The notes under the pieces: model-generated | Told to the model about the DNA's origin: nothing | Databases searched by the model: none | What the model saw: the letters and a program-made list of their open reading frames with translations, nothing else | Assembly: GCA_964495855.1 (NCBI GenBank) | Contig: CAZBYY010000003.1 | Coordinates: 1-34,683 of the forward strand | Source: an uncultured Acidobacterium sp. | GTDB lineage: Bacteria; Acidobacteriota; Vicinamibacteria; Vicinamibacterales; UBA2999 | Length of the DNA: 34,683 bases | Direction of reading: 5' to 3' | Translations under genes and position numbers: made by a program | Shown here: piece by piece, positions 1 through 34,683 of the stretch | Layout of the letters: the number at the start of each line of letters is the position of its first letter | Position numbering within the stretch: position 1 is the first letter of the stretch

Positions 1-1269
1 CAGCTCAAAGCGCAGGCGAGCCGCTGCATGGACTGCGGCATTCCGTTCTGCCACCAGGGCTGCCCGCTCGGCAACTTGATCCCGGAGTGGAACGACCTGG
101 TCTATCGCGACAACTGGCGCGCGGCCATCGATCGCCTCCACCAGACGAACAACTTCCCCGAGTTCACCGGGCTGCTGTGCCCGGCGCCGTGCGAGGGAGC
201 GTGCGTGCTCGGCATCAACAAGGATCCGGTGACCATCAAATCGATCGAGCTCGCGATCGTCGATCGCGCGTTCGACGAGGGCTGGATCGTGCCGCGTCCG
301 CCGGTATCGCGCACGTGGAAGAAGGTGGCGGTAATCGGTTCCGGTCCTGCGGGCCTCGCGGCAGCCGCACAACTGAATGGCGCGGGCCACAGCGTCACCG
401 TCTTTGAAAAGTCCGATCGGGTCGGCGGCCTGCTGCGCTACGGCATTCCAGAGTTCAAGCTCGAGAAGCGCGTTCTCAACCGACGCATTGACCTACTGGC
501 CGCCGAGGGCGTGGTGTTTCGAACACGGGTCGATGTGGGCGAGAACGTTGCCGTGTCGGACCTGCGGCGCGAGTACGACGCCATCCTGCTTGCCGGCGGC
601 GCCGGGCAGCCGCGCGACTTGAACGTGCCGGGCCGCGATCTCAAGGGCCTGCACTTCGCGATGGAATACCTCGCGCAGCAGAACCGCCACTGTGAAGGCG
701 ATGATCTTCCCTGGATCAACGCTTCAGGCAAGCACGTCATCATCATCGGCGGCGGCGACACTGGTGCCGACTGCCTCGGGACCGCACATCGACAGGGAGC
801 GGCCTCCGTGTCGCAGCTCGAGGTAATGCCGATGCCGCCGCAGCAGCGCGCGGCCACCAACCCGTGGCCGCTCTGGCCGGTCATCTTCCGCACGTCGTCA
901 GCGCATGAAGAAGGCGGAGATCGCGTCTACGAGGTGAAGACGACGGAACTGCGCGGCGCCAACGGACGCGTACAGTCACTCCACGGCGAAAAGATCGCGG
1001 ATGGATCGCCGTTCGAGATGAAGGCCGACCTCGTGCTGCTCGCGATGGGATTCACCGGCCCCGAGAAGAGCCGATTGCTCAGCGACCTCGACGTCCGCCT
1101 CACCGAACGCGGCACCGTGTGGCGCGATGAGGAGTGGATGACGAGCCAGCAAGGCGTCTTCGCCGCGGGCGACATGCAGCGCGGCCAGTCGCTGATCGTG
1201 TGGGCGATCGATGATGGCCGCCGAGCGGCAGCGGCCATCGATCGCTACCTGATCAGCTCAGGGTCCTGA
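1..1269 (+). CDS. gltD: Glutamate synthase small (beta) subunit, 5' truncated by window
   Basis: Frame open from base 1 ([22 protein letters not shown]); Fe-S cysteines, [24 protein letters not shown] motif, GGGDTG NADPH motif, GQSLIVWAI. Confidence 0.96.
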
Positions 1270-1310
1270 GCGTCATCGACGCACGCACCGCGGTCAGTGT
1301 GCGACAATGA

Positions 1311-1338
1311 CCGTGTCAGCGATGCCAACCTGACACGG
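1311..1338. promoter_or_regulatory. Perfect 9-bp inverted repeat CCGTGTCAG-N10-CTGACACGG, possible operator or leader hairpin
   Basis: Lies between a GACAAT -10-like box (1303-1308) and the GGGGAG RBS of the next gene; right arm touches the RBS. Confidence 0.45.
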
Positions 1339-1346
1339 GGAGTTCT

Positions 1347-2180
1347 GTGCGACATCTGTATTTCGCCGCCGTCCTGATGGCGCTGCCGGTGAGCGTCGCT
1401 GCACAAGGCGATGGTCGCAACCAGCGCGCGGCCGAGACTCGCCCTCCCGATCAGCGTCAATCGCCTGCCAACCCGTCGCGCCCATCGTGGGAGCAAAAAC
1501 AAACGCCGTGGTGGGAGCACCAGGCGCCGCCGCCATGGGAGCAGAAGGCGCCGCCGGCGAACGCGATCCCGCCATTCTGGGAAACGGATGTCCAGAAGGC
1601 GCAGCGCGCCGAGTGGGAACGGCAGAAGCAGGCAGAGCGGCACAACAACAGCCAGCCGCCGATCGTCTACGTCGTTCCGCAGTATCGATACTTTCCCGGC
1701 ACGGTAACCGTCGGCAATCCGTTCTACGTCACGCCGTCGGCAGTGCCCGCGCCCGCAAGCACGCCGCCGACATCGAGCGTGGTGCCGGTCGGCGCGTTGC
1801 GATTCGACGTCGAGCCGCGTGACCTACAGGTCTTCGTCGACGGTGCGTTCGTCGGCACGCCCGCCGACCTGAACGATCAGATCGATCTCACTCCCGGCAC
1901 GAGGCGCATCGAGTTGCGCGCGCGGGGATACAAGGCGATCACCTTCAACGTGGAGATCGTCCGCGACAGGACGATTACGTATCGCGGATCGCTCGAGCGT
2001 GACGTGATCCCAGAACCCAAAGCTCCAACGGTGTCGCGCGCGCCTGAACCTCCAAAATCGCCGGCGGTCCCCACGACGATCTACCTGATACCGGGTTGTT
2101 ACCTGGGCAACGTGGCACCGAGAGCGGCGGAGTTGCGCGCCGGCTGCGACATGAGCAAGCTCACAAAGACTTCGCCCTGA
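1347..2180 (+). CDS. Secreted PEGA-domain protein with Pro/Gln/Trp-rich N-terminal region
   Basis: GTG start with GGGGAG RBS; signal peptide; GALRFDVEPRDLQVFVDG..GTP..LTPGTRRIELRARGY is PEGA-like. Confidence 0.8.
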   Translation: MRHLYFAAVLMALPVSVAAQGDGRNQRAAETRPPDQRQSPANPSRPSWEQKQTPWWEHQAPPPWEQKAPPANAIPPFWETDVQKAQRAEWERQKQAERHNNSQPPIVYVVPQYRYFPGTVTVGNPFYVTPSAVPAPASTPPTSSVVPVGALRFDVEPRDLQVFVDGAFVGTPADLNDQIDLTPGTRRIELRARGYKAITFNVEIVRDRTITYRGSLERDVIPEPKAPTVSRAPEPPKSPAVPTTIYLIPGCYLGNVAPRAAELRAGCDMSKLTKTSP

Positions 2181-2694
2181 CGCGCCGACGCAGCGCGCGA
2201 AACGCCGCCAGCATCTCGGCGTACGAACAGTTGGCGTTGCGGCCGCTGGGATTCGGCAGCACGAACACCTCGCTCGTGCCAATCCGTTCCGGCTGCAACC
2301 CGAGTGTCACCGCGCCTTTCCGTTCCGGAAACATCGCGCGAAACACCGTCACCCCAACCATCGCCACGACCGGCGGCCGGTAACGCGCGATCTTCCGTCG
2401 CAACTTCGCGCGGCCCTCAACATACTCGTGCGGCTCGATCGTATCGATGCCCGGCGTCGGCCGCGGGACGATGTTCGTGATGCCAAATCCCCACTCCGGC
2501 AGCCGATCGTCGTCTTCGAAGGTGATGCGCGCCGGCACGAGCTTCGACTCGAACAGCAGCGCCCAGAATCGATTCGAGAAGCCGGCGAAGTGATGGCCGG
2601 TCTGCGAGGAACGAATGCCCGGGTTGATGCCGACAAAGAGCACGCGGACGCCCGGCATGATGCGATCGCGCAGGGGTGGCAACGTTTCAGGCAC
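2161..2694 (-). CDS. mug: G/U mismatch-specific DNA glycosylase (UDG family 2)
   Basis: VLFVGINPG, GHHFAG..NRFW, GITNIV.R.T, LPNPSGRNA motifs; start placed at GTG 2694 (VPETLPPLRD). Confidence 0.92.
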   Translation of the reverse strand: MPETLPPLRDRIMPGVRVLFVGINPGIRSSQTGHHFAGFSNRFWALLFESKLVPARITFEDDDRLPEWGFGITNIVPRPTPGIDTIEPHEYVEGRAKLRRKIARYRPPVVAMVGVTVFRAMFPERKGAVTLGLQPERIGTSEVFVLPNPSGRNANCSYAEMLAAFRALRRRVRAKSL

Positions 2695-2701
2695 GGATTC
2701 C

Positions 2702-2709
2702 AGTATGCT
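2702..2709. promoter_or_regulatory. Overlapping divergent -10 boxes (TATGCT on +, CATACT on -)
   Basis: TATGCT 2704-2709 is 6 nt before ATG 2716; CATACT (2702-2707, minus) is 7 nt before GTG 2694; no SD on either side. Confidence 0.55.
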
Positions 2710-2715
2710 CCAGCG

Positions 2716-3195
2716 ATGCGAATCGTCTCGAGCCTGCTCGTCCTCCTCTGCTGCAGCGTCGCCGCGTCTGCGCAGCCGGCAGAGGCCGATCGGGCATCCA
2801 TCATGAAAGTCGTGCAGGCATTTTTCGACACGATGAGTGCCAATGACGTCGAGGGCGCGAGAAAGATCCTGCAACCGCAGGGCCGCTTTCACGCCATGCG
2901 CCTAAAGAACGGCCAGCCGGACGTGCACGCGTTCGCCAACGAAGAATACTTTGCCGACCTGCAGTCATCGAAGCAGAAGAAGCGCGAGCGCATCTGGAAC
3001 CCCGACGTGCGCGTGCATGGGCTCGTCGCCACCGTCACCGGGCCGTATGACTTCTGGATCGACGGACAATTCAGTCATTGCGGGACGGACGTGTTCGACC
3101 TGATCAAGACCGAAGAAGGCTGGAAGATCGCCGGCGGCGTCTACACCGTCGAAACCACCTGCGCGCCGAGCCCGCTCGGCCCGCTGAAGCAGTGA
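2716..3195 (+). CDS. Secreted NTF2/SnoaL-like fold protein
   Basis: Signal peptide MRIVSSLLVLLCCSVAASAQ; ERIWNPDVRVHG..A...PYDFWIDGQFSHCGTDVFDLIK...GWKI. Confidence 0.8.
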   Translation: MRIVSSLLVLLCCSVAASAQPAEADRASIMKVVQAFFDTMSANDVEGARKILQPQGRFHAMRLKNGQPDVHAFANEEYFADLQSSKQKKRERIWNPDVRVHGLVATVTGPYDFWIDGQFSHCGTDVFDLIKTEEGWKIAGGVYTVETTCAPSPLGPLKQ

Positions 3196-3211
3196 TCGGC
3201 AAGGCCTCGCC

Positions 3212-3748
3212 GTGGCGCTCACCGCAACGATCTTCAACTTCGATGTCGACCTCGCAGACAACGACCGGGGCGTGTATGACACACTGGCCCTCCGCGTCGC
3301 ACAGCACCCGTCGGAGTCCGACGAATACCTGATCGCGCGCGTGATCGCGTACCTGATCGAATACCAGGACGGCATCGCCTTTTCGCGCGGCGTGTCGGAG
3401 CCTGACGAGCCGGCGATCTTCATCCGCGATCTCACCGGCACGATCGTCACCTGGATCGAGATCGGCACGCCCGATGCGGCGCGGCTGCACAAAGCCTCCA
3501 AGACCGGCGCACGCGTCGTCGCCTACTGTCACAAGGAAGGCGCGCAGTGGCTGAAGGGCCTCGCGGCGGCAGGTATTCACCGCGCCGACGCGCTGGAGCT
3601 GTATGCGATCGACCGGACGCTGATCGCCGAGATGGTGGCGCGCCTCGATCGGCGCATGACGTTCAGTGTGTCGATCACCGATCGCGAGCTCTACATTTCC
3701 ATTGGTGATGCAAACCTCACCGGCGCCGTGACGCGCCTCGCGATCTGA
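3212..3748 (+). CDS. yaeQ: YaeQ family protein
   Basis: MALTATI..D.DRGVY..L.LRVAQHPSESDE, DEPAI, WIEIGTPD..RLHKA. Confidence 0.92.
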   Translation: MALTATIFNFDVDLADNDRGVYDTLALRVAQHPSESDEYLIARVIAYLIEYQDGIAFSRGVSEPDEPAIFIRDLTGTIVTWIEIGTPDAARLHKASKTGARVVAYCHKEGAQWLKGLAAAGIHRADALELYAIDRTLIAEMVARLDRRMTFSVSITDRELYISIGDANLTGAVTRLAI

Positions 3749-3754
3749 GGCGCC

Positions 3755-4267
3755 ATGTCATTCCGAGGCCGCAAGGCGGGGCACGAGTGCTACCACTGCA
3801 AACAGTGGGTCGCCCAGGGCGAAGCGCACGACTGTTGGACGACTACCGAAGCCGCCCTCACCGCCGAGTTGTCCGAAGACCTGCAGGACGCCTACCAACG
3901 GCTGCGCGAGACCGCGGTCGAATTCGGCGAGCAACGCATCTACGCCTCACACAGCTCGATCATGTTCTCGCGCACGTCGTGCTACTTTTTCGTCCGGCCA
4001 AAGCGCAATTTCCTCGAGGTCGTCATCTTCCTCGGCCGTGCGATCACGGCGCCGCAGGTTCACAAGATTCATGAAGCCTCGAAAACCAAGCGCGCGCATG
4101 TGATTCGCGTCCGTCACCGCGACGAGGTCGAAGCGCCGCTGACTGAGTGGCTCGAGGAGGCCTACGACTTCCAGTCGCGCGCGAAGGCGGTCGCCACAAA
4201 GGCGAAGACGCCGACGCGCAAGCGCACTGCCAGGAAGGCCGTGAAGCCGAAGTCGAAGAAGCGCTGA
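3755..4267 (+). CDS. DUF5655-like protein with N-terminal Cys/His cluster and Lys-rich tail
   Basis: CYHC..HDC N-terminus; core ending DEV...L.EWL.EAY resembles DUF5655/DUF1801; basic tail KAKTPTRKRTARKAVKPKSKKR. Confidence 0.7.
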   Translation: MSFRGRKAGHECYHCKQWVAQGEAHDCWTTTEAALTAELSEDLQDAYQRLRETAVEFGEQRIYASHSSIMFSRTSCYFFVRPKRNFLEVVIFLGRAITAPQVHKIHEASKTKRAHVIRVRHRDEVEAPLTEWLEEAYDFQSRAKAVATKAKTPTRKRTARKAVKPKSKKR

Positions 4268-4269
4268 CG

Positions 4270-4572
4270 TCATTCGCGCGGGCTATCAGCGAGCGGGCGG
4301 CTTCCCCACCGCTCGTGAATCCGCTGCCGGAACCGCTCCTTCTCCTCGGCGCTCCATCGATGCGAGGGGCGGAACCCGCCGCCCCAGCGGCCGAACAGGA
4401 TGCGCGACAGCGCGAGCAGCCCGACCGCCTGCCAGAACGACACTTGCGGCAGCGCGAAGAGCGCCGGCATCAGCCAGTTCCAGAGCAACTGGACCACCGT
4501 GCCGCCGACGAAGATGAACAACACGATCGCCACCAGGCCGATCGGCAACACCCAGAACCACTTGCGTCTCAT
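4270..4572 (-). CDS. Small membrane protein cotranscribed with the ECF sigma factor (candidate anti-sigma or partner)
   Basis: Hydrophobic segments, LWNWLMPALF.LP..SFWQA.GLL.LSRILFG; GGAG RBS; 9 bp after the sigma gene. Confidence 0.8.
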   Translation of the reverse strand: MRRKWFWVLPIGLVAIVLFIFVGGTVVQLLWNWLMPALFALPQVSFWQAVGLLALSRILFGRWGGGFRPSHRWSAEEKERFRQRIHERWGSRPLADSPRE

Positions 4573-4581
4573 GATGACTCC

Positions 4582-5100
4582 TCACTCCTTCGTCAATTCG
4601 TCGTGCACCGACTGCAGCCGCTCGCGCAGCTGCAGCACGGCATATCGCTTTCGCGACAGCAGCGTGTTGATGTTGATGCCGGTGTCGGCCGCGATCTCCC
4701 TGAAGCTGCGGCCGTCGATCTCGTGCGCGACGAACACGTCGCGCTGTTCTCGTGGCAACTCGGCGATCGCGGCGTCGAGCGCATCGATCAGCACGCCCCG
4801 CATCAGCGAACCGTCGGGGCCGTCATCGGGCGACGGCAACAAGTCTTCGAGCTCGAGGCTCTCAGGCTTCTTGCGGCGGAACAGGTCGGTGATGCGATTG
4901 CGCGCCACGCGGAACAGCCAGCCGGTCACGTGATCGATCGGCATCAACAAACGATTCGCTTCGACCAGTTCCGCGAACACCTCCTGCAGGATGTCCTCTG
5001 CATCACGCGGATCGGCGACACGGCTGCGGATGAATCGCCGCAGCCGTGACTGTTCCCGTTCCACGACGTCTGAGAGGTGTTGATCCTGGTCGCTCGGCAT
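4582..5100 (-). CDS. ECF-type sigma-70 family RNA polymerase sigma factor
   Basis: DAEDILQEVF, WLFRVARNRITD (region 2); LPREQRDVF..HEIDGRSFREIA..NTLLSRK (region 4). Confidence 0.93.
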   Translation of the reverse strand: MPSDQDQHLSDVVEREQSRLRRFIRSRVADPRDAEDILQEVFAELVEANRLLMPIDHVTGWLFRVARNRITDLFRRKKPESLELEDLLPSPDDGPDGSLMRGVLIDALDAAIAELPREQRDVFVAHEIDGRSFREIAADTGININTLLSRKRYAVLQLRERLQSVHDELTKE

Positions 5101-5211
5101 CGGCCTGCAGTTCGCTTACAGCATTAGACGGATGAGCCGCGCGGATATTGTGGATGGGCGCCGACGTCCGGTGGAGGGGACAGATCCCGCCGTTTTGCGC
5201 CTGAATCGCCG

Positions 5212-5227
5212 TGGTGCGCTTCTTGCT
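5212..5227 (+). promoter_or_regulatory. Putative sigma-54 (-24/-12) promoter
   Basis: TGGTGCG-CTTC-TTGCT with exact GG-N10-GC spacing, 23 nt upstream of ATG 5251. Confidence 0.6.
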
Positions 5228-5250
5228 GTCTCCACCAACGGAGGCATGAC

Positions 5251-5835
5251 ATGCGAAGCCTGGCAGTGTTGACCGTGGTGTGTGCGTTAGCGGCATCCCC
5301 GGCGTCGGCGCAGGGACGCCGCAACTCGCAGGGGGTTCCACCGGGACAGCTTCCTCCTGCCGGCATGTGCCGCGTGTGGTACGACGGCGTGCCGCCCGGA
5401 CGGCAGCCGCGTCCGATGAGTTGCCGGGAAGCTGAGCGCATCGCGTCACGCGATCGCGATGCGCGCGTCATCTACGGTGATGACTACGACAACGACCGGT
5501 ATGGCAACGATCGCTACGGCAACGGCCGCTACGACGATCGTTACGGCTACCCCGATCGCGGCGGCTACGGCTACAACAGCGCCGCTTACGATCAGGGCTA
5601 CCGTGACGGGTTGAACAAGGGCCGCGAAGACGCGCGCGACCGCGATTCGTTCGACCCCGTGCGGCACAAGGAATACCGCAACGCTGACCGCGGCTACAAC
5701 AACCGCTACGGCAGCAAGGATCAATACAAGCTCGCCTACCGCGACGGCTTCGAACGCGGCTACGAGCAGTCCTACCGGCAGAACGGCGGCCGCTACCCGT
5801 CGAATAGCCGCGGCCCGCGCGTCTGGCCGTTCTGA
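5251..5835 (+). CDS. Secreted Gly/Tyr/Asp/Arg-rich hypothetical protein
   Basis: GGAGG RBS; signal peptide; duplicated GVPPG motif; NDRYG repeats; two AY..G(Y/F)..G motifs. Confidence 0.85.
   Translation: MRSLAVLTVVCALAASPASAQGRRNSQGVPPGQLPPAGMCRVWYDGVPPGRQPRPMSCREAERIASRDRDARVIYGDDYDNDRYGNDRYGNGRYDDRYGYPDRGGYGYNSAAYDQGYRDGLNKGREDARDRDSFDPVRHKEYRNADRGYNNRYGSKDQYKLAYRDGFERGYEQSYRQNGGRYPSNSRGPRVWPF
5491..5535 (+). repeat. Imperfect 15-bp coding tandem repeat x3 (NDRYG NDRYG NGRYD)
   Basis: aacgaccggtatggc / aacgatcgctacggc / aacggccgctacgac. Confidence 0.75.
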
Positions 5836-5881
5836 GTGAGAGGAAGTTCTTCACGCGAGGCGACGCTACAATCGACCTCGC

Positions 5882-8017
5882 GTGAAGTGGTGTAAACGGC
5901 AAGCGTTCGTCTGCGGCGTCCTTGCCCTGTGCGCCGTTGCCGCTATCCAGGCCGCACAGACGGTCACGCTGCGCGTCGAGGTTCGCAGCGACAGCGGCCC
6001 GGTGGTCGGCGCCGAAATCCTCCTCGGCGGCATCTCACATCCAACGGACCCGTCAGGGCACGCTGTGATCGACGTCCCACCCGGAGACGTCGAACTGACG
6101 GTGATCAAGGAGTCCTTCGTTCCCGTGACCACCGCCGTTCACGCCGCCACAGGCCCGACGATCACCGTCGTCGTCGAGCTTGCGCGCTTGCCAAGCGTCG
6201 AGGAGCAAGTCACCGTCGTCGCCACCACCAGAACGGATCGCCGTCTCGAAGATCAGCCGATGCGCGTCGAGGTCCTGGACCAGGAAGAGGTCGAGGAAAA
6301 GACGATGATGACGCCGGGCGATGTTGTCATGATGCTCAACGAGACCGGTGGAATGCGGGTGCAGGCCACGTCTCCGTCGCTCGGCGCCTCGAGCGTGCGC
6401 GTGCAGGGAATGCGCGGCCGCTACACCCGCTTTTTTTCTGATGGCTTGCCGCTCTTTGGCGAGGTGGGCGGCCTGGGACTTCTCCAGATTCCGCCGATGG
6501 ATCTCGGCCAGGTCGAAGTCATCAAGGGCGTCGCGTCCTCGCTGTACGGGTCCGGCGCGATGGGCGGCGTCGTCAATTTGATCTCGCGCCGGCCGGGCCC
6601 TGAGCCCGAACGAGAACTGCTGATCAATCGTTCATCGCGAGGGGCTACCGATGCCGTCGCGTGGTATTCCACCGCCGCGCGCCAGGGTTGGGCGTTTACG
6701 CTGCTCGGTGGCGCGCATGCACAGGAACGATTCGACGTCGACGCTGACGGATGGGCCGACCTGCCGGAGTATCGCCGCGGCGTGATCAGGCCGCGCGTGT
6801 TCTGGAATGACGGCAGTGGCCGCATGTTCTTTGCCACGGCCGGATTCACCGCCGAGAATCGCGCCGGCGGCGGAGCGGCGCACGGGATCAGCTATCGCGA
6901 AGCGCTCGATACGCGCCGCGGAGACGTCGGCGCGGTTGGCCAGTTCCTGGTGAAAGGCCGTCATGTCGTCAACATTCGCGGCGCCGTTTCGAGCCAGCGT
7001 CACGATCACCAGTTCGGCGACATCCGGGAACGCGACGCTCACGACACGGCATTCGGGGAAATGACGGTGCGCACCGCCGCTGGCCGACACACCATCGTTG
7101 CCAGTGCCGCGATCGAGCGCCATGCGTACCGCCCGCAGGATGTTTCGCGGTTTGCCTACGCGTTTGTAACACCCGGCGTCTTCATCCAGGACGATGCCGA
7201 CATCGCGCGGTGGCTGTCGATCAGCGCGAGCGCGCGAGTCGATCATCATTCTGTGTACGGCTCGTTCATGAGCCCGCGCATTTCGGCGCTGATGCGCCAC
7301 GGCGGCTGGAGCAGCCGCGTGTCTGCCGGCGGCGGCTTCTACGCACCGACGCCGGTGACCGAAGAGACGGAAGCGGCCGGCTTGAGCCGCTTGATCATCG
7401 CGTCGCCGTTACGCGGCGAGCGAGGCCGCAGCACGTCGGTCGATGTCACGCGCACCGCAGGGGCATTGTCGTTTACAGCCACCGCGTTTCGTTCGCGGGT
7501 GTCGGATCCGGCACGGGTCGATCGATCGGACGGCCTCGTCCTGATGAACGCGGCGCAGCCAACGAAGACCACTGGCGTCGAATTGCTCGGCACCTGGCGG
7601 CGATCAACGGTTTCGGTCACGGCGAACTACGCGCACGTGCGCGCCCGCGAGTACGATCGCGATACCTACGTCGACACCGCGCTCACGCCGCGCCATGCAG
7701 CGGGCCTGGTCGGCATGTGGGAACGGCCGGACGTCGCGAGGCTTGGCGTCGAGCTGTATTACACGGGCCGGCAACGGCTCGAGGAAAGCCCGTACGCCAA
7801 CACCAGCAGGCCGTATGTCGTCTTCGGACTGCTCGCGGAGCGGAAGTTCGGCAAGTTGCGGGCGTTCGTGAACGGCGAGAACCTCACGGGGGTTCGTCAG
7901 AGCCGGTGGAACCCGCTGGTGCGCCCGACGCGCGCACCCGACGGCCGGTGGACCGTCGATGCCTGGGCGCCGCTCGACGGACGGAATATCAACGGCGGGG
8001 TGCGGGTAAGTTTCTGA
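5882..8017 (+). CDS. TonB-dependent receptor
   Basis: Signal peptide, N-terminal carboxypeptidase-regulatory-like domain, plug (VEVIKGVASSLYGSGAMGGVVNL), GENL motif, C-terminal Phe. Confidence 0.92.
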   Translation: MKWCKRQAFVCGVLALCAVAAIQAAQTVTLRVEVRSDSGPVVGAEILLGGISHPTDPSGHAVIDVPPGDVELTVIKESFVPVTTAVHAATGPTITVVVELARLPSVEEQVTVVATTRTDRRLEDQPMRVEVLDQEEVEEKTMMTPGDVVMMLNETGGMRVQATSPSLGASSVRVQGMRGRYTRFFSDGLPLFGEVGGLGLLQIPPMDLGQVEVIKGVASSLYGSGAMGGVVNLISRRPGPEPERELLINRSSRGATDAVAWYSTAARQGWAFTLLGGAHAQERFDVDADGWADLPEYRRGVIRPRVFWNDGSGRMFFATAGFTAENRAGGGAAHGISYREALDTRRGDVGAVGQFLVKGRHVVNIRGAVSSQRHDHQFGDIRERDAHDTAFGEMTVRTAAGRHTIVASAAIERHAYRPQDVSRFAYAFVTPGVFIQDDADIARWLSISASARVDHHSVYGSFMSPRISALMRHGGWSSRVSAGGGFYAPTPVTEETEAAGLSRLIIASPLRGERGRSTSVDVTRTAGALSFTATAFRSRVSDPARVDRSDGLVLMNAAQPTKTTGVELLGTWRRSTVSVTANYAHVRAREYDRDTYVDTALTPRHAAGLVGMWERPDVARLGVELYYTGRQRLEESPYANTSRPYVVFGLLAERKFGKLRAFVNGENLTGVRQSRWNPLVRPTRAPDGRWTVDAWAPLDGRNINGGVRVSF

Positions 8018-8043
8018 CGCCCGCGTGGGGACCCGGCCCCGAT

Positions 8044-8073
8044 TTGCGTTGAATCGCCCGGAATTCCTATAAT
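8044..8073 (+). promoter_or_regulatory. Sigma-70 promoter of tRNA-Gln
   Basis: TTGCGT-N18-TATAAT (perfect -10) just upstream of the tRNA. Confidence 0.65.
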
Positions 8074-8091
8074 CGTAGGTTCCAACCCTAC

Positions 8092-8165
8092 TGGGAGGTC
8101 GTTCAACGGTAGGACAGCGGACTCTGACTCCGCTTATCGGGGTTCGAATCCCTGCCTCCCAGCCA
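8092..8165 (+). tRNA. tRNA-Gln (anticodon CTG)
   Basis: Acceptor TGGGAGG/CCTCCCA, anticodon arm GCGGA-CTCTGAC-TCCGC, TTCGAAT T-loop, encoded CCA end; 74 nt. Confidence 0.97.
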
Positions 8166-8245
8166 CTCACTCGACATTCGTCTTCGTTCTCCAAGAGCCA
8201 TCACGCTCCCACCCGCGAACTGACGCTTTGCCTTACCCTGTCAGG

Positions 8246-8773
8246 ATGGCGCGAATCGCATTTATGACGCTCGGCGTGCTCAAGCAACCAATTGGCCATC
8301 CGGAGGTCCAGGGATTCGTGGATCGCCTCGCCGCAAACTACGCCGCGGCGGAAGGAAGCGCCGGCTTCTTCGCGCGCTCGATCCGCAACGTCGAGACCTG
8401 GGAACACTCCTGGGGACCGGTGATTCGGCCCCAATGCACGCCGCAGGATCTACCACTCGAACAGTACGCGATGACGTTGAGTCTCTGGGACAACCTCGAG
8501 GCGGTCGCCGCCTACGCGTATCGCGGAGTGCATGCCGAAGCGCTCTCCAAACGTGCGGACTGGTTCATGCGGGGTTCGTGGCCGTCCTATGTCGCCTGGT
8601 GGGTTCCCGTCGATCATGTGCCGCGATAGAACGAAGGCACCGATCGTCTCGATCACCTCTATCGCCATGGACCGACGATGTATGCGTTCAGCTTTCGCGA
8701 TCCGTTCGACAGCGACGGTGCGAAGACGAAGCTGGATCGAACGCAAATTACGCAACAGGCGCGCCGCCCATAG
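8246..8773 (+). pseudogene. DUF3291-family protein interrupted by one in-frame TAG at 8627-8629
   Basis: TLSLWD.LEAV.AYAY.GVH.EAL, YVAWWVP.DH.P then TAG, then in frame NEGTDRLDHLYRHGPTMYAFSF, which matches the expected family C-terminus. Confidence 0.8.
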
Positions 8774-8783
8774 GCGCCGCCAG

Positions 8784-11700
8784 TTAATACGCCGCCGGCT
8801 CGCCGCGTAACATTTTTGCCGGCACCGTGACGATGACGGTGGTTCCGTGGCCGACCGCCGATTCGATCTCGACCGTGCCATTCAGCAGGAATGCCCGCTC
8901 GTTGATGCCCAGCAACCCGATCGCGCTCGGCGGGTGATCAGCCGTCGTGTCGAAGCCTCGCCCGTCGTCCTCGATCGACAGCACGAGCAGGCCGTCCTTG
9001 AGCGTCAGAAGCACGCCGACCGAGGTGGCATGGGCGTGCTTGTGGACGTTGTTCAGGGCCTCCTGCGCGATGCGAAACAGGTTCCCTTCCAGCTCGGGCG
9101 CGAAGCGGCCAGACGGCATGTTCGCCTCCTGGAACTCCGCGGCGACGCCGTAGTTCTTCGACCATGCCGCCACGTAATCACGTAGCGCGGCCGCTAAACC
9201 CAGGTGGTGCAGCGCCGCCGGGCGCAGTTCCCACGTGAACACATCGAGATGATCGTCGAGCTGCTTGACGGAGCCCTGGATCTCCTCGAGCAGCTGCGCC
9301 GGCGCGGCGGCCGACTCCAGCATGTGATGAAGCGCCTGCAGCTTCAGATGGAGGGCCGTGACTTGCTGGCCCAGGTCGTCGTGCAAGTCGCGCGCGATGC
9401 GGCAGCGCTCTTCTTCCTGAACCGAGAGCAGCCGTGACAGGAGCAGCCGGACGCGATCCTCGATCGTGCGCCGGTCGACCAGCTCACGCCGCAGCGTGTC
9501 GTTGACGTTCGCCAGCTCGCGCGTTCGTTCGGTGACGCGCTTTTCCAGCGAGGTATTGAGCTCGGTGAGGTCCTGCTCCCAGCGTTTTCGTTCGGTCAGG
9601 TCCTGGGCGATCTTGATGAAGCCCGTGCCGGCACCGTCGCCGACCCTCGTCAACACGCTGCTCACGAATCGCGTCACACCGTCCCTGCAGGCATGCCACC
9701 GTTCGTCGAACGCGCGACCGGTCTCGCGCGCGGTGGCGATTTGCTGCTCCGGCAGGCCGGCGGCGCGATCCTCTGCCGTGAAGATGATCGAGCCGGGCTG
9801 ACCGATGGCCTCGTCGCGCGTAAACCCAAACAGCACTTCGGCGCCCGTATTCCAGTCCTCGATGACGCCGTCCGCCGTCAGGATCAGGATGGCGTGTTGC
9901 GTCACCGACTGCAGGACCGACCGCAGGCGCGATTCCGTCAACTGCAGCGCCTTCTCGGAGTTCTTCCGCACCGTCACGTCGACAAACGTCATCACCACGC
10001 CGTCGATGCGATCTTCGGCGGTGCGGTACGGCAGCAACCGCATGCTCCACCACCGGTGATCACGGGTCTGCACCTCACGCTCGATCAGCTGCAGGTGGCT
10101 CAGGACCTGCTCCGCCTCCTCGCTGAGCCGCTCTTCGATCAGTTCGGTGTGGATGTCATTGAGCGGACGGCCTCGGTCGGCCGGGATCAACTTGAACAGC
10201 TCGCGAGACTTCGGCGTGAACAGCTGGACGCGCAGCGAGCGGTCGACGAAGATCGTCGCAATTTCCGTCGAGTCGATCAGGTTGTGGATGTGATCCGAGG
10301 CGCGCGACTGCTCTTCGATCTTGACCCTGAGCTCCTGGTTGACGGTGTTGAGTTCCTCATTGAGCGACTGCAGCTCTTCCCGGCTGGTCTCGAGTTCCTC
10401 AGCCGATGACCGCAGTTCCTCGTTGATCGCCTGCTGCTCCTCGTTGGCGCCTTTCAGCTCTCGCGCTTGCGCTTCGTGTTGTTCGATGGCCAGGCGCAAT
10501 TGCTTCTTCACCGCCGTCAATTCGTTCTCGAGCTGGACGATCGCGTCCGACTCGCTGATCCGAAGCGGTGGCGGGGCGTCGGCCGGTACGCCGCCCGCCG
10601 AGACACGTTCGAACAGCACGAGAAAATGCCCGGCGCCGATCTCGAGTTCCCGCCGGGCGGGGCGAACCAGCAGGTCGACAACCACCGGCTCGCCGTCCAG
10701 CATCAGCGTCAAGCCGCGCGCGTGAACGTCGTGATGCACGAACGCCGCTTGATACAACGCCGCCCGCAGCTCCGCGCGCAACTCAGCGCGAATCGCCGTC
10801 AGCAGGTCCGCGGTGGGCCGGCCCTCGGTGAACTGCAGGAACCGAGCCGCGCCGGCGGTCAGGTGGACGATTTCGTGTTCGGCGTTGACGACCAGCGACG
10901 GCGGCGCGTAGTCCTCCAGCATGCGGTGGTGGATCTGGACCGGCTGGGCGGCCGTCGCCCGATCGGTCGACAACGCCGGTTCCGCCTGGCGCGCCGCCAC
11001 TGACGGTCGCGTCGCGCTCTCCGGCATCGGCATCGGCCGACGCGGCATCCCCGAACGACTCCGGTAGATTCGTGCCGCCTTGTCGACATCCGCGAACGAA
11101 TTCGATGCGGTGTCGATGGACTCCGACGACCCAAGCAGCAGGAAGCCACCGGGGTTCAACGCAAACTGCACGAGGTCGAAGAAGCGCTGCTGCGCGGTGC
11201 GATTGAGGTAGATGAGCAAGTTCCGGCAGCACACGAAATCCAGGCGCGAGAAGGGCGGATCCTTCAAAACGTTGTGCCGTGCAAACAGCACCTTTTCGCG
11301 AAGGTCCTTGCGGACGCGATAGCGCTCACCGTCCTTCGTAAAGAACCGGCGCAGCCGCTCCTCTGACAGGTCGGCGGCGTCGTTCAGCGTGTAGACGCCC
11401 GCGCGCGCGACCGCGACGGCCTGTTCATCAAGATCGGTGGCGAACACCTGGAACGCGACGTGAGGCGACGCCCGTTCGACATGTTCTTGAAGCAGCATCG
11501 CGACCGAGTACGCTTCCTCACCGGTGGCGCATCCCGCGACCCACACCCGCACCGTTTCGTCGCTGCCGCGCTCGCTATGAAAGATGGCGGGAACGACTTC
11601 TCGTTCGACCGCTTGCCACACGTCGGGATCGCGAAAAAAACTTGTGACGCTGATCAGTAAGTCTTTCAGAAGCGCCTCGGTCTCTTCCGGCCGGTCGCGG

Positions 11701-12470
11701 ACGATTGCGGCGTAGGCGGCCAGGGACTCGACCTCGTGCACGCCCATGCGGCGCTCGAGCCGGCGCAGCACGGTGCCCCGCTTGTAATTCGAGAAATCGT
11801 GGCCGGTTCGAACCCGCAGCTGCGCGAAAATCTCGCGCAGCGACGCATCGTCATCACCGCCGGGTGCCGTCGTCTCGGCGGGCAACGGGATCCGGTCGAC
11901 GGTGCTTCGATACGCGATAATCCAGGCCGGCATGTCGCGGACCGGAAGGACGGCATCGACGAGCCCGGTCGCAATCGCATTGGTCGGCATGTCGGCGAAT
12001 TGCGCCTCGGTCGGCGCCTGTACCAGGCAAATGCCGCCGGACTCCTTCAGGCGCTTCAGTCCCATCGAGCCGTCGGCGCCCGTTCCGGACAGCACGACGC
12101 ACGCCGAGCCCGAACCGCGCGCCGATCCCAGAGCGCGGAAGAACATATCCACCGGGGCACGGCGGTCATCGGCGTCGACCATCGGAGACGGATTCAGGAA
12201 CCCATCATCGAGCGAGAGATTCTGGTTGGGCGAAATCACGTACACGTGATTGGGTTCAACGCGCGTTCGTGTCGTGACTTGTGTCACCGGGATGGCAGAG
12301 ACGCGCTGCAGCACTTCGGCAAGATCACTCTCGTGATCCGGCGACAGGTGCAGAATCACCACGTAGGCGGCGCTGCTGTCGGCGGGCACTTCTTTGAAAA
12401 ATGCTTCGCACGCGCGGATGCCTCCCGCGGATGCGCCAATCCCGACGATCAGAAACTCGCCTGTCGGCAC
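8784..12470 (-). CDS. CheB-CheR-coiled coil-PAS-PAS histidine kinase (HisKA_3 type)
   Basis: GIGASAGG/HLSP/SGTGADG (CheB); VTSFFRD, WVAGCATGEEAYS, CRNLLIY (CheR); EELQSLNEEL coil; ARDLHDDLGQ, QEALNNV.KHA, DDGRGF; GTG start at 12470 with GGAGG RBS. Confidence 0.93.
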   Translation of the reverse strand: MPTGEFLIVGIGASAGGIRACEAFFKEVPADSSAAYVVILHLSPDHESDLAEVLQRVSAIPVTQVTTRTRVEPNHVYVISPNQNLSLDDGFLNPSPMVDADDRRAPVDMFFRALGSARGSGSACVVLSGTGADGSMGLKRLKESGGICLVQAPTEAQFADMPTNAIATGLVDAVLPVRDMPAWIIAYRSTVDRIPLPAETTAPGGDDDASLREIFAQLRVRTGHDFSNYKRGTVLRRLERRMGVHEVESLAAYAAIVRDRPEETEALLKDLLISVTSFFRDPDVWQAVEREVVPAIFHSERGSDETVRVWVAGCATGEEAYSVAMLLQEHVERASPHVAFQVFATDLDEQAVAVARAGVYTLNDAADLSEERLRRFFTKDGERYRVRKDLREKVLFARHNVLKDPPFSRLDFVCCRNLLIYLNRTAQQRFFDLVQFALNPGGFLLLGSSESIDTASNSFADVDKAARIYRSRSGMPRRPMPMPESATRPSVAARQAEPALSTDRATAAQPVQIHHRMLEDYAPPSLVVNAEHEIVHLTAGAARFLQFTEGRPTADLLTAIRAELRAELRAALYQAAFVHHDVHARGLTLMLDGEPVVVDLLVRPARRELEIGAGHFLVLFERVSAGGVPADAPPPLRISESDAIVQLENELTAVKKQLRLAIEQHEAQARELKGANEEQQAINEELRSSAEELETSREELQSLNEELNTVNQELRVKIEEQSRASDHIHNLIDSTEIATIFVDRSLRVQLFTPKSRELFKLIPADRGRPLNDIHTELIEERLSEEAEQVLSHLQLIEREVQTRDHRWWSMRLLPYRTAEDRIDGVVMTFVDVTVRKNSEKALQLTESRLRSVLQSVTQHAILILTADGVIEDWNTGAEVLFGFTRDEAIGQPGSIIFTAEDRAAGLPEQQIATARETGRAFDERWHACRDGVTRFVSSVLTRVGDGAGTGFIKIAQDLTERKRWEQDLTELNTSLEKRVTERTRELANVNDTLRRELVDRRTIEDRVRLLLSRLLSVQEEERCRIARDLHDDLGQQVTALHLKLQALHHMLESAAAPAQLLEEIQGSVKQLDDHLDVFTWELRPAALHHLGLAAALRDYVAAWSKNYGVAAEFQEANMPSGRFAPELEGNLFRIAQEALNNVHKHAHATSVGVLLTLKDGLLVLSIEDDGRGFDTTADHPPSAIGLLGINERAFLLNGTVEIESAVGHGTTVIVTVPAKMLRGEPAAY

Positions 12471-12472
12471 GT

Positions 12473-13474
12473 CTATTCCTCCATCGGCACAAGCGCGACG
12501 CGACGCCCGACCATTTCTCGAAGCAGTTCGAACTGATCGGTGACCAGCGCCAGTTGCCGGCCAAGACGGTCGGCGTTGCCGCCGTTCGTTTCCAGGTCGT
12601 GACGCGCCAGCCGCTCGAGCAGCAACCGTCCCTCTTCCGAGGCGCGGACCGCGGACCACAACGCGTTCTCGATCCCCTCGCTCACGGAGACCAGCAGGCT
12701 TTCAACGGAATAGGCGTGGCCGGTGTGACAGCGGAATCGGAGGATGCCGTGTTCCTTGAGCTCGAGAAGCACGCCATGACAATCCGGACAGGCAAAAACG
12801 GACGGCTCGCCAATCTGCTCGACGCGGCGGTTCACGGCAGTATCCTCCTTCGCGATGGCGATCTCGACATGGATCGCGTCGGCCACTTCGGATCGAAGGT
12901 CCTCGACTGGTCTGCGCAGCGCATCGGCCAGCGCCCGGGGCATGTCTGCCAACGGCACGACGTAATCGGCGGCGACGTGCTTCAGCGCATTCGCCGGCAT
13001 CGATGGGAACTGCGCGTCCGCCGGGTCCTGCACAATCGCGATGCCGCCGTGCTGCTTGATCGTCTTCAACCCGGCTGAACCATCGTCGAGATTGCCGGTC
13101 AGGACCACGCCAACGGCGCCGGCGCCAAACACGTGCGCTGCGGAGCGGAACAACGGATCGATCGCCGGACGAAAGCGATTCTCCTTCGGGCCGCGTCCGA
13201 GGCACAGTCCACCGGCTTCAATCAGAAGGTGATGGTCTGGCGGCGCCACGTAAATGTGTCCGCGCTGCACTGCCATCCCGGTCTCGGCCGTGGCCGTTGG
13301 CAACGCGCCCGCGTCAGCGAGAATCCCGGCGAGCAGGCCCGGCGATTGAGGGGACGTGTGGACGACGATGCAGATGGGTGCCGGGAAGTCCGGTGTGAGC
13401 CGGCCGATCAACAGCCGCAACGCTTCGATGCCCCCGGAAGAAGCGCCGATGACCACAATTCGTTGCGCTTCCAT
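12473..13474 (-). CDS. cheB: Stand-alone CheB-type methylesterase, no receiver domain, with C-terminal Cys/His extension
   Basis: GASSGG, VVH, RPAIDPLFRSAA, LTGNLDDG; tail CPDCHG..RFRCHTGH; GGAGG RBS before GTG/ATG at 13477/13474. Confidence 0.9.
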   Translation of the reverse strand: MEAQRIVVIGASSGGIEALRLLIGRLTPDFPAPICIVVHTSPQSPGLLAGILADAGALPTATAETGMAVQRGHIYVAPPDHHLLIEAGGLCLGRGPKENRFRPAIDPLFRSAAHVFGAGAVGVVLTGNLDDGSAGLKTIKQHGGIAIVQDPADAQFPSMPANALKHVAADYVVPLADMPRALADALRRPVEDLRSEVADAIHVEIAIAKEDTAVNRRVEQIGEPSVFACPDCHGVLLELKEHGILRFRCHTGHAYSVESLLVSVSEGIENALWSAVRASEEGRLLLERLARHDLETNGGNADRLGRQLALVTDQFELLREMVGRRVALVPMEE

Positions 13475-13519
13475 CACGTGACCTCCCGAATAGCCGAACC
13501 AGTGGTTCCGACGACACGG

Positions 13520-13535
13520 TAGGGAATAGCCCCTA
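13520..13535. promoter_or_regulatory. Palindrome TAGGG-N6-CCCTA, candidate response-regulator site
   Basis: In the divergent cheB/kinase intergenic region, overlapping a minus-strand TACCGT -10-like box (13516-13521). Confidence 0.4.
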
Positions 13536-13548
13536 GGTGGAATCCCCG

Positions 13549-13564
13549 CGTTCCGTTTGGAACA
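13549..13564. promoter_or_regulatory. Palindrome cGTTCC-N4-GGAACA, candidate Crp-family site
   Basis: Centred about -42.5 relative to the start implied by TATCGT (13587-13592). Confidence 0.5.
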
Positions 13565-13612
13565 GTCAGCATTCGGCACCGACGGTTATCGTCAATGCTC
13601 CAGGACCGACTC

Positions 13613-14704
13613 ATGGTATCCGAATTCATTGCCCTCAACCGCGACGAGATCATCCGTCGCTGTCGAGTCAGAGTCAGCGCGCGGTCGATCCCGCCGCCGA
13701 CGCCCGCCGAAATCAACCACGGGGTGCCCGTCTTCCTGAGTCAGCTGCAGCACGCGCTTGATTTCGGGTTATCGATGTCACAGGAAATTGGCGGCACTGC
13801 CCTTCAGCACGGTCACGACCTGCTGATGCAAGGCTTCACCGTGTCTCAAGTCGTGCACGACTACGGCGACATCTGCCAGGCGATCACTGAACTCGCGGTG
13901 GAGATGGAAGCGCCGATCAGCACCGAGGATTTCCGCACGCTGAATCGTTGCCTCGACGATGCGATTGCCGGCGCCGTCACTGAATACGCGCGCGAGCGAA
14001 CCCAGACCGGCATCGACACCGAGTCCGCAAAAGGCAACGAGCGTTTGGGGTACTTCATCCACGAGATGCGAAACCTGATCAGCAGGGCAAGTTACGCCTT
14101 CGAAATACTCAAGACCGGCGAAGTGGGCCTGACCGGCAGTACCGGCATGGTGCTGCAGCGCAGCCTGGCCGAACAACGCACGCTGATTGCGCGATCGCTC
14201 ACCGAGATCCGCCTGACCCAGGGCGTGCAGAATCCCGAGCCCCTTTCCGTTGGGGAGTTCATCGAGGAAATGGCGGCCGGCGCGCGCCTCGAAGGAACCG
14301 CGCGCAGCATCCGCCTCGAGGTGGCGCGTGTCGAGGACGCCACCATCCACGCCGACCGCCAGGTACTTGGTGCCGTGGTCATGAATCTGCTGCAGAACGC
14401 CTTCAAATTCACCAAGGAGGCCACGACGGTGACGCTGCGCGCAGGCGCAAGCGCCGAGCGCGTCCTGATCGAAATCCAGGATGAATGCGGCGGCTTGCCG
14501 GGCGGAAACACCACCGACATCTTCCGCCCATTCGAACAACGGGGTAGTGACAGGAGCGGCCTTGGACTCGGCCTGGCGTTCAGCCGGTGGGCGGTGGAAG
14601 CGAGCGGCGGCCGGCTCTACGCACGCAATTTGCCCGACCGTGGATGTGTCTTCACCATCGACATGCCGCGCGTGCAGTCACCTGACGCGACGCGCGTCAG
14701 CTAG
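13613..14704 (+). CDS. Soluble sensor histidine kinase with RsbRD-N-like helical N-terminal domain
   Basis: H-box HEMRN, NLLQNAFKFT, DECGG, GLGLGL, GCVFTIDMP; no TM segment; start at 13613 or 13595. Confidence 0.9.
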   Translation: MVSEFIALNRDEIIRRCRVRVSARSIPPPTPAEINHGVPVFLSQLQHALDFGLSMSQEIGGTALQHGHDLLMQGFTVSQVVHDYGDICQAITELAVEMEAPISTEDFRTLNRCLDDAIAGAVTEYARERTQTGIDTESAKGNERLGYFIHEMRNLISRASYAFEILKTGEVGLTGSTGMVLQRSLAEQRTLIARSLTEIRLTQGVQNPEPLSVGEFIEEMAAGARLEGTARSIRLEVARVEDATIHADRQVLGAVVMNLLQNAFKFTKEATTVTLRAGASAERVLIEIQDECGGLPGGNTTDIFRPFEQRGSDRSGLGLGLAFSRWAVEASGGRLYARNLPDRGCVFTIDMPRVQSPDATRVS

Positions 14705-14716
14705 AGGCGCCGCACC

Positions 14717-14956
14717 ATGCCAATACATGCGCTTGCCGCACTCCAGGAGCTGATCCAGGCCCTCGACCGCAGACGGCCGGACATCGCCCGTCACAACGAG
14801 GCCGCCATAGCAGCGGACGCGCACCTGCTCCGTGACCAGGCGCTCGCCCAAATCGAGGAACTGCTCTTGGCCCGGTTGCTGCTCGATTGCCTCGAGCAGG
14901 AACTCGCAGACGCGGTCATGAACGACGATGGCGCGCCAATAGCGCAGTCGAACTGA
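14717..14956 (+). CDS. Small helical hypothetical protein (79 aa)
   Basis: GAGG RBS, 12 bp after the kinase stop; amphipathic helices LQELIQALDRRRP. Confidence 0.65.
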   Translation: MPIHALAALQELIQALDRRRPDIARHNEAAIAADAHLLRDQALAQIEELLLARLLLDCLEQELADAVMNDDGAPIAQSN

Positions 14957-15127
14957 TCAGAGCTGCGCGGTCATCCACAGCAGCAGCCGCACGACCAGCG
15001 CGATCGGAATGCCAATAGCGAGGATGGCCGCGGGGATCGCGAGGAGCATCGCGACCCCTCCGAGCATGTCGCCCGTAAAGAGGATCGCGCGACGAATTCC
15101 AGGCTCGGGATGTGTGGCAGGCGTCAT
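14957..15127 (-). CDS. Small membrane protein (56 aa)
   Basis: MTPATHP..GDMLGGVAMLLAIPAAILAIGIPIALVVRLLLW; TACGAT -10 upstream (15139-15144, minus). Confidence 0.6.
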   Translation of the reverse strand: MTPATHPEPGIRRAILFTGDMLGGVAMLLAIPAAILAIGIPIALVVRLLLWMTAQL

Positions 15128-15166
15128 AAGGCTGGTCGATCGTACCGCCCTTGCACCTGGCAGCGC

Positions 15167-15182
15167 TGTGCCGAACAGGACA
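15167..15182. promoter_or_regulatory. TGT-N10-ACA palindrome (TGTGCC-GAAC-AGGACA), candidate Crp-family site shared by two divergent promoters
   Basis: About -41.5 from CACGAT (+, 15204-15209) and -42.5 from TACGAT (-, 15139-15144). Confidence 0.55.
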
Positions 15183-15214
15183 GACACCGCCGGCTGTAAG
15201 ACGCACGATGGTGC

Positions 15215-15400
15215 ATGGGTACCAATAGCGTCGAGTGTCTGCTCTGCCATACGGCGCACGTGGAATCGTTTGCTGGAAACCCCACGCACTACTGGCAGTG
15301 CGCCCGCTGCGGACAGCGCTGGGATGACCAGCGCGTGGCCACGGTGATGAGCTACAAACGGTGGTTGAAAGCGACCATGACCATCGATAACGCCGCGTAA
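15215..15400 (+). CDS. Zinc-ribbon microprotein (61 aa)
   Basis: CLLCH...WQCARCGQRWD, two CxxC pairs. Confidence 0.7.
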   Translation: MGTNSVECLLCHTAHVESFAGNPTHYWQCARCGQRWDDQRVATVMSYKRWLKATMTIDNAA

Positions 15401-15457
15401 CACCCCGGCCGGCCGTTCGATCACGGGCATCCTGCACCAGCGTGGGATAATGGACGT

Positions 15458-16129
15458 GTGCCGAGCAAGCCGGACGGTCGCGCTTCACCGCTCTCCCGCT
15501 CCGATCTGCAGTCAATGCTCGAGTCGGCGGGCGCCGAATCGACGACTCGAAAGTGCGCCAAGTCCGCCGTAATCTTCTCGCAGGGCGAACCTGCCGCGGA
15601 CGTGTTCTACCTGCAGCAAGGCCGCGTGAAGCTGTCGGTGTTGTCGCGAACCGGCAAAGAAGCGGTGGTCGCGATCCTGTCCAAAGGTGACTTCTTTGGT
15701 GAAGGGTGCCTGGCCGATCAGCCACGCCGCATTGCGACGGCGTCGGCGATGAGCGCGAGCACCATCCTCGTCATCCCGCGGACGCGCATGCTCGAACTCC
15801 TCCATACCCAGCCCGCCTTCGCCGAACGCTTCCTCGCCCACATGCTCAAGAGAAACATCCGCGTCGAAGAAGACCTGATCGACCTGCTGTTCAATTCAAG
15901 CGAGAAGCGTCTCGCCCGCGGCCTGCTGCTGCTGGCGCGCTACGGCAAACAAGATCAGCCGTTGTTGATTCCCGGCATGTCTCAGGAAACGCTGGCCGAA
16001 ATGATCGGCACGACGCGCTCGCGCGTCAACTTCTTCATGAACAAGTTTCGCGATCTCGGATTCATCGAGTACAGCGGCGGTGACATCAAGATCAACCGCT
16101 CCCTCCTCACCGTCGTCCTCCACGATTAG
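15458..16129 (+). CDS. Crp/Fnr family transcriptional regulator
   Basis: cNMP-binding domain IFSQGEPA..GDFFGEG..R.ATA; HTH SQETLAEMIGTTRSRVNFFMNKFR. Confidence 0.95.
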   Translation: MPSKPDGRASPLSRSDLQSMLESAGAESTTRKCAKSAVIFSQGEPAADVFYLQQGRVKLSVLSRTGKEAVVAILSKGDFFGEGCLADQPRRIATASAMSASTILVIPRTRMLELLHTQPAFAERFLAHMLKRNIRVEEDLIDLLFNSSEKRLARGLLLLARYGKQDQPLLIPGMSQETLAEMIGTTRSRVNFFMNKFRDLGFIEYSGGDIKINRSLLTVVLHD

Positions 16130-16186
16130 CATTACGGCGCTGCTGCCAGGTGGCCGTGGCGCACGTCCGCGGGCCGGTCGCTCCGG

Positions 16187-18025
16187 CTAGAACTGCGCGC
16201 GCAGGCGCAACGAGACGACCGACACCGGCCCGCGATCGCGGTTGAACGCGGGGTGCACGATGAACTGGTAGTCCGCGGTGACCTGCCACGGCCCGACCGG
16301 GATCCGGTAGTACGTCTCGACGATCGACTCGATGCCCGGATGCGGCAGCCTGCCGTCGCCGGCGAGGATGCCGAGTCCCCCTGCATCGAAATAGGCGCGA
16401 TGCGACGACGAGATGTCGTTGAACACGGCGGCGATGCCGAGGATGTCGTCGCTGCGCGACCACCGCGACCCGGCGATCGATACGCCGCCCGATGCCGTGC
16501 GATCGATGTCGGTGAACTCGTACGGCTCGACGCTGCCGTCCGCCCAGCCCACACGCGAGAATACGCGAACGTCCGGGGTGATCTGCTGGGCGACGTTCAC
16601 ATGCACGCCGGGCCGGCTGTTGAAGCGGCGCTCGTCCGCCGTCGTCGCCGGCGCACCAGTTCGACGACTGACGGCCAGCACCTCGTCGTAGCTGGCCATG
16701 CGGCCGCGGCTGAGGAACCCGGCAACGGCGATCTTGCCGGGTTGACCGTTCATCGTGTGCTGATGCTCGATCTCCGAGACGACCTGGTATTGCTCGAACG
16801 ACGTGTCGATGTCGGCGCTGTTCGGCACCAACGACAGATCGAACACGCCCGCGCGCGCGACCCAGCGGTTCTGGTACCACTCGAGCGCGGCGCCGTAGGT
16901 GAATCCCCACGCATCGGCCGCGTAGTCGAACGTGGCCGCGTCTACGAGCGACCAGTTCATGAAGTCGGTTCGAGGATCGTGCGCGTAGCCATTGGTGTCG
17001 AACACGTCCGACAAGCTGAACTTGCCGATCGTCGCTACCAGTTTGTTCGCGGTGCGGGTCCCGCGGAACTGATTCAGCCCGGCCTCAACACTCTCGGGCG
17101 CTCCGCCAAGATTGATCGTTTGCTGAACCAGGAATCGTGGCACGCGGATGTAGGGATGCGTGTAGCCGACCTTGTAGGCCTCACCGCTCGTGAACCCGGC
17201 GACGCCGAGCGTGTTGCTCAGGCCGTAGCCCTGATCGATCTCCGGGTTGATCCACGCCGCAGCTCCGTTCCACAACCGTCGTCCCACATAGAACGTGACG
17301 TCCCAGGTTTCGCGCGCGATGTTCGGGTCGAGGCTGTTCGGCCCTCGATAGGGCGCGTGGAACGGCGCCGAATACTGCGCCACCATCGTCGTCTGGCCAT
17401 GGATGTTCCACTGATCGGCGCCCGCTGCCGATGCGGACGATGCGATGGATGATGTTGGCGGTTCGGACGGCAGCATGTAGCGCACACCAACACGCACCTC
17501 GCTGGTCGCCACGCCCGCGCGCGAATACAGGTACTCGGCGTTGGCACGCCAGCGGGCGTCGATGGCGCGCTCGAATCCGGCGCCGATCGCCCAGCCTGTG
17601 TGTTGGAGAAATTGATCGGCGTCGATCACCTGGTTGCGTCGCCATGCGAGCCCGCCCGTGCCGTAGATCGACCACCGTTGCGGTCCGTACCCCACGCGCG
17701 CGCGCACCGTGCCGAGTTGTTGCGGCACTTCCGCGCCGCTGACGCCGTCTGCTGCCGGCTCTGCGAGGAACGACAGGTCTCCGTCTCCACCAAACAGCAC
17801 GCCCGAGCGAAAGCGATGCGAGTAGCCGATGGTCAACCCGCCGAAGTGGCTGCCGGATCCGTCAACGAGATCGTACGGTTGCCACAATGATGATCCGCCC
17901 ACGACGCCCAGTTGTGCGCCCACGGATACGCCGCTCGTCGTTGTTGCATTCGTCTCTTGTGCCTGCGCCGCGACCGCCCACATCGTCAGCACGCACGCAC
18001 CCACCACGCTCACCGCACGACTCAT
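16187..18025 (-). CDS. OprB-family porin with N-terminal small beta-barrel domain (MnoP-like architecture)
   Basis: Signal peptide; NPEIDQG.GLS.TLGVAGF.SGEAYKVG, YAHDPR.DFMNW, DYAADAWG, HPAFNRDRGPV, C-terminal Phe. Confidence 0.85.
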   Translation of the reverse strand: MSRAVSVVGACVLTMWAVAAQAQETNATTTSGVSVGAQLGVVGGSSLWQPYDLVDGSGSHFGGLTIGYSHRFRSGVLFGGDGDLSFLAEPAADGVSGAEVPQQLGTVRARVGYGPQRWSIYGTGGLAWRRNQVIDADQFLQHTGWAIGAGFERAIDARWRANAEYLYSRAGVATSEVRVGVRYMLPSEPPTSSIASSASAAGADQWNIHGQTTMVAQYSAPFHAPYRGPNSLDPNIARETWDVTFYVGRRLWNGAAAWINPEIDQGYGLSNTLGVAGFTSGEAYKVGYTHPYIRVPRFLVQQTINLGGAPESVEAGLNQFRGTRTANKLVATIGKFSLSDVFDTNGYAHDPRTDFMNWSLVDAATFDYAADAWGFTYGAALEWYQNRWVARAGVFDLSLVPNSADIDTSFEQYQVVSEIEHQHTMNGQPGKIAVAGFLSRGRMASYDEVLAVSRRTGAPATTADERRFNSRPGVHVNVAQQITPDVRVFSRVGWADGSVEPYEFTDIDRTASGGVSIAGSRWSRSDDILGIAAVFNDISSSHRAYFDAGGLGILAGDGRLPHPGIESIVETYYRIPVGPWQVTADYQFIVHPAFNRDRGPVSVVSLRLRAQF

Positions 18026-18143
18026 CGTCACGATCCCTCGCCCTTGCTGCCCGGCGTGTAACATCCGGTCCATTGTGGTTGGGCGGTAAGGTCGACCACA
18101 GTGGGTTACTTCTTCCTTTCGCACCGCGTACTACACGCTGGCG

Positions 18144-18704
18144 TCATCTCGGCCGCGTGTAACTCACACTCATCGTCGCCGAGCCGAGCGTCACCGACGA
18201 CACGGCTCTCGCCAGCGCGGCCCCGTCGATGCGTCCGGCCGGAAGTTGCGGCGGGCTCGACAGCGCATACACCGTGAACGTGTAGATCTTGGCGCCGGGA
18301 CCTTGCGAGCATGGCGGCTGATACGCCGCCTGCGGTCCGTCGCTGCCCACCCCGAACGTGCCAATCGCCGTCGAGTTGCGCGGCAGCGCCGTCACCGTCG
18401 AAGGGATGGCGTACAGCACCCAGTTCCACTTCGTCGTGCCGTCACCCGGGAGCGTGGTCATCAGCAGCGCGAATTCGCGGGTGCCGGCCGGCGCGTTCTG
18501 CCACGCGAGCGGAACCGACACCCCTTCGCCGTCGCAGGTGTACTCCGCGGGCAACGTGCCGCCATCAACCGCCACGGGACTCGTCAGCTTGAATGCCTGC
18601 ACCGTCGCCGGCGTCGGCGATGCCGGGGTCGAGGGCGAGCTTGTGCCGCAAGCACCAATGGCGCTCGCCGCGCAGACGAGCATGATGACGTGGATGCTTC
18701 GCAC
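18144..18704 (-). CDS. YbhB/YbcL (PEBP/Raf kinase inhibitor-like) lipoprotein
   Basis: Lipobox IGAC; YTCDG..S.PL.W..P.GT..FAL, WVLY.IP, Y.PPC..G..YTFTVYALS. Confidence 0.88.
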   Translation of the reverse strand: MRSIHVIMLVCAASAIGACGTSSPSTPASPTPATVQAFKLTSPVAVDGGTLPAEYTCDGEGVSVPLAWQNAPAGTREFALLMTTLPGDGTTKWNWVLYAIPSTVTALPRNSTAIGTFGVGSDGPQAAYQPPCSQGPGAKIYTFTVYALSSPPQLPAGRIDGAALARAVSSVTLGSATMSVSYTRPR

Positions 18705-18726
18705 GTAATCAATCCGCGACGCCGGG

Positions 18727-19080
18727 CTACTTCGCCCGCACCATCGTCCATTCGACGGTCGTGCCCATCGCGCCGGCGGCGCCGGTAATCTTGTCGCCTT
18801 CGAGCTTGCCCTTCATCTCGTAGGTCATGCGGCCGTCGCGATTGATGGTGAAGCTGATGCGATCGCCGTCGACGACGCCGTTTTCAACGGGCCAGACACG
18901 GCCGCCGCCCATGTCGAACTGGCCGGTGAGATGCGTGCCGTCGGCCTTGAGATCGACCTTCGCCGACACTGCACCCATCTGGCTGTTCATTTCAAAGTTC
19001 CACTTGCCGTCGAGGCCCGACTGCGCGCGCGCGACGACCACGGTCGCCGCTAGGAGGATTGCCGTCATCAGTTTTCGCAT
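18727..19080 (-). CDS. Small secreted beta-barrel-like hypothetical protein
   Basis: Signal peptide MRKLMTAILLAATVVVARA; LDGKW..L.ADG..LTG..G.VDGDRISF. Confidence 0.8.
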   Translation of the reverse strand: MRKLMTAILLAATVVVARAQSGLDGKWNFEMNSQMGAVSAKVDLKADGTHLTGQFDMGGGRVWPVENGVVDGDRISFTINRDGRMTYEMKGKLEGDKITGAAGAMGTTVEWTMVRAK

Positions 19081-19154
19081 ACCCAATGGTAGCAACGAGT
19101 CGAGTACGACGGCGGGTAGTATCGAGGGTGGGCGGGCGTTGCGCGCAAACAACG

Positions 19155-20870
19155 CTAACGCGCGGACCTGGCTCCGCGAATCGGGCGATACGCGGGGAAC
19201 CACATCGCGCGACTGACCATTTCTTCGAGGTTGTCGGAGGTGCCAGGCGCAAGCCCTTCGTCGACAGCCCTGCGGATCACCGCGCATGCCACGGCATGCG
19301 AGCATTCGCGAATGCGCGTGAGTTCCGGATACACCGCACCACGTGCCAGATCGGAAGCGCTGACGAGCGATGCGAGGGCCCGTGCCGCATCGAGGAACAT
19401 CGCGTCGGTCACGCGGCGGACCTTGCCGACCCACAGGCCAAGCCCGACGCCCGGGAAGACAAACGCGTTGTTGCCCTGGCCGATGCGATAGGTCTTTCCC
19501 TGATACGTCACCGGATCGAACGGACTCCCGGTGGCGACGATGGCCCGGCCGTCGGACCAGCGGATCGCGTCCTCCGCCGTGCACTCGCTCTTGCTGGTCG
19601 GGTTCGACAGCGGAAACACGATCGTCCGCTGGTTCACCGACGCCATCGCCTCGATCACCGGCTGCTGGAACAATCCGGCCGTGCCCGACGTGCCGATCAG
19701 GATCGTCGGTTGGAAGTTGCGGACGGTCTCTTCGAGCGTGATCCGCGAGCGGTCGCGCGCGTCGTAGGCGGCAACATCCGCGGGCGACTTCGCGTAGGCG
19801 GCCTTGAACGGCTCGAGATCGGTTCGATCATCGAGCACGAGGCCGCGGCTGTCGACGGTTGCGATCCGGCGCCGCGCCTCGTCTCGCGACAGGCCCTCGT
19901 CGACGAGGGCCGACACGATCAGCCCTGCGATGCCTTGCGCCGATGCGCCCGCGCCGGCGATGACGACGCGCTGGTCGCGCATGGGCTGCCCGGTGATGCG
20001 CAGGGCCGCGTAGAGACCGGCGACGACGACCGACGCGGTGCCCTGGATGTCGTCGTTGAACGTGCACAGCCGATCGCGGAAGCGCTCGAGCTGGAAGATC
20101 GCATTGCCCTTCAGGAAGTCTTCCCACTGCAGCACGCTCTCGGGATAGACGCGCATCACCGCATCGACGAACGCATCGACGAAGTCCTGGTATTCGCCGC
20201 CGCGGATGCGGCGATGACGCACGCCAAGATAGAGCGGGTCGTTGAGCCGCTCCTGGTTGTCGGTGCCGACATCCAGCGTGATCGGCAGCGTGAGCCATGG
20301 GGGGATGCCCGCACACGCGGTGTAAAGCGCCAGCTTGCCGATCGGAATGCCCATCCCGCCGATGCCCTGATCGCCAAGGCCGAGAATCCGCTCGCCGTCG
20401 GTGACCACGATCACCGCAGGCGGACGAGGGTGATTTCTGAGGATGCGTTCGATGTCACCGCGCTGCTCGTACGAAATGTAGAGGCCGCGCGCGCGGCGAT
20501 AGATGTGCGAGAAGCGCTGGCAGGCTTCACCGACGACCGGCGTGTAGACGACCGGCATCATCTCGTCGATGTAGTCGTGAATCAGCCGGAAGTAGAGGAC
20601 CTCGTTACGATCCTGGAGGCTGGCCAGGTGGATGTATCGCTCGATCGGCGTGGCCTTGGCGCGAAAGTTCTCGTACACCCGATCGAGCTGCTGCTCCATC
20701 GTCGAGACAACCGGCGGCAGCAAGCCGTCGAGGCCGAGCTCGTGGCGCTCGGCCAGGGTAAACGCAGTGCCTTTGTTGGTGAGGGGATTGAGGAGCAGCG
20801 CCTCGCCGCAATCTTCCGCGGCAATGTACTCTTCGCCGGAAACGACGTCGCGCGCGATCGACCAGGTCAT
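19155..20870 (-). CDS. maeA: NAD-dependent malic enzyme
   Basis: NKGTAFT..ER, YTPVVGEAC, VTDGERILGLGD, FNDDIQGT, GAGAS, PLSNPT, GQGNNAFVFPG. Confidence 0.96.
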   Translation of the reverse strand: MTWSIARDVVSGEEYIAAEDCGEALLLNPLTNKGTAFTLAERHELGLDGLLPPVVSTMEQQLDRVYENFRAKATPIERYIHLASLQDRNEVLYFRLIHDYIDEMMPVVYTPVVGEACQRFSHIYRRARGLYISYEQRGDIERILRNHPRPPAVIVVTDGERILGLGDQGIGGMGIPIGKLALYTACAGIPPWLTLPITLDVGTDNQERLNDPLYLGVRHRRIRGGEYQDFVDAFVDAVMRVYPESVLQWEDFLKGNAIFQLERFRDRLCTFNDDIQGTASVVVAGLYAALRITGQPMRDQRVVIAGAGASAQGIAGLIVSALVDEGLSRDEARRRIATVDSRGLVLDDRTDLEPFKAAYAKSPADVAAYDARDRSRITLEETVRNFQPTILIGTSGTAGLFQQPVIEAMASVNQRTIVFPLSNPTSKSECTAEDAIRWSDGRAIVATGSPFDPVTYQGKTYRIGQGNNAFVFPGVGLGLWVGKVRRVTDAMFLDAARALASLVSASDLARGAVYPELTRIRECSHAVACAVIRRAVDEGLAPGTSDNLEEMVSRAMWFPAYRPIRGARSAR

Positions 20871-20945
20871 GGTGCGAACCCTGTCTACAGTTCAGGTTAT
20901 CACCATTGGCCGATCGCGGGCGGCGCCGTCCCTGCGGCGCGGATC

Positions 20946-23876
20946 CTAGAAGCTGATCCTGAACCCGAGCTGTGCCTGCCGCGACACGTAGGCGTTGCCG
21001 GTCGTCGATTGCGGCTGGCCGAATCGCGCCGTGATCGCGGGATTGGTGGCGCTCAACGTCGTGGCGTAACTGCCGAAATTGGCGTGGTTCAGGATGTTGA
21101 ACACCTCGGCGATCACCGTGGCACGCGCGGTGCCGCCGAGCTTCAGGTCCTGCGTGATGCGGAGATCGACCTTGTGCAGCGGCAGCCCCATCAGCGCGTT
21201 ACGCGGAATCACGTCGCCGGAGTTGATCGTCGACGGACCTTCGAAGCGATCGGCGACTGACGCGGGAATGACGATCGCCGGCGCGGCGGCGCCGCTGTTC
21301 GCGAGATTCAGTCGATTGGTGCCGGTCTTTCCGTAGGGCGACGCCGAAATGCTGGCGGCATATCGATTGCCGGAGCCGTAGGAATACACGAGGCTCGTCG
21401 CCAACCCACCACGCCACTGATACATGCCGTATGCGCGGACGGTGTTCCGCTGGAACGCAGCGGCAGTCGCGTATTCACCGTTGACGGGATCCAACGGGTT
21501 GTTCGCGCCAGGCGCGGTGTAGCCGATGCCGCCGTCGTCGTGCATCGAGAACATCAGCGTGTAGGTGGCCCCGGCCTGCAGGTTGTTGCGCAGGCGGCGC
21601 GTGATGCCGCTGGCGAGCTGCGTCTGGTCGCGGCGCCCTTCCGAAATGAACGTCAGCACCTGGCTGTATGCCGGATTCGGACGGCCCGTTGTCGGATTCC
21701 TGTTGTAGCCGGTGACCGGGTCGTAGAACAGGTTTGGATCGAACGTGCGCGTGTCGCGGTACTCGTTGAAATGCGTGAGGTCGACGTCGATGCCCGTGAC
21801 CGAGTTCAACTGTTTCTGGAAACCAATGCTGCTCTGCCAGCTATACGGCGTCTTGAAATCGCCGGCGATGGTGCGGGGCGATTGCACGGGCGCCGGGAGC
21901 TTGCCCGAGAAGAAGTCGGCTGCGGTGGCGCCGTTGGTCGGATTGCTGATGAAGTTTGCCCGGCCGTCGTTCGGAAACGACGCCGTGAGCAGCTGGCTGT
22001 AGACCTTCGGGCTGTAGGTGACGTTCGACACCGGCGACGCGAAGTAAAGGCCGCTGCCGCCGCGAATCACGAGGTCGTTCCGCCCGCCGACGTTCCAGGT
22101 GAAGCCCACGCGCGGAGCAATGTCCTTGCGGTCCCGGATATCCGTCTTGTAGCCGAAGTCGCCGCTCACCTTGCCGTTGTTGATGGGAATCGAGTTGCCG
22201 ACGACGCCGGGAGGCGCCGCCATGCTGGGGTCGTAGTCCCAGCGGATGCCCATGTTGACCGTCACCTGGTTGGACACGCGCCAGTTGTCGCCGATCCAGA
22301 CGGCGTACATCGGGCGGAGCGTATCGAACAGGTTGGTGAAACCGTTGCGCGCGAAGTTGACGTCGAACTTCTGCGCGAGCGAGCTCAGGCCCGCGAGGTT
22401 CCACTTCGACGGATCGAGCGCCGCGCTCGCCGGCACGAGCTCGTTGAGATTGGCGGGGATCGCCGTCATCGTGTAGCGACCCGCCGCCTGGATGTACCAG
22501 TCGCCCTCGTCATGCACGCGCAGGTACTCGGCGCCGATCTTGATGTCGTGCGTCTCCTTGTGCCACGTCAGATCCCAGCGCGTGTTGTAGGTGCCGCCGG
22601 TGTGGTACTGCGGATAGTTGTAGGGCGCGCCGATCGTCAGGCCGGGGAAGTTGTATTCCGGCGTGTTGAGGAGCGACGGCAACGGCAGGTTGTCCCAGTT
22701 GAATGCGGCGAAGCCGCCTTTCAGCTCCGAGACCATGTGGCCACCGCCCATGACGGCCGTCCAGGTGCCGAGGATGTCGCGCGAGCGCTTGTCCTGGATC
22801 GACGCCTGTGACGGGTGCAAGCCCGCGCCGAGCGTGAAGGGATTGCCCCAGTCCCACGTCGACACGCGCGCCGACACGCGGTTGTTGGTGGACACCTGGT
22901 TGTCGACCCGCGCGAGGATGCTGTGCTGCGTGGTCTTCGAATCGTAGGTGAAGTTCTGGCCCGGCATCGCCGACGGGCTCGTTGCGATCGTGCCCGGCTC
23001 GCGCTCGTATTCGTACGACGCGAAGTAATGGAGGCGGTTCTTGACGATCGGTCCGCCGAACGTGCCGCCCACCTGCTGATTCGAATACGGCAGCACGGTG
23101 CCCGTCACCGGATCGGCGGCGTTGAACTTGTCGCTGCGGAAGTTGCCGTAGGTGCTGCCCGAGTAGCGATTGGTGCCCGACTTCGAGATCGCCTGCACCT
23201 CGATGCCGGCCGATCGGCCCTGCGTGATGTCGAACATCGTCGTCACGATCTGGAACTCGGCGATCGATTCGCGGCTGAAGCGCGGCTGGCCGAAGCCGGA
23301 GCCCGCGGTCTTCTGCGTGATCTGCTGGCCGTCGAGATTCAGCTGGAACATGTCGTCGGCATCGACGCCGGGACGATTCGTGACGTCGTTGGCGGTGATG
23401 CCCTTCACCATCTTCGACAACTCCATCCAGTTGCGGCCTTGCAGCGGCAGGCTCTCCATCTGGCGGCGATCGACGTTGCCGGCGACTTGCGACGTCGAGA
23501 TGTCGACGAGCGGCGATTCAGCGGTGACGGTGAGCGTCTCGCTCAGCTGCGCGACCTTGAGTTGAAACGGGATCGTGGCGTTCTGCCCGACAAGCAGCTC
23601 CACGCGCTCGAGCGTCGTCTTGGAGAAGCCGGACATCTCCGCAAAGATGCGGTACTGGCCGGCCTGCAACTGCAGCCGGAACATGCCTCCGGCGTCGGTG
23701 ATGGCAACGGTCTGCACGCCGCTTTCAATGTTGGTGGCGGTGACCGTGGCGCCAGGCAGCGACGCCTTGGTGTCGTCGGTGACCGAGCCGCTGACCGTCG
23801 CCTGCTGGGCCCAAGCGGGAGCGCCCGCAACGAGCAAGCAAACACCGAGGAACACACCGAGACGAAGCGCGCGCAT
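20946..23876 (-). CDS. Oar-like TonB-dependent receptor with carboxypeptidase-regulatory-like domain
   Basis: GSVTD..LPGATVT, LPLQGRN, SKSGTN..SG, APRVGFTW, EVFNILN, QLGFRISF; AAGGAG RBS. Confidence 0.92.
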   Translation of the reverse strand: MRALRLGVFLGVCLLVAGAPAWAQQATVSGSVTDDTKASLPGATVTATNIESGVQTVAITDAGGMFRLQLQAGQYRIFAEMSGFSKTTLERVELLVGQNATIPFQLKVAQLSETLTVTAESPLVDISTSQVAGNVDRRQMESLPLQGRNWMELSKMVKGITANDVTNRPGVDADDMFQLNLDGQQITQKTAGSGFGQPRFSRESIAEFQIVTTMFDITQGRSAGIEVQAISKSGTNRYSGSTYGNFRSDKFNAADPVTGTVLPYSNQQVGGTFGGPIVKNRLHYFASYEYEREPGTIATSPSAMPGQNFTYDSKTTQHSILARVDNQVSTNNRVSARVSTWDWGNPFTLGAGLHPSQASIQDKRSRDILGTWTAVMGGGHMVSELKGGFAAFNWDNLPLPSLLNTPEYNFPGLTIGAPYNYPQYHTGGTYNTRWDLTWHKETHDIKIGAEYLRVHDEGDWYIQAAGRYTMTAIPANLNELVPASAALDPSKWNLAGLSSLAQKFDVNFARNGFTNLFDTLRPMYAVWIGDNWRVSNQVTVNMGIRWDYDPSMAAPPGVVGNSIPINNGKVSGDFGYKTDIRDRKDIAPRVGFTWNVGGRNDLVIRGGSGLYFASPVSNVTYSPKVYSQLLTASFPNDGRANFISNPTNGATAADFFSGKLPAPVQSPRTIAGDFKTPYSWQSSIGFQKQLNSVTGIDVDLTHFNEYRDTRTFDPNLFYDPVTGYNRNPTTGRPNPAYSQVLTFISEGRRDQTQLASGITRRLRNNLQAGATYTLMFSMHDDGGIGYTAPGANNPLDPVNGEYATAAAFQRNTVRAYGMYQWRGGLATSLVYSYGSGNRYAASISASPYGKTGTNRLNLANSGAAAPAIVIPASVADRFEGPSTINSGDVIPRNALMGLPLHKVDLRITQDLKLGGTARATVIAEVFNILNHANFGSYATTLSATNPAITARFGQPQSTTGNAYVSRQAQLGFRISF

Positions 23877-23965
23877 GCCGGTCTCCTTTCTTCAAGTCGG
23901 TACGAAGGCCCCGTCCCACGCGGGAACGGGTCGCACGATGAATTCGGACGCCGTGTTGAGGGGGG

Positions 23966-23994
23966 ATTGTCTTCGGGTGCCCCGACTGAGTCAA
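23966..23994 (-). promoter_or_regulatory. Sigma-70 promoter for the Oar-like receptor
   Basis: TTGACT-N17-GACAAT on the minus strand. Confidence 0.6.
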
Positions 23995-24049
23995 GCTACC
24001 TGTGAGGAGCGGCGGGTTGTATGCTTTCCAGTCAGGGTAGGGATTCCGA

Positions 24050-25267
24050 ATGAAGATTGCATCGAAAGTGGCTCTGCTGTTGGCGTTGACCTCATCCGTC
24101 GCATGGGCGCAGGTCAACGCTGGATCGAAAGAACCGGAGAAAGAACTGCCGTTCACGCTGACGAAGGTCGCGGACTTCAAGTTGCCATGGCGCATCGCGT
24201 TCCTGCCGGACGGCCGCATGGTGATCACCGAGAAAGTCGGGCCGGTGTGGCTGATGACGCAACAGGGCGAGAAGACGCCGATCGACAACGTGCCCGCGGT
24301 CGCGTACGGCGGGCAAGGCGGCATGCTCGGCGTGTTCACGTCGCCGAAGTACGCAACGGATCACAGTATCTATCTGACCTACGCCGAACCTGGCGACGGC
24401 GGAGCGGGCCTCGCGCTCGCGCGCGCGCGGCTGGTGATCGGCGAGGGCAAGGCGAGCCTCGAGGGTTTGCAGGTGCTGTGGCGCGACATGCCGAAAGGAC
24501 GGGGCGGACAGTACGGCGCCGCGGTGGCGTTTTCTCCCGACGGCTATCTCTTCCTCGCCGTCGGTGATCGCCAGCGCATGACGCCCGCGCAAGATCCCAA
24601 CACCGAGGTCGGCAAGATCCTTCGCCTGACGCTCGACGGCAAGCCCGCACCGGGCAACCCGATGGCCGGCAAGACCGGTGGCCCGGAGCGTCCGTTGATC
24701 AACCCGCCGCGCGATACCGAAGTCGCGAAGACGGCCGAGGTGATCAGCACCTACAAAGTTGAAGGCGCCAACATCGCCCCGTCAGAAACGTGGAGCAGCG
24801 GCCATCGCACACCGTACGGGCTTGCCTTCGGGCCGGACGGCCGCTTGTGGGAAGTCGAGCACGGCCCGCGCGGCGGCGATGAGCTGAACCTGATCGAAAA
24901 GGGCAAGAACTACGGCTGGCCGCTGGTGTCCTACGCCACCAACTACAACGGCGTGCCGATCCCGAGCCCCGACACGCGACCCGACCTGGCCAAGCCGGTG
25001 ATCTACTGGACGCCGATCATCGCGCCCGGCAACATCACGTTCTACAACGGCAAGATGTTCCCGCAGTGGAACGGCTCGGCGTTGATGGGCGGCATGGCCA
25101 CGCAGTCGCTGAACCGCATCACGTTCGACGGCAAGGGCGGTGCGACGCCGGCGGAGCGGTGGAGCGTGGGCCATCGCGTGCGCGACGTCGAGGTCGCCCC
25201 CGATGGCGCGATCTGGATTCTGGAAGACGCCAACCCCGGCGGCGTGTACCGCATCACGCCGAAGTAG
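24050..25267 (+). CDS. PQQ-dependent sugar dehydrogenase (YliI/GSDH family)
   Basis: PW..AFLPDG, GQGGML, GKILRL, GHR.PYGL, EHGPRGGDELN..GKNYGWP, RVRDV..PDG. Confidence 0.93.
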   Translation: MKIASKVALLLALTSSVAWAQVNAGSKEPEKELPFTLTKVADFKLPWRIAFLPDGRMVITEKVGPVWLMTQQGEKTPIDNVPAVAYGGQGGMLGVFTSPKYATDHSIYLTYAEPGDGGAGLALARARLVIGEGKASLEGLQVLWRDMPKGRGGQYGAAVAFSPDGYLFLAVGDRQRMTPAQDPNTEVGKILRLTLDGKPAPGNPMAGKTGGPERPLINPPRDTEVAKTAEVISTYKVEGANIAPSETWSSGHRTPYGLAFGPDGRLWEVEHGPRGGDELNLIEKGKNYGWPLVSYATNYNGVPIPSPDTRPDLAKPVIYWTPIIAPGNITFYNGKMFPQWNGSALMGGMATQSLNRITFDGKGGATPAERWSVGHRVRDVEVAPDGAIWILEDANPGGVYRITPK

Positions 25268-25302
25268 CAGCCGGCAACCCCAACTGGATTGTCGGTGCGA
25301 TT

Positions 25303-25701
25303 GTGAGCCACAGCCCTCGCGGGCACCAGGCTCCGAAAAGGACGGCGCTGGCGCTGCTCGCGCTGGCGCTGTTCATCGTCGCGGCCTGGCCGCCCGACAA
25401 CGATCGCAGCCTCGCGATGAAGGCGATTAACTGGGTGGTGGATCCGGCCGGACGCCTTCCGGTTCTGCCGCCACAGCTTGGCTTCGGTGTCGGCGATGAC
25501 CCGTCAGCCGTCGAAGCCCACGACGCGCAAGTTCGACGCTACGACGCGTTGTTTGCCGAAGGCGGATGGACGCGGTGGCGGCTGCAGTTGAAGGTGGCGC
25601 GGGATCCGATCGCGGCCGGCACCGCGCGGCAATTGCTGCTGGCCGCGGGTGCCGTTGGCGCGTATCTGCTGTGGCGGCGTTCGATTACGGCGCGATCGTG
25701 A
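25303..25701 (+). CDS. Hypothetical membrane protein, start uncertain
   Basis: Two hydrophobic segments flank a soluble loop; fills the gap between neighbouring genes. Confidence 0.6.
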   Translation: MSHSPRGHQAPKRTALALLALALFIVAAWPPDNDRSLAMKAINWVVDPAGRLPVLPPQLGFGVGDDPSAVEAHDAQVRRYDALFAEGGWTRWRLQLKVARDPIAAGTARQLLLAAGAVGAYLLWRRSITARS

Positions 25702-26776
25702 TCTTCTCGACCTGCCATGTCGAGCAATCCCCCTTGTAGATCACCGTATCCGACTCGCAGTGAAGTTCGTGGACGAGGCAGCCGCTCTGCCCGTGGCCGA
25801 GGCTGGTCTGCGCCCATCCGAGCAGCTTGCCATCAAGGCTCATCTTGTAGATCTTGCCGTTGCCGTCGCCAGAGAAGAGGTGTTGCGTCGCCCCCGGGGA
25901 GACGCACACTGACCACGGAGCACCCATCCCCTCGATGATGCGCAGCGCGTTCAGATTGGAGTCGAACACCTGCACGCGGCGGTTGCCGCGGTCGGCCACA
26001 TAGATATTGCCGCCGGCATCCGCCGCAATTGCGTGCGGCGTGTTGAACTGGCTCGGCGCGCTGCCTCGCTCACCAACGGCCTTAACCCAGGTGCCGTCCT
26101 TGCTGAACTTCGCGACGCGTGAGTTGTTGTAGCCGTCGGAGACAAAGATATTGCCTTGCGGGTCCCAGGTGACATCGGTCGGCCGATTGAACACACCCGG
26201 CCGCGCCGGCGGCGTGCCCTCGATCCGGCGGCCTTCCTCGACGAAGCGCTCGAGCCAGTCGAGTGGCTCTTCCTTGCGGCCGAGCGTCATCGCCACCGAG
26301 CCGTCAGGCCGGAACTTGACGATCATGTTGGTGCCTTCGTCCACCATCCAGACGTTGTCGTCCTTGTCGATTCGCACGGTGTGCGCGAAGCCGGCCGCGT
26401 AATTGTTCGGCCCCCATTGCTTGATGAACTTCAGCGACGGATCGAATTCGAACAGCATCGATGCCGCGCTTCCCTTGACGGTTGCGGTACGGCCGGTGCG
26501 GCTGAACACGAACAGGTTGCCTTTCGAGTTCTTGGCTACGCCGACGGCCTCGCCGATCGTTTCACCGGGGATCGACAGCCGTAGCACTTCTTCAGTGACC
26601 TTCAGCTGGGGAGTCGCCTTTTCGAGCGCAGCCTGCTTCGCTTGCTGCTCGGGCGTTCCGGCTAGCCCGCCCCCGGCAGGGGGCGCGGGCGCGCGCTCAC
26701 CCGCGGGCCGCTGGCTCTGCGCGTAGACAACGAGCGAGCCCGCCAGCACCATCACCAGAATCATTCGCATCCTCAT
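25685..26776 (-). CDS. Secreted NHL-repeat protein (peptidyl-alpha-hydroxyglycine alpha-amidating lyase-like)
   Basis: AH.VRID, FNRPTDV..D..GNIFVSDGY.NSRV.KF, FNTPH.IA.D..GNIYVADRGNRRVQVFD; GGAG RBS. Confidence 0.88.
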   Translation of the reverse strand: MRMRMILVMVLAGSLVVYAQSQRPAGERAPAPPAGGGLAGTPEQQAKQAALEKATPQLKVTEEVLRLSIPGETIGEAVGVAKNSKGNLFVFSRTGRTATVKGSAASMLFEFDPSLKFIKQWGPNNYAAGFAHTVRIDKDDNVWMVDEGTNMIVKFRPDGSVAMTLGRKEEPLDWLERFVEEGRRIEGTPPARPGVFNRPTDVTWDPQGNIFVSDGYNNSRVAKFSKDGTWVKAVGERGSAPSQFNTPHAIAADAGGNIYVADRGNRRVQVFDSNLNALRIIEGMGAPWSVCVSPGATQHLFSGDGNGKIYKMSLDGKLLGWAQTSLGHGQSGCLVHELHCESDTVIYKGDCSTWQVEKITIAP

Positions 26777-26790
26777 CACCTGTCTCCTAT

Positions 26791-29730
26791 TCACCATTTG
26801 GCTTGCATGCCAAGGCGGATCAAGCGGCCCTGCAGAATCGACGCGGGCCGATCGAGCGCTGTGCCGTAGGTCTGTACGGCGGACAACACGACGCCGGAAT
26901 TGAGTGCGTTGTATGCGTCGAACTGCGCTTCGAGCGACACCTTGCCGATCTCGAGGGGGCGTCGAAAGCGCAGGTCCACCTGGTTGTGCCGCGCGAGCAA
27001 CTTCGATCCAGGGTCGACAAGCTGAACGTTGACCGATGACTGGGTCAAGTTCGCGCCCGTCAGGTTCCGAAACGTCGTTCGGTCCACGTTCCAGATCACG
27101 CGCAGCGAAGGATCGATCGCGGCAATGGTGCCGTCCACCGACGCATTGCGCGCGTCGCCGTTATAGCTCTGCAGCGACGCAGAGACCTGCAGCTTGTACG
27201 GCAGCGAATACGAGCCGTTGAGCTTGAACTGCGTGTAAAACGGAATGCGGTATTGCCCCATGTCGCAGTAGAGCAGGAAATTTGGATCCTCGACTTCGCA
27301 CGTATTCGCGACCGTGTGACCCGCCGTGACACCGCCAAAAATATTCAGGCCCTTCGCCCGGCTTTGAAAGTTGATGTCCACGCCGGTGAACACGCGGCGA
27401 TTGCTGCTGGAATTCTGGTCAAGCACGTCAAACGCCGTGGCCTTTGCGGGATCGAGGTTGTAGATCGGAACCGTCACCGCAGGATTCAACGGGCTGGGCA
27501 CCTTGAACAGCGTGTAGTCCGACGGGTTGATGGCGCGGTTGTCAGACCAGATTAGGTTGCGGTAATCGCGCCGCACGAATGCGGCCGTCACCGACGTCCC
27601 CTGCAGCAACTGCCGCTGGATGCTCGCGTTCATCTCGTACTGGAACGGCCGCGCGATGTCGGCGGCAAAATTTTGCGGCGGCTTCACGCCGAATGTCGAC
27701 GGCAGCGTCGAGAAGTCGATCTCGCAGCCGGGCGACCGGAACACGCACGGCACGCGATTGCCGGCCGCGTCAAACGTGACGCCGCCCTGCGCGATGTCGT
27801 CGTTGTTCAGGTCGGCCCACGTCAAGGTCGCCGAAGCGTAGAAGTTCGGGTCGTACACGTCGGAGAATCCGGTGGTGTAGGCGCGGACGTACTTGCCCCA
27901 CCCCATCTTGACAGCCGTCTTGCCGTCGCCGGCGACGTCCCAGACGAAGCCGACGCGCGGCGACACGTCATTCCAGTTGGGAACATTCTTCCGAGTAGGA
28001 AAGGTTCTATACGGGACGAATCGCCCAGGCAGTGCCGATCGTTCCTCGGTCGATGCATTGAAATGTTCGAACCGGATGCCAGGGTTCAGCGTCAGGCGGC
28101 CAAGCACCCACTGGTCCTGAATGAACACGCCGGCGTCAGCGTTCATGTTCGTGAGCGAATCCTGCGGCGTGTTGTGGATGATCACCTGAGCGGGGACGCC
28201 CGATCGATAGAGCTGGATCAGGTCGGCGGCTTCGCGGCGCTGCCGCCAGAAATAACCAAAGCCATACTGCACGCCCGCCTTGATGTTGTGCGAGCCGGTG
28301 ACGTACGACGCCGCGGCCATCACCGTCTTGCGAATCGGTTCGCGGTAGTACACGCCTCCGTCGTACTGGTCGTAGGCCGTCTGCAGGATCACGTCGCGCT
28401 TGGGAATCGTGCTCGACACGGTGGGCACGGGATTGACCCCGCTCGTCGGTAGCGGCGGCACCGATGCTGGATCGAGCGGCGTCAGGGAGTAGCTCTCGTT
28501 GTTGATCGCGAAGCCGGCCTCGACCAGCATCCGACTCGTGAGGGTCCCCGTATATTTGATCTCGTTGGTGTAGTACTGCTTGGGTGCGCGAATGTCCGTC
28601 GCCTCGCCGGCAATGGCATACCCCGCGGGCGCGGAGTTTTCGTGGCCTCGGAATTTCCGTATGCGATCGAGATAGCCGGCCACCTTATGCTTGGCGCCCA
28701 AACGCGCGGTCAATCTCACCACGCCGCTGGTGATACGCGCATCGTCGATGGTCTGGTCGCCGTTCTTGAAGAAGCTGTTGGCGATGTACTGATACACGCC
28801 CCAGTCACGCATCGAGGCAAAAAACCAGATGCGATCACGACGGAGTGGGCCGCCCTGCGCAATATTGATGTCCCACACCTTGTCGAGCCTGTCTGGCGCG
28901 CGCAGTCCCTGTGCCAGGGCGGCGTCGGCGTTGTTGGACTGCAGGTCGTGGTTGCCGGCTGAAAAAAACGCCGTCCCCCGGAAAGCGTTACCGCCGTCCT
29001 TTGGAATCATGTTGGCGCGGACGCCGCCGGCTGAGGTCTCCGCGGTGATGGCACTCGTCTGGTAGCTGACCTCTTCGAACATCATGTCGTTGAAGTAGCT
29101 CTGGACGCTGCCGTCGCCCTCGAGCCCATTGAGCACCATGCCGTCGACCAAGAACGTCGTATCGCGTCCATCGGATCCGTGCACGGTGAGGTCGCGATTC
29201 TGCATGCCAGACGTGCCGCCGACGTCTGGCAGGGCCAGGCGCGCGCCCGGCAGCATCGCCCCTAGCGTGGGGATGCTGCGGCCCGTCGGCACGGCGTCGA
29301 GCAGGGCCCTCGGCAGAACTTGCTGCTGCACGGCCGATGAGGTGTCAATGACGGGTGAGAGGCCCGATACCGTGATGGTCTCTTCGAGGGCGCCCACCTT
29401 CAACTCAACGTTGATCGTCGCGGTGAAGTTTGCCGGCAGTTCTACCCCGTCACGCTTGACGGTGCTGAATCCGGGAAGTGAAAAGCTGATGGCGTAGACA
29501 CCAGGCCGCAGGTCGATGACGGTGTAGCGGCCCTCACCATCAGTGATGACCGCGCGGCTCTTCTCGATCAACGCCGGACTCGAGACGTCCACCGTCACCC
29601 CTGGAAGGGCCCCACCCGAGCCGTCGGTGACCGACCCCGCAATCGCACTCTGCGCTCGCGCGATTGCCGGCACGGACGCCAAGAGACACGCCAACACCAG
29701 TACCCGGAATTTCCGCTGACCGAACGCCAT
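26791..29730 (-). CDS. Oar-like TonB-dependent receptor with carboxypeptidase-regulatory-like domain
   Basis: IAGSVTD.SG..LPGVTV..SSPALIE, N.IPKDGGN, SPRVGF.WD..GDGKT, YNALN, RLGMQAKW; GGAGG RBS. Confidence 0.92.
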   Translation of the reverse strand: MAFGQRKFRVLVLACLLASVPAIARAQSAIAGSVTDGSGGALPGVTVDVSSPALIEKSRAVITDGEGRYTVIDLRPGVYAISFSLPGFSTVKRDGVELPANFTATINVELKVGALEETITVSGLSPVIDTSSAVQQQVLPRALLDAVPTGRSIPTLGAMLPGARLALPDVGGTSGMQNRDLTVHGSDGRDTTFLVDGMVLNGLEGDGSVQSYFNDMMFEEVSYQTSAITAETSAGGVRANMIPKDGGNAFRGTAFFSAGNHDLQSNNADAALAQGLRAPDRLDKVWDINIAQGGPLRRDRIWFFASMRDWGVYQYIANSFFKNGDQTIDDARITSGVVRLTARLGAKHKVAGYLDRIRKFRGHENSAPAGYAIAGEATDIRAPKQYYTNEIKYTGTLTSRMLVEAGFAINNESYSLTPLDPASVPPLPTSGVNPVPTVSSTIPKRDVILQTAYDQYDGGVYYREPIRKTVMAAASYVTGSHNIKAGVQYGFGYFWRQRREAADLIQLYRSGVPAQVIIHNTPQDSLTNMNADAGVFIQDQWVLGRLTLNPGIRFEHFNASTEERSALPGRFVPYRTFPTRKNVPNWNDVSPRVGFVWDVAGDGKTAVKMGWGKYVRAYTTGFSDVYDPNFYASATLTWADLNNDDIAQGGVTFDAAGNRVPCVFRSPGCEIDFSTLPSTFGVKPPQNFAADIARPFQYEMNASIQRQLLQGTSVTAAFVRRDYRNLIWSDNRAINPSDYTLFKVPSPLNPAVTVPIYNLDPAKATAFDVLDQNSSSNRRVFTGVDINFQSRAKGLNIFGGVTAGHTVANTCEVEDPNFLLYCDMGQYRIPFYTQFKLNGSYSLPYKLQVSASLQSYNGDARNASVDGTIAAIDPSLRVIWNVDRTTFRNLTGANLTQSSVNVQLVDPGSKLLARHNQVDLRFRRPLEIGKVSLEAQFDAYNALNSGVVLSAVQTYGTALDRPASILQGRLIRLGMQAKW

Positions 29731-29821
29731 GCCAACCTCCCCACGAATTAGCGACCAACCCGACGAAGATCAAGGACGATGCGAACCGGTGCGAGATGAA
29801 GAACGACGCGAAGAGACCGCC

Positions 29822-29849
29822 AGTGTAGTGATTTGGTTCAGAAGGTCAA
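29822..29849 (-). promoter_or_regulatory. Sigma-70 promoter for the receptor-NHL operon
   Basis: TTGACC-N16-TACACT on the minus strand. Confidence 0.6.
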
Positions 29850-29898
29850 GAGGCATCCAGCGGTCTCGAAGGGTGGTACCGCGGGCAACCGCCTCGGT

Positions 29899-30717
29899 TC
29901 ACCGCTGACAGGCCGTGCAATAAAACGTGGAGCGGCCGGCCTGCCACAGCCGCGCGATGGTGCCGTCGCATCCGGAGCGAAGGCATCGCAAGCCTTCGCG
30001 CTCGTACACACGGAAGCGCGCGGACCGGTACGGCGATTCACGGCGCTTGATCGCGCTCGACAGCACCAACTTGATCGACTTGACCAGCCGCTCCGCTTCC
30101 GTCCGCGGCTCCCCTGGTCGCGTCGCGATCGTGGCCGCCTTGCGCAGCGGCGAGAGACGCGCGTGATGCAGCGCTTCGCTGGCGTAGATATTCCCCACGC
30201 CGGCAACAATCCGCTGATCGAGAAGCGCGACCTTCAGCGGTACTCTCTTGCCGGCGCACGCGCGCGCCAGCGCCACGGCATCGAACGCCCTCGACAGCGG
30301 CTCGGGGCCCATCTTCTTCAGCGACGGGTAGTCATCGACGTGCCCGTGCCCGGTCAGATCCATGAAGCCAAAGCGGCGAGGGTCGTTGAACACGATGCGC
30401 TGTCCCGACGACATCACGAACACCACATGATCGTGCGGATCGGGCTCGCGCGATCGGTCGCCGAGCGGCGCCACCGTGAACCAGCCGGACATGCCCAAGT
30501 GCATGATCAGCGCGTCGCCCGACGACATGGGGACCACCAGGTACTTCCCGCGTCTCTCGACGGCCCGCACGGTCTGCCCGCGCAGGCGTTCCGCGAACTT
30601 GTCCGGAAAAGGAATCCGCAGGTTGGGCCGATTGACGATGACGCGGCGGAACCGGGCGCCGAGCATCGCGGGTTCGAGCATCCGTCGCACCGTTTCTACT
30701 TCTGGCAGCTCAGGCAC
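29899..30717 (-). CDS. mutM: Formamidopyrimidine-DNA glycosylase / AP lyase
   Basis: (M)PELPEVET, RRGKYL, HLGMSG, DPRRFG, GVGNIYASEAL, C-terminal zinc finger; start at GTG 30717 gives the catalytic Pro2. Confidence 0.97.
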   Translation of the reverse strand: MPELPEVETVRRMLEPAMLGARFRRVIVNRPNLRIPFPDKFAERLRGQTVRAVERRGKYLVVPMSSGDALIMHLGMSGWFTVAPLGDRSREPDPHDHVVFVMSSGQRIVFNDPRRFGFMDLTGHGHVDDYPSLKKMGPEPLSRAFDAVALARACAGKRVPLKVALLDQRIVAGVGNIYASEALHHARLSPLRKAATIATRPGEPRTEAERLVKSIKLVLSSAIKRRESPYRSARFRVYEREGLRCLRSGCDGTIARLWQAGRSTFYCTACQR

Positions 30718-30744
30718 CGTCACCCTTATTATGGCGTGACCGAA

Positions 30745-32289
30745 ATGGCCACCATCAATTCCCTCGACGTCATCGTCATCGTCGGATACCTGTTATTGCT
30801 CGCCGGCATTGGCGTCTACTTCTCCAGGCGGCAGACGAATCTCGAAACCTTCTTGATGGGCGGCGGCCGGATGTCGTGGCTGCCGGTCGGCCTTTCGTTG
30901 ATGGCCGCGCTCAACAGCGGCATCGATTACCTCACGCAGCCGTCCGCGACGATCCAGTACGGTCTCGTGCTCGCGCTCGGCACGCTGTCCTGGTTCGCCA
31001 TCTACCCGTGGGTGGCGATCGTCGTGTTTCCGTTCTTCAGGCGGCTGCACGTCTTCTCGATCTACGAGTACCTCGAGGACCGCTTCGACGTGCGCGTGCG
31101 GACGCTTGCCGCGATCATCTTCATTGCGTGGCGGCTTGGCTGGATGGCCACCGCGCTCTACGTGCCGTGCCTCGCGATCAACGCGGCGTCGGGCGGTACC
31201 GTCAATCTCACGCTGATGATCGTGATTGCCGGTGTGCTCGTCACCCTCTACACGATGCTCGGCGGCATCGAGGCCGTCGTGTGGAATGACGTCATTCAGT
31301 TCTCGGTGATGTTCTTCGGTCTCGGCGCCACGGTGTGGATCGTCGCCACCACCGCGTCGGGCGGCATCACCGGCATCTGGGCGGCTGCCGACGCCGGGGG
31401 GCGAACCAATCTCTGGGTGCCGCTCGCCGACAGCGTCACCGGATTCTTCCGGCAACCCATGACGGTACCCGCGTTGTTCTCCGCGCTGATCGTCGGGCGC
31501 ATGGCGCAATACACGACCGACCAGACGATGATCCTCCGCATCAAGAGCACGCGGACCGACCGCGAAGCCAAGCAGGCGTTCATCGTCAACGCGGCCGGCG
31601 ACGCGCTGTGGATGCTCGGGCTGACGTTCGTGGGCCTTGCGCTGTTTGCGTATTTCCAGCACACACCCGCGCCTGAAGGACTGCCGCCGGATCGATTGCT
31701 GCCCTACTTCATGATCAAGGTGTTCCCGGCCGGCACCGTCGGCCTCGTGAATGCCGCAATCCTCGCGGCGTCGCTCTCGAGCGTCGATGCGGCGATCCAC
31801 TCGGGCAGTTCCGTGATGGTGGTGGACCTCTACAACCGCATCGCCAAGGGCCGCAAGCTCGAACGCTCGAATCCAGGTACTGATCCCGCCGATGATCGCG
31901 CGCAGGTGTTCGCACTGCGCATCGGCACGATCATCATGGGCGTGCTCGGGACCACGCTCGCGTGCAATGTCGAAGGCATCGGCACGCTGCTCGAAATCAA
32001 CAAGAAGGTCACCGATTCATTCGGCGGGCCGTTGTTCGGGATCTTCCTGCTGGCGATGTTCAGTCCGCGCACGTCGAGCACGGCGGCACTGGCGGGGGGC
32101 GCGGCCGGCGCGCTCGCCGCGTACCTCGTCGCGTATCAGAGCTCGATCGGATTCTTCTGGCCGTCCACGTTCGGGCTCGGCGCCACCCTGATCGTCGGCA
32201 CGCTCGCGTCGTTTGTAACGCCCGCGCCCAAGGGCGAGGCCCTGACCTACACGTGGCGCGAGATCATGCGGCGTCCGACGGCCGGCTGA
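30745..32289 (+). CDS. Sodium:solute symporter family protein
   Basis: LDVIVIVGYL, SIYEYLE.RF, YT.LGG..AVVW.D.IQ, AAILAASLSS; many TM helices. Confidence 0.92.
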   Translation: MATINSLDVIVIVGYLLLLAGIGVYFSRRQTNLETFLMGGGRMSWLPVGLSLMAALNSGIDYLTQPSATIQYGLVLALGTLSWFAIYPWVAIVVFPFFRRLHVFSIYEYLEDRFDVRVRTLAAIIFIAWRLGWMATALYVPCLAINAASGGTVNLTLMIVIAGVLVTLYTMLGGIEAVVWNDVIQFSVMFFGLGATVWIVATTASGGITGIWAAADAGGRTNLWVPLADSVTGFFRQPMTVPALFSALIVGRMAQYTTDQTMILRIKSTRTDREAKQAFIVNAAGDALWMLGLTFVGLALFAYFQHTPAPEGLPPDRLLPYFMIKVFPAGTVGLVNAAILAASLSSVDAAIHSGSSVMVVDLYNRIAKGRKLERSNPGTDPADDRAQVFALRIGTIIMGVLGTTLACNVEGIGTLLEINKKVTDSFGGPLFGIFLLAMFSPRTSSTAALAGGAAGALAAYLVAYQSSIGFFWPSTFGLGATLIVGTLASFVTPAPKGEALTYTWREIMRRPTAG

Positions 32290-34084
32290 CCCCGGCCTCG
32301 GGCCACAGCCCGCGCATGACCCACGTGAGGGTCAGCGATGCGGTCACGAACACCGCGGTCATCAACGCGGCTTCGCCACGCTGGCCGTACAGCAGCTTGC
32401 CGATCATGAAGAGGCCCGACCAGATCGTGACGCAGCCGGCAAACCATCCGAGCAGCGCACGCGGAATGTTGTCTTCATCGGAAGGCGTTACGCCGCCAAC
32501 CTCGCGGCGGATGTCCTCCCATCCGGGGCCGAACGGACGCACCGTACGATAGAACGTGATCAGCGTCTGTCGATCGGTCTCTGGCGCCAGGTACGCGGCT
32601 GCCACCCAGCAGATCGTCGTGATCACCACCGTCACCAGAAGCCCGGAATGGGCGCTCAGTCCTTGTCCGCTGCGCGCCGCAACGAGCAAGCCGACCGACA
32701 CGAGCAGCGAGCTCGTCATCGCCACGATCTCGCACCACGCATTCACGCGCCACCAGAACCAGCGAACGAGATACAACAGTCCGGTGCCGGCGCCGATCTG
32801 CAGGATCACGCCAAACGCATCACGCGCGGTGTCCATCAAGTAGACCGTCGCCGACGAGGCGAAGAACAAGCCGACGGTGACAAGTCGACCGACCTGGACG
32901 TAGTGGTGGTCGGGCGCATCGCGATACACGAATCGCCGATAGAAGTCGTGCACGAGATACGACGCGCCCCAGTTCAGGTGCGTCAGGATCGTGGAGGAAT
33001 TCGCGGCGATCAATCCGCCAACCATCAAGCCCGCAAATCCCGCGGGCAGAAACCGAAGCATCGCCGGATACGCGATGTCGTGACCAAGCAGCGTGGGATC
33101 CAGATTCGGAAACGCTTTCTGGATATCCGAGAGCGCGGGGTAGACGATGAGCGACGCGAGGCCGACGAGGATCCAGGGCCAGGGGCGGAGGACGTAGTGG
33201 GCGAGGTTGAAGAACAGCACGCTGCGCAGTGCGTCCTTCTCCGATCGCGACGACAGCATCCGCTGCGCGATGTAGCTGCCGCCACCCGGCTCCGAGCCCG
33301 GATACCACACCGCCCACCATTGCACCGCGATCGGCATGATGAACACGGCGATCGCCAGCTCCGTGTTGTTGGTGAAGTCCGGCAAGAGGCTGGTGTAGTC
33401 CAGACCGCCGGGCCCGCGGCGGTGCGCCAGCTTCTCCATCAACGCGGCGAGCCCGCCGACCTGGGGCGCCGTCACCGCGAAGTATGCGGCCGCACTCACC
33501 GCCGACATCTTGATGAAGAACTGGATCATGTCGATGACGAGCACGCCCCACAGCCCTGAGTAGGTGGCGAATACGACGTTGAGCGCGCCGACGGCCGTCA
33601 AGGTTTGCCATCGCTCGAGACCGAACAGGATGGCGGCGATCTTCACCGCCGCCAGGTTGACGGTCGCCATGATGATGCAGTTGAAGAACAGCCCGAGATA
33701 CAGCGCGCGAAATCCGCGCACGAGCGAGGCGGGCGTGCCCGAATAGCGGATCTCGTAAAACTCGAGGTCGGTAAGGACGCCGGAGCGGCGCCACAACCGC
33801 GCGTAGAAGAACACCGTGGCGACACCGGTGAGCACGAACGACCACCACACCCAATTGCCGGCGACGCCGTCACGGCGGACGATGTCGGTGACGAGGTTCG
33901 GCGTGTCGCTGCTGAACGTCGTCGCCACCATCGACAGGCCGGCGAGCCACCACGGCACCGCGCGGCCCGACGCGAAAAACTCCGACGTGCTGCGACCCGC
34001 GCGTCGCCCGAAGAACAGTGCCGGGACAAAACACAGCAGCAGCGAGCACGCGATGACGATCCAGTCGAGTGCAGTCAGCGTCAC
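32264..34084 (-). CDS. Sodium:solute symporter family protein
   Basis: LDW.VI, FFASGR..PWWLAG.SMVATTFSSDTP, YIAQRML, GLIAA..ST. Confidence 0.92.
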   Translation of the reverse strand: MTLTALDWIVIACSLLLCFVPALFFGRRAGRSTSEFFASGRAVPWWLAGLSMVATTFSSDTPNLVTDIVRRDGVAGNWVWWSFVLTGVATVFFYARLWRRSGVLTDLEFYEIRYSGTPASLVRGFRALYLGLFFNCIIMATVNLAAVKIAAILFGLERWQTLTAVGALNVVFATYSGLWGVLVIDMIQFFIKMSAVSAAAYFAVTAPQVGGLAALMEKLAHRRGPGGLDYTSLLPDFTNNTELAIAVFIMPIAVQWWAVWYPGSEPGGGSYIAQRMLSSRSEKDALRSVLFFNLAHYVLRPWPWILVGLASLIVYPALSDIQKAFPNLDPTLLGHDIAYPAMLRFLPAGFAGLMVGGLIAANSSTILTHLNWGASYLVHDFYRRFVYRDAPDHHYVQVGRLVTVGLFFASSATVYLMDTARDAFGVILQIGAGTGLLYLVRWFWWRVNAWCEIVAMTSSLLVSVGLLVAARSGQGLSAHSGLLVTVVITTICWVAAAYLAPETDRQTLITFYRTVRPFGPGWEDIRREVGGVTPSDEDNIPRALLGWFAGCVTIWSGLFMIGKLLYGQRGEAALMTAVFVTASLTLTWVMRGLWPEAGVSRPSDAA

Positions 34085-34108
34085 GCCGTCACCCTACCAC
34101 GATCGTCA

Positions 34109-34683
34109 CTAGGTCACAGCGGCCCGCACGCTGAAACGCGGATCGCGCCACTCGCCGTTCTCCATGACGCCCACCAGCCGGTCGACGGCATCCCACACAT
34201 CGACGAATCGCGTGTAGAGCGGCGTGAAGCCAAAGCGGAGGATGTCTGGCGCCCGGAAGTCGCCGATCACCCCACGGGCGATCAGCGCTTGCATGATCGC
34301 GTAGCCCGCGTCGCTGTGCGCGAGCGAGACCTGGCTGCCCCGTGATGCCGGGTCGCGCGGCGTGGCGACGGTGAATCCGCATGTCCGGCAGCGTTCGTCA
34401 ACGAGCTCGATGAAGAGATTGGTCAGCGCGATCGATTTCGCGCGGATCGCATCCATGCCGCCGAGGTTGTTCGCGGCGCGCACCGTGTCGACGCCGCAGT
34501 CGAGCGCCGTCATCGACAACACCGGCGGTGTCCCGCACACGAATCGCTGGATGCCCCGGGCTGGTTGATACGTCGCGCTGAAGGCAAACGGCTCGCGATG
34601 GCCCAGCCAGCCGGACAGCGGCTGCCGCCAATCATCGCGGTCCATCTGTGCGAGATGGTCGGCGTGCGTCCAGATGAAGGCAG
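34109..34683 (-). CDS. kynU: Kynureninase, C-terminal part (5' end beyond window)
   Basis: PAFIW, QPLSGWLGH..PFAF, GTPPVLSM, RGSQVS, GVIGDFRAPDILRFGFTPLY. Confidence 0.93.
   Translation of the reverse strand, partial: AFIWTHADHLAQMDRDDWRQPLSGWLGHREPFAFSATYQPARGIQRFVCGTPPVLSMTALDCGVDTVRAANNLGGMDAIRAKSIALTNLFIELVDERCRTCGFTVATPRDPASRGSQVSLAHSDAGYAIMQALIARGVIGDFRAPDILRFGFTPLYTRFVDVWDAVDRLVGVMENGEWRDPRFSVRAAVT

Follow-up and report, generated by a model that had tools for sequence, protein, structure and literature searches.

A conserved promoter palindrome beside a clade of Crp-family regulators in soil bacteria, with a probable class II role at a kinase and microprotein gene cluster

What controls a cluster of a kinase gene, three microprotein genes and a crp gene in an uncultured acidobacterium is the question raised by this 34,683-nucleotide stretch of DNA (hereafter the window). 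Two palindromes occur in its intergenic DNA: operator 1, CGTTCCGTTTGGAACA (13549-13564), and operator 2, TGTGCCGAACAGGACA (15167-15182), neither of which is assigned a strand. The original prediction had paired them with three -10 hexamers, and all five elements were found where it placed them. TATCGT (13587-13592, + strand) lies 22 nt past operator 1, with a predicted transcription start at about 13599; TACGAT (15144-15139, - strand) lies 22 nt off operator 2, with a predicted start at about 15132; and CACGAT (15204-15209, + strand) lies 21 nt past operator 2 and 5 nt ahead of the ATG at 15215, with a predicted start at 15215-15216. Re-measurement left these claimed distances unchanged. The class II positions also stand as predictions, with operator 1 centred at -42.5 and operator 2 at -41.5 and -42.5, on the assumption of a start 7 nt after the hexamer, the starts being placed from the -10 only. 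Operator 2 is thus predicted to serve both divergent promoters. Two details of the prediction required correction. Operator 1 opens with C instead of T and is therefore not a full TGT-N10-ACA, and what is conserved inside the half-sites is the pair C5/G12 (418/454 half-sites of the family have C at position 5) rather than the inner CC/GG that the first spelling had suggested.

The palindromes were scored with a matrix built from 108 other loci, the window itself being left out. Operator 2 scored 20.1 bits, the best site of the whole genome, and operator 1 scored 13.5 bits; within the 34.7 kb window they rank first and third, the second rank being a 14.0-bit match that falls within CheBR coding DNA and has no -10. 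When the two intergenic stretches were dinucleotide-shuffled, the observed score was reached in 0/3000 and 1/3000 shuffles. A scan for consensus sigma70 promoters found none at the three predicted places, as is expected if an activator replaces the -35 element. The mRNA of the gene behind CACGAT is likely leaderless, judging from the position of its -10, and this layout close to the ATG recurs in two other loci (L002 and L101). Ahead of crp itself, an extended -10-like element, TG-n-GATAAT (15443..15451, + strand), lies 6 nt before the GTG, and no operator stands at class II spacing from it. We regard this element as a possible basal promoter of crp that would give a leaderless mRNA; among 904 genes examined in the host genome, no -10-to-ATG distance is more frequent than 6 nt (51 genes). 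A class II role of operator 1 at cheB, the divergently oriented gene, was also considered and rejected, there being no -10 at a gap of 21-22 on that side (score -5.3). An Rfam scan returned a tRNA alone, and no composition step sets the cluster apart.

Motif discovery near TTRSRV-type Crp genes, as the original prediction had advised, recovered the same signal. In an unbiased count over 108 loci with Crp homologues, TGT-N10-ACA was the top intergenic dyad (247 seen against 27.7 expected), while it fell outside the top 15 dyads of the host genome's own intergenic DNA. The family consensus around homologues of the window Crp is cTGTnC-nnWWnn-GnACAg. Sites of at least 10 bits number 252, spread over 95/108 loci, at a density of 1.51 per kb in intergenic DNA versus 0.034 in coding DNA. 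The spacing is equally regular: TAnnnT occurs 21 or 22 nt downstream of the site in 79 of 130 sense promoters (54 and 25, respectively) versus 10/130 antisense, whereas the remaining gaps between 0 and 59 each reach 5 of the 130 at most. In 17 of 122 evaluable divergent cases, one palindrome serves both directions. Independent expectation maximization on 23 Nitrospiraceae loci, seeded with TG-N12-CA only, arrived at the motif again, giving 42 sites in 19 loci and a -10 at gaps 21 and 22 in 12 and 8 cases and at most 4 at other gaps. In 32 alphaproteobacterial loci, neither unbiased dyad counting nor expectation maximization found the motif; with the supplied matrix only, sites with a -10 at gaps 21 and 22 appeared in 17 and 8 cases (other gaps: mean 2.9, maximum 12). 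The motif and its fixed spacing are established by computation, and sites, 21-22 nt spacing and the link to a TTRSRV-type Crp are all conserved. Lack of such conservation was a refuting condition named in the original prediction, which passed this check and is supported. The palindromes are confirmed as part of a conserved promoter signal beside one Crp family in several groups of soil bacteria.

The predicted binder is encoded immediately downstream. The crp gene (15458..16129, + strand) encodes a Crp/Fnr-family regulator of 223 aa from the GTG at 15458, or 204 aa from the ATG at 15515. Its cNMP_binding (PF00027, E 1.4e-20) and HTH_Crp_2 (PF13545, E 1.6e-11) domains both exceed their cut-offs and place it in the CRP-FNR superfamily, and no NCBIfam family scored above cut-off for it. 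The main CRP cluster (NF008732, 59.6 bits against a cut-off of 266) and the NtcA family (TIGR03697, 45.7 bits against 244.95) were far from reached. A structure model (pLDDT 87.8) resembles GlxR, Rv3676 and CAP, and no solved structure of a relative above about 29% identity was found. The recognition helix TTRSRV of the original prediction is indeed present, within GTTRSRVNFF (core RSRVNF). The family has very many members: of 8000 scored candidates, 7989 reach E 1e-40. Its clade spans Acidobacteriota, Nitrospirota, Binatota and some Alphaproteobacteria, and homologues occur in the cultured species Granulicella tundricola and Bradyrhizobium japonicum. Only one other Crp-family gene of the host genome exceeds the Pfam cut-off; its helix is TTIETAIR, which we take to be DNR-like.

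The helix and the DNA site vary together. Base 3 is T in 363/372 half-sites at RSRVN loci versus 54/166 at RSRVS loci, a shift established by computation, although locus L189 (RSRIN) has a non-TGT site. This covariation amounts to about one event on the Crp tree, where 72 of 74 S rows fall in one 80-row branch (support 93), the tree being a quick one of 152/196 rows from which 44 RSRVN rows had been dropped at random. In numbering from ATG 15515, Q157, R168 and R170 are invariant in 35 aligned sequences, and N172 is invariant in the RSRVN group. In DNA read-out, the nearest known system is Clr of Sinorhizobium meliloti (PDB 7PZA; PMC10127613, PMC10187061), whose Q184, R195, K197 and N199 map by spacing to Q157, R168, R170 and N172. 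The Gln, Arg and Asn with which Clr contacts TGT have counterparts in the window Crp, and the third position of its helix is likewise basic; the Asn equivalent to N172 contacts the TGT triplet in the Clr-DNA crystal (PMC10127613). Clr sites share the TGT ends and a relaxed fourth base with the family sites, and operator 1 fits the Clr consensus HGTYHC-N4-GRWACA. As a family motif, this consensus was rejected (1/227 sites match): Clr needs C6/G11, whereas the window Crp family conserves C5/G12 and a central WW, and the helices differ (RPKVNR versus RSRVNF; 29% identity).

Three other members of the superfamily were compared. E. coli CRP/CAP shares the two-domain fold and a 16-bp TGT...ACA palindrome centred near -41.5, but its helix is RETVGR (RE(T/M)VGR) rather than RSRVNF, its consensus TGTGA-N6-TCACA matches 1/227 distinct family sites, its RS and TS cAMP signatures are replaced in the window-type Crp, and identity is about 24-26%. 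Cyanobacterial NtcA (PMC11850224) is likewise a Crp-family class II activator near -41.5, with other inner bases, another helix and a nitrogen regulon. MrpC of Myxococcus xanthus was compared by its site, from the part of PMC4320627 drawn on here; its loose consensus TGTYN8RAC fits 62/227 family sites and lacks C5/G12 and the central WW, its regulon is developmental, and that part reports no fixed class II spacing.

The nucleotide pocket and the C-helix bear on the signal to which the regulator responds. In PMC10187061, E(X)nRS or E(X)nRT is called invariant in all cNMP-binding CRPs studied, yet the window Crp reads E...R-I, and of 118 hits, 107 have M, I, L or V directly after the pocket Arg, 1 has Thr and none has Ser. 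None of the C-helix pairs TS, TT, TN, LN and AD is present in the window Crp, in which Val-Glu aligns to the Thr-Asn of GlxR; among the 118 hits, the pair found with the Arg kept is mainly Ile-Glu (83) or Val-Glu (15). With both the RS/RT and the TS-type signatures replaced, control of this family by cAMP or cGMP appears doubtful. On balance, we favor a regulator that is not switched by cAMP in the manner of CAP, and a different small ligand, or the abundance of the protein, is more likely to be the switch.

The alternative that survives best, although we consider it unlikely, retains the same sites and the same Crp but makes the protein a conventional cyclic-nucleotide receptor, its regulon being governed by cAMP or cGMP as that of Clr is. 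It draws on the phosphate cassette, which retains Gly-Glu and Arg (in 35 aligned sequences, G62 and E63 are invariant and R72 is present in at least 90%), on the C-helix Arg (R113, invariant in 35 aligned sequences), on the closest solved structures, which are cAMP receptors, on two class III cyclase domain matches in the host genome, and on the variability noted for the C-helix signature, which can even read Ala-Asp in a protein that binds cAMP (PMC10187061). The pocket and C-helix residues given above weigh against it. NtcA uses a non-nucleotide ligand (PMC11850224), and MrpC is governed by synthesis and phosphorylation rather than by cAMP (PMC10187061). Clr keeps Thr-Thr for cNMP binding, unlike the window Crp family. 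The conserved C-helix Glu of the family presumably aligns to NtcA E133, which contacts 2-oxoglutarate, while the window Crp, unlike NtcA, keeps the phosphate-cassette Glu.

Co-occurrence across genomes bears on whether this Crp is the binder at all. The strict pattern of site plus -10 was found in 21/23 Crp-positive genomes versus 2/18 Crp-negative genomes, in a set whose members are related and in part overlap the training loci. The two Crp-negative exceptions are 86% and 74% complete, and among Crp-negative genomes at least 90% complete the pattern occurs in 0/12. Strict matches total 132 versus 3 with the reversed control; a Ca. Binatus genome has 19 versus 1, while G019 and G026 have the Crp and no strict match. 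The association with the Crp clade is established computationally. In a phylum-wide draw it was weaker (8/15 Crp-positive and 12/136 Crp-negative genomes). Six of the seven Crp-positive misses carry an RSRVS helix or are partial, and relaxed-motif sites were later found near most of those six. No relaxed-motif site was found near the crp copies examined in G139 and G166, and G156 (RSRVN) has one without a -10. As a genome classifier for the phylum draw, the relaxed pattern was rejected as too noisy, parting Crp-positive from Crp-negative genomes poorly.

These data allow for a motif that is real but bound by another regulator travelling with gene islands, the Crp being merely one of its targets. 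The site does stand ahead of crp itself in 57/130 evaluable cases, one genome (G006) has 10 strict sites and no crp match, and in the phylum draw 12 of the Crp-negative genomes show 1-2 matches each, of which those in G150 and G176 look like good sites. G006 is, however, only 86% complete and in 1220 contigs, and the Crp-negative matches (16 in all) do not exceed the reversed control (26). Moreover, a TGT-N10-ACA core at -41.5 is a Crp-family layout (PMC10187061, PMC11850224), no other regulator family occurs in more than 15/99 loci, and base 3 tracks the Crp helix and the Crp tree, not the host phylum. We consider a different binder improbable.

Still less probable is that the Crp represses, blocking the -35 region of otherwise active promoters. 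CRP-family proteins are able to repress, as is well established, and a site at -41.5 does overlap the -35 region. A repressor would not require one set distance to the -10, whereas the sites keep to 21-22 nt; in the flank profile, no -35 hexamer is conserved in the interval from site to -10, and the consensus scan described above found no promoter there. Least credible of all, and largely refuted, is that the palindromes are chance occurrences or elements of another class (parS, LexA box, -35 of an alternative sigma factor): operator 1 resembles TGTTCCACGTGGAACA on contig C1, which we take to be parS-like, and TGT-N10-ACA occurs 314 times in the host genome with both strands counted, but the shuffles, the conservation and the fixed -10 spacing speak against chance, operator 1 lacks the central ACGT of the parS-like element, and the bidirectional sites are not expected of a sigma element. 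Both parS and the Verrucomicrobia LexA box were rejected on their central bases and spacing.

The preferred reading, activation by the Crp, was examined further through its targets. The histidine kinase gene (13613..14704, + strand, 363 aa) begins at ATG 13613, where its orthologues start, and not at ATG 13595. Its H, N and G boxes are intact, as in 19/19 full-length orthologues, a twentieth hit being truncated, and no receiver domain was found on its contig. The N-terminal helical domain is predicted to be globin-like (RsbRD_N-like): with an E limit of 1, PF14361 matches 12/20 orthologues (1.8e-4 for the strongest) but not the window protein, and Foldseek returned globin-fold chains (3pmd, TM 0.60; 3zta, 0.61), none reaching E 0.001. 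A site lies within 300 bp upstream of 16/21 kinase orthologues (5 without), versus 25/3407 host genes, and of 6/11 orthologues outside the training loci. The 79-aa gene (14717..14956, + strand) starts 12 nt past the kinase stop and is likely co-transcribed with it; its product has no Pfam or NCBIfam match, and its N-terminal half recurs in 5 related loci. The 56-aa hydrophobic microprotein (14957..15127, - strand), likely a membrane protein, and the 61-aa zinc-ribbon-like CxxC...CxxC protein (15215..15400, + strand) have no family match; the operator is upstream of 3/5 and 3/4 of their homologues, respectively.

The original prediction had envisaged a local regulon forming one signalling module of the kinase and three small proteins. 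Both descriptions are too narrow: among genomes carrying the window-type Crp, 75/121 strict sites either share no contig with a crp copy or lie over 30 kb away from one, contig C317 of the host genome carries one more strong target, and the targets in relatives are broad and largely of general-stress type, including crp. These targets include the CsbD, YtxH, lmo0937, BON/OsmY, cold-shock and DksA/TraR families, presumably typical of general-stress regulons; CsbD was sought in the host genome and not found. Judging by target identities, the regulon appears to be largely of general-stress character. Target families are shared with the SigB, RpoS and EcfG regulons, which use alternative sigma promoters, whereas here an activator palindrome accompanies a TAnnnT promoter.

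Taken together, the conserved palindromes are probably bound by a dimer of the adjacent RSRVN-type Crp, which likely acts from them as a class II activator centred at -41.5/-42.5. The dimer would stand in for the -35 element and recruit the housekeeping sigma70 polymerase, with Q157, R168 and N172 reading TGT and R170 reading the inner C:G pair, by analogy with their Clr equivalents. Operator 1 would drive the kinase and 79-aa genes and operator 2 both divergent microprotein genes, while read-through from operator 2 may reach crp and provide positive feedback on top of a basal promoter of extended -10 type. The genomes of relatives carry this box ahead of general-stress-type genes genome-wide. 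A sensor kinase and small proteins of stress type are likely turned on by the Crp in this way. More tentatively, the clade may be a non-cAMP master switch of general stress and dormancy in the four groups, in a positive-feedback circuit with a soluble globin-fold kinase that it would induce, a proposal that we hold at somewhat less than even confidence. If true, a class II activator on the housekeeping polymerase would do the job of the sigma factors SigB, RpoS and EcfG.

A literature search, with subscription papers and RegPrecise outside its scope, returned no description of the motif or of the Crp clade. An operator with fixed promoter geometry makes the regulon readable from any genome, and shared control groups many unannotated microproteins. 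The Asn/Ser change in the helix, paired with the base-3 change, lets the Crp recognition code be tested simply on natural variants, and the altered pocket points to a possibly new ligand. For abundant soil bacteria, most of them uncultured, the operator allows the switching-on of stress genes to be tested directly.

The window is the whole of contig C3 of a 4.0-Mb genome (G000; 597 contigs, 90% complete), and the closest named homologue of its Crp comes from a Vicinamibacterales bin. Operator 1 (13549-13564) and operator 2 (15167-15182), together with the three -10 hexamers TATCGT (kinase and 79-aa genes), CACGAT (zinc-ribbon gene) and minus-strand TACGAT (membrane microprotein), are present where the original prediction placed them, with measured gaps of 22, 21 and 22 nt. 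Genes were called with a hexamer-based caller built for the analysis, so intergenic boundaries are approximate. These calls put cheB at 12473-13474 (minus strand) and the histidine kinase, which retains its H, N and G boxes, at 13613-14704 (plus strand); the cluster also holds a 79-aa ORF, a 56-aa hydrophobic ORF (minus strand), a 61-aa CxxC/CxxC ORF and crp (15458-16129, plus strand). The crp gene lies 57 nt downstream of the zinc-ribbon gene, with a TG-n-GATAAT element 6 nt ahead of its GTG; we infer that it may combine a basal promoter with feedback via read-through from the zinc-ribbon gene.

A stand-alone CheB methylesterase and a fused CheB-CheR-PAS-HisKA_3 kinase (8784-13474, minus strand) diverge from the kinase promoter, and no class II -10 was found on the cheB side of operator 1. 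Directly ahead of the CheBR/cheB/kinase/crp cluster is tRNA-Gln(CTG) (8092-8165, plus strand), with a promoter-like TTGAAT...TATAAT sequence upstream; the base composition shows no GC step that would mark an island. The DUF3291 gene at 8264-8770 (plus strand) has an in-frame TAG at 8627-8629 that separates profile positions 5-112 from 116-138, likely reflecting a pseudogene or an assembly error.

Motif discovery near TTRSRV-type Crp genes, one of the checks proposed with the original prediction, used the surroundings of Crp homologues found in 41 related genomes or by a GTDB-wide scan (108 loci, window excluded). A count of every 3-base palindromic dyad (spacers of 0-18) over 181 kb of DNA predicted to be intergenic put TGT-N10-ACA first (247 observed vs. 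27.7 expected); it fell outside the top 15 dyads in the intergenic DNA of G000 itself. Palindromic EM seeded on this dyad yielded cTGTnC-nnWWnn-GnACAg (18 bits), and the 252 sites of at least 10 bits were spread over 95 of the 108 loci at a density of 1.51/kb in intergenic vs. 0.034/kb in coding DNA. Within the window, the trained matrix ranked operator 2 first (20.1 bits) and operator 1 third (13.5 bits), scores equalled by 0/3000 and 1/3000 shuffles, respectively. The second-ranked match (9226-9241, 14.0 bits) lies inside the CheBR gene, has no -10 at 21-22 nt and is probably a chance occurrence.

Other dyads enriched in G000 intergenic DNA were CTAG-N3-CTAG and CTAG-N10-CTAG (7-bp period), GGCC-N4/N12-GGCC, TGCA-N4/N12-TGCA and TTAC-N7-GTAA, which may be repeats or other operators. 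A (C/T)GTTCCACGTGGAAC(A) palindrome resembling operator 1 occurs twice on G000 contig C1 (1477-1492 and 3378-3393) and is a different element, presumably parS-like.

For NtcA and its relatives, class II activation is described as defined by a site centre near -41.5 (PMC11850224). The class II spacing originally claimed recurs in relatives: among 130 promoters with one possible direction, scanned at gaps of 0-59, the start of TAnnnT fell 21 nt past the site in 54 and 22 nt past it in 25, with no other gap accounting for more than 5; an antisense-side control gave 10/130. This test is independent of the matrix, because the matrix spans only three flanking bases. The ATG of many targets lies 32-36 nt downstream of the site, matching the expectation for leaderless mRNAs; the commonest -10-to-ATG distance in G000 is 6 nt (51/904 genes). 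A -10 was present on both sides of 17 of 122 evaluable divergent sites and on one side of 88, and the bidirectional layout of operator 2 thus has precedent.

Of the kinase orthologues, 16 of 21 carry a site within 300 bp upstream (in 11 cases together with a -10 at class II distance), against a background of 25/3407 genes of G000; the proportion was 10/10 for orthologues overlapping training loci and 6/11 for the others. Upstream sites were found for 3/4 zinc-ribbon, 3/5 membrane microprotein and 1/4 evaluable 79-aa homologues, and for 57 of 130 evaluable crp genes, 21 of them at class II distance. None of the genome's 59 receiver-domain matches falls on contig C3. The N-terminal domain of the kinase has a helical model (pLDDT 72.6) with weak matches to RsbRD_N and globin folds, a likeness that serves as a lead only.

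A strict pattern, TGTNCNNWWNNGNACA-N21/22-TANNNT, occurred in 21/23 genomes with this Crp and 2/18 without it, although these genomes are related by kinship and some contributed loci to the training. The two exceptions are incomplete genomes, and the pattern was found in 0/12 Crp-negative genomes at least 90% complete; matches numbered 132 vs. 3 for a reversed control. The predicted regulon, originally described as local, is instead genome-wide, since 75 of 121 strict matches in Crp-positive genomes lie away from crp, 4 at more than 30 kb and 71 on another contig, the latter count being inflated by fragmented assemblies. In G011 (6 contigs) and G030 (10 contigs), sites lie more than 100 kb from crp. 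A phylum-wide draw gave a weaker association (8/15 Crp-positive vs. 12/136 Crp-negative genomes), with Crp-negative genomes at control level (16 matches vs. 26 reversed). Most of the Crps missed combine an RSRVS helix with neighbouring sites in which base 3 is A or G; no sites were seen near the crp copies fetched from G139 and G166, and a relaxed pattern separated Crp-positive from Crp-negative genomes poorly. Beyond the phylum, matches numbered 19 in a Ca. Binatus genome and 10 in a Nitrospiraceae genome (control, 1 each), and just 1 each in a Verrucomicrobiia and a Methylomirabilis genome. EM seeded with TG-N12-CA alone recovered the motif from 23 Nitrospiraceae loci, with base 3 relaxed and 21-22 nt spacing. 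For 32 alphaproteobacterial loci, unbiased dyad counting and EM gave no motif; sites were found there with the supplied matrix, and their spacing peak was weaker. Any other regulator recurs in at most 15 of 99 loci. What look like good operators, each with a class II -10, also occur on G176 contig C31 (2786-2801) and G150 contig C15, in genomes that the Crp query did not hit at E 1e-40 and that may hold a diverged family member.

When sites with a -10 were scored with a matrix that had no preference at base 3, that base was T in 363/372 half-sites for the RSRVN loci in the first set vs. 54/166 at RSRVS loci (alphaproteobacteria 20/46, Nitrospiraceae 6/50, first set 6/10, further Acidobacteriota 22/60). 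A quick tree grouped 72 of the 74 S-type rows on a single branch (support 93) containing Acidobacteriaceae, Nitrospiraceae and Alphaproteobacteria alike; the covariation is thus close to a single event, but it tracks the Crp gene tree and not host phylum. The other Crp-family gene of G000 has a TTIETAIR helix, which we take to be DNR-like, and at two loci (L031, L032) a divergent RSKVD paralogue that may have another specificity adjoins the RSRVN gene. The crystal structure of Clr on DNA shows the TGT triplet contacted by Q184, R195 and N199, and the inner triplet by K197 (PMC10127613). Q157, R168, R170 and N172 of the window Crp are spaced like Clr Q184, R195, K197 and N199, and Clr is its nearest likeness in DNA read-out; Q157, R168 and R170 are invariant across 35 aligned Crp sequences.

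A site together with a -10 lies within 300 bp of six G000 genes. Three are the targets in the window, two are small genes of membrane type on C317 and one, a less certain candidate, is a 727-aa gene on C188. At locus L229 (387-795), taken from C317, an 18.2-bit operator and TACGAT at 22 nt precede genes for 69- and 50-aa proteins without a Pfam match, and similar proteins recur as predicted targets in relatives. The 217 predicted targets of relatives, sampled near crp genes and so biased to islands, were clustered, and 40 and 55 proteins, mostly representatives of the 81 clusters, were scanned. The groups include crp (21), a mixed one with the window kinase at its centre (13), lmo0937-family (12), Thivi_2564-family (11), C317-type membrane (10), cold-shock (6), Ysc84/SYLF (6), DksA/TraR (3) and YtxH (3) proteins and single CsbD, BON/OsmY, KaiC and glucan phosphorylase genes. 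CsbD, YtxH, lmo0937 and OsmY are markers of general stress regulons. In annotated records, plasmid-borne Crp homologues adjoin CsbD, Ku and an RsbRD-N kinase.

In cNMP-binding CRPs, E(X)nRS/RT is described as invariant (PMC10187061). The window Crp family keeps Gly-Glu and both arginines, and G000 encodes two class III cyclase domains; the residue after Arg is M, I, L or V in 107/118 hits. The C-helix pair of the family is mostly Ile/Val-Glu, its glutamate being, we assume, equivalent to the 2-oxoglutarate Glu of NtcA. In NtcA, a C-helix Glu serves 2-oxoglutarate (PMC11850224). CAP-like cAMP control is put below even odds, and the regulon is probably not cAMP-switched.

The looser MrpC consensus as described (PMC4320627) fits 62/227 sites. 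Judged by helix, site or family score, the window Crp belongs to none of the families of CAP, Clr and NtcA. The main text of a superfamily survey (PMC3590769) mentions neither Acidobacteria nor Bradyrhizobium, and no earlier description of the motif was found in the literature searched, most subscription journals being outside its scope. The palindromes and -10 hexamers are confirmed as observed. Of the original prediction, the Crp/class II interpretation is supported, with strong comparative evidence, and its local extent is not. The window Crp is proposed to act at class II promoters as CAP and NtcA do.
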